Assembly: GCF_006345805.1 (NCBI RefSeq)
Contig: NC_042998.1
Location: 9,610,001-9,674,000 of the forward strand
Direction: 5' to 3'
Length of the DNA: 64,000 nt
Source of the DNA: Octopus sinensis
Taxonomy: Eukaryota
Part shown: positions 1 through 64,000 of the stretch, piece by piece
Position numbering within the stretch: the stretch's first letter is position 1
How the letters are laid out: every line of letters starts with the position of its first letter
Position numbers and translations under genes: made by a program
The notes under the pieces: generated by a model
The model's database searches: none
What the model saw: the letters and a program-made list of their open reading frames with translations, nothing else
Told to the model about the DNA's origin: nothing

Positions 1-41
<41 letters not shown>

Positions 42-68
42 TATATATATTATATATATATATATATA
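1..68. repeat. (TA)n microsatellite
   Basis: Seen directly: near-pure TA run at window start. Confidence 0.95.
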
Positions 69-576
69 ACCCTTTAATCCTTCAATCCTTAATTTCCATC
101 TTTTCCGCCATTTGGCGGTGCCCCCGCCCCCACCACCAATACCGGTGAACACTTCTCACCATCTACACCGGATATGCCCTCCTCCCTCCTCCTCCCCCAC
201 CACCATTGCGTGTGTCTCTCCCTCCTACCCCTCCTTCTCACATGCTTTCACTGTGTACTACCCCTTCCCCCACCAAGTCAAGCTGCTAGCACCGCAGCTC
301 ATTAACTGCCCCACTGATCTTACGTTACCTCCTGTTTAGAATCTGTCACTGCCTCAATCTGACCATCTCCTTCCAGTCCCCTCCCCGTCTCGTGATATCC
401 TACGTTTTTATTTCTTCTGCACCAACCCTTTCCTTGTCATCGTTCCTCCTTACCCAACCTTCCCCACTGGTGCTTCCCTATATTACCTGCACCCCCCCCC
501 ACTATCTCTCCCTCTCTTTCCACTGGTGGAACCTTTCTCAGCTAGACCCCAACTCAACTCTAGAAAAGCTCGAACC

Positions 577-1033
577 GATCGTGACCGATGCCGGACCCCC
601 CGGCCCCTGTGCAGGTGGCACGTAAAAAGCACCCAATCCACTCTCGGAGTGGTTGGCGTTAGGAAGGGCATCCAGCCGTAGAAACTCTGCCAGATCAGAC
701 TGGAGCCTGGAGAAGCCTCTGGCTTCCCAGACCCCGGTCAAACCGTCCAACCCGTGCTAGCGCGGAAAACGGACGTTAAACGATGATGATGATGATGATG
801 ATATATAGCACCATCCGTCCGTGGCCGTTTGCCAGCTCCGTCTGGCACCTGTGTGGGTGGCACGTAAAAAGCACCCACTACACTCACGGAGTGGTTGGCG
901 TTAGGAAGGGCATCCAGCCGTAGAAACACTGCCAGATCAGACTGGGCCTGATGCAGCCTTCTGGCTTCACAGACCCCAGTTGAACCATCCAACCCGTGCT
1001 AGCATGGAAAGCGGACGCTAAATGATGATGATG

Positions 1034-1035
<2 letters not shown>
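577..1035 (+). mobile_element. Two tandem RTE-LINE 3'-end copies ending in (GAT)n
   Basis: GTGGCACGTAAAAAGCACC...TTAGGAAGGGCATCCAGC...GGACGTTAAACGATGATGAT occurs twice (~577-802 and ~808-1035). The same sequence forms the 3' UTR of the RTE at 16401-17683. Confidence 0.85.
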
Positions 1036-1075
<40 letters not shown>

Positions 1076-2381
1076 AATTGCCAATTTGTGTCCTGCAACT
1101 ATTCAAATTTAAACATTAACTGCACTTAACTTATCTGTTTGAATTCATTTCCTAATCTAAGAAAGGATTAATAAACACATAACAATAGTCTTCCCTGCAT
1201 GTTAAAATAATTTTCTTTTATATAAATGCATTTCTATGTTGTTATTTATTTAAAACTAAAATGTCATATCTAGTTTCTGAAGTAAATTTGATTTAATATT
1301 TTTAAGGGATTTCCATGACTAGCTCTTCTATTACTTCTAAAGTATGTTAAAAAGGCTGTTATATTCAGTACTTGATGAAAGAGAAGTCTGGTTAAGCAGT
1401 TCCCACTAAATGAGAGTTCAGTCTGGTATTTTATTTATGTACTAGTGAACCCATTCCATTAATAACCTTTTTTGCTATAGGCAAAAGGCCTGAAATTTTG
1501 TGGGAGTGGATAGTCAGTTAGATCAACTCTTGTGCTCAGCTGGTTCTTATTTTGTTGATGAAAAGCAAAGTCGACATTGTAGCATTTGAACTCAACATAG
1601 AGTAGGAAGAAATTCGCAAAGGAAGGTCATCCCCTCTCGAAAACCTAAGTGATACGCATGGACTGCAGTTTCGAAATTATTGTCTCTTGTCAACACACAC
1701 TAATCACGGGTTTTCGATAAGAGAGACCTGTTTGCGAATATCTATTTAATGTTTTTCCAGTATCATTAAAGGGCACAAGATTGTGTCTAAAGCCAGCTGG
1801 AGACGATGATCTCTTGGGGCTAAAAAGCTACAGTAACACCCCCCACCCCTAGTGGTTAGCCATATTGAGATGGCTAGTATACTTTACGTTGTCGAGCGCT
1901 TACTGTTTACATCTCGCTCAGAGATTTATTATTGCTTATATAAAAATATATTTTTCAGAATCTTTGATCTATTAATTTTCCAAATTGGTAAAAGGCTATG
2001 GATTTGTATGTTATGAATCAACAGCAGTATAGTACTGTTATCGGAGAAAGACGAAAGACAAAAAACAATGTAGTTAAATCCTACAAGATATGAATAAAAA
2101 AGAATGTGAATCTGCATATATGTATATATTATTTATATTTATATTATTTTTATGTATATATGAGAGAATAAAAGTAACTGTAAAATTTATTAGTCTTACC
2201 AAATTTTGAGCTGCTGAAATAATTTTTCCCTTTTCCTTTATTTATTTATTTGTCCTTGAAACTTTTATGTAGAAATACATTGCTAGTTCTTTGAACTCGA
2301 TACCTCATATTTAATCCATAAATGTCTTTTGTCTTTGACTATCATCTAACACCCATTTGTGCCTTTAATTTTATCTTTCAG

Positions 2382-2620
2382 ATCTCCAAGAAGGAAAAAA
2401 CAACGTAGCCCCACTCCCAAAACTGCTAAAGTACATATTGGCAAATTAACTCGTAATGTCTCCAAGGATCATATTATGGAAATTTTCTCTGTATATGGTA
2501 GCATAAGACATATAGAGATGCCTACAGATCGGATTCATCCAAATTTTTCTCGTGGTTTTGCATATGTTGAATATGAAAACGCAGCTGAAGCAGAAAAAGC
2601 CATTAAGTACATGGATGGTG
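2382..2620 (+). CDS. RNPS1: RNA-binding protein with serine-rich domain 1, RRM exon
   Basis: tttcag|ATCTCC...GGTG|gtatgt. Encodes SPTPKTAKVHIGKLTRNVSKDHIMEIFSVYG...SRGFAYVEYENAAEAEKAIKYMDG, recognised as the RNPS1 RRM. Confidence 0.95.
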
Positions 2621-4102
2621 GTATGTATTGAGTGTTCTTTTATAGGTCTACCCCACTTGTTCCTGCTTACCCAGAGGTGCAGGATTCCACTGCTGTAGAG
2701 CACTGAAACAATATAAGACACTTGTATTGCTATTTGAGTTAGTAAAGGTTCAATAAGTTCTGTAGTCATTTCTTTTAATTCTGATGAACCTGTGGTTTTA
2801 GTTTCAGTCCCATTCTGCATCACCTTGGCCAACCAAAGCCTGGTGACTGGATAAGCAGAAACTGAAAGAAACCCATTGTATATCAGGTTGAGTAAAAAGT
2901 AAGCAATGTTTTGAACCATAAAGAATTTGTACTGGATTTTTGCAGAATTTTGGATATTTTTTAAACATTCTTTTGCAATTGTCTGATAATACAAACAAAG
3001 ACTTGCCCAAATGCATCAATAAACTAACGCTGATATCCTTTTCATCGTTGTTACAATCATCTGAAATGGAACTGTCAAAGTGCGATATTAACAAAACGTT
3101 TGGTGAGGAAATGACCAGTGAGTGGTCAGCTCAAAAATGGTTTAAATGAGACCTGAGCAGTGGAGACCCAATGCTGAAAGTACATTCAGAGAGTTCATCC
3201 ACTCTAGAATTCTGGATTTTTATGTCACCGGAATAAACAAACTTGTAATTCATTGGCAAAATAGTGTTGATTGTAATGGTATTTACTTTGATGAATAAAA
3301 TGTCTGCATTGTTGAAATTGTGATGAATTTCAGGTTTCAAACCATTGCTTACCTTTTACTCAGCTTGATATATATACACACAATTTTACAAACCCTGAAC
3401 TATATGTCTATTTGTCATTCGGGGTTTATGAAGTTGCTTATAAATATATTCGTCAATTAAATTCCAACATAGTTTGATTATCACATGTTTTTGTACTTTT
3501 ACTTTTGTAACAGTCTTCAGGTAAATGTTTATGTAGTAGATTAACAAACAACTAATGTACTTCACATTTGTTAACTGAAGTGAAATGATTGAATTTTTTC
3601 CTTTAAATACTTTCCGCTAGGCTCCACCTGGTTGAAGCTTATGAACACTATTTTGACCAATCAGTATGGGGTTTAGGCGTGATGGTTTGATGATTGCAGT
3701 AACACACATTGACAGCACTTATTAAAAGAAGCATTTTAACCAATCACAGTCACCAGTACAGGATTTCATTACAATCAGTTGTTGAGAAACATCTGATACT
3801 ACAAACTGTAGTCCCACCTTAATTATTTTTAAATGAAATTAAGTACAAATTCAGATTAATTATACTATCAATATTACTACAAGTTTAGAGTTGAATTAAT
3901 ATTAGTAACATGAAGAATAATACTAGAACATGCCTGGCCAGAGGAAATCTGCCTCAAAGAATTCTGTTTTGCCTATAAAAGCATGGAAAAGTGGATGTTA
4001 AGCATTTTAAAACTTATATAAACTAAGAAATGTCACTTACTGATTTATTTGATTGAAATTGTGTTTTCTTAATAATGATTTCGTTTCTATTTCTGTTTTC
4101 AG

Positions 4103-4241
4103 CTCAAATTGACGGCCAAGAAATTACAGCAGCTGCTGTACTTGCGCCTAGACCTACCAGAGTGATTCCTCGTCGTAGTCCTATACGTAGGCTACCTCCA
4201 CGATGGCGTCCATCTCCTCCGAGATTCAGAGATAGGCGCAG
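4103..4241 (+). CDS. RNPS1: RNPS1 penultimate coding exon
   Basis: ttttcag|CTCAAATT...CGCAG|gtttgt. Encodes AQIDGQEITAAAVLAPRPTR...WRPSPPRFRDRR, in phase with the previous exon. Confidence 0.95.
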
Positions 4242-5799
4242 GTTTGTATTTTTTTACATTTTATTCTATAGACCATACTTTTCTTTCTCCCCTTGGTATC
4301 TTCACTTAGGTTTCATTAGTCAGGTCGGGTTTAGCTGGCTCCATTGCAACTGACTGGTCATCATGCTTGAATATCACTGAAAATATGTCAACAGAACTTG
4401 TTTTTAAATGTCTATGCTTTCTCAGTATTGGCCTCTTATGCAGCCAGTTAGGCATGGTGGTGCTTAACATGTCTAGAGGAATACCTACCTGTTGAATTCC
4501 GTAGTGGTTAAATTATTATTGATGTGTTGTGTACAGTGTTAAAAGTGGTGGCTGATATACTGCAAATGCTTGAAATTCAATGCACTCGAAAAGTGCATAA
4601 GAAAGTGCAGGGAAGCCTTACTGTTATCACTGTCTTGAACACATTGGTGTCCTGTTGACTGCATCATCTAGCTAACCTCTTAACTTTCTGTTACTATACT
4701 TCCTACTTCCAGAAAAGACTTTGCTAAGGTTTTAACAAACAACTTCAAATCAAGCCGATTTCAACCAAGCTGGAAGATGGCCAACATCAGACAGCAGACA
4801 CAGCTATCCAGGTTCAGTCCTAACTTTCTGTACTCTAACAAAAGAGCAATTGATTAAAATTCTAATATAGTATTGAATTATTATAGAAATACTTACCAAC
4901 ATCTAACAGCACCGAAGCTAAATGCGACTCAACTAGGTTATAATTGCAATCCTTTGGTCGTTAGACTTGCATGTTCTCTCTAGGAATTATAAAGCCCCAA
5001 ATTTGTGTTCCATTTTTATTTCATACTTGAGTGATTAATAGTAGGAAAGGCATCCATCTGTAAAAACAATTGCTCCTACAAAAGGGCCATTTCACCCATG
5101 CAAGCATGGAAAAATGGATATAAAGTTGATAATAAAAAAAAAAAATTGTGTGAAAGACTTGAAGTGGGGAAACACATACCAGGGAAAGAAATAACTGGTG
5201 TTATTTAAGACGTTGCTCTTTGCACTGTTATTTTATTTCTGCTATTGTTAGCTTGAGGATTTAGTCATTGGGCAAATTATTTTGAGCCTTTTGTTTTAAT
5301 ATGAAATTTAAAATCAGAAACTTGTTTCAGTATCTTTTTTTTAGTTTGGCCAGAAATATATTGGCAAATTTACAATGCCTCTTTTATATGCTGGTTAGAT
5401 GTTCAAGTATAAAACGTAATACTTTAATAGACCAGATAATCAAATTAGTACCAATTCGGTGATACACATCAGTTTCTGAGAGTGATCAGTTTTACTTGTA
5501 CACTGATTAAAGTTAACTAAGTGGAGCTGCAACGATACCCAAGGCAGAGCCTTTTGTTGTAAATTGATTGTTTTGTCAATATTTGCACTAAAAAATTAAA
5601 AAGGAAACATGCAAAAGTGAATAAGAATAGAAACTGTAAATGTCTTTTACTTGTTCACTATTTTTATAATTATAAATGGCCACTTGCAAGAGGTAGATTT
5701 TGCTCTCCAGCAAATTGAGTGGATGTATATGGAAACTATCATCTTAGCATTGATAGGCATAGATATATCTGTTTGAATGTTCTCAATGTCTGATTTCAG

Positions 5800-5911
5800 G
5801 TCTCCTCCCCCACCTCCAAGACGACGTTCTCCTCCAAGACGGCGCACTCGGTCCAGATCCCCTGCTAGGCGACGGCGGTACAGTCGCTCTAGCTCTAGTT
5901 CTTCAAGATGA
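5800..5911 (+). CDS. RNPS1: RNPS1 last coding exon (RS/P-rich C-terminus)
   Basis: tttcag|G TCT CCT...; encodes SPPPPPRRRSPPRRRTRSRSPARRRRYSRSSSSSSR, TGA at 5909-5911. Confidence 0.95.
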
Positions 5912-6005
5912 AAGCTGTTCTTTTAACAACTTAAGACTGCAACAGACAAGAGTTATGGTGAATGGATGTTTGGTCAAGTCCTTTCACTAATTTTCTTATT
6001 ATATA

Positions 6006-6011
6006 AATAAA
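6006..6011 (+). promoter_or_regulatory. Candidate RNPS1 polyadenylation signal
   Basis: AATAAA ~95 nt after the stop. Use is not verifiable from DNA alone. Confidence 0.4.
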
Positions 6012-7041
6012 TAATTACAAAAAATATATATATATTGAACATTTCCCCTTTAAAAAAAAAATGAGAAATGATTATGGACTTCAAATAAATTGGAACCATT
6101 AAATGAGAACTCACTGGATATTCCTACATAGTTCTAATTATTAGTATCATGTTATTTTTTGTTTAAAAGCCAGTCACTCCACAGACCATTTGGATGATTT
6201 TCATTTGACTGTACCTATCTATTCATTCATGATAAAATTCATTTTGCATAATTTTATTCTCATTGTCTCATTAAAAAGATTTTTTTCTTTTTGCAACTTA
6301 TATGCAATTTTTTTATCCTTACAAAACATTTTCCTATTTCCAATCTCCTTACTGATGTATACAATATTTATATTTTCCTGTTTATAACTCTTCCATTTCA
6401 AATAATATCAGGAAAAGTTTTAGAGTTGTTTTGAAAGTACATGTAAAAGTTTGTATAATGAAATTACTTTTTCTATCAAATTTACACAAGGTTCCATCGA
6501 CTCGTTTTACTGCTAGTTATAAATCAAAATTATTTTTCTATATAGAAAAAAATAATTTCTCTAAAGCAATTTGGATGTACTTCTATTAATCGTCAAAGTG
6601 TTCATTGAGAATCAAGTAATGCATGTTTGTGGCTTTTTTTTCTCTGACCATGACCTCTCTCTACTTTCAAAATGATGATTGCCTTTGACAGGAAGTTATT
6701 GTACCGGTCTTTTAGGGGATAGTTTACACTTGTTTTAGACGAACATCATCATCGTTTAATGTCCGCTTTCCGTGCTAGCAAGGGTTGGACGATTTGACAG
6801 GACTAGCGTGGAAAACAAATGCTAACTGATGATGATGAGGTAGAGGAGGAAGAGGTGGAATACACAAAAACAAAGTGAGGTGAGGTTTTGTGGTACAAAG
6901 CCTCACATAATTATAAGAAATAGTAATATCTTGTATAGTAAATCTGTCTGACCTACCAACTTTGACAAACAGGTGGTAAAATAATGATTTAACCCTTTTG
7001 TCACCACATTTCTGTTGAAATATACTATATCGTCATCGTCA

Positions 7042-7290
7042 TCATTTAACGTCCGCTTTCCATGCTAGCATGGGTTGGACGATTTGACTGAGGACTGGCG
7101 AACCAGATGGCTGCACCAGGCTCCTATCTTGATCTGGCAGACTTTCTACAGCTGGATGCTCTTCCTAGTGCCACCCACTCCGAGAGTGTAGTGGGTGCTT
7201 TTACGTGCCACCGACACGAGGGCAAGTCAGGCGGTACTGACAAAGGCCTCGCTCAAATGGTGTTTTTTTTACTTGCCACCTGCACAGCAA
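7042..7290 (-). mobile_element. RTE 3'-end copy
   Basis: CATCATTTAACGTCCGCTTTCCATGCTAGC..., the reverse complement of the RTE tail. Confidence 0.75.
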
Positions 7291-7898
7291 CCAGAACCAT
7301 TTAAGCAATTGAATTACATTTGATTTAACTTCAGTAGTGAGAGAAACAATCTCTTTTTTACTGCTTGTTTTCTTTATAAGCTGATAGAGATAGAAAAATT
7401 ATGGATACATGAAAGCTTCACTAATAAAGCCAACATAGGAAAAAAAAGGAATAATCCTGCTAATCTTTTCTGCATTACTTTCAGCTCCACTTTTAGGTTA
7501 ATACTACTTCTATACTCTCTATGCTCTCATATTCTGACATCAGCTTTATCCTCTTGCCACCTCAATATGTTTTTCACTAACAACAAAATAGTGTGTTATG
7601 AGGACCTGAAAATTAATTTTTAAAACAGTCTAGTCATATATAACACAAAACGAAACATGTATAAACACTAAATATGATTTTTGATGACCTTTGGGAAGTT
7701 CCTCATTTTGGAAGTATTCTAAGTTCTTTTACAATGAATATTTTGTTTCAAGACCAAAGAGTGCTCCACACCCCAAAAGAAAAGAACTTTGCTTAAGCAA
7801 TATATTGCTCATTGGTACTGATTCATTTGTTCTTTCTGTTGCCACTTCATACCACCTTGACCCAAAGCAGCACAAGGCTTTTGTCAACCTATCTCTCT

Positions 7899-8278
7899 CT
7901 TTACTCTTTTACTTGTTTCAGTCATCTGACTGCGGCCATGCCGGAGCACCACCTTTAATCTAGCAAATCGACCCCAGGACTTATTCTTTGTAAGCCCAGT
8001 ACTTATTCTATCGGTCTCTTTTGCCGAACCGCTAAGTGACAGGGACATAAACACACAGCATCGGTTGTCAAGCAATGCTAGGGGGACAAACACACATACA
8101 TATATATATATATACGACGGGCTTCTTTCAGTTTCCGTCTACCAAATCCACTCACAAGGCTTTGGTTGGCCCGAGGCTATAGTAGAAGACACTTGCCCAA
8201 GGTGTCACGCAGTGGGAACGAACTCGGAACCATGTGGTTGGTAATCAAGCTACTTACCACACAGCCACTCCTGCACCT
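7899..8278 (-). mobile_element. tRNA-headed SINE family 1
   Basis: Reverse complement has the head AGGTGCAGGAGTGGCTGTGTGGT (A-box-like) and a degenerate B-box region, an internal TA/CA run and an (AGTAAAAG)n tail. More than 12 copies occur in the window. Confidence 0.85.
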
Positions 8279-8664
8279 ATTTGGACATTTTACCTAATTT
8301 TGCATCAAAATTGCAACTCCCCTTTGATGAAAGTAAACAATTGTAAAGATTTGTAAGGCCACTAATTGTGTAGCAGTCAAAACCACTCTAGGACTAATAT
8401 GGGAGTAAATAACATTTGTGTTGATGAAGCCACATCTGCGACCCATCTTGCTTTCAACTCCAGACTAAACAAAAGAACTTCACTGAGAAGAATGCTGTTG
8501 CTTTTGACATTAAGAAATATTCATCTATATTTATAATGTGCGAAATTTCAACTTAAGTGCAGGAGTGGCTGTGTCACCAGAAGATTTAAAGAGACAAATT
8601 GCCATTATTTTAACCTCAAGGATCACCATGCAAAAAAAAAAAGAAATAATTAATCTATAAATAT

Positions 8665-9283
8665 AGGCGCAGGAGTGGCTGTGTGGTAAGTAGCTTGTTT
8701 ACCAACCACATGGTTCTGGGTTCAGTCCCACTGCGTGGCACCTTGGGCAAGTGTCTTCCACTATAGCCTCAGGCCGACCAAAGCCTTGTGAGTGGATTTG
8801 GTAGACGGAAACTGAAAGAAGCCCGTCGTATATATGTATATATATATATGCGTGTATGTGTTTGTTCCCCTAGCATTGCTTGACAGGAGTGGCTCTGTGG
8901 TAAGTAGCTTGCTTACCAACCACGTGGTTCCGGGTTCAGTCCCACTGCATGGCACCTTGGGCAAGTGTCTTCTACTATAGCCTCGGGCCAACCAATGCCT
9001 TGTGAGTGGATTTGGTAGACAGAAACTGAAAGAAGCCCGTCATATATATGTATACATATATATGCGTGTGTGTTTGTGTGTCTGTGTTTGTCCCCCTAGC
9101 ATTGCTTGACAACCGATGCTGGTGTGTTTATGTCCCCGTTACTTAGCGGTTCAGCAAAAGAGACCGATAGAATAAGTACTGGGCTTACAAAAGAATAAGT
9201 CCCGGGGTCGAGTTGCTCGATTAAAGGCGGTGCTCCAGCATGGCCGCAGTCAAATGACTGAAACAAGTAAGAGTAAAGAGTAA
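8665..9283 (+). mobile_element. Double-headed SINE family 1 (partial copy 8665-8884 fused to full copy 8885-9283)
   Basis: Head AGGAGTGGCT(G/C)TGTGGTAAGTAGC occurs twice ~220 nt apart, with a single tail. Confidence 0.85.
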
Positions 9284-9379
9284 GCTACTGGCTTTTAGAC
9301 TACAAGTACAACACTGATTTTTCCAGTCAATGAATGGTCTGGAGTCTCTTTACATGTAGGAACTTCAAATTTCATCTCT

Positions 9380-10190
9380 CATACCTTGGATAGATTGTGT
9401 GTTCTCAAGAGATTACTGACACTAAAAATTCTGATGTACCCCAGGGTCAGTTATGTCTTTTACACTCCCTGCCATAAATGCTTTCTCTGTCACTTCTTAC
9501 TTCATCTCCTATGCAGATGGAACCACACTTAACTCATTAACTTTCCAAGCACACATACAAAGGCCTCTTTCCATTGCAATTTAGATAATTTATGCTAGAT
9601 ATGAGCTGCTGCCTTCAACAGAAACCTTGAAAACATTCTTTAATGGAAGTCAGTCTAATCTCTTTTAAAAAAACTCCAAATAATATCCCCTACTTATGGC
9701 AAGAAAGCAATCTTGTATCATATATGTACTTGATAAACAACAAAATTAAAATCACTCAAACACACTAGAAATTCTAAGCCTTGCATTCTCTTCTAACAAT
9801 CAATATCATTGTCATCATTTAATGTTTGTTTTCCATGCTGGCATGGGTTGGACGGTTTGAATAGGAGCTGGCCTGCCAAACAGCAACCTGAAAGATCAGG
9901 CCTGCTCTTGTCATTTGAAAATGCCAAGAAATTCAAGGCCCTCGTTAGAATATGGCTGCTGGAGAACAAACATATTGTCTGCAACCAAAAGATCAAGCTG
10001 ATTGTGGTTTGTAAAGATTCCCTCTGCCTATTCAACCAATATCAGAAATGATTCTACTTTACTGAATACATCTACCCTGGATCACTCGATACCCCTTGCT
10101 CTCTCTCTCTCTCCTTCTTCCATTACATTTTACCTAACCTTCATTCCTAAAAGGCACCCCGCTTGATCTTTCTCTCCCAGCAGATGTTAA
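9380..10190 (+). mobile_element. Degenerate L2/CR1-type RT fragment
   Basis: GATGTACCCCAGGGTCAGTT (DVPQG.V) and TCCTATGCAGATG (SYAD) remnants; heavily frameshifted. Confidence 0.45.
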
Positions 10191-10197
10191 CTGACAT

Positions 10198-10590
10198 ACT
10201 CTTTTACTTGTTTCAGTCATTTGACTGCGGCCATGCTGGAGCACCGCCTTTAGTCGAGCAAATCGACCCCGGGACTTATTCTTTTTGTAAGCCAAGTACT
10301 TATTCTATTGGTCTCTTTTGCCAAACTGCTAAGTGACGGGGACGTAAACACACCAGCATCGGTTGTCAAGCAATGCGAGGGGGACAAACACAGACACACA
10401 CACATATATATATTTATACATATATACGACAGGCTTCTTTCAGTTTCCGTCTACCAAATCCACTCACAAGGCATTGGTCGGCCCGGGGCTATAGCAGAAG
10501 ACACTTGCCCAAGATGCCACGTAGTGGGACTGAACCCTGAACCATGTGGTTGGTTAGCAAGCTACTTACCACACAGCCACTCCTGCGCCT
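10198..10590 (-). mobile_element. SINE family 1
   Basis: Full head-to-tail match to the other family 1 copies. Confidence 0.85.
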
Positions 10591-10849
10591 ATGTTCAAAT
10601 TAAGCATCAAAAGCACCAATCTTGCCAGAATATGTGAAGCTCATGGGTACTGCCCTTCTGTTACTAAGTAACTAATAAGAAATAATAAAATGAAACTTGT
10701 TTATAAATGGCTTCTTTTAAAAAGAGAAAACCCTTTTCTTTTTTTACTGATATTTTCAAAGAAAAATCATGGTTTTATTTTTTAATGCCACTAATACAAT
10801 AGATCAGCTCAACTATTTCAACTCTTCTATCTGAAACATAAACCTTGAT

Positions 10850-11076
10850 TTAACCGTTGAGCATTTAAACCATTCATATCTGGCCTACACATTCTACTTG
10901 TTTTAAGTTCAAACTGGCCAGATGCAGCCTCTCACACATACACTACTATAATGTTATTGTAAAAATAATCACATTATCAAAGTCTCGAAACTACAAGATA
11001 ATCCATGATTAATTCAAAACAATGTGAATAAATAAGCATTACATTTGACAGAATAATCCGAATGCTAAAGGGTTAA
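10850..11076. mobile_element. piggyBac-type MITE family B
   Basis: TTAA|CC...GGG|TTAA ends with short TIR (AACC.TT.AGCATT / AATGCTAAAGGGTT). Siblings at 59148-59374 and 62716-62945. Confidence 0.7.
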
Positions 11077-12246
11077 AAATAAACTACATAAGAAAAAATT
11101 CTTGCTCAAATATCACAAGTCCAATTATGAAAGAAAAGTTTGTAGAAACACTGAGATGAAAGAATACCACTTCATAACAGCTCCATCACTAATATTTCAT
11201 AGGATGTAAATCTTTCTTTCAGCAGACATGATGCATGCCTCAGACTTAACAAAATGACATGGGATTTGTGATCTTCATGCCTTCCCCAAAGGCATTAGTG
11301 TCAGAAATGAAATGGTTCTGGGTAGGAATTGAAACCAGGCTGTGGCTTCGATTTGCCGAAAATTTATCACCTCACCATGGCACCTGCCACAAATAAAAGA
11401 AAAATGTTCTAACAAATTGCTACAATTCTCCATTCTTTTTATTATATCATCAATAATTTATTTATTTTTTTTTTTGTAAACAAAACAGTAATTTGCATCT
11501 TTTAAGTTAACCAAGCCAAATTAATAAAAAGGAAGTCCAGTATGATATGCAAGACTAAATTCCAAATGGTGTTTAAAAATAGACAAGAAAGGTTCTTAAT
11601 TTGTATGGTGATAACGGAGCCCTATTTCAAGTGGGTTTATTGATATCATTATCATAATTATTATTATTATTACAAACAGCATAGAAAAACATCCCTCTGT
11701 TCAATGCAGAGTTTCAAATAGTTGACTTTTTTTCTTTTGCATTTTTGATTGGAAAAACAAAAAAACACCCTAATACTTTCTCCAGCATAATCTTTTTATT
11801 CACCTAAGTTAAAACACCTGTTAGATGCTAAATGCACGTTGATTCCAGGTGGTAAACATGTGCAAAACGATCATAAACTAATAAAAAAAAAAAAAAAAGA
11901 ATATAAAAAAAAGGTGTGATGTTGACAATAACAGGTGAAAAAAAATAAATAAAATTAAATGCAAAGGAAATAAATTTTATGTGAAATTAGAAAAAAAATA
12001 ACGAAAAAGAAATCACACAAAATAATGTAGGTTTAAGGTAAAGAAACAGTAAAATAAAAATAAAAAAAGGGAATGGAATTGGTTGGTTAAAAAAAACCGA
12101 TTAGGATGAACAAGGGGAAAAACTCTGCTATATCTCCTTTACAACCATTTTAATAACTGTGTTTTCATTGCAAAAAGTTAAGTTGGCCATGGTGAATGAA
12201 AGCAGGACTGCTTTCAGTTAAAACTAATCCGTAAGTCCAATATAAC

Positions 12247-12456
12247 CTAACTAGGCCGACATTGCAAATGTTGCTCACTTCGGCTATCTGTAGACGGTCC
12301 ACTCTCCTGATCTTCATCATCCATATCTAATACTCCAGTGATCCGGTATCCCATATTCATCAGCATCACTTCCAATGGGTCTGCATTCATTCTTCTTTGG
12401 TTGGCTAATGCTGCATCATCTGAGTTATCAATTTCTCGCTCATTCTTTGTCCCATC
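12247..12456 (-). CDS. WDTC1: WD and tetratricopeptide repeats protein 1, last coding exon
   Basis: ttccag|GAT GGG...; encodes ANQRRMNADPLEVMLMNMGYRITG...QCRPS*, matching the vertebrate WDTC1 C-terminus as I recall it. Confidence 0.95.
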   Translation of the reverse strand, partial: DGTKNEREIDNSDDAALANQRRMNADPLEVMLMNMGYRITGVLDMDDEDQESGPSTDSRSEQHLQCRPS

Positions 12457-12772
12457 CTGGAAAGGTGAAAAGGAGAAGAATTAACTACCTCTCTAAATAT
12501 TAGAAACATTTTGTTCATTCCCCATCCGTATGCTAGCAGGCAAATATTTATTATCGACAAATTGTGTGTGGAAATGTCAAAAACCATTACCAACCATAGC
12601 TCTGTGCAGAACAATGAAAATATCCACACAGACACACAGTTTCTAACTACCAAGTTTTCTCACAAGGCAATGGTCCAAAACTATGGTAAAGGACACTTGT
12701 CCAAGGTACCACAAAGTGTGATTGAATTAAAGCCATGCAGTTGCAAACATCTTAACTACATAGTCAAACCAG

Positions 12773-13269
12773 TACCGTAAATCCTCGAGTATAATCCACA
12801 TTTTCCCCCCAAAATTTAAAGGTCAAAATCCCTAGTGCGTACTATATACGAGGTTAAAAATGAAAATTATTTTCTAAGCAATTTTTTGTCCAGCAATGCT
12901 TATTCACACGCATTTTGTGATGTCGGGTGCGAAAATACCTTAAGCTAAACCTGAAAGCAATGAAGTCATAAAAGAATCATCCGTAACTTGCAGTAAGCAA
13001 CATTTATTAAACATTACTGTTATTTCTTTATTTTCTGCAAACAAAATGCACAAAAAAGCTACACGTTTGCATTGTTATATATACAATAATAATAAAGGAC
13101 GTTATCGTATACATTTTTACAAACCAAGGACATTATATAGACCTCCTTGACTCAAGTTAGAGAAGGGGTGTGTATTATACACAATATTTGGGTTTTTCAG
13201 AGGTACAGCCCCCTAAAAATCCCCTGCATATCATACTCAAGGGTGGACTATACTTGAGGATTTACGGTA
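12773..13269. mobile_element. Tc1/pogo-type MITE
   Basis: TA|CCGTAAATCCTCGAGTATAATCCAC ... GTGGACTATACTTGAGGATTTACGG|TA: 25-bp TIRs (2 mismatches) with TA duplication. Confidence 0.85.
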
Positions 13270-14262
13270 CTTGCAGTAAAATATTTATATGCCTGAGTGA
13301 GTATCTTTAGAATCTCTTCTAAATTTGGAGAATAAGAGAAAGAAAAATTAATTTTATGCATATTTTTTTCAGTTGGACCATCATAAATCTTCAGATTTTT
13401 ATGCTTTAAAAACAGATTTTTGAAACAGTTCATATTATATGGCAGTATGCAGTTGCACTCTACCAATACCACCAAGTATAAGGCCAGTAATTTTAGGGGA
13501 AGGGGTAAGTCAGTTACATTGACCTCAGTGCTCAACTAGTACTTATTTTTTGACCTTGAAAGGTAAAGTCAATCTTTGCAGGATTTGAGCTCAGAATGCA
13601 TAGGGCTAGGGAAAATGCCACTAAGCATTTTATCTGATGTACTAGGAATTCTGCCAGCTCACTGTCTTACCATCAGCATCCTCGTTTAATGTCCACTTTC
13701 TATGTTGGCATGGAGTGAACAGTTTAAAAGGATCTTGTGAGCTGCAGGGCTACATTGGTCTACAAAGTCAGCTTTAGCATGGTTTCTATAGCTGGATGCC
13801 CTTCCTAATGTCAACTACTTTACAGAGTATACTGGGTGCTTTTTCCATGCTACCAGCCCTTGAGAGGTTGCTGAGTAACTTGCAGGGCAGAGGAAAAGGG
13901 AAAAACTCCCACTAAATAGGGAATATTTGAGAGAGGAAGATGAAAATTATACATGTATTAGAATATACCAGAAGACACAAAGTGCTTATCAATTGAAATT
14001 GAATGGCATTTCTTCTCAGTAGATTTCCAGTTACATTATTTCAATTGATGAATACTTTGCAGTTGCCTTCTGTTATATTCTAATAAATGTATTATTTTTC
14101 ACCAAACAACTTGTAGCTGTCCTACTGCTAAACTTGGCATGTTAATAGTATGTTTGGCTATTAATATATTACCAAGGTCATATCAGCCTCTCACAATAGT
14201 AACTTCTGTACAACTGTTTAAGCATTCCATTTCATATGATAGCAGTAGAGTAGTATATAGAG

Positions 14263-14406
14263 AATACCAAACTCATTCCCTATGGATACCGTATTTATTA
14301 CAACTCGTGGCTTGTAAACGTATCTAACTCACTTTCGCTCGTTAGATACGTTTACAAGCCATTCGTTGTAATAAATACGGTATCCATAGGGAATGAGTTT
14401 GGTATT
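14263..14406. repeat. Near-perfect foldback palindrome, 66-bp arms, 12-nt loop
   Basis: 14263-14328 is the reverse complement of 14341-14406, with 3 adjacent mismatches. Confidence 0.95.
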
Positions 14407-14503
14407 TTATTTATTACACACGAATAAACGACCATATTTTATTAACCCAATAACTAAATTCTTCACGTTTAGCTGTAACTTATGAATGACAAAAGTAGTG
14501 CCA

Positions 14504-14606
14504 TCACCGTGACTTCGGGTCATCACCATGGATTGACCAATCAGAAGCAGCGCTGTCACCGTGACCTCGGGTCATCACCATGGATTGACCAATCAGAAGC
14601 AGCGCT
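14504..14606. repeat. 52-bp tandem duplication containing CCAAT boxes
   Basis: TCACCGTGAC(T/C)TCGGGTCATCACCATGGATTGACCAATCAGAAGCAGCGCT twice. Confidence 0.9.
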
Positions 14607-15683
14607 CGCAGTATCTGACATATGTTAGATACCAAAAATATCTCAAAGTGTTCTCACTCACATATGTGTAATAAAATGGTGTCTTAGAAGGTATGTAAAA
14701 CATTTTAATTATGGCAAAAAGAAAATCTGCCCCAACAAATTCTGCCTGACCCATGAAAGCATAGAAAAAGCAAACATTAAATGATGATAATGTAATAAAT
14801 TACATAAAGGGTAATTTACAACAAAAAATATAGTTTCATGAGTTCTGTGGATGTGTGGTTCATTCTAACACAGCACAAATATATGCGCCTGCAGATAAAT
14901 GACTGGTAGACAGAAACTCCAGAAGTTTAGTGCATATATAAATATCCTCATTGTTTTACATCTGCCTTCCTTTTTGGCATAGGTTGGACAGCTGTTAGTC
15001 CATGTCAGTTCTAATTCCTTCTGTCAATTACCATCCTTCTACTTATATTCGAGAGACCATATTTCAATCATATGTTTTATTTTTGCATGTATTCTCCAGC
15101 TAGATGTCCTTCTTGATACAAGCACTTTATAGGGTACACTGGGTGCATTTTATCATGGCAAAATAGAAGAGAGACTGTTATGGCCTCAACAAGACAAGAT
15201 TAAAGAGTCCACCTGACTGTTTTCTCTCCTCTCTTGCCAATGACTTTATATAGAGAGTACTGGATGCATTTTATCACAGCACCGGCACTAGTGAGGTTGC
15301 CTTGTACTGCACAAGTCAATAGATCTTTACTGCTCTACATAGTCTGTTTGTTCAGGGCAGCATGATCAACAGAATAGAAGAGAGAGTGGTGGTAGAACAG
15401 GAGTGAGAGTGAGAAAAAAGAGAGTATGGAGAGGGAGATAGTGAACTGATCCAATGCACACCTTTGTTAGTCATACACTGTGATAGGAGGAAGAGTGACT
15501 GTAGGGTGGGGATTGAGTTTAGATAGTTCTAATGTATTTCTTCATTATACAGATGGTATGGTGCCATGAAGTAGGGGAGTAGACAGTAGAGAGATGAGAA
15601 GGTATTAAATAGACAAGAAGGGCAGCAGAAACAGACTTAGCAAGTTCAAAAAGGGCAAAATGTTCATATATATATATATATAT

Positions 15684-15922
15684 CATCATCATCATCGTCG
15701 TTTAGCGTCTGCTTTCCATGCTGGCATGGGTTGGACGGTTCAACTGGGGTCTGGGAAGCCAGAAGGCTGCACCAGGCCCAGTCTGATCTGGCAATGTTTC
15801 TATGGCTGGATGTCCTTCCTAACGCCAACCACTCCATGAGTGTAGTGGGTGCTTTTTACGTGCCACTGGCACAGGTGTCAGACGAGGCTGGCAAACGGCC
15901 ACGATCGGATGGTGCTTTTTAC
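15684..15922 (-). mobile_element. RTE 3'-end copy
   Basis: (ATC)n then the reverse complement of the RTE tail; abuts (TA)n. Confidence 0.8.
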
Positions 15923-16400
15923 GTAAAGAAAATCTAGATGACAAAATCCAACAACATGTGCTGTCACTGTCTCCACTAACAAACATTGGAGATTTTCTTT
16001 AACACTTTGCTTATATTACTGTTGAAATACACAACAGAAAAGGAACATACAGCACACACATTCATCCATATGAAACACACCATTACCACATGCATACATA
16101 TGTAAAACAAACATCAGCACATCCATACTATAGATATACAACAAACTCCACTACACGCACACACACACACACACAGAACACACACAGAACACACTGATTT
16201 CACTTATAGTCTAACAGATTATAAAGTCTCTCTCTCTCTCTCTCCTAACTTACATATATATATAAGGTATACCCAGTGCAAGCTATGGACACATAAGAGG
16301 TGCAGTAATATCAAAGGAAGGCTAATGGGGAAGATAGTTTTTATATGTGGCAGATGCTTGGGAGCAATAAACACTGAAAATGCACAGAGAACAACTTCCG

Positions 16401-17683
16401 CCACATTCTAGGGAGGAAAACTAGAAGTAGTTGATAGCTTCCGTTACCTAGGTGACCAAATCAGTAGCGGAGGAGGGTGCGCTGAAAGTGTAGCTGCTAG
16501 AATAAGAATAGCCTGGGCAAAGTTCAGAGAGCTCTTACCTCTGCTGGTGACAAAGAGCCTCTCACTCGGAGTAAAAGGTAGACTGTATGACGCATGTGTA
16601 CGAACAGCCATGCTACATGGCAGTGAAACATGGGTCGTGACTGCTGAGGAGATACGTAAGCTCGCAAGGAATGAAGCCAGTATGATCGATGGATGTGTAA
16701 TGTCAATGTGCATATTCGACATAGTGTAAAGTACCTTGAGAGAAATGTTGTACTTAAGAAGCATCAGTTGTGGTGTGCAAGAGAGACGACTGTGCTGGTA
16801 TGGTCATGTGGCAAGAATGGATGAGGACAATTGTGTGAAAAAGTGCAGGTTCACAGGTTCCCTCAACCTAGCGGTTGAGGGAACCTGTGAAGGAGGTAGA
16901 CCCAGGAAGACCTGGGATGAAGTGGTGAAGCACGACCTTCGAACTTTAGGCCTCACCAAGGAAATGACTAGTGACCGGGACTTTTGGAAATATGCCGTGC
17001 GTGAGAAGACCCGGCAAGCCAAATGAGACTATAATCTCGTGGCCTATGCCAGGGGCGTAACCAGCCCACTTATGCGTACCTTTTCCTTCTTTGGACACTA
17101 AAACTCTGCTTGCGAAGACCTGTTGAGGCAAGTGAAATCAAAATCAAAATCAAAATCAAATTCGATGACTGGCGTCCGTGCTAGCAGGGTGCAAAGAGCA
17201 CCATACGAATGTGATCATTGACAGAGCGGCTAACTGACTTCCGTGCCAGTGGCACATAAAAAGGCACCATTCGAGTGTGATTGTTACCAGCGTCGCCTTA
17301 CTGGCACTCGAGCCCTGTGCTAGTAAGGTATTAAGAGCACCATCCGAGCGTGATCATTGCTGGAGCGGCTATCTGGCCTTCGTGCCGGTGGCACGTAAAA
17401 GACACCATTCAAGCGTGATCGTTACCAGCATCGCCTTACTGGCACCTGTACCGGTGGCATATGTAAAAGATTCGAGCGAGGACGTTGCCAGTACTGTCTG
17501 ACTGGCCGTGTACCAGTGGCATGTAAAAAGCACCCACTACACGCATTAGGAAGGGCATCCAGCTGTAGAAACTCTGCCAGATCAAGATTGAAGCCTGGTG
17601 CAGCCATCTGGTTCACCAGCCCTCAGTCAATCGTCCAACCCATGCTAGCATGGAAAGCGGACGTTAAACGATGATGATGATGA
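16401..17683 (+). mobile_element. 5'-truncated RTE-clade LINE (RT C-terminus, modular 3' UTR, (GAT)n tail)
   Basis: LEVVDSFRYLGDQI...LHGSETW...RRLCWYGHVARM...GRPRKTW are RTE ORF C-terminal motifs. Frameshifts near 16690-16735; stop at 17024-17026; then the UTR and tail. Confidence 0.92.
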
Positions 17684-17711
17684 TATATATATATATATAT
17701 ATATATAAATA

Positions 17712-18118
17712 TACTCTTATTTTACTCTTTTACTTGTTTCAGTCATTTGACTGCGGCCATGCTGGAGCACCGCCTTTAGTCGAGCAACTCGACCCCGGGA
17801 CTTATTCTTTTTGTAAGACCAGTACTTATTCTATCGGTCTCTTTTTGCCGAACCGCTAAGTGACGGGGACGTAAACACACCAGCATCGGTTATCAAGCAA
17901 TGCTAGGGAAACAAACACAGACACACAAATACACACACATACATATATATATATACATATATACGACAGGCTTCTTTCAGTTTCCGTCTACCAAATCCTC
18001 ACAAGCATTGGTCGGCCTGGGGCTATAGCAGAAGACACTTGCCCAAGATGCCACGCAGTGGGACTGAACCCGGAACCATGTGGTTGGTTAGCAAGCTACT
18101 TACCACACAGCCACTCCT
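17712..18118 (-). mobile_element. SINE family 1
   Basis: Family match. Confidence 0.85.
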
Positions 18119-18124
18119 CGCTGC

Positions 18125-18411
<287 letters not shown>

Positions 18412-18429
18412 GCCTGGCCCCATCTTCAT

Positions 18430-19892
18430 TTGAACATGTTTCACTATGTTAGTAAGTCTTCTTCTGCAGCACTGTGTGTTACCCAATCATTGCTTCATCT
18501 CATGTCTCACTAGGTCACCCTCTTCTATCACCTTTCAGTGCTCTGTACTTCTCTTATACAGTTGTCATCCTTCTTATACACCACATATCCCTACCAATGC
18601 TTGTGCATCACATGGCACCTCTTTTTTTTTCCAGTTTTTCTCTCAGCTCATTTGTACTCCATCATTTATGCACACTACCATTACACATCCAGCAGAACAA
18701 GCTCACTTTATTTTTCTCGTCTTTCGAAATCCTCTGCATTCAGGACCCATGTCTTCTCTCGTGCAACATCACACTTCATACCCAAGCATCATACAATCTG
18801 TCTTTAGAAACCCTTTGTAACCAGCAGAGCTAATAGTTCCCTGAATGTTTTCTGGCTACTGTACTTTTGAAACGCTCAACTCTACTACAAATTAAGTCAC
18901 CTAGGTAACAGAAATTTTTAACTACTTCAAAGAGATCTGGACATTTGCATACTTAACATGCTTATTTCCCCAGTATATCTGCTGCATACAAAGTTCTCCA
19001 TTCATTCGCCTATATCTCTACTACACCTCTTGTGCAAACATTCTTTACATTGAGTACACTGCACAGATTCCTACTAAATCTTTTCTGCACATTCTGCACA
19101 CAAGCACAAATATTTTCTTGACAGTAGCTGAGTTCTGGTTGTCTTTTGTTTCCATTTACAAACATTTTTGTCTTTCCTAAGTTTACTTTAAAGTCTTTCA
19201 ATTCCATACTTTGCTCTCATGTCTCGAATTCCTTATCCAAATCTTCTACAGATTTTTCTACAAAAACTAAGTCATTGGCATACAGGAGTTATGAACTGCT
19301 AGTCTTAAAACTTGTCTGTTACGACTTAGAGGAATATGACAGACAGGAGGAGGTTAAGAGCTATGCTTTCATGGACTCTTACCTGCAAGCCAAATTTACT
19401 ATTGAATTAATCAATTTCTGATTCTCACCTTGCTGATTGTACTTCCATACATGGCTAGTAAAACCCTCACAAGCCCTCTACCTCTAAGCAACCGCCAAAT
19501 CGCAGGGCAAAGGATCCTATCAAAGGCCTTTTCCAGGCCAATAAAGGCTAAGTATAGGAGAATACTTCTAGTTAATTGCTTCTCCAGCATGAGAACATGT
19601 CATCAACAGAAGTTCTTCCAGGCAGAAAACCAAATTGCATTTCATTCAGACTAATGTCTGTAATGAATTTTGCAATAACTCTTTACTCTTTTACTTGTTT
19701 CAGTCATTTGACTGCGGCCATGCTGGAGCACCGCCTTTAGTCGATCAAATCGACCCCAGGACTTATTCTTTGTAAGCCCAGTACTTATTCTATCGGTCTC
19801 TTTTGCTGAACCGCTAGGTGACGGGGACGTAAACACACCAGCATCGGTTGTCAAGCAATGCTAGGGGGACAAACACAGACACACAAACATAT

Positions 19893-19923
<31 letters not shown>

Positions 19924-20390
19924 CATATATACGACAGGCTTCTTTCAGTTTCCGTCTACCAAATCCACTCACAAGGCATTGGTCGGCCCGGGGCTATAGT
20001 AGAAGACACTTGCCCAAGATGCCACGCAGTGGGACTGAACCCGGAACCATGTGGTTGGTTAGCAAGCTACTTACCACACAGCCACTCCTGCGCCTAACTC
20101 TTTCTGAAATTTTCAAAACCTGGTTCAACAACTTGATACTTCTGTAGTAGCCTTTCTTTAGTGCACATCACTGGCCTTTGTAGCAGTTTCTAATAATACT
20201 ACTTTGGCAGTGATTGTCTATGACATCTTCCTGTATCACCTGATTGACTCTCCCGGAGAGTCTGTGCTCTACTTCATTTATCTCAACAACTATTATTCAT
20301 AAACTTGCTGCTTTAACGACTTCATATCCTTTAATCACTCCATTTACTGTACTGCTGTCAACATGAATGGCTAGTCCTTCTGAGTAAAGC
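18430..20390 (-). mobile_element. Old degenerate RTE-like LINE, interrupted by a SINE
   Basis: Minus-strand remnants resembling AFIGLEKAFD (~19520-19560) and W.GHV...RGDL..TW (~18480-18620); many stops. Confidence 0.5.
19681..20095 (-). mobile_element. SINE family 1
   Basis: Family match. Confidence 0.88.
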
Positions 20391-20398
20391 ACGCATGT

Positions 20399-20810
20399 AG
20401 GAGTGGCTGTGTGGTAAGTAGCTTGTTTACCAACCACATGGTTCCGGGTTCAGTCCCACTGCGTGGCACCTTGGGCAAGTGTCTTCTGCTATAGCCTCAG
20501 GCTGACCAAAGCCTTGTGAGTGGATTTGGTAGACGGAAACTGAAAGAAGCCTGTCATATAAATGTATATATATATGTATATGTATGTGTGTGTGTGTATT
20601 TGTGTGTCTATGTTTGTCCCCCTAGCATTGCTTGACAACCGATGCTGGTGTGTTTATGTCCCCATCACTTAGCGGTTCGGCAAAAGAGACCGATAGAATA
20701 AGTACTGGGCTTACAAAAGAATAAGTCCTGGGGTCGAGTTGCTCGATTAAAGGCGGTGCTCCAGCATGGCCGCAGTCAAATGACTGAAACAAGTAAAAGA
20801 GTAAAGAGTA
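20399..20810 (+). mobile_element. SINE family 1
   Basis: Family match; inverted relative to 19681-20095. Confidence 0.88.
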
Positions 20811-20962
20811 TGCACACACATGCTCACATGTGTGTGCATGCATGCACACACACACACACAAACACACTCTTACTCATTCACTCACTCATGCACTCTTCAC
20901 ACTCAACAGCTTCTTGTAGACCACATCTCTTTCTTTTCAGTGTCAATAAAAGATGTGTGTGA

Positions 20963-21440
20963 AGGCAGCAAGCTGGCAGAAACGTTAGCACGCCGGGCGA
21001 AACGCTTAGCAGTATTTTGTCTGCCGTTATGTTTTGAGTTCAAATTCCGCCGAGGTTGACTTTGCCTTTCATCCTTTCAGGGTCGATTAAATAAGTACCT
21101 ATTTCTTTACTAGCCACAAGGGGCTAATCACAGAGAGGACAAACAAGGACAGACAAACGGATTAAGCCGATTACATCGACCCCAGTGCGTAACTGGTACT
21201 TATTTTATCGACCCCGAAGGGATGAAAGGCAAAGTCGACCTCGGCGGAATTTGAACTCAGAACGTAATGGCAGACGAAATACGGCCACGCATTTCGCCCG
21301 GCATGCTAACGTTTCTGCCAGTTCGCCTTGATTAAATAAGTACCCCTTATGCACTGGGGTCAATGTAATCGACTTAATCCCTTTGTCTGTCCTTGTTTGT
21401 CCCCTCTCTGTTTAGCCCCCTGTGGGCAATAAAGAAATAA
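20963..21440 (+). mobile_element. SINE family 3 (Deu/Nin-domain-like) with an antiparallel family 3 copy nested at 21100-21329
   Basis: Head AGGCAGCAAGCTGGCAGAAACGTTAG, B-box-like GAGTTCAAATTCC, core GCCTTTCATCCTTTC.GGGTCGAT. The inner copy is flanked by a perfect 15-bp TSD GATTAAATAAGTACC (21085-21099, 21330-21344). Confidence 0.9.
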
Positions 21441-22316
21441 ATAAGAGACGTGTGTCATCATTCTACACAAACATCTTTCCAACTACACCTTAATTCTCTC
21501 TAATACACCACCCAGCAATCCAAAACACTTATGGCCTCTGATCCTCAGATCACAGAACACAAGCAAACTGCTTTCTTTTTGCATCTCTCTCTGGTAAATA
21601 TGCATTACAGCTAACTTCTTTTCTGGCCAGTTCATATTTTCTCTGCTACCCACATTTCCTCAAGTCTTTCCCAACTTGTCTCTTAGCTCTTATGGGTCTT
21701 TCTACAAAAAAATGTGTGTGTGCATGTGTGAGAGAGAGAGAGAGAGAGAATCTGCTTATGTGTCTGACATAATACCACCAGTTGAAAACCTGGGCTATTA
21801 TCAAAAAAGTAACTTAGCTACTGAATAAGATGTACATCATTGAAATTAAGCACCACACTTAAATAAGCATTGGGGCCAGTATGATCCTTTTAAAGCAGAA
21901 TTTTATTGGTTTAATGGATTTCAGCCATGATGATGCCCCATCACAGTCGCAGTCCAATGACTAAAACCAACAAATAAATTTCGTTCTTTTCATCTTAATC
22001 AAGGATAATTTATAACGCTACATGGATGGGATACCGAACGGACAAGATGCTGAACAGATAAGATGCCGAAAAGACATACGAAAATCAAAATATATGATAA
22101 ACATTTTATTCCTATAATATGACCATTTGACCTACTAAAATGGTCAGTAAACTATGTAGGTAGGAATACTTTAATTTTTTTATTATTGTGTCCGTTCATG
22201 TCCGTTTGGGATTGTGTCTGTTCGGCTTCTTGTCCTTTGGCAAAAATGCATTCAGCACCGTCCTGTCCGCACACAGTTATAATAGCCAAATTTTGCTGGT
22301 AAAGAGTGTTACTTAC

Positions 22317-22509
22317 CTCAGCTCTTGGACTCCAGAGACGTACCACAGGGTCTATACCACTGGTGGCCAAAAGGCAGTAAGTAGGGTGTGGCTGTAAACA
22401 GTTAACAATTGACTCATCTCCATGTAGCACCCGTACGATGTTGGTTGTACTTTTCTCCCAAATAAAAAATGAACCATCGTCGGATCCAGCAACAATGTAT
22501 TGACCATTA
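22317..22509 (-). CDS. WDTC1: WDTC1 exon (C-terminal WD40)
   Basis: ttccag|T AAT GGT CAA...GAG|gtaagt. Encodes NGQYIVAGSDDGSFFIWEKSTTNIVRVLHGDESIVNCLQPHPTYCLLATSGIDPVVRLWSPRAE. Confidence 0.96.
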
Positions 22510-22979
22510 CTGGAAAAGAAAATTAATTGTTTTCAGTCCTAATACCAAAGAAATCTCAGTGAGAATATATAAACATGTGATAATATACAAAAATAATTGC
22601 TATAATTCAATATCAACACTGCCAAGAAATGAGCAAGGAAGGAATTCAATCTGATCGAGCAGAGTTTCTACAGCTGGATGCCCTTCCTAACACCAACCAC
22701 TCCGAGAGTGTAGTGGGTGATTTTACGTGCTGACAATTACTGTAGTGGTAGAAAAGCAAAATATAAGAGACAGCACACCTGTAAGCAGAAGGCTGGAGCA
22801 TCAGTGAATGGCTTTTGAAATACACACACACAGTGAATAGAATTTTTAAAAATTCTCTCCTGAAAGGTAAACCACTACAACAATAACAATTTTTGGCTTT
22901 TCTGCAACCTCCACTAGGAAGGTCTGCAAAAGCTACAGAAAATACTCTATGACCATTTGTAAGATTTCATACAACTTAC

Positions 22980-23148
22980 CTTCCGAAAAAATTAGCTTCT
23001 TTAATATCAGTGGTTGTATTACAGTGTCCACAGAACCTCATCTCATAATCATAAGCATCTCTTCGCCATATTTTCTCCTGTTCAGATATTGCCATAGCCT
23101 TTTTGCGAGAGGATAGTTCACTTTCACTCTTCCCTGACTCGGCTTCAT
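22980..23148 (-). CDS. WDTC1: WDTC1 exon
   Basis: ttctag|AT GAA...GGA AG|gtaagt. Encodes YDYEMRFCGHCNTTTDIKEANFFG. Confidence 0.96.
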
Positions 23149-23423
23149 CTAGAAAAGATAAATTACATGAATAGAGACCATGAGACAGCTTGAAATACAA
23201 CTGCTTGTAAAAAAAGTTGATCAGATGTAATAACCGAGATTAACATATAAATATGAGGTAATACAGCAAATGCCTCGTGATTATATGTTATAACTTTTCA
23301 AATCCACTGCGCAAGTACAGTTTTTTGTCAGCAGAAAATAAAAATAATGCTGGCATTTCTTCGAAAATTTGCCAAAAATTATCAATAATTAACAAATTAT
23401 TAATTATTTATTAATTATTAATT

Positions 23424-23454
<31 letters not shown>

Positions 23455-23469
23455 CATATATATATACAT

Positions 23470-24317
23470 ATATATATATTGCATTTTTTTCCTTAACCCC
23501 CCCCTCTTTGTACACACACGCACACACATACACACACCCACTCACACACACATTTGCATATATATATACATTACACTTACACACACTTCAAATTTACTTG
23601 CCATACACACAACTACGCACACTGGACGCACACACACTACCACTCAACACACACACACTACCACTCAACACACACACTGGCATGTTACATAGCCCCCACC
23701 CTTTCCCTCCTTCCTCCCTTTTTTTTTACCACTGACCACTCACTCAAGACTTGCTATGTCATCCGTTCGCCCTGCACGCACTAACATATACATATTTTTT
23801 GTTTTTTTATCGCGCCTCACACACACATACACACACGCACACTCTCACACATACATACACACGCACACACACATACCTCCCTGTTTCTGATCTGCCTTTC
23901 TGACTTGCTAGGGTACCCCCACACATTCCTTTAATTTTACTACTGCCTGCTACTAGCCACTGTCCACCATACACACACATACACACACACGCACACACTC
24001 ACACACACACCCTCGTCATCTCGCACACCTTTTTTACCATTCCCTCTTTGATTCAGCTCTCCTGTTTTTAAAAAACATTTTCCTCCTTTTTTACTACTTC
24101 CGTCTTTTTAGTATGTGACCTCGTGAAGACTACCTGCAATTTTTTTTTTCCTCTGTCCTCCCGTCTCGGGATCTTTCTTTCTCCTATGTTTCCGACGAAG
24201 AGCTCCGCTCGAAACGTCATACCCTCCTTCTTCCATTTTCCTGAGCGCCTAATAATAATAATACTGTAATTGTTCCACGTGTTGTTGTTTTTTCTGTTTT
24301 CCCGTTTGGATTAACCT
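23470..24317 (+). mobile_element. Probable Penelope-like element remnant (CA/C-rich) with a minimal hammerhead motif at 24188-24222
   Basis: GTTTCCGACGAAGAGCTCCGCTCGAAACGTCATAC resembles PLE-associated minimal hammerheads. No RT or GIY-YIG coding sequence recognised. Confidence 0.5.
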
Positions 24318-24654
24318 ATCATCATCATCATCATCATCATCATTTAACGTCCGCTTTCCATGCTAGCATGGGTTGGACGGTTCAACTGGGGTCTGGGGAG
24401 CCCAAAGGCTGCACCAGGCCAGTCAGATCTGGCAGTGTTTCTACAGCTGGATGCCCTTCCTAACACCAACCACTCCGAGAGTGTAGTGGGTGATTTTATG
24501 TGCCACCGACACAGGTGCCAGACGAGGCTGGCGAACGGCCACGCTCGGATGGTGTTTTTATGTGCCACCGACACAGGTGCCAGACGAGGCTGGCGAACGG
24601 CCACGCTCGGATGGTGTTTTTATGTGCCACCGACACAGGTGCCAGACGAGGCTG
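24318..24654 (-). mobile_element. RTE 3'-end copy with 2.6 tandem 62-bp modules (24494-24654)
   Basis: (ATC)n tail; TTTTATGTGCCACCGACACAGGTGCCAGACGAGGCTGGCGAACGGCCACGCTCGGATGGTGT repeated with period 62. Confidence 0.88.
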
Positions 24655-25114
24655 ACGTGTGTGTATATGTGTGTATGTATAATTAATAATTAATAAATAA
24701 TTAATAATTTGTTAATTATTGATAATTTTTGGCAAATTTTCGAAGAAATATATATATATATATATATATATATCCACACACACACATACAGTGTGCTATA
24801 GAATGCTAAAATAAGTGTGGTATAAGAAGTCATCTATAAGAACAATCTTTTGTCAAGTGTGTATATAAATAAAAAGAAAGTCAGATAAATAAAAGCAGGC
24901 ACAAGGAGTGTATTCTCATGGGAAGCCACAAACACAAATACATGAATGATGTAACCAAGTCTTATTTTACAGCTGATTTAGATAAACAATCACTGGAGCC
25001 AAAACCATGTACAGTAACCTCTTGACAATCGTGTTACATTCCAAAACTGCCCCACAACAGGTAAAAATCTGTCAAGTAGAAACAGTACTGTACTGTATGT
25101 TTTTTTACTATTCT

Positions 25115-25516
25115 CTCTTTTACTCTTTTACTTGTTTCAGTCATTTGACTGCGGCCATGCTGGAGCACCGCTATTAGTCGAGCAAATCGACCCCGGGACT
25201 TATTCTTTGTAAGCCCAGTACTTATTCTATCGGTCTCTTTTGCCGAACCGCTAAGTGACGGGGACGTAAACACACCAGCATCGGTTGTCAAGCAATGCTA
25301 GGGGGACAAACACAGACACACAAGCACACACATACATATATATACATATATAGGACAGGCTTCTTTCAGTTTCCGTCTACCAAATCCACTCACAAGGCAT
25401 TGGTCGGCCCGGGGCTATAGCAGAAGACACTTGCCCAAGATGCCACGCAGTGGGACTGAACCCGGAACCATGTGGTTGGTTAGCAAGCTACTTACCACAC
25501 AGCCACTCCTGCACCT
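25115..25516 (-). mobile_element. SINE family 1
   Basis: Family match. Confidence 0.88.
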
Positions 25517-25586
25517 ATGTTTATAAAATGTATATATTTATTTTATTATAAATGCAAAACAACACCTCAGAGGAATCAATGTAAGC

Positions 25587-25816
25587 TTAACCCTTTCGTT
25601 ACCATATTTCTGTTGAGATGCTCTGTGTTTCTTTCAATTAATTTTAAATATAACAAAGAATTTAGTAAAATAACTTAGTTATCATTCAGCTAGTGTTCGG
25701 AACATAAATTGTAACTAAGGTTTGGTGGAAGATTTTAATTCAGAACTTGTGAAAACAAGACATTTTTACTACGGACCTAGGGCCGGTTTCAGCCGGGTTG
25801 GTAACGAAAGGTTTAA
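25587..25816. mobile_element. piggyBac-type MITE family A
   Basis: TTAA|CCCTTTCGTTACC...GGTAACGAAAGG.|TTAA. Confidence 0.85.
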
Positions 25817-26030
25817 ATAATAAACTGCGATAGGTGAACCGTGATATGGCAAGGGATTACTGTATATAATACAAAGCCTTAATAATACTGAAAGGGTTAT
25901 GGATTAACATGACTTTGGAGGGATCTGTGATGTAAAATAATGTTATCCTTATCAGAAAATTCTGGCGGCCAGAGTACACGCGCACACACACACATACACA
26001 CACATTTTACAATCAAATGATATACTATTC

Positions 26031-26431
26031 TCTCTTTTACTCTTTTACTTGTTTCAGTCATTTGACTGCGGCCATGCTGGAGCACCGCTATTAGTCGAGC
26101 AAATCGACCCCGGGACTTATTCTTTGTAAGCCCAGTACTTATTCTATCAGTCTCTTTTGCCGAACTGCTAAGTGACGGGGACGTAAACACACCAGCATCG
26201 GTTGTCAAGCAATGATAGGGGGACAAACACAGACACACAAACACACATACATATATATATATATATACGACAGGCTTCTTTCAGTTTCCATCTACCAAAT
26301 CCACTCACAAGGCATTGGTTGGCCCGGGGCTATAGCAGAAGACACTTGCCCAAGATGCCACACAGTGGGACTGAACCCGGAACCATGTGGTTGGTTAGCA
26401 AGCTACTTACCACACAGCCACTCCTGCGCCT
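26031..26431 (-). mobile_element. SINE family 1
   Basis: Family match. Confidence 0.88.
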
Positions 26432-26493
26432 ATATGATGACATAACTAAATCATTGAATGACAGATTTTTAGAAAAAAAGGTAAAACTCATAC

Positions 26494-26729
26494 CATGATC
26501 AGTTTTTGAAAACATTGCAGCTTTGATGTCTCTGTCGAGAGTCTCACAGGCACTGTTTCTGGCGTAGTCTGGAAATTTGGACTTGAACTGCTGTAAGCAG
26601 TCATGAGCTTCTTGGGGCCATGACAATTCATAGAGGCAGCGAGCCAGACGGAAATGAGCTTTCAAATAATTGAGATCCAACTGGAGAGCGCTGTGACAGT
26701 CCCGTAAAGCAGCATACAAATCTCCATCC
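26494..26729 (-). CDS. WDTC1: WDTC1 exon (second TPR part)
   Basis: cgttag|G GAT GGA GAT...CAT G|gtatga. Encodes DGDLYAALRDCHSALQLDLNYLKAHFRLARCLYELSWPQEA. Confidence 0.96.
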
Positions 26730-26842
26730 CTAACGAAGAGATCAAGACATAATCAAAATTAAAATGAAGAAACAAAGATTAAAAAATAAAGTAAGAAAGC
26801 AATAACATATTTATCTCTTACTTTCTTTACTATTTCTTTATC

Positions 26843-29800
26843 TATTTCTTTACTACCCACAAGGGACTAAACACAGAGAGGACAGACAAAGGGATTAAGT
26901 CAATTATATCGACCCCAGTGCATAACTGATACTTAATTTATTGACCCAGAAAGGATGAAAGTAAAGTCGACCTCGGTGTGCTAATGTTTCTTATTTCTTT
27001 ATTGCCCACAAGGGGCTAAGCATAGAGGGGACAAACAAGGACAGACAAACGGATTAAGTCGATTACATCGACCCCCAGTATGTGACTGGTACTTAATTTA
27101 TTGATCCCGAAAGGATGAAAGGCAAAGTCGACCTCGGCAGAATTTGAACTCAGAACGTAATGGCAGACGATATACCTATTTCTTTATTACCCACAAGGGG
27201 CTAAACACGGAGGGGACAAACAAGGACAGACAAGCGGATTAAGTCGATTATATTGACCCCAGTGCGTAACTGGTACTTAATTTATTGACCCCGAAAGGAT
27301 GAAAGGCAAAATTGACCTCAGCGGAATTTGAACTCAGAACGTAGCGGCAGACGAAATACCTATTTCTTTACTACCCACAAGGGTCTAAACATAGAGGGGA
27401 CAAACAAGGACAGACGGGGCTGAAGATTGTTTTCTATCGCAACATGTTGAATATCCGACAAGGCATCGGTCTGGGCAGCAGCCATCTATGCTAGATCTGG
27501 TATTCTCCCGCTATCCAAGATCAGTGTCAGACGTATCTACGTGCGCCCCTCTTGCCAAGAGTGATCATGCGGTCCTGAAGTTCGTCATGCACACAACTTT
27601 TTCTACGCCCACGATTACTTCGCTGCCACGTAGAGTCTTCTCTGCAATTAATCTTGAAATTCTAACCGAGGCTTCCACGCTTCTGGACTGGCGATCCTTG
27701 ATGACGTTGTCCTCAGTTGACGAACTATGGTCATCCTCAAAGCATATGTAATCTGTTTGACTGACCAGGCAGTTCCCGTTGAGCTTCCCAAGGGGAAGAA
27801 ACACAAGCCCTGGGTGACGAAGAAGGTTAAACGAGAACGTCGACTCAGAGATATTGCTTGGGCTGAATTCAAAAATCTGGATTCGACTGCAGCTTTTGAG
27901 GTGTACAAAACTCAACGAGACCGAGCCGTGAAAATTGAAAAGAAAGAACGCTTCAGTTATGAATACAAAATCGCGGCAAATGCCAGTAGCAATCCAAAAA
28001 CCTTCTTTGCCAATGTCCAGCGGAATTCCCGCTTGAACAACCAGATTGCAACGTTGGTAGACTCAACAGGCGTATCGATTGAGGACCCTTATCAACAGAG
28101 TCAATTATTTGCCGAGGCTTTTTCAACTATTTTCAAACAAGATGATGGTCGTGAACCCCCTCCATTTGATAGATCGGTACTTCTAATGCTTCGATTGGTC
28201 ATCACGCGGGACGAAGTCAAACGTGTTATTCAAGGCCTCGATGTCAACAAGGGTCACGGCCCTGACGGCATACACCCACGGGTTATCAAAGCGTTGGCTC
28301 CGGTCATCTGCGAGCCCTTAACACGACTATTCAATATGTCATTGGCGACGGGTGTTATACCTGCAGACTGGAGAACAGCGATAATCTGCCCAATTTTCAA
28401 GAAAGGGAGCCACGAAGACCCGCTTAACTACCGACCGGTTTCCCTTACATCAATAATCAGCAAGATGTTCGAAACCATCCTTAAGAAAAGTATGATGCTC
28501 CACCTCCTAAACACAGCCTCTATCTCTGATTCCCAACACGGCTTCGTGCCGAAGAGATCATGCTTGACCAACCTACTAGTAATGGAAGAATTGGTGACGC
28601 GCATCCTCGATGATAGTGATGCTGTTGACATCGTTTTATTGGACTTTGCCAAAGCTTTTGACTCGGTAAACCACCGCCTACTACTTGTCAAGCTTCAAGC
28701 ATATAGTTTTCATCCGGATATTGTACGATGGGTTGGTGCCTTCCTCTCAGATCGCTCCTTCCAAGTTCAAGTTAATGGTTCGCGGTCCGACGTCTCCAGT
28801 GCGAGCAGTGGCGTGCCTCAAGGTTCAGTGCTTGGGCCCTTGTTGTTCTTAGTCTTCATAAATGACTTGCCCGACGACCTCACGCAACACACCCTTCTAT
28901 TTGCCGACGATATCAAACTGGTCGCTCCTTGCGGTAGTATAGAGGATCTTCGTCGATGCCTCCACCAAATTTGGAAGTTGTCTAACGATTGGGACCTGTG
29001 TCTGAATGTGTCAAAGTGCTGTCATCTGCCTGTCGGCTCTACTCCTGCAACTCAACTTGATTTCGAGCCGGGTCGTCTGCTGCTGGAGAGGACCGATCAG
29101 GTAAAGGACCTGGGTATCTTGGTGGATTCCTCCTTTTCGCCTTCGGCCCAGTGCGTCCATGCTGCCAACAAAGCGCGCGGAATTCTGTTTTTGATTCGAC
29201 GGTCATTCGGAATGCTCACAGCAGCCATATTCCTACCACTCTATGTCACGCTGGTGAGACCCATATTGGAGTATGGGATTCAAGCCTCTTCTCCTTATCT
29301 CCTCAAAGACATACAGCATCTCGAAAGAGTCCAGAGGCTGGCTACCCGCATGGTTCATGGTCTCAAAAATTTGTCCTACGAAGAAAGGCTGAGGACGCTC
29401 GACCTTTATTCTCTTGAAAAACGCCGCCACCGTGGTGATCTCATTCTCGCCCACAACATCATAAGCGGGAAGTGTAACCTCTCGAAAGAGCTGTTCTTCA
29501 CTCCTGCTCCGGAGCGTCGGCTGCGGGGTCATTCCGAAAAGCTCTACCTGCGACGATTTCATCTCAATCGAAGGAGAGGAGCTTTCTCTGTCCGGGTTGC
29601 GGATCCGTGGAACAAGCTGCCAGACGAGATGGTGAAGATGCCGACGACCGCTTTGTTCAAAGCCTCCCTTGACCTCAAGTGGCCTGAACTCTTTACACGA
29701 ACACCACCCTGTACTTAACTCCATGTCCCCCTACATGGCCTTGCTATTTGCTTTTGAGCCAAATTAACTAACTAACTAACTAACTAAGTCGATTACATCG

Positions 29801-29942
29801 ACCCCAGTACTTAATTTATCAACCCCGAAAGGATGAAAGGCAAAATCGACCTCGGCAGAATTTGAACTCAGAATGTAACGGCAGACAAAATACTGCTAAG
29901 CATTTCGCCCGGCATGCTAACATCTCTGCCAGCTTGCCACCT
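26843..29942 (-). mobile_element. Head-to-tail array of four SINE family 3 units, the last split by a CR1
   Basis: Units ~26843-26991, 26992-27176, 27177-27360 and 27361-27415 + 29785-29942. Only the last carries the tRNA head. Confidence 0.88.
27416..29784 (+). mobile_element. Young 5'-truncated CR1-clade LINE (EN C-terminus + RT, one frameshift)
   Basis: LSQHVEYPTR...LDLVF...SDHAVL (APE), then a 663-aa ORF with NYRPVSLTS, DFAKAFD, GVPQGSVLGPLLF, FADD. 3' stem-loop CCATGT-CCCCCT-ACATGG at 29721-29738; (TAAC)5 tail. Confidence 0.95.
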
Positions 29943-30284
29943 TTATCTCTTACTTGTTTCATTCACTGGACTGCCTCAGAAAGTTTAGTTAAACAAATCA
30001 ACCTCAGTACTTATATTTTTTTTTTAATCTGGTACTTATTCTACTGGTCTCTTTTGTTGAATCCTTAAATTATGGAGATGTAAACAGACCAAGTGGGGTT
30101 TGGAAAAAGGGAACTGAAAGTAGGCTGTTTTGTGTGTGTGTGAGTGTTTATATTTATGCTTCTCTGAAAATATCTGAACTACAAGTGATGCTGTTGTCAT
30201 TTGCCCCGTGAACAAATTGTCTAAGATCCTTTATTTGACAAGCAGGTAAGACTTAGCAACAGGAAGGGCATCCAACTCATCTAA

Positions 30285-31710
30285 CCTTATGTCACAGCTT
30301 CATCAAGGATTGAGGGCCTAAAGACAAGGCAATCAGCTCATATGTCTTCAGCCGGTGACCATCTCCTTCCTCTGCTTTCCATGTTTGTCTACCATACAAC
30401 ATCACATTACTTACATGTACTCTTACATGTACTTCATATGATCTGCTTTTGTGAAATATTGAAACAGGCTCTTCTTGAGTAGTCTTCTTTTTTTTGTTAG
30501 TTTTCTTATTAACCAGTATTTAAAGATTTTTTAGCCTTTTCTGTGTTTGTCTTTAGCCTTTTGACCCCAACACACTCGTCCACATTTTGAACTTTTTTCT
30601 GGGTTCTTGAAGGGATTCTACAACGAGGATCATTTCATAAATATCCAACAGTTTCCAGCTCCTTTAAAGCTTGTTTTAAGTATATTTAATTCCTACATAT
30701 TCTTTTACTCTTTTACTTGTTTCAGCTTGAGAGCTGTGGCCATACTGGGGCACCACCATTGGTGCTGTTACATCTTCCTTTCCTCTTTTAATTGTTGGCA
30801 TTTGGTGAATGAGGGAGTTTGATGTTGATGCCCTCATCTGTGTTTCCTGCCATGAAGTTGGTTCATCTAGGGCTCTTGACAGTAAGAGATCCACTTCTGG
30901 TTTGAAGAGCTATGGGCCCTTGAATCCTAAACTATTGCAGTATTTGGTCCTTTGATAGCAAGTCTGATATCTTTAGCACTATACACTGATACCCTGATGT
31001 TAGTATAAATTTTATTGCCAAAGTTTGGGACAATCTTAAATGAAACAGCAATACTGGAAACTGTTGGATATTTATGAAATGATCCTCGTTGTAGAATCCC
31101 TTCAAGAACCCAGAAAAAAGTTCAAAATGTGGACGAGTGTGTTGGGGTCAAAAGGCTAAAGACAAACACAGAAAAGGCTAAAAAATCTTTAAATACTGGT
31201 TAATAAGAAAACTAACAAAAAAAAGAAGACTACTCAAGAAGAGCCTGTTTCAATATTTCACAAAAGCAGATCATATGAAGTACATGTAAGAGTACGTGTA
31301 AGAGTACATGTAAGAGTATTCCACTGTTTCTAAACTGTACATTCCTGGACGGTTATTAAGGTGTTGTTGTTTAAATGTTTTGCAGGTCTTTATATGATGT
31401 AGACTAATTGTTTCAATTAACAGTGTTTTGTTATGCTTTCTTTTCATCTTCCTTGTTTTCGATTCCAACAGAAGCAACTCTATCAACTAATGGCTTCAGT
31501 GTACCACATCGAGCAGGTACAAATGGAGTTACAACACCAATGGTGCCAAAATCTAGTAGATCAACATCTCCTTCTTCCTCAACAACTTCATTACAAGCAG
31601 AAGATGATCCTGAAAAGTTTAAATGTAGGATTGGGAAAAGGTAGATACGATGTATTCTCCTTCTGTTCTTTTTGGTTTTTTTTCCATTTCATAAAATGTG
31701 TTGAAATATA
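30285..31710 (+). repeat. Inverted duplicate of 33840-35057 with an internal template-switch segment
   Basis: 30285-31054 = revcomp of 34269-35057; 31054-31316 = direct copy of 34684-34932; 31316-31710 = revcomp of 33840-34246. About 10 substitutions plus small indels. Confidence 0.95.
31472..31640 (+). pseudogene. Antisense-oriented identical copy of WDTC1 exon 33922-34090 with intact splice sites
   Basis: ccaacag|AAGCAACTC...GGGAAAAG|gtagat; 169/169 identical by eye. Confidence 0.93.
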
Positions 31711-32327
31711 AAAAAGCAGACATAAAAATAAAGCACAAAACAAAGTGTGAATTTTGTGTATTTTTGATAACTATGTATAATTCATATTGTTGTAGCATTC
31801 ATTCTAAATATCCCAAAACTGAAAATTTCATCACAAATCTCATCAATATTCCATTTTTTTTTTTATCACTTACTCAAGATGGAACACAATGCCTATTGCC
31901 CATTTCAGAGCCTCTAAGACTCGTGAGAGGGGGGGAGGTATCCTTAACTGGAGGCCTGGCCCAATTGTTCACCTTTAGATGCTCTTCTATAAAAAACATC
32001 TAAAGGTAAGGTGGTGGGTGTTAAACCATCAACAGATTAAATTTATCATATAAGTAGGCTACAACAGGATTTGAGCTAAGAATGCAAAAGAGCTGGAACA
32101 AATATTGCAAGGGATACTGACCAACAATAAAGATTGTGCTATCTTATCCTCTTAGACTGGTACTCTAATCTTATTTGTACTTCATTTAGAATGGTGCAAG
32201 TAAAATTGGTTTAATACTTATCCACTCTTTAATTCAAGAAAAATTTGGTAGACATGAACTAGAATATTTTTGTCCTTCTGTACATGCAACTTCAAACAAA
32301 AAAAGTGTAAGTATAAAGAGAATTTAC

Positions 32328-32510
32328 CATTTTCGCTTCATATATGCTGCAGCTCTGTTGCCGTAGAGAACTGAAGCATGAGGCATCATTGAAATCGCTT
32401 GGTTATATAAAATAATGGCTTTCCTACATTGGTCTTTTTCAAAATAATTGTTGGCTTTCTTCTTAAGAGCTTCCACTGGAGGTGACAAACGTTTGGTATC
32501 TCGTTTATAC
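32328..32510 (-). CDS. WDTC1: WDTC1 exon (first TPR)
   Basis: ttttag|G TAT AAA...AAA TG|gtaaat. Encodes VEALKKKANNYFEKDQCRKAIILYNQAISMMPHASVLYGNRAAAYMKRKW. Not in the ORF track. Confidence 0.95.
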
Positions 32511-32611
32511 CTAAAAAAGTGAAAATACTGTTGATTTCAGATTAAACAAAAGGAAAAAAAAAACATATGTAACAGTATTCAGAAAGGTGATAATTTGACA
32601 AACACAATGAT

Positions 32612-32860
32612 GATTCCGGGTTCAATCCCACTGCGTGGCATCTTGGGCAAGTGTCTTCTGCTATAGTCCCGGGCCGACCAATGCCTTGTGAGTGGATTTG
32701 GTAGACAGAAACTGAAAGAAGCCTGTCGTATATATGTATATATATATATGTATGTGTGTGTTTGTGTGTCTGTTCTCTTAGCATTGCTTGACAACCGATG
32801 CTGGTGTGTTTATGTCCCCGTCACTTAGCGGTTCAGCAAAAAGAGACCGATAAAAGAGTA
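32612..32860 (+). mobile_element. Truncated SINE family 1
   Basis: B-box region and body without head or tail. Confidence 0.75.
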
Positions 32861-32994
32861 AACCTTTTTCTTGTTTGTATGTTTATAGCCCCTATAGTCC
32901 CAAGCCTAACAAAGCCCTGTCAATTGATGTGGTTGGCAGAAACTAATAGAAATTCATTGTGTATGTGTGTATAAACATTTATATAATATATATA

Positions 32995-33155
32995 TACCCA
33001 CTACACTCAGGGAGTTAGGAAGGGCATCCAGCTGTAGAAACACTGCAAGATTAGACTGGGACCTGGTGCAGCCTCCTGGCTTCTCAGACCCCAGTCGAAC
33101 CGTCCAACCCATGCTAGCATGGAAAACGGACATTAAACAATGATAATGATGATGT
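32995..33155 (+). mobile_element. RTE 3'-end copy
   Basis: TTAGGAAGGGCATCCAGCTGTAG...TGATAATGATGAT. Confidence 0.75.
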
Positions 33156-33306
33156 AATGCTGCAACACACGTCGTTAATGAGTAGGATAAAGTTCCACTT
33201 CTCCTTCTACCGCTTTATCTTTTCCTTCTTCCTCCATGTCACCACTTACCATCTTGTATATGTATGTTCGTTTGTTTGTGTGTGCGTGTGTGTAAGTATA
33301 TGAAGT

Positions 33307-33681
33307 GGAGGCGCAATGGCCCAGTGATTAGGGCAGCGGACTCGCGGTCGTAGGATCGTGGTTTCGATTCCCAGACCAGGCGTTGTGAGTGTTTATTGAG
33401 CGAAAACACCAAAAATGCTCCACGAGGCTCCGGCAGGGGATGGTGGTGATCCCTGCTGTACTCTTTCACCACAACTTTCCCTCTCACTCTTACTTCCTGT
33501 TTCTGTTGTACCTGTATTTCAATGGGCCGGCCTTGTCACGCTGAATATCCCCGAGAACTATGTTAAGGGTACACGTGTCTGTGGAGTGCTCAGCCACTTA
33601 CACGTTAATTTCACGAGCAGGCTGTTCCGTTGATTCGGATCAACCGGAACCCTCATCGTTGTAACCGACAGAGTGCTTCCA
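33307..33681 (+). mobile_element. tRNA-Arg-like-headed SINE (family 4; possibly an octopus OR-type SINE)
   Basis: GGCGCAATGGCCCAGTGATTAGGGCAGCGGACTCGCGGTC...GGTTTCGATTCCC: A/B boxes and a TCG anticodon-like loop. Family name is unverified. Confidence 0.65.
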
Positions 33682-33921
33682 GTAAGTATATGAAAGCACA
33701 TGTGTATGGTTATACACTTGCATGTTTGTTGTCTATGTATTTATATTTATGTCTGTCTGTTTACCTGTGTGTGTGCACACACATGTGCATCTGCATGCAC
33801 ATGTGTGTACATTCATATACAATATAGATACAATGTATCTATATTTCAACACATTTTATGAAATGGAAAAAAACCCAAAAAAACCACCAAAAAGAACAGA
33901 AGGAGAATACATCATATCTAC

Positions 33922-34090
33922 CTTTTCCCAATCCTACATTTAAACTTTTCAGGATCATCTTCTGCTTGTAATGAAGTTGTTGAGGAAGAAGGAGATGTTG
34001 ATCTACTAGATTTTGGCACCATTGGTGTTGTAACTCCATTTGTACCTGCTCGATGTGGTACACTGAAGCCATTAGTTGATAGAGTTGCTT
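33922..34090 (-). CDS. WDTC1: WDTC1 exon (Ser/Thr-rich linker)
   Basis: ccaacag|AA GCA ACT...AAA AG|gtagat. Encodes ATLSTNGFSVPHRAGTNGV...KFKCRIGK. Phases 1 and 2 link the flanking exons in frame. Confidence 0.9.
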
Positions 34091-35414
34091 CTGTTGGAAT
34101 CGCAAACAAGGAAGATGAAAAGAAAGCATAACAAAACACTGTTAATTGAAACAATTAGTCTACATCATATAAAGACCTGCAAAACATTTAAACAACAACA
34201 CCTTAATAACCGTCCAGGAATGTACATTTTAGAAACAGTGGAATACAATTTCAAGATTTTGAAATTATGTATTGCCGTTTCATTTAAGATTGTCCCAAAC
34301 TTTGGCAATAAAATTTATACTAACATCAGTGATTTATACTAATATCAGAGTATCAGTGTATAGTGCTAAAGATATCACACTTGCTATCAAAGGACCAAGC
34401 ACTGCAATAGTTTAGGATTCAAGGGCCCATAGCTCTTCAAACCAGAAGTGGATCTCTTACTGTCAAGAGCCCTAGATGAACCAACTTCATGGCAGGAAAC
34501 ACAGATGAGGGCATCAACATCAAACTCCCTCATTCACCAAATGCCAACAATTAAAAGAGGAAAGGAAGATGTAACAGCACCAATGGTGGTGCCCCAGTAT
34601 GGCCACAGCTCTCAAGCTGAAACAAGTAAAAGAGTAAAAGAATATGTAGGAATTAAATATACTTAAAACAAGCTTTAAAGGAGCTGGAAACTGTTGGATA
34701 TTTATGAAATGATCCTCGTTGTAGAATCCCTTCAAGAACCCAGAAAAAAGTTCAAAATGTGGACGAGTGTGTTGGGGTCAAAAGGCTAAAGACAAACACA
34801 GAAAAGGCTAAAAAATCTTTAAATACTGGTTAATAAGAAAACTAACAAAAAAAAGAAGACTACTCAAGAAGAGCCTGTTTCAATATTTCACAAAAGCAGA
34901 TCATATGAAGTACATGTAAGAGTACATGTAAGTAATGTGATGTTGTATGGTAGACAAACATGGAAAGCAGAGAAAGGAGATGGTCACCGACTGAAGACAT
35001 ATGAGCTGATTGCCTTGTCTTTAGGCCCTCAATCCTTGATGAAGCTGTGACATAAGGCATATGATGGGTATTTTTATAATCTAAAGAGACAGACAAACAG
35101 AAAGAAAAAATGAGACAGAAGGAGAAGAATAGATCCCAGTAGAGGACTGGTACTCTATTGTTTCCAGAAAAATGAAGTGCGAAGTTCAACTTGGTAGTAT
35201 TGGAACTCAGAGCAGAGGGAGAGAGCCAGAGAAAAGACTGCAAGGCAATCTATCCTATGCTCTAATACCTCAACCAATTGCCTATGAGCTGGTTGTAGTG
35301 TGTTGAATGTACAATACTAATTTACATCAAAGGTCTGAGCTGAAGTGAGTTGAGAAAGTGGTCAAGCACTGAAGGAATATGCTAATGAGTAACAATAACA
35401 CAAAAAAACCAGCT

Positions 35415-35644
35415 TTAACCCTTTTGATACCAACCCGGCCAAAATCGCCTCTGGCTCTGTGGTACAAATGTCTTGTTTTCATAAGTTTTGAATTAAAATC
35501 TTCCACCAAACCTAAGTCACAATTTATGTTCCCAACACTAGCTTAATATTAACTAAGTTCTTTTACTAAATTCTTTGTTATATTTAAAATTAATTGAATG
35601 AAACACAGAACATCTCAAAATAAATACGGTAACGAAAGGGTTAA
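35415..35644. mobile_element. piggyBac-type MITE family A
   Basis: TTAA|CCCTTTTGATACC...GGTAACGAAAGGG|TTAA. Confidence 0.85.
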
Positions 35645-36075
35645 TGGTGTGGATACACAATTACAACAGCTTCTGCATGTCAATGGAAAAGGCATTGTGG
35701 GTTGATGGTAAAAAAGCAACCATTATGGTCACAGACTAAGGAAAATATGGAAGGAGGCGGTGAGATAGATTTAAAACTGTCGAGTCTCATAAACAAGATT
35801 ACCTAAGATTAAGAACTATAGGGGAGATCCTGAACTACAAACCTTTCCAGGTAGTTCTGGAATGGTAAAACAGCATTTAAGATAAAGGTGATGATGGTAA
35901 TGGGTTTTGTTTTAAGCTAAAAATCTTTGAAAATATAATACAAAATATCTATTTAAGAATCATTTATCAGGGAAAAAAACATGAATTTTAGGAATAATCA
36001 ACACGAGTAGCTAATGAAAAATAGAGATTGAACTTGTTACAGGTTAAAACTATGTGAAAAAAAAAAGAAACTTAC

Positions 36076-36279
36076 CTTTTACTATGCCATTTGCATTACC
36101 TAGTACCAAAGACGTGTCAAACTTTTGTGGTTTTCTTTTTTTATTTACATCAAACAAATAAATTTGTTCACCCCCTAGGTTAACCAACAGCTCAGACCCA
36201 TCTGGACTATATGTGACATAGGTGGAGGCAAGGGTGCGATACCGCTTACGGTAGTCCATCTGTTTCTGAGGTAAGTGGC
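36076..36279 (-). CDS. WDTC1: WDTC1 exon
   Basis: tttcag|GC CAC TTA...AAA G|gtaag. Encodes HLPQKQMDYRKRYRTLASTYVTYSPDGSELLVNLGGEQIYLFD. Confidence 0.96.
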
Positions 36280-36999
36280 CTGAAATAAAATTGATTGGAC
36301 ATTAGACATACTTACACACACACACAAACAAAAACAGATATATGCAAGCCCTGTGTGTGTATGTGTGCACATATACACATACATATGTACAAATACATAC
36401 ATTCATTCACAAGTGTGTGCATGAGGATTCATATATATATACGTACACACACATACATATGTAAACACACACACATACATAAATACATAATATATAATCA
36501 CAAACTGACATATGCAAATACATATGTGCACAGGTAGAAAACAGGTGTTTTATATCTAACCTAACAAGCTTAATATGAAGCAGATTTAGGGAGAGTCAAC
36601 TGGAGAAATGTGCAGCCTACTCAAAATTAAAGCTGTTTCACGAAAATAAACTTCTCTTGCAGCACAAAGCTGAAACCAATTAGCTCCGCAAGCATTATTA
36701 ATGTAATTATAATGTGATAAAGAGTTAACTCGTTTACACTGACCCCAATACCTGGTTGATACTTAGGTACTAGGGTTGATGCAGTCTTTAATGAAATAAC
36801 GAATAAACGAACCTTAAGTTCTGAACTTATCAAATTCTGACCATCATTCCATCTCTCTCTTCTTGGTTATTCATCCCTCCCACCACCGCCAACCAACGCA
36901 TCACCTATCAAGGTAGTGTCACTATTTTCAAAAGTCTAATAACATGGCTTTGAATTATAAGCAATATTTCCATGAATTTAGAACAGCCTAGTAACAAAT

Positions 37000-37410
37000 A
37001 GGTGCAGGAGTGGCTGTGTGGTAAGTATCTTGCTTACCAACCACATGGTTCCTGGTTCAGTCCCACTGCGTGGCATCTTGGGCAAGTGTCTTCTGCTATA
37101 GCCCCGGGCCGACCAATGCCTTGTGAGTGGATTTGGTAGACGGAAACTGAAAGAAGCCTGTCGTATATATGTATATATATATATGTGTGTGTGTGTATGT
37201 GTGTCTGTGTTTGTTCCCCTAGCATTGCTTGACAACCGATGCTGGTGTGTTTACGTCCCCGTCACTTAGCGGTTTGGCAAAAAGAGACCGATAGAATAAG
37301 TACTGGGCTTACAAAAAGAATAAGTCCCAGGGTCGAGTTGCTCGACTAAAGGTGGTGCTCCAGCATGGCCGCAGTCAAATGACTGAAACAAGTAAAAGAG
37401 TAAAAGAGAG
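37000..37410 (+). mobile_element. SINE family 1 with 15-bp TSD
   Basis: AGCCTAGTAACAAAT at 36985-36999 and 37411-37425. Confidence 0.92.
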
Positions 37411-38020
37411 AGCCTAGTAACAAATGTTAAACTACAATGTGTGATTTCTATAAACAAAATATGGTTATAAGACATTGCTATCAAATGTCCTGCCTTCTTC
37501 CTACCCACAAAAAATTGTACAAACCATGTACTCACAAAAACCATTACAGCTTGCATGGAGATGTGGATGAGAGGTTAGTTTCTATTTTTTTTAGTAGGCC
37601 TTGATCATACCCTTCGTCAGTTTATATATGTTGGTGGTGAGTTATTTCCCTGTTGGTTTTAAATTTCTGCTAGCCACCTTGATTATTTTATAATTTTCAC
37701 ATTACCATTTAGTGAAATCAGTCATCGATTCCAATGACATTCTCCATAATACTGACAGGGTGAGTTGGCCTCTATCAGTTGTGATGGAGTAAGCATTACT
37801 GATGAGTATTAATTTCCTATACAAAATTGGCATGCTAATCTAATGCAACTTGTTCACAGCGGGGAGGGTTTTCTCTCCTGTCAATACAAAGAGACCATGT
37901 GCTTTGTGGCTAAGGAGACTAGGGCTCCTATTTCTAGCAATGAACCTTTGTCACTCTTAGTGACAGTGAATTATTTCCTTGTTGGTTTTAAATTGCTGCA
38001 ATCCACCTTGATATTACAGA

Positions 38021-38674
38021 TTGCTCAAGGATGTCTTCTGGATGGCAACCACTGCAGACTGTTGGTTGGCCCATAACAGATCCTACCTGGGGATGACGGC
38101 ACACTGGCTGGACCCCAAGACCAACACTAGACAACACACCGTCCTGGCCTGCTCTTGGCTCAGAGGACATCACACCTTTGATGTTCTCACCCAGGTCAAG
38201 GTGGACACTCATTACAAGTTCCAATTGCATGTCAAGGTGACCAGGATGGGTAACAACAAAAACTTTGTTACGGCATTTATGGAGTTTGGTACAGAAGATG
38301 AACTCTCACCAGACATTCCTGAGGCTGCTGCTGATCCAGATGTGGAGGACATCAAGGATGTGGACCTAGACATGGATCCCAAGGCTGAGGATGTGGGCAA
38401 AGGTGAGCACACCTCTGTTGATGCCATCCTTGAAGAGTCCAGTGGCCTGGGTCTAAACCTGCCAGTGCACATGAAGTGCACAGCCCATACCTTCAACTTG
38501 GTAGCCAGTATGGATGCCAACAAGGTTCTTGATAGCACTTCATTCAAGTCGGCCTACAGGAAAGCCATGTCCAAGGCACAGTGGCTGTGGAATCTGCATG
38601 CCTGTCTGCCACAGCACAGTGGTGACAGACAGCATTTTGGACGTGTTGAAGAGGAGGCTGGTGGTCCCCAATAG
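38021..38674 (+). mobile_element. hAT (Ac-like) transposase fragment
   Basis: ATTADCW...SYLGMTAHW, NFVTAF and CTAHTFNLVAS (CxxH) motifs. No TIRs seen. Confidence 0.85.
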
Positions 38675-39215
38675 TACTTACTTTGTTGACTCTGAAAGGA
38701 TGAAAGGCAAAGTTGACCTCGGTGAACTTAGAATTTGAACTGAAGAAAAACATTGCTGAGCATTTTGCTTGGCACGCTTATGTTTCTGCCATCTCACTGA
38801 TTTCAAATTTCACTTGGACGGTATATTTATCCAGTGGCTGAATAAAATGCTAAGCAAAACTACAAGACCCAGTTGAATGTAATATTAAAATAAATTTTAC
38901 TCTGCTCTTAGTATTGAGTCGAGTTTCACCATCAGTAAATATTCAGTCCTTATTTTCAAAATTGCTTTGGTATGAACAAATAACTCTTATTTCCATGGGA
39001 ACATGCCCCTCTCCCACAACACACAGATTAAAATCTGTCCAAGCAGCTGCATTAAAAGTCAAAAGCTCCTCAACCGCAGCCCCAGCATACAAAACTCACA
39101 GACCTACCACCTATAAATACAACATCCATCTCTCATATGTATATACAGACAAACAACAATAGAATATAATACTTTTGGAAACAACAATTTAAAAATGAAA
39201 GAGGACAAACCTATG

Positions 39216-39293
39216 GACTGTTGGTTGGCCCATAACAGATCCTACCTGGGGATGACGGCACACTGGCTGGACCCCAAGACCAACACTAGACAA
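39216..39293 (+). repeat. Exact 78-bp copy of 38057-38134
   Basis: 78/78 identical by eye. Confidence 0.93.
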
Positions 39294-40290
39294 AACTACA
39301 TTTCTTTCTCTCTAACCAACGAATAACGGTTTTCAACTACATTACACTGATGTTGCATTCCCTTTCCTATCAAATTAGTAATGCCTGCATGCTTCACCTC
39401 AACTTTTAACCTCAACAGTGTACTACCTGCTTCATCAATAACTTGACAGCCACTTTAGTTCTGTTTAGAGTCAAGATTCTTTTATTCGTGCAAGATTATC
39501 ACATGTGAGATTTAAATCATTGACGAAAATTCATTTCAATATGAATAAATAATAATAAAAAAAATAAGGGCTATAATATTTATAACAGCTTTAATTTATC
39601 AGAGAGGGGGGAAGTCGGTAAGCAATGATGGAAGCAGACTGAGTGAAAATGTAACTGCGGAGGCAGAATAAATGGTTTACCATTATAGCCAAGATGAATT
39701 TACATAATTTAGCTAATGTTCGGGCAAACACACATTAAAACTGAATTATATTCCAATAATACAACATTTTCTAATATAACCAATGTAAAATATGCAGCAA
39801 TATTTTACAAAGTAAGACAAACATTTAATTGGTTTAAAGATAAATTGCGATTGTAATTGGAAAAATCACAGCTATTAATGAGCTGTAATTCATTTCAAAA
39901 TCATTGTTGCTTTTTGGTTTTGTAAAATCAAGGATAAGAAATTACTGGCTTAAAATCTCCTACTGTATATTTTAGAATTTTTCCAAACATGAATATTTGC
40001 TGATATAATTAAAATAGAATTATTCTTCAATGCCATGTGATGTAAATGCTGTTGTGTTATTTTAATTCAAAGGAGATATTTTATAAATTGGATACATGCA
40101 AACCTAATTATAAAACACAGAGCATTGATTGCCATTTCAATTCCAAAAGTGAAAGGTTAAAAAGACTTTGGATGTGCTTCTTTAAACCAATTAAGAAATC
40201 TAAAGAGAGCAGATACATAATGAGAATTGTGTGCAATGAGTTGAAGTAACACCATTAGACAGTTGCAGGCATTAATTGCAGTTGTATTAC

Positions 40291-40379
40291 CTGCTATGTA
40301 GAACTTAACACAGCCTTGAGGCATAGGGAACTCCGCACTGTACGCAGACCGCATCAGAGACAGAGTGTCCTCAAATGAC
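40291..40379 (-). CDS. WDTC1: WDTC1 exon
   Basis: ttctag|G TCA TTT...GCA G|gtaata. Encodes PMPQGCVKFYIAG (vertebrate equivalent recalled as PLPDGAAQYYVAG). Confidence 0.9.
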
Positions 40380-41801
40380 CTAGAAGAACAATTAAAACAA
40401 ACAGATTTATACCTGCAACAAAGTATTGTACACAGCCCGAATGTAAGTTGTAGTCCTCTTCCCTTAAGCTGGGTGGAGTCACAGGGCTATCCCATTGTAA
40501 CCTAGTAAGAGAGAGGATCAAAATAGGGTTATGAAACTAAAGCAAGGAATAGAAAAATATCAGAGTTGATTCTTGCTTTATAATATTTAGAAAATGAATA
40601 GAGATGTTAAATTTAAACTGGATTCAAATTAGAAACCTTTGTTTCTATTTACACATCCTAGAGTGAGGCATCTGGTGATGATCACAGACCAAACCAATTG
40701 AAACAGTGTAGATGTAGATATATATATAAAAAATAGCATCCCTAAAGCTGAATTTAAAGATCTGAAAAAATTATCATTATTATTATTCTTGACGGTGTGT
40801 ATAAATACTGATCAAGAAGGTAAAAAAATAAAAACATCTTCCAAAATTTATGAAAAAAGCCTTAAAAGAATTTTGTCTTTGAAATTTCAGAAAAAGAGAA
40901 TCTGAGAGTTGAATAGTTTTAAACAGAATTTATGTAGAACACCATATAATCCAAATTTGAAGGTTACTGCTCAATGTTTTACAAAATATTTAATGCAAAT
41001 TGGCGGATGTACTTTTGAATACAAATTATATTTGACATCAAAAAAAAAAAAGCAAGAAAAAATACTGAGTAAAAATAGATAAAAAAAAAAGAGTTATAAT
41101 CACACAAATCTATACTATCTAATTTACAAATATTCATTAGTAAGAAAGAGGTTAAAACATAACAAAAGTCACCATGGCCTCAAAGCTTGAAAACCTTTTA
41201 AAACTAAAACATAAAGTTTATTTGTTTTATTAAAATATGAGCAAAGAATGTGTTAATCTATAATAAATTTATTGTGATGTTAAATGGCCCAGTGAGTAAG
41301 GTACGAAACTATCAGCTCCTATGTTATAAGATCAAATCCATCACAGGTTTTAGAATTCTTTATTTCTGGTGGGCAGGATATTTTTATTCAAAGAATCTTA
41401 GTTCACTTAGATAAGACTGTGTGCTAAACCCCAGAGAGAAAGTTACCCAGATAAACTAATGTTACAATCCCAAAAAAACACATTTATCATTGGATTAGTG
41501 TTAGGGAAACAGAGACAGGCACGGCTCTAATGGACACTTCTGATTTGTAAAGTAGGCCAGCTTTTGTTTTTTTAAAAGAATACAAAATGGAAAAACCGAC
41601 TATGCAGAGAATATGCAAGTTAATACCCGCACAGACCAATGCAAATAACAGACCCGAGATTTATCATAAAGCTTAACAGTTTAATATTTATAGTTACTGA
41701 ATCTAGTTGTAAATAAAGACAGAGTAAAATCCAGTTGATTATAAATATGTTACAATATAAGAAAAAATACGAATTTGACACACTGAGGTCACTCAACTTA
41801 C

Positions 41802-42026
41802 CGTGATCCATTATCAGTAGGAAATTTGATACTTTTGCATGACAACATTCTTCTGTCATACACCCGAACGTAAGGATCATTAGCTCCAACTGCCATCTCA
41901 TCTGGCCGTAAAGGATTGATAGCAATGCACTTTGCTTCAGCATGAAGTCCCATATGTGCATTAAGATTGATTAAAACATTCTGGGGTGTGCTATCACAGA
42001 TAATTGGAGTTCGCAGATCAAATTGC
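41802..42026 (-). CDS. WDTC1: WDTC1 exon
   Basis: taacag|G CAA TTT...TCA CG|gtaagt. Encodes QFDLRTP...EAKCIAINPLRPDEMAVGANDPYVRVYDRRM. Confidence 0.96.
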
Positions 42027-43615
42027 CTGTTAGGATATTGAGAAAAAGCAATGAATGAGAACAGCCAATAAAAAAACAAAAAAAAATGAGAGCAGCAAAA
42101 ATAAATTATATAATTACGTAAAGCGAAAGTGAAAGTAACTTATTGTGTGTGTGTGTGTGCTTGTCTGTCTGTGTCTGCATGGCTGTAAGTGAGGGTATTT
42201 GTGCTTCTTTGTCTTGAGATCATGCTGTAGTTAGTTATAAATGAATGTCACCATCATGCAAGTGGTATCCCTTGTTTCCAGTCTTTCAATAAAAAAAAAC
42301 ATGTTTAACCATATGGAAACGCTACCTTGCCTGGATTACAAATGCCAACAAGGGTGTGCAGCCGTAGAAAATCTGTCTTAATGAATTTCATCTGATCCAT
42401 GTAAGTATGGTAAAGTGGACACATGGGAAAGTAAAAACAATGATGATGAGATTTAATACTTTACACATTACTTGTACACTGTCTTTTTATCAGAGAACCA
42501 GTCCACGAAGCCTCAAACAGGTTGGTATCAAAAGAGTTAAAGAGACCAGCCAGAAACAATAGGTCGAACCTTTTAGCATTCAGATTACTCTGTTAAATGA
42601 GGCGTTTAGTAATAGACCATCGTAAGCAGCACAACTTAAAAACCAAGAAAAATGCAGTCAAAGTTTCACAACATTCAGAATGCGATATCTCGGCAAGGAA
42701 TGAAGTTAGGAAGCTGGTTTTGGTCTTAAAATGACCGCGAAGACCTCCTCTAGTCATTCCACCTACGTATAATTATTTATTTAGGTATGCATCTGAAAGA
42801 TGAAACAATGACTGCATCTTTCTCATTTTGCAGAATATACCGGTACTACAAAACAGTGTATTGCATTGCATATTTTAGCCATAATACCGAGTAAAAAACA
42901 TACAGAGACCCCACAAAGGTATTGTTTGTGTTTTAATATACCAAGGTAAGTATCTTTAAGAGGTAAGTAAGACAAGATAGTAAGATAATAGCCCATTATC
43001 ATTATGATGGTAATGAGCCATAACACCTCGTAAAACGATACATGGACCACACTGGAGTTATTCATTGAGTGAGTGTGCTTACGATGGTGTGTTACTAAAC
43101 TCTCTGGTCCAAGTTTGGGTGAGTGAGCATCATGTCAATAGCATAGAGGTACAATTTTTTCAGCCAGATTTTTTAACTTATTGCAAGCTTCACTGGTTCT
43201 TCCTCCCAACTTTTTTGATTCTAGATGTTGAGACAAAGAAAATGTTATATTAATCTTGAAAATGGCTGGGATGGCACTTACGACATTTGGTTACTAAACA
43301 CACACGTTATCTTGTAGCTTTGAGATTTTGATGATTTTTGTAGCTTTGAGATTTTCAAAATGACATTGCAGGGTAGGAGTGAGAAGCTAGATTTGGCCAG
43401 TTTGAACAAAAAAACAAGTAGAATATTGGGGCCTGATGTGTCCAGTTTAAATACTAAAGGACTAACCTCTTTTCACAACACCCAAATTTGATAGTCCTGA
43501 CCAAGACTATACAATACTTGAGAGAAACGGTCAACTGGACTCCCCTATAGCAACATGATCAGTTAAAAATAGAAACAAGTTTTAAAATCTTTCGAAATTA
43601 AAGGAATTTTCTTAC

Positions 43616-43803
43616 ATGATAGTGCCATCTTCTGCAGCACTCCAGAACATAAACGGAACATTCGGAGCAGTAGCTAGTCGCTTCACACGGCCTGCATGGC
43701 AGCCAAATACATGTGTGGTTTCCTGAATATTTACATCATGGACTCGGATCTTGCAGTCAGCTGCTCCACTCACAATTATCGAATCATTAGAGTTGGGAAG
43801 AAA
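43616..43803 (-). CDS. WDTC1: WDTC1 exon
   Basis: tttcag|TTT CTT CCC...ATC AT|gtaag. Encodes FLPNSNDSIIVSGAADCKIRVHD...FWSAAEDGTI. Confidence 0.96.
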
Positions 43804-43835
43804 CTGAAAACAAAGAAAATCCATAGACAAATGAT

Positions 43836-44217
43836 TACTCTTTTACTTGTTTCAGTCATTTTGACTGCGGCCATGCTGGAGCACCGCCTTTAGTTGAGCA
43901 AATCGACCCTGGGACTTATTCTTTGTAAGCCCAGTACTTATTCTATCGGTCTCTTTTGCCGAACCACTAAGTGACGGGGACGTAAACACACCAGCATCGG
44001 TTTTCAAGCAATGCTAGGGGGACAAACACAGACACACAAACACACATACATATATACGACAGGCTTCTTTCAGTTTCCGTCTACCAAATCCACTCACAAG
44101 GCATTGGTCGACCCGGGGCTATAGCAGAAGACACTTGCCCAAGATGCCACGCAGTGGGACTGAACCCAGAACCATGTGGTTGGTTAGCAAGCTACTTACC
44201 ACACAGCCACTCCTGCG

Positions 44218-44220
<3 letters not shown>
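43836..44220 (-). mobile_element. SINE family 1
   Basis: Family match; its tail ends ~30 nt from the exon acceptor. Confidence 0.88.
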
Positions 44221-44271
<51 letters not shown>

Positions 44272-44594
44272 CATATATCTGGGTTTTGGTCTCCATTAAC
44301 AGGGGTGGCTGGATCTACCTCAATGTCATTGTAACTGAGGCAGACACAGAAGCAGCCCACCCCAACCTTTGGGCTGGCTGGCTGGTACCCATTCTCCCTT
44401 GCTATCATGAGGCTTATTTTGGAGCTGGATTTTCTATGGGGAACATGCCCTTGCTTACCCCCAACCTCAGTTTCTAGACAGATCACCAGAGATAATTTCT
44501 TTCACAGTGAAGTAACAAAATACATTTCCCAACATTAGGGTCTACACTTGAAAAAAAACTGACCACTGGCTAGATTTTCAACATTATATGAAGG

Positions 44595-44835
44595 GCAGGT
44601 AAAAAGCACCATTCGAGCGTGGTTGTTGCTAGTGCTGCCTGACTGGCTCTCATGTCGGTGGCACATAAAAAGCACCATTCAAGCGTGGTCGATGCCAGTG
44701 CCGCCTGACTGGCCCTTGTGCCGGTGGTACATAAAATTTTCCCACTACACTCTTGGAGTGATTGGCATTAGAAAGGGCATCCAGCTGTAGAAACTTTGGA
44801 CTGGAACCTGGTGCAGCCTTCTAGCTTGCCAGCCC
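44595..44835 (+). mobile_element. RTE 3'-UTR modules, tail truncated
   Basis: Repeated GGCACATAAAAAGCACCATTC modules. Confidence 0.7.
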
Positions 44836-45639
44836 TCAATCAAAACGTCTATAAAGACTGAACCAATCATATATTATTGAATCTTGCTCATCAATAATAC
44901 ATAATAGATGGTTAACAGCTAGTAAAGGAGTGTGGCAAAGTATTGCCTTACAATTGTTAGTTAGTGGATCCAATTCACAGATGGGGTAACATGTGTTCTC
45001 GAGTAAAAATGAGAACCAGTAGAAGCTGGAGTTAAGTGTGTGAGGGACTGATCTCCTGTTCAATGATAAGTCTTATACTTTTAGTTCTCTTTTATCTTTT
45101 ACTTGTTTCAATCATTGGACTGCAGCCATGTGGGTCAACACTTTGAAGGGATTTTAGTCAAACAAATCACCCCTAATAATTTGGGTTTTTTTTTTAATAA
45201 TGCTAATACTTGTTCTATCAGTCTCTTAGGTCAAACCACTAAGTTACGAGGATGTAAACAAACCAATACTGGTTGTCAACTCAAGTGGTGGGTGTTTGAT
45301 AAACAGACCCAAATACATAAACATGTAATCATTCACACACACACATGCACAATGGACCTCCACACAGTTTGCATTTACTCAAATCTACTCCCAAGGTATT
45401 GATCAACCCAGATCTATAGTAGAAGACTATAAGGTGCCATGCAGTGGGACTAAACTGAAAACCACATAGTTGCAAAGTGGGTTTCCTAACCATACAGCCA
45501 TACCACTGCCTATACTGTTGTTTGAAAATATCTTGGAACACTGTAATGCGATTGTTAGTTCAAGACACAGACTTTTTTTTTATGAAATATCCATTGGAGT
45601 TATAGATTTGGAGAGATACTTCTAAAATATGTCTGCGTT

Positions 45640-46180
45640 CAGATCGTCTGGAAGCCGTTCAGCGACGTGCAACCAAAAGAATACCCTCCATCAGGCATTT
45701 GCCATATTCTGAACGCCTTACTTCCCTGGGCATGGACACATTGAAACTCCGACGTCTGGCAGCTGACTTGGCAGACACCCATAAAATTATCAACCATCTT
45801 ACTAACAATAACTCTGAGCACCTTTTCAAACTCCACCTGTCTAACACCTGTGGACATCTTTACAAAGTCAGAAAACAGCACAGCTCCCATGACTTTAGGA
45901 AACATTTTTTCACGCTGAGAGTTGCTGAAGCATGGTACAAACTGCCGGCATCAGTTGTTAGTTGTCGGAGCACTGCATCCTTCAAAACTTCCATGCTTTC
46001 TGAGATTCGCCAACACTACACTTGATTTTCTCCCCTCCATATACACACAAGCATGTATCTGACTCATACATTGTTCGCTTTCCAGACATTTGTACATTAC
46101 CGCATACACTTTATACGCACTTTTGACAAGTTGTGGTGCACCTGAGCATTGTATACAGTAATTTCATTATTATTATTTAT
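45640..46180 (+). mobile_element. CR1/L2-type LINE 3' fragment
   Basis: LEAVQRRATKRI...YSERLTSLGMDTLKLRR...FFTLRVAEAWYKLP; (ATT)n tail. Confidence 0.85.
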
Positions 46181-46839
46181 ATTACAGATATGTATTTGCA
46201 CAGCAAGTGACCTGATCTGAGATCATGTGCTGTAACGAAAACAATTGCAGGGTGGAAGGTGTTTATAAGCCATTTAAGAAACACAGAGAATTTTGTCAGT
46301 GAACAGGTCGCGGTCTCAAAGCGACGAAAATATTTTGACAAATTAAATTTAAATGTTGGAGTGAATCTAACGGTTTTTGTGTGTTTTTTAAATGGCTTAC
46401 AAACACCTTCCACGCTGCAATTGGCTTCATTTATAGAAGCTGGAAAAACATACTATTGTCAGTGTTCAATGATGCCCGTTACTTACTAGATATTATCTTA
46501 TTATTTTATTTACTTGTTTCAATAACCAGACTGCAGTCATGTTGGAGCATGCCTTATATACTTATATCACTTCCCCAACTCCCATTACTTTGTCTGTTAC
46601 TTATTTTATTAACCTAGTAAAGGAAGAAAGGCAAAGCTGACCTGGGTGCAAAGGAGCAAAACAGAATACTGCTCGGTAATTTTGTTTGACAAACTGATCC
46701 TTTCCATCTCATACACACAGACGCATGTATAGAAATACAACCCTTAGGTCTGAGCCAAAGGGCCAATGAGCTTCCAAAGAGTGACTGACAATCAAATTTT
46801 AATGAAAAGGTTTCAGTCAACCTGAGGCTAAGACAGAGA

Positions 46840-47144
46840 GCTCAAAATCTCTCGTGGAAGCGCCATCCAACCAAAATGCAAATATATGGGAAACTACCAA
46901 CTGTGTCATCTCTTGTGAAAGGTAGGAGAGTCCAGTTTGCTGGACATTGTTGTAGAGCTGAGAAAGAAGTAATTTCTACTCTTCTCCTCTGGAAGCCATC
47001 TACTCGCAATACCAGAGGGCGCACACTCTCCAGGGATACAGGCATCCAGCAACAGGACCTCCGTAATGCCATGATGGACCGTGAAGTCTGGCATAGCATG
47101 GTAAATTCCATTGTCTCGACCACGGTCGAACAATGATGATGATG
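46840..47144 (+). mobile_element. RTE-X-like LINE 3' fragment with 10-bp TSD
   Basis: NLSWKRHPT...YGKLPTVS...RRVQFAGHC; (TGA)n tail; AAGACAGAGA at 46830-46839 and 47145-47154. Confidence 0.85.
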
Positions 47145-48360
47145 AAGACAGAGAACACTTTCACAAAGTATCACTCAGTAATATCAGGGCTTGAACCTTG
47201 AGGTTGCAAAGCAAGTTTCTTAACCAGGCATCCACGATTGTATCCATAGCAAGTGCAGCATCAAAATCCTGTGTGGTCGTGGGTGGATGTGTTAATCCTT
47301 TTGTATTCGTAATATAAATATAGTAACTGCATTAGCTAGTAGATAATAACATTTAGAAAAAACACAGACAATACCAAATGCAGTTTTTTTTCTTTTATTG
47401 TAGTCACCAACTTTAAATATAAAACCATTGTTACTGTTGCTGCCTACTATTTTCACTATTGTTACCATCAGCCACTGGAGAAGTCCCTATGCAGTTACTT
47501 GGCCAACTAGAAATAGCAGCCAAATCCCACTTCCAAAAGCAGCTTTCCAGTTTTCAAAGATAATGGAAAAATTAGACCATGTTGTTCTTGATAGCCCCTA
47601 AAACGACAATAATGGTCACAGCTGGAATTGCTTTTGATTGTAAGTCTGCTTCATCATGATTGATTTGGGGTTAAACCATAACAACAATTAGAACAGTTCA
47701 ACACGATGGAATTAATGCAGTGGTTTATAAAGAGGAGATTCATTAAACGGACAATCAAAAATAGGCCTTCGTCATAACAACCACTCCTATTGTTACTATA
47801 ACTGAGACGGATATCACAACACAGCACCACCACCTCCACCAGCACCACCACCGACACTTTTATATGTTTTATCAAGCTGCTAAAAATAGCAGCCAAATCT
47901 CTTTCAAGCCACACACTGCCATCTTTAAAAATTGAACACATTGAATAATGTAATCCAGGGTACATTATTCCTGAAATTAAAACAGGATAGTCATGGCTAG
48001 AATGTGTTTGGGGATAGCCAACAAGGGAGAATTCTTGACCTGCTAGAGACAGCAACCAGATCATACAAAAAACATCTTACAGAAAAATGCAGAGCAAATG
48101 TAATCTGAATATAGAAAAAGACAAGATGGTCACGACTGGGATGTCTCTGAACATAGAACTACTTGATTGAGGCTAAACAATAACAATGGTAATTCTACCA
48201 CAGCAGCTGCCACTACATCTGCCAAATCTTGTCGCTGCCACCACTACCAATACCACCAACAACATCACCATCATCATCAACACCTTCTTCACTTCAACCA
48301 ATGCTACAACAAACAAGATCATGAAAACATCCATAGGAGTCAAAGGAAAATATAAAATAC

Positions 48361-48472
48361 CTTCAAAGAAAATATATTCCCTTGATGTCCTGTCCTGATT
48401 GTGGTTAAGCGCTTATGACGGAATGGATTCCACACAATAATTTGAACATCATCAGATCCACTTGCCAATAAC
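48361..48472 (-). CDS. WDTC1: WDTC1 exon
   Basis: ttttag|G TTA TTG...TTG AAG|gtattt. Encodes LLASGSDDVQIIVWNPFRHKRLTTIRTGHQGNIFSLK. Not in the ORF track. Confidence 0.96.
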
Positions 48473-48525
48473 CTAAAACAGAAGAACCATCTCAAACATC
48501 AAAGAAACTATGACATCATATAGAT

Positions 48526-48730
48526 TACTCTTTTTACTCTTTTACTTGTTTCAGTCATTTGACTGCGGCCATGCTGGAGCACCGCCTTTAGTCTAGCAAA
48601 TCGACCCCGGGACTTATTCTTTTGTAAGCCCAGTACTTATTCTATCGGTCTCTTTTGCCGAACCGCTAAGTGACGGGGACGTAAACACACCAGCATCGGT
48701 TGTCAAGCAATGCTAGGGGGACAAACACAG

Positions 48731-48763
<33 letters not shown>

Positions 48764-48935
48764 CATATATACGACAGGCTTCTTTCAGTTTCTGTCTACC
48801 CAATCCACTCACAAGGCATTGGTCGGCCCGAGGCTATAGCAGAAGACTCTTGCCCAAGATGCCACGCAGTGGGACTGAACCCGGATCCATGTGGTTGGTT
48901 AGCAAGCTACTTACCACACAGCCACTCCTGCACCT
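48526..48935 (-). mobile_element. SINE family 1
   Basis: Family match. Confidence 0.88.
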
Positions 48936-49295
48936 ATATGCAAAAAAAAACAAAACAGAATCATCATTGATTACAATGCTTATCCCTCCACAGACTGGCA
49001 TGGGTTGAATGGGTCAGCAGTATGGCACATCAGCACACATCTCAATCCCGCATCATTATTCTTGTAATCTTCATCATTCTGAGAGCTGACCTCACCATCA
49101 ACCTTGGGTTTTCCCGAGCTGCAGATACTCACCATTATCAGTACACTGTACTCACCCTCCGTTCACATCACATATCCATATAACCACATAGTTATCTTTC
49201 CTTCACACATCAGTTGATGCTTTATTGCTCAGCTACTCTGAGCATTTACGCTCCCCATTTACGGCAAGTTAATATTATATACCTAATATCTCACA

Positions 49296-49447
49296 GAGTG
49301 GTTGGCGTTAGGAAGGGCACCCATCCGTAGAAACACTGCCAGATCAGACTGGGCCTGGTGCAGCTTTCTGGCTTCCCAGACCCCAGTTGAACCATCCAAC
49401 CCATGCTAGCATGGAAAGCGGACGCTAAACAAAGATGATGATGATGA
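49296..49447 (+). mobile_element. RTE 3'-end copy
   Basis: Tail match with (GAT)n. Confidence 0.75.
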
Positions 49448-49597
49448 CCTCATATCTCTTCAGATATCTTTTCGCTACACTCAGTATCCATATCTTACAT
49501 TCAAACAGCATCAGACTTCATGCAGTTTACAGAGATAGAGAAACCTCTACTGTCAACAGAGCTAAAGGTTCTTCCTCACCTCCTTTCTTGCTTGAGC

Positions 49598-50014
49598 TTT
49601 TACTCTTTTACTTGTTTCAGTCATTTGACTGTGGCCATGTTGGAGCACCGCCTTCAATCGAGCAACTCGACCCCGGGACTTATTCTTTTGTAAGCCCAGT
49701 ACTTATTTTATCGGTCTCTTTTGCCGAACTGCTAAGTAACAGGGACATAAACACTCTAGCATCGGTTGTCAAGCGATGTTGGGGGGGGAAAACACAGACA
49801 CACAAACACAAACACATACACGCATATATATATATATATACATATATACGACAGGCTTCTTTCAGTTTCCGTCTACCAAATCCACTCACAAGGCATTGGT
49901 CGGCCCGAAGCTATATAGTAGAAGACACTTGCCCAAGGAGCCACGCAGTGGGACTGAACCCGGAACCATGTGGTTGGTAAACAAGCTACTTACCACACAG
50001 CCACTACTGTGCCT
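49598..50014 (-). mobile_element. SINE family 1
   Basis: Family match. Confidence 0.85.
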
Positions 50015-50962
50015 ATTGTTCATTTGCTACAACCATTATCTTTACTACAAGCATTCTCATTACAAATAAGGTTATCCACATAACAAAAAAAAACAAAAAA
50101 TTACACTAACCTCTAACAAGTAAGCATCTGAACAGATGATGGACCTTATCTCAAGGGTGTGTTTACTGCTAACTATTTTGATTAAAAAATTATGAACATT
50201 TCTTTTTTTTTTTTTTGGTATTTTTTGATAGAAAGATGAAGATGGCAGGAAAATAAGTTATGTAATTACACTGTGGTCACTGGGTGCATTCACTAATACT
50301 TTTTCTTGAAATGCATTTCTATAGAACTCTTTCTTGTTTCATGTCTTGCTTCCAATATGTACATTGTTAGAGTCCAATCTGAATCTTAACTATATTATTT
50401 TTAGCCAAGGAGCCTCTATCTCCAGTTTAGGAGGACATACATTTTTATATAGGAGTTTCTCCTACCCACTCACTTTCTTATACTTAGTAATACAAAAAAG
50501 GTAATCTCAGAAGCCTGTAATCTAATAACTCAAAAGAATCTTGAGTCTTTAAAGACCAGACATTGTTATATTTTATTGAAATGTAGTGTACTACCCAAGG
50601 GAATTTTGCCAACATCAAAAGTAATTCTTTTTAGATATATATCTTTTATTCAAAATATGAACAGGAATATATTTTACAAAAAAAAAAAAAAAAAAGGGGA
50701 GGGGGAGAAACAAAAATACATCAATGTAACACAAAGTGCTTCAATTGGTCACGTACCACAAGGTCCAACAGAACCGATGTAGCCAAGCCAGCACACATTT
50801 TAATTTCTAAATGAAGTAATCAAATTTCAAACTACTTATCCTATTCTCTTTACTTGTTTCAGTCATTTGACTGTGGCCATGCTGGAGCACCGCCTTTAGT
50901 CGAGCATTTAAACAGATTGTAATGTAAAATAACAATGATTTATTAAAACACAGGATTAGAGT

Positions 50963-51552
50963 TCATCCGATCGTGGCCGTTTGCCAGCCTTGTCTGGCAC
51001 CTGTGCCGGTGGCACTTAAAAAGCACCCACTACACTCACGGAGTGGTTGGCGTTAGGAAGGGCATCCAGCTGTAGAAACACTGCCAGATCAGACTGGGCC
51101 TGGTGCAGCCTTCTGGCTTCCCAGACCCCAGTTGAACCGTCTAACCCATGCTAGCATGGAAAACGGATGCTAAACGATGATGATGATGATATATATATAT
51201 CAGCGCCGCCTTGACTGGCCTCTGTGCTGGTGGCACGTAATAAGCACCATCTGAACGTGGCCGATGCCAGCGCCGCCTTGACTGGCTTTTGTGCTGGTGG
51301 CACGTAAAAAGAACCAACCGATCATGGCCGCTGCCAGACTCCCCTGGCACCTGTGTCGGTGGCACATAAAAAGCACCCATTACACTCATGGAGTGGTTGG
51401 TGTTAGGAAGGGCATCCAGCTGTAGAAACACTGCCAGATCAGACTGGAGCCTGGTGCAGCCTCCTGGCTTCCCAGACCCCAGTTGAACCGTCCAACCCAT
51501 GCTAGCATGGAAAACGGACGCTAAACGATGATGATGATGATTTAAGATGATG
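50963..51552 (+). mobile_element. Two tandem RTE 3'-end copies
   Basis: The first ends in (GAT)n(AT)n at ~51200; the second, with extra modules, follows directly. Confidence 0.85.
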
Positions 51553-52088
51553 ATGAAATATACCAAGGTGGCTTGACATAACCAGTAGCTTAACACTTGC
51601 TTCATAGCATGAATAAGGAGAAGAAAAAAAATCTTTCCTTCCGAAAATAAATAAATGAACAAAACACTTGCATTTTGTAGCCTTTCAAGATCTTGTACTT
51701 ATTCAAGAAAGATGAGTCAAAGCTTGTAAAATTGAACATACTACTCAAATGCATAACTGCAACAAGTTTCAGTCGAAGACTAAGCACTGATGACTCACTC
51801 ATCATTTATGTTTATATTTTAAGCTTATAGGAGATGGAAGAACTAGAAAATTCTAATGAACATTCATTCTGGGAGAGCAAAATATTTCAACACACATTTA
51901 CTAACATATGAGAAATAACAATAAAATTTGATTCTATATACATTTAATACACTTTCAGTTAATATTACATATCAATCAGAGCAATTGACAGAAAATGTAG
52001 AGGGTTTCACTTAATATTTTATGATGTTCTAAGCTTGTTCAAGGCTGACAATTTTTTTTAACATCCTTCTGGTGTTGATAAAGTAGCC

Positions 52089-52240
52089 TTAACCCTTTCG
52101 TTACTGTATTTCTGTTGAGATGCTCTTTGTTTCTTTCAATTACTTTAAATATAATAAAGAATTTAGTAAAAAAATTGTGACTAAGGTTTGATGGAAGATT
52201 TTAATTCAAAACTTTATGAAAACATGATATTTGTACTCAG
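52089..52240. mobile_element. Internally deleted MITE family A
   Basis: Left end TTAA|CCCTTTCGTTAC only. Confidence 0.65.
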
Positions 52241-52806
52241 AGCCAATTTTCCTAAGCAATCCTGTAGTTGACTATGACAATAGCATAAATCTAAATTATG
52301 AAATGAAAATAAAAACCTTACAATATCTCGTGCCATGTAAAGGCACCCAGCACACTCTGTAAAGTGGTTGGCATTAGGAAGGTCATCCAGCTGTAGGAAC
52401 CATGCCAAATCAGACTGGAGCCTGGTGCAGCTTCTCCAGCTTGCCAGCTCTGGTCAAACCATCCAACCCTTGCTAGTGTGGTCAACTAGCAAGGGTTGTC
52501 CACACCAGCAATGATAATGATGATACCGATATAGTATGTGAACTTCACATATACATTAATTTTCTAAGATATTATAGGTTGATACTTTTGTAAATTTGGA
52601 TATTTAAGTGAATCTTAAGTTCAGAATTGGGTACCCTTCTTAACACAAAATACCAAACCAGTAAAGAGAAACATTATGTATTTCGTGATTTTTCTATTAA
52701 GTTTACAGGGAGATTTAAACCATTATGCCTTATATAAGATCACAATATAATGCTATCATCCAAGTTTTGTAGGTTTTTATCTTTCCTCTACTTTTAAGCC
52801 GTGATA

Positions 52807-53197
52807 TCTTTATATATAAAAGTGAAGTTGTGTGTCCGTCTCCTACAATTTAGATTCCTAACTACTCCCACATTTTGCGGTGCAGTGTAAACAAAAGCGG
52901 GTATCTTACAGTCGTGATTCATATTGAGCCCTTCTGGGTATTAGCGCGTGTCTATGATGAGTCTACGATTTAAAAAAAATTTACCATCATTTTTTCCCAT
53001 TTTTAATGCATTTTTGGCATATATAAGGGAAATAACTCTCTAAAAATGTATTATTAAATCTCAGAACGTAAAAAGCTACAGTAACACCCCGCTTTGAGGT
53101 TAGCCATATTGAGATGGCTATTATACTTTACATCTCTAAAAATGCTTATATAGTTATTTCCCTTACAAACCCGAGCAATGCCGGGCGATACTGTTAG
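52807..53197 (+). mobile_element. Non-autonomous Helitron
   Basis: A|TCTTTATATATAAAAG start; subterminal hairpin CCCG-AGCAATGC-CGGG; degenerate ..TTAG|T end. A ~55-nt core is shared with ~1824-1887. Confidence 0.7.
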
Positions 53198-53682
53198 TCA
53201 ATATATATAAGAGAACCTTTACTTAGAAAATTTTATAGTATATACTTTAATTACATTTTTTTTAGAAAATTTCTAATTTAAGTTTTAACATTAAAATGGA
53301 GTCACAATAGATAAGTAAATAAAATGTCAGTTTTTTTTCATGTAAAATGTCATGTGCTGTACTATGATTTGGACAAGGAATAGAACATTTATAGTTACAA
53401 TTAGATGATACAAAGAAAAAATAGAAAAATGCGAAAAAGGTAAAGATAGACCACAATAATAATTTGATATCCATTTTGGTGGTTTGTAGTTCCAGGATCA
53501 AATTCTTGCAAATGAGAATATTTAAATTGAAAAAAAGGAAAAAAATAAGACGAAAATGAAACAAAATATTCGCTTTCATTTAATGATGTAATATGCAATG
53601 CCAGTTGGTCAAAAATATCACCAGCGAGACAAAGAACAGAAAATGCAAAGACAGAACAGAAATTAAAGTTTAGATTACTCAC

Positions 53683-53729
53683 GTTCCTTTATCATTCCAT
53701 TCTAAACAATTCACACAGCCTTGGTGACC
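53683..53729 (-). CDS. WDTC1: WDTC1 exon (47 nt)
   Basis: tcacag|GGT CAC CAA GGC TGT GTG AAT TGT TTA GAA TGG AAT GAT AAA GGA AC|gtgagt = GHQGCVNCLEWNDKG. Confidence 0.96.
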
Positions 53730-53943
53730 CTGTGAGGAAATGTAAATGTTATAAGGTTAAATGTGTGTAAGAAAGTATTTAAAAGAGATGGGGGGAAAAA
53801 AATAGGCAAAATGCAGCTGAACTGAAAAATACATTTGAATTTCATTACAATAAAACTGAAACAAATCCAATTTTTGTCATAGAGAAACATTTAGACTGGC
53901 TTATTATTAGAATTATTATTATTATTATTATTATTATTATAAA

Positions 53944-54398
53944 AGTCATGAGCTGGTAGAATAGTTAGCACAGCAGACAAAATGCTTCATGGCATTTATT
54001 CTGCATCTTTATGTTCTGGGTTCAAATTCCACTGAGGTTGACTTGCCTTTCATCTTTCCAGGGTCAATAAAATAAGCACCAGTTCAACACTGGGGGCAAT
54101 ATATATTTCTTTATTGCCCACAAGGGGCTAAACATAGAGGGGACAAACAACAACAGACAAAGGGATTAAGTCAATTACATCGACCCCAGTGCGAAACTGG
54201 TACTTTATTTATCGACCCCGAAAGGATGAAAGGCAAAGTCGACCTCGGCGGAATTTGAACTCACAACGTAGTGGCAGACGAAATACCACTAAGCATTTCG
54301 ACCGGCGCGCTAACGTGTCTGCCAGCTCGCCGCACACTGGGGTCAATATAATTGACTAGCCCCCCATCCCCACAAAATTTCAGGCCTTGTGCCTATGA
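53944..54398 (+). mobile_element. Older family-3-related SINE with antiparallel young copy nested at 54104-54333
   Basis: TSD ACACTGGGG(G/T)CAATATA at 54087-54103 and 54334-54350. Confidence 0.85.
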
Positions 54399-57300
54399 TT
54401 AGAAAGGACAGGCAGAATTGTTAGCATGCTGCTGGATAGAATGTTTAGTGGCATTTTGTCTATCTCTAGTTCTGAGTTCAAATTCCACTGAGGTTGACTT
54501 TGCCTTTCATCTTTCCAGGGTCAATAAAATAAGTACCAATTGAGCACTGGGGTTGATACAATCAAGTAGCCACCTCTCACCAAATTTCAGGCTTGTATGT
54601 AGCCTTCTGAGCATTTAAAGTAACTAATTTCATGAGTGTTCTGTTAACTACTCTGCATTTGCTATGTATGAAGTTTGCCTTATCTTCATATTCTGCACCT
54701 CTAGTACACCCTTAGTTTATACTGGGTATTTCCTTTCTGCATATCAAGCATTGCCCTTTCTCAGATTGCATTAGACTCCTGTTATCTTTCCAGTTCACCA
54801 AAAATTATCAACATAGCTACTTCTTTTTTTTCTTTTCAGGCCTCAATTTTAGGCTTCACTTCTTCCACATTTGGAATTTCCTTGCTAATCATTCAACAAA
54901 TTCAGCTTTGAGATTTAAGTTGCAGCCAACCAAACTTAAATTCCAGCTATGGCCTTCAGAACTATAACAAAAAAGGAGGAGGTTGAGAACTGAGACTTGA
55001 TGGACACTTACCAGTATTGAACTCAATGCTAACTTTCATCTTACTAACAAAATCTCGGTACACAGCTTGTATAACTCTCTCTCATCTTTCATCAACAAGT
55101 AGTTTTTTTTTTATATGATTACCAGACTACAGAATGCGGTACCTTGTTAGAGGCTTTCACAAGTCAGCAACTGTCAAGTATTGTGGCTTGCTCTTCACTC
55201 ACAAGTCTCTTTTAGCTTTGGTGCTACCTCATCCTACATCTTAACGAAGCTCATTCTCTTCCTAATTAACTTTGCTGTAATTTTTGTTCTGCTGCTTTCA
55301 TCAATTTGATGTCTCTGTAGTTAGTTCTTTGTAAAGCCTATCCTTCACTTTTGTAACTGTTGATGATGATACTGTTCCTCCAGCCATTGAGGATAACATC
55401 TCCCTACATTGCCTGACATACACTCTTTTACTTGTTTCAGTCATTTGACTGCGGCCATGCTGGAGCACCGTCTTTAGTCGAGCAAATCGACTCCAGGACT
55501 TATTCTTTGTAAGCCCAGTACTTATTCTACTTCCACACCAGAAGGAAAAAAAATTGTAGACTTTTAGGTTGGATACATATGGTGTGAAAGTAAGATTAAC
55601 AAACATATATCTGTTTGTTTTGTGCATGTGCAGGATTATATGCTTTGCATGTGTGAGCAAGGTATTAGTCCTCATTAGTTCTAAAAAGCTGTATTTCTTA
55701 TTTCTTTGAGTTGTTGGAATGAAAAATGAAGTATCATTAATTTGTAATCTGATCTGTATCATCCTCAAAAAAAAAAAAAAAGCCACTGGACTTGCCTATA
55801 CATGCACACTGATGCACTCCCTCACACAAGTACTCCCTTCAAAAAGACAAAGATACTATTCATAAAATAAATAGATAACTATATAAAGAAATAAACGCTT
55901 AATCTCTCACAGAATCCAAACTATACAGATATGTGAAGATGTACCATGAACACACATTCATTTACAAGCTCACAGAGTCCACAGCTTTCATACACTCCAT
56001 ACCGTACACATTTACAGGGTGTCCAGAAAGTTATGGTGCGATTTAAAATACATAGGGTTTATCTGTAAAAAGGATGAGAAAGCTTGATGTGTCTAGTTTT
56101 TCTGTTCTTCTGAAGTTTTATCTATTACTAGCTTAAAACCCGCACACTGTGCAGATTTTATGCCAGCTCTTGTGGGGGCTAATTGGGCTTGTGGCCCAAA
56201 GCTAAAGAGAGCTAAATAGCATGACTATAATACATCTATAATGATATGCCCCAGTGGTGTTTGATCAGAGGTTGAGGACGGGTGAGAATTAATTCTGTAA
56301 TGCAATCATTCTCTTGTTCCAGTCCCAAGTTGAATTCCAACTGTTGACCAATTTATTCCAAAGTTCTTATTATTACAATGTAAAATTAACGAATCGAATG
56401 TCATTCATCTCTCCCTTGGTCTCTGACATCATCTGACAAATGCCAACCAGGATGGTGTGAATCAGCCAAGCTTTACATGCTAGAAATAGCAACCCAAATG
56501 CTTTTAAATCAGACCTCAATGTTGGATATTCAAGAGCCAAATGAAGGGCAGATTTTCAATCCCGGGGTCATCCTGATTCCAAAAAGGTATAATATGTCTA
56601 TGTTGAGCAAATGTAGGCTGAGATACAGGGGTCCCAGATGGACAGACAGAATTTGTGCCTGCAACTGAGGATGAGCCAAATAACTTGAAACTGAGTCAGT
56701 CTTGTGGTCCTGTTACCTGTTAGAGGGTGGTAGGGGTTCGTTCCCCCCTACCAACAATATATTGTATATAAAAGGTGCTCTACATAGGCAATTCAACCAG
56801 AGGCCAAACTTCAATGAAATTTTACCTTCTGTCTAAAAAAATCCGAACACGCAAGACAATGTAGTCTGAGGTAGACACAATATCTAAAAAAAACCCCAAA
56901 AAACAAAATGGACATGGTCATGACTGACCTGCTTTTGATTGAACATCTACTCAATCAGGTCTGACCTGGGGTTAAACAACAGCAGCTATACTGTAAAATA
57001 GCCCTTTACTTGAAGTTTTCTTCATGTATAGCTACACATGAAATAATAAATTGACATTTGAAAATAAGAAATAAATACATTTTCCTCTTTCTTCCTCATC
57101 TTGAGAGAGACAGAGAGAGAGAGAGAGAGAAGTAGAGAGAGAGAGAAAGTAGAGAGAGAGAGACACACACACACAGAAATATAATTTTCTACAGCTACTT
57201 ATGTCCCTACTTATGCCTTCTATTCCCCACCACATCTGTCTCTCTGTTTCTTTCTCTGTCTTCCTGCAGACTTCTTGTTAGGGGAAATGAGAAACCACAT

Positions 57301-57508
57301 GCTACAAGAAGCCTGGTCTCCCACCATATTATCTTCACAGCATAAACCATCCAACTGCAATGGCACTTATTGCAGCAAGATTATCCTGGGGAGACTGTTA
57401 AAACCTTGAACAACTGATCAAGATGAATTACTTAGTGACTATATTTCATTTGTAGATTTGATACAAGGCTCAATTACAAAGACAGACATTTATTAAGATT
57501 AAATTACC

Positions 57509-58090
57509 TTAACCCTTTCGTTACCCACCTGGCTGAAACCAGCTCTGGCTCTGTAGTACAAATGTCTTGTTTTCATCAGTTTTGAATTAAAATCTTCCAC
57601 CAAACCTTAGTCACAATTTATGTTCCTAACACTAGCTGAATGATAACTAAGTTATTTTACAAAATTCTTTGTTATCATCATCATCGTTTAACGTCCGTTC
57701 TCCATGCTAGCATGAGTTGGACGGTTCGACCGGGGATCTGGGAAGCCAGAAGGCTGCACCAGGCTCCGGTCTTATCTGGCAATGTTTCTACAGTTGGATG
57801 CCCTTCCTAACGCCAACCACTCCGTGAGTGTAGTGGGTGCTTTTTACGTACCACCTGCACTGGTGCCAGGCGAGGCTGGCATTGGCCACGGTCGGATTGG
57901 TGCATTTTACGTGCCACCGGTACGGAAGCCAGTCAAGGCGGCACTGGCTTCGGCCACGATTCGGATGGTGCTTTTTACATGCCACCGACACGAAAGCCAG
58001 TCGAGGCGGCGCTGGCATTTGACACGATTCGGATAGTGCTTAAAGTAATTGAAAGAAACACAGAGCATCTCAAAATAACGAAAGGGTTAA
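57509..58090. mobile_element. MITE family A interrupted by an RTE 3'-end (-) at ~57676-58040
   Basis: TTAA|CCCTTTCGTTACC...AACGAAAGGG|TTAA with an (ATC)n-led RTE insertion inside. Confidence 0.85.
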
Positions 58091-58419
58091 GGCGGCAAGC
58101 TGGCAGAATGTTTAGCAGCATTTTGCCTGTCTTCACATCTGACTACAAATTCTGTCAAGGTCCACTCTGCCTTTCATATTTTGGGGGTCAATAAAATAAG
58201 TACCAGTTGAACACTGGGATTGATGCAATCAACTTAGCCCCTTCCCTGAAATTGCTGGCCTTGTACCAAAATTTGAAAAGAGTGGCAAGCTGGCAGAAAC
58301 TCTTGGGGTTGATGTAACTAACTTACCTCCTCCCCACTGAACATGCTGGCCTTGTGCCAAAATTTGAAACCAATATTAGATTATCATAAAGTGTCAAGCT
58401 GGAAGAATTGCTAGTGGCT

Positions 58420-58689
58420 TCGTCTGGTCTCCGTGCCGGTGGCACGTAAAAAGCACCATCCGATCATGGCCTTTTGCCAGCCTCGTCTGGCACCTATGCT
58501 GGTGGCATGTAAAAAGCACCCACTACACTCACGGAGTGGTTGGCGTTAGGAAGGGCATCCAGCTGTAGAAACACTGCTAGACCAGACTGGGCCTGGTGCA
58601 GCCTTCTGGCTCCCCAGACCCCAGTTGAACCGTCCAACCCATGCTAGCATGGAAAGCAGACGTTAAATGATGATGATGATGATGATGAT
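58420..58689 (+). mobile_element. RTE 3'-end copy inserted in an old SINE
   Basis: Tail match with (GAT)n. Confidence 0.8.
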
Positions 58690-59147
58690 TTCTTCCAATT
58701 TTATATTCTGGATTCAAATGCTGTCGGGTCAACTTTGCTTTTCGTTTGTTCAGGGGTTTATAAAATAAGTATCAGTTGCACACTGGGGTCATTGTAACAG
58801 ACTTGCCTCCCCCCCACTGAACATGCTGGTCATATGCCAACATTTGAAACCAACATGACTGTAATGTGAACTTCTTAACCACATGACCATGCATGTATCC
58901 ATAAAACTTTATGGTTATCATCAAAAGCATCAGGTAAAATGCCTTGCAGTATTTGTTCTAGTGTTTTATGCTACGAGTTCAAACCTCATCAAGGCCAATT
59001 TTGCCTTTCATCTTTCTGGGGTCAATGAAATAAAGCAGCGATCATGTACTGTGGTTACTGTTGTCAATTTTTATTAACTAACCTCTTTCCACAAATTTCT
59101 GACCTTGTAACTCTGTTAGAAATAGTTATTTCATTAGCACTTAACCA

Positions 59148-59374
59148 TTAACCCTTTAGTATTTAAATCGGACATATCCAGCCAAAATATTTAATCTGTT
59201 TTATGTTCAAACTGACCAGATCCAGGCCCTCACACCTACCCTACAATGTTATTCTACATTAAGTAATTACACCATCAAGATCTTGAAGATATGAGATAAT
59301 GCATGATTAATTCAAATCAATGTGAATCAATAAGCATTATGTTTGATAGAATAATCCAAAAACTAAAGGGTTAA
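59148..59374. mobile_element. MITE family B
   Basis: TTAA|CCCTTTAG...CTAAAGGG|TTAA. Confidence 0.8.
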
Positions 59375-59813
59375 TCTGTCAATACTCACACAAGTAAGAC
59401 AGAGCTACCTGACTGCAACTAAACTTACAGAAACATAATAATATTGCTTCCGTCAGGAATAAATATTCTATGGTTAGATGTCCTTTCCAACACCAACCAC
59501 ATAATTAAGTAGTATTTATTTCCCTTTTATTTGAGCCAAGGGGTATGAATTATAAAACGTCAGAACATCAATGGGCACCAACTATAAAATGTCATGGCCT
59601 CAGCCTCTGGTTGAAACCAGTAAAAGAATTTATTTAATTAAACAATTTTTAAGTAGTATAAGTCCTTAAAATTAACACTTTATATAAAGTATGAGTCCCT
59701 TTGTGAGGAATGTTATCTGAGCACAAAGAGAGAAGTGTAAAAAAAAAAAAGGGTTATTTGTGCAAAGGATTTCAATCATGTTGTGATTGTATATTAAGAG
59801 CTAATTTACAAAC

Positions 59814-59897
59814 CTCAAGGTCTTTCTCTAACCCCAGCCGATGAATCATGTCTGGAGTGACTTGTAGGGTTCGCTGGAAGCAAATACATTGTTGATC
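59814..59897 (-). CDS. WDTC1: WDTC1 exon (most 5' coding exon found)
   Basis: tttcag|GAT CAA...CTT GAG|gtttgt. Encodes FQRTLQVTPDMIHRLGLEKDLE (vertebrate equivalent recalled as FERRYHVTDPFIRRLGLEAELQ). Confidence 0.93.
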
Positions 59898-60351
59898 CTG
59901 AAAAGAGAATAAAGCAGTTATTAGTTTTCATTTTATTTCATACATTGAGGACTAACGTATTTAACTATTGGCTGGTATTGAGAAGAACCCAGCGAGAGGC
60001 CCACATCATCTAGGACTACTATTAGTAGTCCTAGCTTTGACTTTCAGTTTTTGGTTCCTTCAACTGCTGATTCAGCACACATGAAATATTGATTCCATAT
60101 TAGTGAAATTCCTGTGAATTCCTTTTGCAGTGAATTAAAAAAAAAAAAGGTCAAAGCAAAGAAACAAGTGACCTACTTCTTGAATTATTGTATCGTGTAA
60201 TAAATGGTCCAGATTAAGAAAGAAAATTTTAATGATGATGATGATGATTTCAATAAATAGGTTCAAAATTAAATAAGGCAAGCACTTTGATCTTAATGCC
60301 AAGTAATTTTTTAAACTTGAAACATTCAAACATGATTTTAGAAGTACTAAG

Positions 60352-60619
60352 TGGCAAGAAAAAGAATAAACATTGACTTAAGGCTGAAGATCGACACTGG
60401 AGCCCAGAGTGATATCTTGCCTGTCAACCTCCACAAAAAGGTGTTCCCAGAACTCATGACACAAGAGTATAAAGTCAAAGAAGGAATCCTCACACCAAGT
60501 GATGTAATCCTCACTGCGTACGGAGGTACCAGGATTCCACAACTGGGCAAAACAACAATCACAGGGACACAAAGGAAAAACAATCAAGTGTTCTTTTTAT
60601 GTCACAAGAACACAAGAGA
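60352..60619 (+). mobile_element. Ty3/Gypsy pol fragment (retropepsin)
   Basis: LRLKIDTGAQSDILP aspartic protease motif, followed by LTAYGG. Confidence 0.85.
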
Positions 60620-60676
60620 CTGGTTTGAGGCACCAGTTTCTTCGGAGGTGTGGGTTCGCATCCCACGCTGCCACCA
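60620..60676 (+). pseudogene. Reverse-transcribed tRNA-Leu fragment (positions 27-76 including CCA)
   Basis: CTGGT-TTGAGGC-ACCAG anticodon arm, long variable arm, GTGGG-TTCGCAT-CCCAC T arm and GCTGCCACCA end; no D arm or 5' acceptor strand. Confidence 0.88.
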
Positions 60677-60827
60677 TGTTATGTGTAGTTTCAGTCAGGT
60701 GGGATAGACAACTCTATACGAAGCATAGTGGCAGTTCGTGTAACATGGAAAAGTAAATAACACGAAAAAGAATAACTATGCTTCGTATAGAGTTGTCTAT
60801 CCCACCAGACGGAAACTACACATAACA
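60677..60827. repeat. Foldback of an LTR 3' end: 53-bp inverted arms, 45-nt spacer
   Basis: 60677-60729 vs 60775-60827, 2 mismatches; homologous to the LTR at 63550+. Confidence 0.92.
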
Positions 60828-60898
60828 CTAAGAGTTAAAAAGACAGAAAGAGGATACATTACATTCCATTTGATATGTTATGACAGAACTTCAGATAG

Positions 60899-61129
60899 TT
60901 ATCCCTTTTGATACCAACCCGGCTGAAACCGCCTCTGGCTCTGTAGTACAAATGTCTTGTTTTCATAAATTTTGGATTAAATTTTTCCACCAAACCTTAG
61001 TCACAATTTATGTTCCTAACACTAGCTTAATGATAAACTAAACTATTTTACTAAATTCTTTGTTATATTTAAAATTAACTGAAGGAATCACAGAGCATCT
61101 CAAAATAAATACAGTAATGAAAGGGTTAA
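60899..61129. mobile_element. MITE family A
   Basis: TTAT|CCCTTTTGATACC...TAATGAAAGGG|TTAA. Confidence 0.8.
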
Positions 61130-61187
61130 ATTTGTCCTGGAGCCCTTTCTTTTTAAATTCTTCACCCTTCCATTTTATACTTTAGAT

Positions 61188-61389
61188 CAGTGGTTTTCAA
61201 CCAGGGTTCTGCCAGTACAGTCTAGGGGTTCCGCAAGAAGTTACAAAACTGCTTAAAATCAGCAGTAATTTTTAATTCTCCTGTGCAGATATGTGTGCAT
61301 AAGACTATTAAATTATTGCACAGGGGTTTCTTGAGCCAGTAGAATGTTTCCTTGGGGTTCTGCTCCAGCAAAAAGTTTGAAAAGCACTG
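61188..61389. mobile_element. hAT (Charlie-like) MITE
   Basis: CAGTGGTTTTCAAC...TTTGAAAAGCACTG TIRs; 8-bp TSD CTTTAGAT/CTCTAGAT (NTCTAGAN-type target). Confidence 0.85.
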
Positions 61390-62715
61390 CTCTAGATACT
61401 CTCCTAATGCTCATTGTGACACAAAAACAGTGTTGGTGTTTAAATTAAGAATTTATTTACAATTACCAGAAATCTCTGATTTTCAGTTCTTATTTCCACT
61501 GCTGGTTCAGAAAGTGAGTATCACATTAATCCCTACAAATCTTTATTTTTTTTATAAAACATCAAGTTTCTATTTACCCAACATTAGCAATTTCATTCAT
61601 GATATCATTACTCAGACTACAAATTCCCTACTTTTATTCTGTTGTTCAATTCTAGGATTCTTGAGCTTCCTTGTCAATTCAAACTTGCTCATAAACTAAT
61701 TCAAGCTATAAAAAGCAACTTCATTTATACACTGGGTCATCTCATAAATAATGCAATTTTTTAATACTTCTTTTATTTTTCAAAATTAAGATAAAGTTGC
61801 ACTGTTGCCTTTATTGAACTCATGAAGCAAAATATTCTGAATATGCTCCTCTGTCACTTCCATTATAGCTTTGAAAAAATATCTGTTAAGATTGAACTGC
61901 ACTCTTCAAAACTCACACTAAGAATAAGGACATAGTAAAATTACTACCTGCTTTTATAGTAAGTTGATGCAGGTAGATAATCCCTTCCCTCTCTGACTTT
62001 TAGTTCATGAAATTCAAAAAACTGCATTATTTATGTGATGACCTAACAATGTATTTCAAATTTTGGCACAAGACCAGCAATTCTGGGGGAGGGTAATTCG
62101 ATTATATCAACTCTTGGTTGAATTTGAACTCAGAATGTGAAGAGGAATGAAATGCCACTGAGCATTTTGCCTGGTGTGCTAATGATTCTGTCAACACACT
62201 GACTTCATTTACATAATATATTAAAAAACATAAACCCTCAATGTGCTTCTAGTCCTGAATCTTGTTATTTAGTATTAAAGCTAAAACAAAAAAAAGCAAA
62301 CAAATTGAAGAAGGAATTTTGTATGATTTAAATTCCTAATGAAATTATTACTTAACTTAATCCTGATTATATCTCTAGCTCCACAACACAAATTCAATAT
62401 CCTTCACAAATTATTCATTTCCAATAGTTTTCTTATAGTCCACCAGTTCACATTTTTTACCCAACACACTCCTTCTGTAGTTCTAAGACTGTTCTTCCAC
62501 ACCTTGCTGTACGATGAAGCTACATTTTATAGTTTAACCATTGTTAATACTATTTTGCATCAGCTTTTCTATGATCCTTCATAACACATTTTTTCTGCCT
62601 TAATTAAAATAGGTAGGGCAGCACCTGTAACCTTTTTCAGTGTCCCCAAGACTAGGAGATGGAAAGGGAAGAAGAAATCACTGCTCATAGTTTATCCTCT
62701 GACCTGAAACCTAGT

Positions 62716-62945
62716 TTAACCCTTTAGTGCTCACATTATTCTGCCAAAATTAATCCCTTTCTTATCCACATTGTTTTGAACTAATCCTGCATTATCTTGT
62801 AGCTATGAGATTTTGATGAGGTAGCTGTTAATTTTTAAAACGATATTGTAGGGTTGGTGTAAGAGACCAGATCTGGCCAGTTTGAACATAAAACAGGCAG
62901 AATACTTTCGGCCAGATATGGCCAGTTTAAATACTAAAGGGTTAA
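62716..62945. mobile_element. MITE family B
   Basis: TTAA|CCCTTTAG...CTAAAGGG|TTAA. Confidence 0.8.
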
Positions 62946-63536
62946 ATATCTGTAAATGGGTGGATGCAGCCAAAGGCCTCCCAATCGCTAGGTGACAGCA
63001 TTAAACCAAGCAAGGGGTCAAGTGGGTATGAAATATTTTGGCACAGTTGTTTTGGCGCCACCTCTTTAGCATCGCTGACTTGATGGAGACTTGACATCAG
63101 ACATTTCATTGTTCTCTCGTTTTCACCATTACCACACTCTCTCCTTTATGAATATGAGCATATTTCTCTTATTGTTGTGTATGAGGAGAGGGAAGGTGTT
63201 TATACCAATTGCATTCAATTAAATAAATTGCTCTCTCTATCCTTCCCTCTCTGATTTACTCTTATCTTTTCATTTTTTTTCATTTTTTTTTTGAAAAAAC
63301 TTTATCATGAATAAAAAGAGAAAATATTTACATTTTTTTTATCAAAATATACCATTAGTTTCAATTGCCTAAAAAAAATTTAATAAGAAAGTGAAAACCA
63401 AATTGAGTAAAATTAAATTAATCATAGCAGTTTTTTGAAAGTTCATGTATATTTTTTTTTTCTTTAACGGTATCAAACCGGCGGCAGGATGTTCTTTCTG
63501 TTTTGTTGTAAAGGCACAGTTTCCGATTAATTATTT

Positions 63537-63777
63537 ACCGCTGCCACCATGTTATGTGTTATTTCATTCTAATGGGATAGACAACCAATATGAAAGCCAC
63601 TGTTATTGTTTTACGTGTTTATTTACTTTTCATGTCACACAAACTGGCCACATTCAGCACAGCGACACCTATATAACTTTAGACACAGCGGAGTAATACT
63701 TATAAAATAGTGCCAAAAGCGGGGACGCATTCCACACACGCACGCCCACGCACACGCATATATATGAATGTGTAACA
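63537..63777 (-). mobile_element. Gypsy-type LTR (~63550-63777) with tRNA-Leu primer-binding site (63537-63549)
   Basis: Minus strand reads TGTTA...AATAAA...CATAACA followed by PBS TGGTGGCAGCGGT. The distal LTR boundary is tentative. Confidence 0.65.
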
Positions 63778-64000
63778 CTCATTGTATGTGCATATTTCAG
63801 CACACACATGCATGTGTGTGTATGTGTGCTTGCCTGATGTGCCAAAACAGGTTGACTGTCCAGCCAGCCATGCCAAACCATTGGCAGCCAAACAGCTGCA
63901 CCTAATTGTCTCATCCTGTGACTAAGCCTAACACTGAAGAACAAATACAGTCCACCTAACAAAACTTCTGTAGTTATTCTTTACTTGATTTCATCCGTGT

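Follow-up and report, generated by a model that had tools for sequence, protein, structure and literature searches.

A probable young inverted duplication within WDTC1 of Octopus sinensis carries an antisense copy of a coding exon

One intron of WDTC1 in Octopus sinensis contains an almost identical inverted copy of another part of the same gene, including a complete coding exon in antisense. We consider it probable that this intragenic duplication, found in a window of 64,000 nucleotides (the whole stretch of DNA analysed here), is real, evolutionarily young and specific to the O. sinensis lineage, that it originated by template switching, and that it could give rise to an RNA stem for which no evolved regulatory role is indicated. 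The default reading is of a neutral or mildly deleterious structural variant that has survived through a considerable fraction of the period since the O. sinensis and O. vulgaris lineages separated. Persistence of this kind, if the age of the insertion matches its divergence, argues against a strong deleterious effect, and hence the stem may have little effect on the mature mRNA.

Anatomy of the two arms

WDTC1 lies on the minus strand, where tblastn with a 719-aa Octopus protein (P0001) placed 13 exons between 59.9k and 12.25k; given this structure, both arms of the repeat fall within one pre-mRNA. Arm A (30285–31710) is an inverted copy of arm B (33840–35057) with 99% identity, as recovered by repeat search and blastn in the 64-kb window, and the length of this identity marks the repeat as non-chance. 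The match breaks down into 726 nt with 7 mismatches (30285–31010 against 35057–34332), 61 nt with 1 mismatch (30994–31054 against 34329–34269) and a third pair with 3 mismatches and one 12-nt indel (31316–31710 against 34246–33840). No other near-identical local duplication, inverted or otherwise, was found in the window or in the 88-kb locus. The features are listed below in the direction of WDTC1 transcription.

36077–36301, minus strand: exon n-1, upstream (tblastn HSP limits)
33840–35057, minus strand: arm B, the source segment, sense in the WDTC1 pre-mRNA (collinear with the orthologous segments of O. vulgaris and O. bimaculoides)
33922–34090, minus strand: coding exon n, 169 nt (translation; tblastn of P0001 aa 331–390)
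31711–33839, minus strand: spacer of 2129 nt, the loop of the predicted hairpin
32328–32510, minus strand: exon n+1, 183 nt, in-frame, first TPR motif, within the loop (tblastn of P0001 aa 390–451 at 32512–32327; splice sites from sequence)
31710–31711, strand not applicable: right insertion breakpoint J4, TA microhomology (against the O. vulgaris and O. bimaculoides empty sites)
31316–31710, plus strand: arm A part 2, inverted copy of B 33840–34246, antisense partner of the exon, acceptor and donor
31472–31640, plus strand: copy of exon n without mismatch, antisense within the WDTC1 transcript (exact string match; tblastn hit 31462–31641)
31279–31318, strand not applicable: 12-bp unit AGTACATGTAAG, 3.3 copies, at the third breakpoint
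31054–31302, minus strand: flipped 249-nt piece within arm A, direct copy of B 34684–34932
30285–31054, plus strand: arm A part 1, inverted copy of B 34269–35057 (upstream-intron portion)
30284–30285, strand not applicable: left insertion breakpoint J1, CC microhomology (against the same two empty sites)
26495–26728, minus strand: exon n+2, downstream (tblastn HSP limits)

In arm B the 169-nt exon is flanked by 82 nt of downstream and 967 nt of upstream intron, and the orthologous segments of the arm lie at about 63568–64751 in the O. vulgaris locus (L001) and about 52538–53715 in that of O. bimaculoides (L003). The position of exon n+2 places arm A inside intron n+1. The spacer between the arms runs through most of intron n and the whole of exon n+1 and ends 617 nt into intron n+1; SINE-like insertions were seen in it at 32610–32855 and 33305–33681. 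Exon n encodes E/ATLSTNGFSVPHRAGTNGVTTPMVPKSSRSTSPSSSTTSLQAEDDPEKFKCRIGK/R, the linker joining the WD40 and TPR parts of the protein, and 37% of its bases are A. Its copy shows 0 mismatches in 169 nt, an outcome expected ~23% of the time at 0.87% divergence and therefore not significant in itself; selection or gene conversion preserving a perfect exon copy is not supported.

Internally, arm A is more complex than a single reversed segment. Part 1 differs from arm B by 8 substitutions in 787 nt, and lacks a 19-bp tandem duplication present in arm B at 34330–34348. The flipped piece, with a single difference (at 31296), reads in the same direction as arm B, so that it is the reverse complement of 30410–30658 and can form a hairpin with it inside arm A; the 249-nt segment thus occurs three times (34684–34932, 30410–30658 and 31054–31302). 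At the third breakpoint AGTACATGTAAG has one unit more than the template, a slippage-type signature.

A previous sequence-only reading of this stretch had described a ~99% inverted copy with a 2.1-kb spacer, an exon copied without mismatch together with both splice sites, ~80 nt of donor-side and ~950 nt of acceptor-side intron, and both arms in the same WDTC1 pre-mRNA. Repeat search and blastn, exact string matching and the tblastn exon map agree with it throughout, the intron portions measuring 82 and 967 nt. The flipped piece and the 19-bp tandem duplication had been left undeveloped or unmentioned, and the presence of exon n+1 in the loop had been missed.

Origin and age of the insertion

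The window, 100% identical to the O. sinensis assembly (GCA_006345805.1; locus L002), was compared with its orthologous loci in O. vulgaris and O. bimaculoides. Neither species carries arm A at the corresponding position, where both flanks are collinear (empty sites at about 66678–66688 in L001 and about 55011–55021 in L003), bearing out the suggestion of the sequence-only reading that the event was de novo. Twelve bp of empty site have become 1426 bp in O. sinensis. The two arms diverge by 0.87% plus two indels, compared with 1.7–2.3% to O. vulgaris. When substitutions were polarised, four were O. sinensis-specific and common to both arms, three were found only in A, three only in B, and three were homoplasic. 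Each arm retains some ancestral states that its partner has lost: at 30942, 30943 and 30993 the ancestral base survives in arm A, which also agrees with O. vulgaris at 31047.

The insertion has no target-site duplication; instead, the 12 bp of empty site, CATGCTAGCATT, are missing between J1 and J4. Microhomology of 1–3 bp occurs at all four junctions (in order CC, C, GTA and TA), and all templates lie within 5 kb, a pattern that, as far as junction sequence can tell, fits microhomology-mediated template switching. Replication or repair with serial switches of this kind, whether MMBIR/FoSTeS-like or by polymerase-theta-type templated insertion, would have copied 1.2 kb of WDTC1 backwards (exon n, 82 nt of downstream intron and about 970 nt of upstream intron). 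The copy would have landed 2.1 kb away in intron n+1, removing 12 bp there, and a 249-bp stretch would have gained a third copy, in the opposite orientation.

It is unlikely, though conceivable, that arm A is instead an assembly artefact, absent from the animal itself: either the second haplotype of arm B, giving a heterotype false duplication, or a path of chimeric reads wrongly built into the contig. The insertion is known from one PacBio CLR and Hi-C assembly of O. sinensis (PacBio and Hi-C are named in the title of Li et al. 2020, as cited in PMC9699675), and unphased assemblies often contain false duplications (PMC9516828). The divergence between the arms resembles allelic variation, being compatible with either alleles or an aged duplicate, so arm A could derive from the other haplotype, biologically or by mis-assembly; ancestral states are split between the arms, as they would be with two alleles, and PacBio reads are noisy. 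Hallmarks of false duplication include gaps between copies (PMC9516828), whereas the 64-kb window contains 0 N and no gap beside or between the copies. Nor does the 88-kb locus hold any further such duplication. Haplotype under-collapse yields collinear or adjacent copies; it would not yield an inverted insertion 2.1 kb away replacing exactly 12 bp, nor four microhomologous junctions together with a reversed segment inside the copy and its slippage unit. Moreover, the polarised differences, and the missing 19-bp tandem duplication, indicate that A is something other than the assembled B copied with many errors. The argument, already made from sequence, that differences between the arms count against a simple read duplication is joined by gapless sequence, four clean microhomologous junctions and ancestral states particular to each arm, and the concern is weakened.

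A missed-adapter palindromic read was rejected as a source, since 2.1 kb of unique orthologous sequence with a real exon separates the arms. A 498-aa concatenate of arm-boundary ORFs gave no scored match (0/3974 word-sharing candidates), the protein collection evidently being without intronic octopus ORFs, and the right flank had 0 matches in a JGI metagenome scan, where octopus DNA is not expected.

Transposition of arm A, or its origin as a retro-copy, is effectively refuted by junction anatomy: the WDTC1 introns are rich in SINE-like repeats, but the arms are unique sequence matching only the orthologous position in other species, the copy has intron on both sides of the exon, and a 12-bp deletion stands in place of any target-site duplication, poly(A) or terminal repeats. 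Nor is there support for copying of arm A through an edited RNA, since it has only two A-specific T-to-C changes and no cluster of them.

Predicted effects on the WDTC1 transcript

Because both arms lie in one minus-strand transcript, an almost perfect intramolecular duplex of ~1.16 kb is possible. Minimum free energy folding of a 4873-nt piece of the pre-mRNA (-2763 kcal/mol) predicted a stem of 1163 bp in long-range pairs (719+56+359+29 bp), with an energy of -316.9 kcal/mol for the exon n duplex. The antisense partner lies ~2.3–2.6 kb downstream of exon n in the same transcript and covers both splice sites; the predicted duplex would bury the exon together with these sites and loop out exon n+1. 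Rfam returned no family at gathering score across the whole window, and no known structured RNA in either arm.

The predicted stem makes several consequences plausible, namely hyper-editing by ADAR, skipping of exons, NMD, circRNA formation and siRNA effects. The likeliest result would be promiscuous hyper-editing of both arms in those nascent transcripts where the stem forms. As a side effect exon n might be skipped, or exon n+1 might be skipped or back-spliced. ADAR is very active in coleoids, and long perfect duplexes lead to non-selective hyper-editing, often with nuclear retention, rather than tuned recoding. For a 1.2-kb perfect duplex, promiscuous hyper-editing is accordingly the expected outcome, not the site-selective recoding of a classical editing complementary sequence (ECS). 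It is doubtful that the insertion has become common or fixed and also changes WDTC1 RNA processing measurably in O. sinensis relative to O. vulgaris, be it by dense de novo A-to-I editing of the constitutive exon n that carries through to mature mRNA, by frame-shifting skipping of exon n, by in-frame skipping of exon n+1, by circRNA formation or by some combination of these.

A stronger proposal, that arm A is a de novo ECS which recodes or hyper-edits exon n, edits or masks its acceptor, and tunes WDTC1 through frame-shifting skipping and NMD, appears improbable. Complementarity to the exon within the same primary transcript, as an ECS entails, is present (31472–31640, antisense, in intron n+1); the partner is perfect and covers both splice sites, and the exon is A-rich. 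Skipping of exon n would shift the reading frame owing to its 169-nt length, as had been pointed out from the sequence. Against this, the pairing element is not conserved, being absent from O. vulgaris and O. bimaculoides, and exon n is retained in every annotated isoform; no annotated isoform skipping it was found in any octopod. The WDTC1 protein is identical across O. sinensis, O. vulgaris and O. bimaculoides, which, taken with the absence of the element from two congeners, gives no indication of a selected function. In a literature search on WDTC1 editing in cephalopods, none of the papers listed combined WDTC1 with editing terms. A 177-aa query around exon n recovered distant homologues only, through an index so insensitive that the identical Octopus protein was missed too.

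Action of the stem chiefly on exon n+1, by in-frame skipping of its 183 nt and/or by back-splicing to a circular RNA, would be compatible with editing and seems quite improbable as the principal effect. Exon n+1 does lie within the 2129-nt loop that the predicted stem would close, which adds loop-out skipping and back-splicing as outcomes no less plausible than the proposed effects on exon n, and reverse complementary matches in flanking introns are known to promote both (PMC8330042). The geometry is unusual, however, with exon n itself inside the stem. Such pairing is, furthermore, antagonised by ADAR and helicases.

It is very improbable that the intronic hairpin is diced to endogenous siRNAs directed against exon n of WDTC1 mRNA, by analogy with Drosophila hpRNA loci and with plant MIR genes that trace back to an inverted copy of their target. 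The arms do form a long, near-perfect inverted repeat derived from what would be its own target gene, a known birth route of hpRNAs (e.g. PMC10317233, PMC10292708). Hyper-editing by ADAR would, however, compete with dicing. We know of no established endo-siRNA pathway for nuclear intronic hairpins in cephalopods.

Significance and relation to known systems

Recoding is massive in coleoids while the underlying RNA structures are poorly mapped, and the way in which editing sites and the sequences that pair with them come into being is not yet understood. The duplication is a good natural experiment in this respect: the WDTC1 locus offers a comparison with and without a ~1.2-kb antisense partner, present in one species, against an identical protein in its sister species. 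It could show how the octopus ADAR, spliceosome and possibly Dicer treat a newborn exon-containing hairpin, and whether such hairpins are tolerated. Were RNA processing indeed rewired, the origin of a dsRNA element aimed at an exon could be dated in an animal that edits heavily, the sister species serving as natural control; were the insertion an artefact, it would instead usefully illustrate an uncommon kind of false duplication, inverted and within a contig. There is also a practical consequence: the O. sinensis reference often serves for mapping RNA-seq from O. vulgaris (e.g. PMC9699675), and reads from exon n and its intron will multi-map there to both arms.

The insertion most resembles, in its anatomy, the products of FoSTeS/MMBIR known from human DUP-TRP/INV-DUP rearrangements: it is inverted and templated from a few kb away, with several switches, 1–3 bp of junction microhomology, a small deletion at the acceptor site, and one sub-segment present three times with copies in opposing orientation. 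The WDTC1 case differs in being very small (1.4 kb), intragenic and from a cephalopod, with a mechanism read from junction anatomy only.

At the RNA level, inverted repeat pairs in introns and UTRs, Alu pairs among them, which are hyper-edited and can cause nuclear retention, likewise provide long, near-perfect intramolecular dsRNA from copies a few kb apart, an anticipated substrate of promiscuous editing; the WDTC1 repeat, however, is not a transposon, and one of its arms includes a constitutive exon with both splice sites. With the ECS of the GluA2 Q/R site it shares a downstream intronic element complementary to a coding exon of the same pre-mRNA, but classical ECSs are short, imperfect, conserved and site-selective, whereas the WDTC1 copy is 1.2 kb long, near-perfect, separated from its target by another exon and absent in sister species. 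As with the reverse complementary matches implicated in circRNA formation and skipping, complementary sequences on either side of exon n+1 close a loop, although here the upstream arm includes a whole exon. Finally, hpRNA loci and young plant MIR genes have a comparable birth, in which part of a gene is duplicated in inverted orientation and the resulting hairpin is complementary to the mRNA of that gene; the WDTC1 hairpin differs from them in sitting in an intron of its own parent gene.

WDTC1 and its inverted duplication

Six-frame inspection of the minus strand of the window revealed WD40 and TPR exons, and the joined exon peptides, used as a query, returned a 719-aa WDTC1-like protein (P0001) whose sequence is identical across O. 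vulgaris, O. bimaculoides and O. sinensis. Three genomic loci of this protein were compared (L001, L002 and L003 respectively for O. vulgaris, O. sinensis and O. bimaculoides); the window is 100% identical to O. sinensis GCA_006345805.1, chromosome CM016860.1 (L002). By tblastn, WDTC1 has 13 coding exons on the minus strand, from 59.9k to 12.25k.

WDTC1 exons nearest the duplication (tblastn)
33922-34090, minus strand: exon n, 169 nt
32328-32510, minus strand: exon n+1, 183 nt, first TPR motif, inside the 2.1-kb spacer
26495-26728, minus strand: exon n+2

Despite the identical protein, the gene span varies widely, at ~93 kb (O. vulgaris), 82 kb (O. sinensis) and 59 kb (O. bimaculoides). Adjacent 30-codon alternative exons at 40411-40500 and 40289-40378 (minus strand; LQWDSPVTPPSLREEDYNLHSGCVQYFVAG and SFEDTLSLMRSAYSAEFPMPQGCVKFYIAG) match isoforms X1 and X2, apparently as a mutually exclusive pair born of tandem duplication; Argonauta hians has the second form and a Sepia-like transcript the first. 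Oriented toward the WDTC1 3′ end (last coding exon 12250-12459, minus strand) lies a plus-strand gene with an RRM-domain exon (2350-2628; Pfam RRM_1, E 2e-15) followed by an Arg/Pro/Ser-rich ORF (4057-4350), which we take to resemble RNPS1.

The sequence-only reading had described 30285-31710 (arm A) as an inverted ~99% copy of 33840-35057 (arm B), and the repeat-finder pairs listed below, BLAST and base-by-base comparison all confirmed these coordinates.

Repeat pairs linking arms A and B (repeat finder)
30285-31010 and 34332-35057: inverted, 726 nt, 99%
30994-31054 and 34269-34329: inverted, 61 nt
31309-31683 and 33879-34253: inverted, 375 nt, 98%
31054-31302 and 34684-34932: direct, 249 nt

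The arms differ by 11–12 substitutions, predominantly transitions, by a 19-bp tandem duplication (34330-34348) that B has and A lacks, and by a 12-nt indel within a T-rich run. Sequence specific to A includes C at 30352, 30369 and 31335 and a 12-nt deletion near 31689. Exon n recurs exactly at 31472-31640 (plus strand), as had been claimed. The exon positions place arm A in intron n+1, so that both arms share one primary transcript; the earlier proposal of a common WDTC1 pre-mRNA therefore stands, although it had overlooked exon n+1 within the spacer. No N occurs in the 64-kb window, of which the arms are the sole inverted near-identical local duplication. The sole other high-identity local duplication is a 413-bp direct repeat (25106-25518 and 26023-26433, 97% identity) directly downstream of exon n+2.

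Insertion, proposed copying path and age

In O. vulgaris and O. bimaculoides the flanks of arm A directly adjoin each other, the empty site reading CATCTAACC, CATGCTAGCATT and AAAAAAGCAG in succession; in O. sinensis the 1426-bp arm A stands in place of the middle 12 bp, CATGCTAGCATT. The insertion site lacks a target-site duplication, a poly(A) tract and terminal repeats. Judged from these alignments, arm A is a derived insertion, specific to the O. sinensis lineage among the three species compared, and its suggested de novo origin is borne out by the empty orthologous sites.

Microhomology with both templates was found at four junctions (CC, C, GTA and TA), from which we infer serial microhomology-mediated template switching (FoSTeS/MMBIR-like) or templated-insertion end joining. 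Copying would have read B backwards from 35057 to 34269, jumped to 34684 and read forward to 34932, gaining one additional 12-bp AGTACATGTAAG unit, then jumped to ~34253 and read backwards to 33840, after which the intron would have been rejoined.

Divergence in a four-way alignment of A, B and the O. vulgaris and O. bimaculoides orthologues, the last used to polarise
A to B: 0.87% (10/1153)
A to O. vulgaris: 1.74%
B to O. vulgaris: 2.33%
A, B or O. vulgaris to O. bimaculoides: ~4.7–5.3%

Among polarised sites, four substitutions were exclusive to A and B jointly, three were A-only, three B-only and three homoplasic. At 30942, 30943 and 30993 A carries the ancestral base and assembled B the derived one, and at 31047 A shares the O. 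vulgaris base while B differs. These ancestral states, together with the absence from A of the 19-bp duplication, indicate that A is not just assembled B with noise added, upholding the earlier argument against a simple read duplication. Against this divergence the exact exon copy is statistically unremarkable. Two readings remain: the duplication may have arisen at ~40% of the age of the O. sinensis/O. vulgaris split, both copies drifting since, or A may have been templated from a different allele.

The latter would also be compatible with a ‘heterotype’ false duplication, recognised by gaps separating the copies, by copies lying collinear and side by side, and by read depth reduced to half (PMC9516828). 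The testable hallmarks were not seen, there being no gap and an inverted insertion rather than adjacent collinear copies; moreover, exactly 12 bp give way to arm A, and its four junctions are clean and microhomologous. For this structural variant, seen in one assembly, we consider an assembly artefact unlikely. A missed-adapter palindrome would leave no spacer, and the arms are separated by one.

ORFs around the arm junctions had no match in the protein collection, and a short mRNA query recovered no octopus fragments; such absence is weak evidence in this word-indexed search, since that short query, a 177-aa exact substring of P0001, did not recover P0001 itself among the 100 candidates collected. 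A metagenome scan gave 0 matches.

In O. vulgaris a 7.3-kb tandem array of a SINE-like element (L001 67086-74430; 184-bp unit, 40 copies, 97% matches) lies some 400 bp away from the empty site; it is orthologous to window ~29807-29893, where O. sinensis has one partial copy. The same intron has thus been independently rearranged in both sister species. Dispersed SINE-like repeats of 85–93% identity fill the introns (for example 32610-32855, 37045-37296 and 33305-33681); the first and last lie in the spacer and have no counterpart at the orthologous position in O. bimaculoides, indicating that intron n gained insertions in the sinensis/vulgaris lineage. Long plus-strand ORFs at 16412-17023, 45606-46022 and 46789-47133 (e.g. 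...SFRYLGDQISSGGG...) have the appearance of decayed retroelement coding sequence, and had no Pfam match at E<=0.01.

Predicted pairing and its possible consequences

The 4873-nt minus-strand segment is predicted to fold at -2763 kcal/mol, with a long-range stem of 719+56+359+29 = 1163 bp (35069-33845 paired with 30275-31705) closing a loop that contains exon n+1. Predicted energies are -316.9 kcal/mol for exon n with its copy and, for a 374-nt block including both splice sites, -651 kcal/mol paired versus -74 kcal/mol self-folded; as modelled, the duplex potential of the arms is very large. Since the antisense exon copy would be transcribed only ~2.3–2.6 kb after the exon, pairing ahead of splicing is kinetically plausible. 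A local pairing of the flipped 249-nt piece with 30410-30658 (an inverted pair in the repeat finder) is also possible; it would compete with part of the long stem without involving the exon.

Going by established ADAR biology, non-selective hyper-editing is to be expected of a long, near-perfect intramolecular duplex in a coleoid nucleus, and it is plausible that putative edits would be carried into mature mRNA. If the splice sites of exon n were masked, frame-shifting skipping of this 169-nt exon and NMD could plausibly follow. Exon n+1 (183 nt), being looped out, might plausibly be skipped in frame or back-spliced, reverse complementary matches favouring both outcomes (PMC8330042), and the hairpin might plausibly be diced into siRNAs, after the manner of hpRNA loci, which are born from inverted duplications (PMC10317233, PMC10292708).

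Several observations count against evolved function: arm A is not conserved, the three species share an identical WDTC1 protein, exon-n skipping is not found among annotated isoforms, and the perfect exon copy is statistically unremarkable. Should its divergence be a fair guide to its age, arm A has been tolerated, which speaks against any large drop in WDTC1 output.

Relation to known systems

The structural variant is present in the assembly and absent in the sister species, and its arms are co-transcribed. Known from one assembly and with its RNA side predicted, arm A offers a datable natural experiment in the birth of a dsRNA that targets an exon, in an animal with heavy RNA editing. By structure it belongs, as a small example, to the template-switch inverted duplications, showing all three of the features tested. 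Like an editing complementary sequence (ECS) it is complementary within the same transcript, but it is absent in O. vulgaris and O. bimaculoides; with conservation lacking, and with the defining dependence of editing on the element a hypothesis, it is not classed as an ECS. Functionally, the arm A/B stem has a greater likeness to inverted-repeat hyper-editing substrates than to a classical ECS.

What the first reader, a model, noticed from the sequence alone, without database searches (positions are those of the whole stretch)
60347..60832. Integrated snap-back LTR-retrotransposon cDNA that copied its own modified tRNA-Leu primer
Seen: CTAAG|TG...CA|CTAAG, a 5-bp TSD around 476 bp. The order is pol protease (60352-60619), tRNA-Leu nt 27-76 with CCA (60620-60676), inverted 53 nt of the LTR end, then ~98 nt of the LTR end in sense. 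Against the invertebrate tRNA-Leu(AAG) as I recall it (CTGGTTTAAGGCACCAG...TTCGAAT), the anticodon reads GAG, the T-loop reads TTCGCAT and homology starts exactly at position 27. Established: A34 is edited to inosine (read as G), m1A58 normally stops plus-strand synthesis and causes misincorporation on read-through, and m2,2G26 is a strong RT block. Inference: minus-strand strong-stop DNA folded back, copied itself through the attached tRNA primer, stalled at G26, jumped to pol RNA and was integrated using a non-LTR TG end. That would be a germline fossil of three tRNA modifications. Caveat: three other differences (two C->T, one C deletion) show some later decay.
Basis: partly seen in the sequence, partly recalled or inferred. 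Interest (0 to 1): 0.85.

Follow-up and report, generated by a model that had tools for sequence, protein, structure and literature searches.

The report
Snap-back retrotransposon cDNA carrying tRNA copy
A 476-bp insert in an octopus genome is a misfired copy of a Gypsy-type retrotransposon that folded back on itself and copied two-thirds of the tRNA-Leu that primed it, so it preserves in DNA how the enzyme read that chemically modified tRNA.

Summary
CTAAG|TG…CA|CTAAG brackets 476 bp made of a sense protease fragment, tRNA-Leu nt 27-76 with CCA, 53 nt of inverted LTR end, and 98 nt of LTR end in sense.

I found the parent Ty3/Gypsy family in Octopus vulgaris and O. sinensis. The same elements carry this protease (92-95% nt identity), this LTR (80-90%), a tRNA-Leu PBS of 13-18 nt, and 5-bp target duplications.

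The 98-nt arm starts 3-5 nt upstream of the initiator-like CAGTT, 27-29 nt after the LTR's TATATAG. That is the length expected of full-length minus-strand strong-stop DNA.

Among 49 eukaryote-type tRNA-Leu genes with this anticodon stem, none has GAG and all have A58. An unrelated Gypsy element in a marine metagenome contig (L036) carries an independent copy of the same tRNA. It also starts exactly at nt 27 and reads G34, its only difference from the gene.

The snap-back and read-through reading is therefore supported. I34 and a stop at position 26 are well supported. The m1A58 "fossil" is not: two other read-through copies keep A58. The empty site, the host's full tRNA gene and the copy number could not be tested.

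It is a new variant of known aberrant reverse-transcription products.

The parts
60347..60351 (.). Left copy of the 5-bp target-site duplication CTAAG
   Evidence: The family makes 5-bp duplications (CTGAC in L125, GGATG in L123).
60352..60616 (+). Sense fragment of Ty3/Gypsy pol (aspartic protease, DTGA motif). It begins with TG at an internal pol site. A 2-nt deletion near 60567-60571 shifts the frame.
   Evidence: 92-95% nt identity to pol of Octopus family copies L001, L002, L123-L125, L128 and L129. Protein relatives are gag-PR-RT-RH-INT. The parents continue on both sides.
60617..60619 (+). Junction AGA of uncertain origin. It is either untemplated or miscopied bases at the template switch, or pol ...GAC with a 1-nt insertion overlapping C27.
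   Evidence: alignment: parents read AAG|GACCAGC, the insert reads AAG|AGA|CTGG.
60620..60676 (+). cDNA copy of the primer tRNA-Leu(IAG), nt 27-73 plus the post-transcriptional CCA (60674-60676). G34 at 60627, C58 at 60659.
   Evidence: Alignment to tRNA-Leu(AAG) genes. CCA abuts the U5 terminal base exactly as in tRNA-primed minus-strand DNA. Normal family PBS is only 13-18 nt.
60677..60729 (+). Last 53 nt of the LTR (U5) in minus-strand polarity. This is the inverted arm.
   Evidence: 51/53 complementary to 60775-60827. Homologous to family LTR ends.
60730..60827 (+). R-U5 in sense, 98 nt: 45-nt loop (60730-60774) plus the 53-nt arm (60775-60827). On the minus strand this is the full-length minus-strand strong-stop DNA.
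   Evidence: 80-90% identical to family LTRs. It starts GGCAGTT, 3 nt (5 with the GT overlap) upstream of the A of the Inr-like CAGTT and 27-29 nt after TATATAG. It ends at the LTR terminus ...ACATAACA.
60828..60832 (.). Right copy of the target-site duplication CTAAG
63289..63778 (-). Context, not part of the insert: a related, heavily deleted family copy. It has a 5' LTR (63550-63778), PBS TGGTGGCAGCGGT (63537-63549), a short leader, then the last ~210 nt of the internal region.

Best explanation
The insert is a dead-end product of reverse transcription of an Octopus Ty3/Gypsy element that its integrase nevertheless inserted into the germline.

Shown by sequence: the order, orientation and borders of the pieces; their homology to one family; the CCA/U5 abutment; the TSD.

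Inferred order of events, reading the window's minus strand 5'>3':

(1) tRNA-Leu(IAG) bound to the PBS primed minus-strand strong-stop DNA through U5 and R to the 5' end of the RNA (98-100 nt).

(2) First-strand transfer failed. The free 3' end turned back on the strong-stop DNA, leaving a 45-nt loop with at most a 2-nt AC/GT match, and RT copied its first 53 nt.

(3) RT ran on into the covalently attached primer tRNA. It copied CCA, the acceptor, the T arm (past A58), the variable arm and the anticodon arm, reading inosine-34 as G.

(4) RT stopped before G26, which is m2,2G in eukaryotic tRNA-Leu. After 0-3 odd bases it switched to genomic RNA in the protease region, about 1.3 kb from the PBS, and made 265-268 nt of antisense pol.

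(5) A second strand was made, perhaps from a purine-rich RNase-H-resistant oligo just upstream of TGGCAAG.

(6) Integrase joined the natural U5 ...CA end and a fortuitous internal ...CA end to the target with a 5-bp stagger.

(7) Later decay added a few substitutions and two small deletions.
For: - Anatomy and TSD.
- Protease fragment, R-U5 and a Leu PBS belong to one family. L123 and L125 carry both LTRs, the PBS and the protease homologue about 1.07-1.32 kb downstream of the PBS. L124 and L128 are the closest in both pol (94.4-94.8%) and R-U5 (89-90%).
- The family's TSDs are 5 bp.
- The family PBS is 18 nt in two L128 copies (TGGTGGCAGCGGTGGGAT, ending just before A58) and 13 nt in four others. 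None extends further into the tRNA.
- CCA abuts the U5 end base, which is the covalent junction of primer and minus-strand DNA.
- The sense arm begins at the predicted RNA 5' end: TATATAG, 27-29 nt, then GGCAGTT with an Inr-like CAGTT conserved in all LTR copies.
- Antisense pol after the tRNA copy fits an RNA acceptor at a stage when no minus-strand pol DNA exists.
- Independent case L036: LTR-CA|TGG...CCAG|pol, with the tRNA copy ending at C27. A34>G is its single difference from the gene in 57 nt; the chance of exactly that change is about 0.006. There pol follows in sense, as expected for ordinary plus-strand strong-stop read-through onto minus-strand DNA.
- 0 of 49 genes have GAG; 49 of 49 have A58.
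- Literature:
  - I34 is read as G at about 100% and m2,2G26 is nearly stoichiometric and a major RT barrier (PMC8062790).
  - Without the m1A58 stop, plus-strand DNA runs on into the tRNA and transfer fails (PMC11251516; PMC13191261).
  - Self-priming of minus strong-stop DNA and RT 'clamping' on 2-nt matches are documented (PMC4668388).
Against: - No base-pairing beyond 2 nt explains where the fold-back primed.
- The arms differ at 2 of 53 positions, which needs later mutation or two different templates.
- m1G37, expected in tRNA-Leu, left no trace. This is compatible with its 14-80% stoichiometry.
- A58 is unchanged in L036 and L126, so C58 here may be ordinary decay.
- The transcription start is predicted from TATA/Inr only.
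- No family copy is more than 95% identical, so the true parent was not found.
- How the left end was cut at TGGCAAG is conjecture.
- The host's own complete tRNA-Leu gene, the empty site and the genome-wide copy number were out of reach.
Confidence: 0.75

Rival explanations
1. Same product, but the priming was intermolecular. The 3' end of one strong-stop DNA primed on the second strong-stop DNA (with its tRNA) made from the co-packaged second RNA. It was not an intramolecular snap-back.
For: The two arms differ at 2 of 53 positions, which two non-identical co-packaged RNAs would give at once. There is no stable intramolecular pairing at the priming point.
Against: The sequence outcome is identical, so it cannot be told apart here. 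The pol part and the tRNA part also carry later changes, so 2 mismatches are within expected decay.
Confidence: 0.2
2. The border at nt 27 is not an arrest at m2,2G26. It is run-off at the 5' end of a tRNA-Leu 3' fragment (nt 27-76) that served as primer, followed by end-to-end template jumping.
For: RTs switch templates readily at template ends. Two independent copies end at exactly the same base, which a specific cleavage site would also give.
Against: - Known tRNA halves and fragments are cut in the anticodon or T loops, not between 26 and 27 (my own knowledge).
- m2,2G26 is a documented, nearly stoichiometric RT barrier at exactly this position.
- A third copy (L126) ends elsewhere, at about nt 45, so the end is not fixed by one fragment species.
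Confidence: 0.12
3. The cDNA fragment was captured at a chromosomal break by end-joining and was not inserted by the element's integrase.
For: The left end is not an LTR end. Capture of retroelement cDNA at breaks is known in yeast (my own knowledge).
Against: The exact 5-bp duplication equals the family's TSD length. Both 3' ends are CA. The right end is the exact LTR terminus with no loss or filler. End-joining does not make a 5-bp duplication.
Confidence: 0.06
4. The structure is a composite of separate events (nested insertions, inversion or deletion by host recombination) or an assembly artefact. It would then not be one cDNA molecule.
For: A related deleted copy lies 2.7 kb away. Foldback chimeras occur in long-read data.
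Against: - All four internal junctions fall at points with meaning in reverse transcription: the CCA/U5 end, tRNA nt 27, the RNA 5' end and the LTR terminus.
- One TSD brackets the whole.
- The arms differ at 2 positions, so they are not a duplicated read.
- L036 repeats the tRNA features independently.
Confidence: 0.04
5. The tRNA-like stretch comes from a tRNA gene, pseudogene or tRNA-derived SINE that happened to lie next to LTR fragments.
For: Octopus genomes are rich in tRNA-derived SINEs (reference list seen).
Against: - There is no 5' half or A box, and ARAGORN finds nothing.
- CCA is present and abuts the LTR terminus in the orientation of a primer.
- There is no other copy of the stretch in about 330 kb of Octopus DNA examined.
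- No gene with GAG was found.
Confidence: 0.02

Closest known systems
Self-priming (snap-back) of retroviral minus-strand strong-stop DNA, e.g. TAR-dependent self-priming in HIV-1 that nucleocapsid suppresses (Guo et al. 1997, as cited in PMC4668388)
   Same: The 3' end of strong-stop DNA turns back and is extended on itself when strand transfer fails. RT tolerates 2-nt matches.
   Different: The known case is an in-vitro or abortive product. Here the product went on through the primer tRNA, switched to pol RNA, became double-stranded and was integrated in a germline. Priming was not from the local 7-bp hairpin.
Read-through of the primer tRNA beyond m1A58 during plus-strand strong-stop synthesis (HIV-1 tRNA-Lys3; PMC13191261, PMC11251516)
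   Same: DNA synthesis templated by the primer tRNA past the 18-nt PBS copy, halted at a later modified base, giving a 3' end that cannot transfer.
   Different: - Different tRNA (Leu) and different halt (nt 26, against 54, 55 or 37 in tRNA-Lys3).
- The copying strand in the window was primed by strong-stop DNA itself, not by the PPT.
- It is preserved as chromosomal DNA.
- L036 and L126 look like the classical PPT-primed version.
Strong-stop-DNA model for the origin of tRNA-derived SINEs (Ohshima, Koishi, Matsuo & Okada 1993, PNAS 90:6260). I saw only the title; the model's content is from my own memory.
   Same: tRNA part, then CCA, then the minus-strand copy of U5/R in one DNA molecule that reaches the genome; and it is in a cephalopod.
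   Different: This copy lacks the tRNA 5' half with the A box, so it cannot be a pol III-driven SINE. It is apparently single-copy and carries a pol fragment and a second, inverted R-U5.
Modification-induced misincorporation and stop signatures used in tRNA sequencing (mim-tRNAseq, PMC8062790; m1A signature, PMC4787781)
   Same: I34 is read as G, there is a barrier at m2,2G26, and m1A58 and m1G37 are variable.
   Different: The 'sequencing' was done by a retrotransposon RT in vivo and archived in a germline.
Helenus TRIMs (LTR elements with tRNA-like sequence inside the LTR; PMC10886601)
   Same: tRNA-derived sequence inside an LTR-type element.
   Different: In Helenus a whole tRNA-like pol III promoter unit lies within the LTRs and the family is mobile. 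Here a 3' two-thirds copy with CCA sits at the PBS position in primer orientation.

Membership tests
Ty3/Gypsy (Metaviridae-type) LTR retrotransposon, as source of the insert | Pol order PR-RT-RNaseH-INT with a D-T/S-G-A protease | tested here: met
   The insert has KIDTGAQ. Relatives P0005 and P0006 show RVT_1, RT_RNaseH, Integrase_H2C2 and rve in that order. L002, L123, L125 and L129 have the same layout.
Ty3/Gypsy (Metaviridae-type) LTR retrotransposon, as source of the insert | LTRs TG...CA, PBS complementary to a tRNA 3' end next to the 5' LTR, PPT before the 3' LTR | tested here: met
   Family LTR TGTTACAC...ACACATAACA (about 230 bp), PBS TGGTGGCAGCGGT(GGGAT), PPT AAGAAGAAGGGA.
Ty3/Gypsy (Metaviridae-type) LTR retrotransposon, as source of the insert | Short target-site duplication of fixed length made by integrase | tested here: met
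   5 bp in L125 (CTGAC), in L123 (GGATG) and at the insert (CTAAG).
Complete or solo-LTR copy of that family | Two full LTRs, or one full LTR, bracketed by the TSD | tested here: not met
   Only R-U5 (98 nt) and an inverted 53 nt are present. There is no U3, and the left end is internal pol.
Functional tRNA-Leu gene | Complete cloverleaf with 5' half; no encoded CCA in eukaryotes; A58 | tested here: not met
   ARAGORN finds none. Homology starts at nt 27, CCA is present, and position 58 is C.
tRNA-derived SINE | Internal pol III A and B boxes | tested here: not met
   There is no A box, because nt 1-26 are absent.
tRNA-derived SINE | LINE-type or A-rich tail | tested here: not met
   The insert has no A-rich or LINE tail.
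tRNA-derived SINE | Many dispersed copies | tested here: inconclusive
   No second copy was found in the roughly 330 kb of Octopus DNA available. This sample is too small to settle copy number.
Minus-strand strong-stop DNA (as the 98-nt arm) | Starts at the base next to the PBS/primer CCA and ends at the RNA 5' end (start of R) | tested here: inconclusive
   The 5' end criterion is met exactly (CCA|TGTT). The 3' end lies 3-5 nt upstream of the Inr-like CAGTT, 27-29 nt after TATATAG. However, the start site is only predicted, not measured.
microRNA precursor (Rfam MIR841 / MIR2646 hits) | Score at or above the family's gathering threshold | tested here: not met
   56 and 52 bits against thresholds of 200 and 245. 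These are generic long-hairpin matches.

The most novel reading that the evidence does not exclude
Read-through copies of primer tRNAs next to LTR ends may be a widespread, minable 'fossil record' of tRNA modification. I34, the m2,2G26 block and perhaps m1A58 could be read in extinct or unsampled lineages. This octopus insert may also be the missing physical example that strong-stop DNA with its tRNA can be completed and integrated by integrase, which is the step postulated in 1993 for the birth of tRNA-derived SINEs.
Probability: 0.3. Interest if true: 0.8.

Novelty: new variant of a known kind. Interest (0 to 1): 0.65.

Why it matters
Each step (self-priming of strong-stop DNA, read-through of the primer tRNA, non-homologous template switching, use of a non-LTR CA end by integrase) is known from test-tube or cell-culture work on retroviruses. 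In that work the products are treated as dead ends.

This locus shows that all of these steps can occur in one molecule in vivo, in a mollusc, and still reach the germline.

The locus also shows, together with two further copies found here, that retrotransposon RTs leave the same marks on tRNA-Leu that modern tRNA sequencing uses: G at inosine-34 and a stop at position 26. Genomes may therefore record past tRNA modification states.

It gives a concrete search pattern for finding more: more than 18 nt of tRNA plus CCA abutting an LTR terminus. It also gives indirect support for the strong-stop-DNA route to tRNA-derived retroposons.

Tried and rejected
- Rfam on 60500-60900 gave no tRNA hit for the truncated copy. 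It returned only sub-threshold miRNA-hairpin matches caused by the 53-bp stem. Rejected as generic.
- Pfam on the 88-aa protease piece and on the L036 pieces gave nothing. The family assignment therefore rests on HMMER and BLAST relatives.
- ARAGORN on the window and on seven Octopus loci found no tRNA gene. The host's own tRNA-Leu gene was therefore not obtained. Only its last 18 nt could be inferred, from the 18-nt PBS in L128.
- I looked for an empty site. The joined flanks have no paralogue in the window or the loci; only a ~230-bp interspersed repeat starting 67 bp to the right matches. Window ORFs are not in the protein collections, so no orthologous contig could be fetched.
- I looked for more read-through copies:
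  - Viral contigs gave none.
  - Genome contigs gave one bacterial tRNA and one eukaryotic contig inside a MAG.
  - A protein-word search with the translated L036 junction gave nothing.
- P0135, a Logan ORF with partial coverage, was checked as a possible second junction. It is ordinary protease.
- I considered that the 53/45-nt split marks the R/U5 border (AATAAA lies in the loop). I could find no mechanism linking it to the fold-back point and left it as coincidence.
Only unmodified slices of public loci were compared, and the temporary query files were deleted.

Full report
**1. The observation**

The sequence is exactly as described. CTAAG (60347-60351) and CTAAG (60828-60832) bracket 476 bp that begin with TG and end with CA. 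The insert consists of four parts, left to right:

- 60352-60616: a retroelement protease in sense.
- 60620-60676: a tRNA-like stretch ending in CCA.
- 60677-60729: 53 nt that are the reverse complement (51/53) of 60775-60827.
- 60730-60827: 98 nt of LTR end in sense.

The minus strand of 60620-60827 folds into a 53-bp hairpin at -67 kcal/mol, z = -14.5. ARAGORN sees no tRNA gene. Rfam sees only sub-threshold generic hairpin matches.

**2. Host and parent family**

The 88-codon open piece (KIDTGAQSDILP…LTAYGG) finds gag-PR-RT-RNaseH-INT polyproteins of the Ty3/Gypsy type. Its closest relatives, at 87-88% aa identity, are named Octopus vulgaris; further relatives are from O. sinensis and O. bimaculoides.

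I fetched seven Octopus loci.

- Their pol is 92-95% identical in DNA to 60352-60616 and continues on both sides of it. The insert's left end is therefore an internal pol site that happens to read TG. The pol homology ends at AAG (60616), followed by AGA and then C27 of the tRNA.
- The same elements carry LTRs of about 230 bp (TGTTACAC…ACACATAACA) that are 80-90% identical to the 98-nt arm, and a PPT AAGAAGAAGGGA.
- Next to the 5' LTR they carry a PBS for tRNA-Leu. It is 18 nt (TGGTGGCAGCGGTGGGAT) in two copies in L128 and 13 nt in four others.
- L124 and L128 are the closest copies in both pol and R-U5, so the two parts of the insert come from one subfamily.
- L125 and L123 are flanked by 5-bp duplications (CTGAC, GGATG), the same length as CTAAG.
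- A related, heavily deleted copy lies in the window itself at 63289-63778 on the minus strand.

**3. The tRNA part**

A scan of metagenome contigs for the anticodon stem-loop with any base at position 34 returned 50 eukaryote-type tRNA-Leu sequences.

- Of these, 28 read AAG, 20 TAG and 1 CAG, all as complete genes. One reads GAG.
- All 49 genes have A at position 58, and apart from one isodecoder seen in two contigs (L071, L114) they are not followed by CCA.
- The modal AAG gene reads …GGCG|CTGGTTTAAGGCACCAGTCTCTTCGGAGGCGTGGGTTCGAATCCCACCGCTGCCA.
- The insert matches this gene from C27 to A73 and then has CCA, with no similarity upstream of C27.
- It differs at five positions: A34>G, A58>C, two C>T (one at a CpG), and one C lost from CCCACC.
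- The 18-nt PBS of L128 confirms the host tRNA's last 18 nt as ATCCCACCGCTGCCACCA, so the missing C is derived.
- Normal family members carry no tRNA sequence beyond the PBS. The 57 nt were therefore copied from a tRNA molecule and not inherited.
- CCA abuts the terminal base of U5 in inverted orientation. This is the covalent junction of primer and minus-strand DNA.

**4. An independent second case, and a third**

The single GAG sequence is not a gene. In contig L036 (marine metagenome) an unrelated Gypsy element, about 37% aa identity to the relatives of the Octopus family, reads LTR…ATCAACA|TGGTGGCAGCGG…CTCAAACCAG|GTTCAAATGGCT…. That is the LTR, a copy of tRNA-Leu from CCA down to exactly C27, and then pol in sense.

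Over 57 nt its only difference from the gene is A34>G. The chance of exactly that single change is about 0.006.

A third copy is L126, a eukaryotic contig binned into a bacterial MAG. It reads …CA-TT-TGGTGGCAGCGG… down to about nt 45 of an isodecoder with the arm CATTTCGATGG. It is then joined to the element's own 3' minisatellite.

Both of these copies keep A58.

**5. The 98-nt arm is as long as full-length strong-stop DNA**

In all LTR copies a TATATAG box is followed, 27-31 nt later, by an initiator-like CAGTT, and further on by AATAAA. The insert's sense arm starts GGCAGTT. That is 3 nt upstream of the A of CAGTT, or 5 nt if the GT shared with the inverted arm is counted. It runs to the LTR terminus.

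A random breakpoint would fall this close to the predicted start in roughly 3% of a 230-bp LTR (my arithmetic). It fits minus-strand DNA that reached the 5' end of the RNA.

**6. Mechanism**

The sequence facts above are shown. The order of events is inferred. Reading the minus strand 5'>3':

- Strong-stop DNA of 98-100 nt was made.
- Its 3' end was then extended on its own first 53 nt, with a 45-nt loop containing a local 7-bp hairpin and at most a 2-nt AC/GT match.
- Synthesis continued into the attached tRNA down to C27, reading I34 as G.
- After 0-3 odd bases there are 265-268 nt of antisense pol. That requires an RNA (sense) acceptor, and this fits an early stage at which no minus-strand pol DNA exists.
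- In L036 the tRNA copy is followed by sense pol. That is expected for classical PPT-primed plus-strand strong-stop DNA that read through and landed on minus-strand DNA. The two cases are thus each consistent with the templates available at their stage.
- The left end may have been set by plus-strand priming, since the parents read ACAAAAGAAGTC just upstream of TGGCAAG. This is conjecture.
- Both 3' ends are CA, the right one is the exact LTR terminus, and the duplication has the family's length. These point to integrase and not to end-joining.

**7. What the literature says**

- I34 gives G in cDNA at about 100%. m2,2G26 is nearly stoichiometric and a major RT barrier. m1G37 is 14-80% occupied and m1A58 is variable (PMC8062790).
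- The m1A signature depends on context (PMC4787781).
[quoted passage not shown] Without it, synthesis runs on to later modified bases or to the tRNA 5' end, and transfer fails (PMC13191261; PMC11251516).
- Self-priming of minus strong-stop DNA and template switches on 2-nt matches are documented for HIV-1 (PMC4668388).
- The 1993 squid-SINE paper of Ohshima et al. could be seen only as a reference (it is not held). That it proposes strong-stop DNA with its primer tRNA as the source of tRNA-derived SINEs is from my memory.
- Helenus TRIMs carry tRNA-like units inside LTRs and are a different thing.
- I found no report of an integrated germline product combining these steps. The library does not cover most subscription journals, so absence there is weak evidence.

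**8. Which 'fossils' hold**

- I34: strong. Two of two independent copies that reach the anticodon read G, and none of 49 genes does.
- Arrest at position 26: good. Two of two copies end at C27. A tRNA fragment as primer is a weaker alternative.
- m1A58: open. C58 is one of five differences here, and the other two read-through copies show A58. This fits read-through being easiest on primers that lacked the methyl group. That both 34 and 58 are hit among five random differences has a chance of about 0.006, but most of that weight is carried by position 34.
- m1G37 left no mark.

**9. Limits**

- No empty site could be obtained.
- The host's complete tRNA gene was not found.
- Copy number in the genome could not be measured. 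About 330 kb of Octopus DNA held no second copy of the junctions.
- The nearest family copies are only 90-95% identical.
- The transcription start is predicted, not measured.

**10. Verdict**

It is a new variant of known aberrant reverse-transcription products. It is of moderate to high interest to retroelement and tRNA-modification specialists, mainly because it is an in-vivo, germline-archived example and because it suggests a general way to mine genomes for past tRNA modification states.

Noticed in passing
window 63289-63778 (minus strand): A related family copy 2.7 kb from the insert. It has a complete 5' LTR, a 13-nt Leu PBS and about 55 nt of leader joined directly (about 5-nt overlap at 63495-63499) to the last ~210 nt of the internal region, with no 3' LTR. 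It is another template-switch-type deletion derivative.
   Followed up: partly
L036 1-3145 (OFEP01008567.1): A 139-bp LTR, a 57-nt tRNA-Leu copy ending at nt 27 with G34, then 5'-truncated pol. The contig repeats itself with a 2,660-bp period at 92-93% identity. The read-through product is therefore either a multi-copy or tandem deleted family there, or the assembly wrapped around LTR copies.
   Followed up: partly
L126 3492-4916 (CBDHDV010000357.1, labelled MAG: Rubritalea sp.): A eukaryotic Gypsy element with a 24-bp minisatellite and a 39-nt tRNA-Leu read-through copy sits in a contig binned as a bacterial genome. This is probably host or eukaryote contamination of the MAG.
   Followed up: partly
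L128 9088 and 24049; compare window 63549, L001 8939, L123 9881, L125 9877: The family PBS exists in two states: the full 18 nt TGGTGGCAGCGGTGGGAT, and a 13-nt form in which GGG is replaced by AAA (…GGTAAAT…).
   Followed up: partly
window 27727-29718 (+): An intact 663-aa ORF with a reverse-transcriptase domain (RVT_1, E = 7e-31) unrelated to the Gypsy family. The exact protein is not in the public collection.
   Followed up: no
window 60900-61130, 35415-35644, 25587-25819, 57509-57675, 52089-52245: A ~230-bp interspersed repeat (72-90% identity between copies), SINE-like in size, begins 67 bp to the right of the insert. A copy also occurs in L002 and L123.
   Followed up: no
L071 805 and L114 2222 (minus strands): A complete tRNA-Leu(AAG)-like sequence with a different acceptor stem is followed directly by CCA (…CTTCGAACACCATTTT). 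This is unusual for a eukaryotic tRNA gene and could be a retro-copy of a mature tRNA.
   Followed up: no
protein P0006 (1928 aa): One gene model joins a DM DNA-binding domain (residues 6-43) to a full Gypsy gag-pol. It is probably a chimeric annotation.
   Followed up: no
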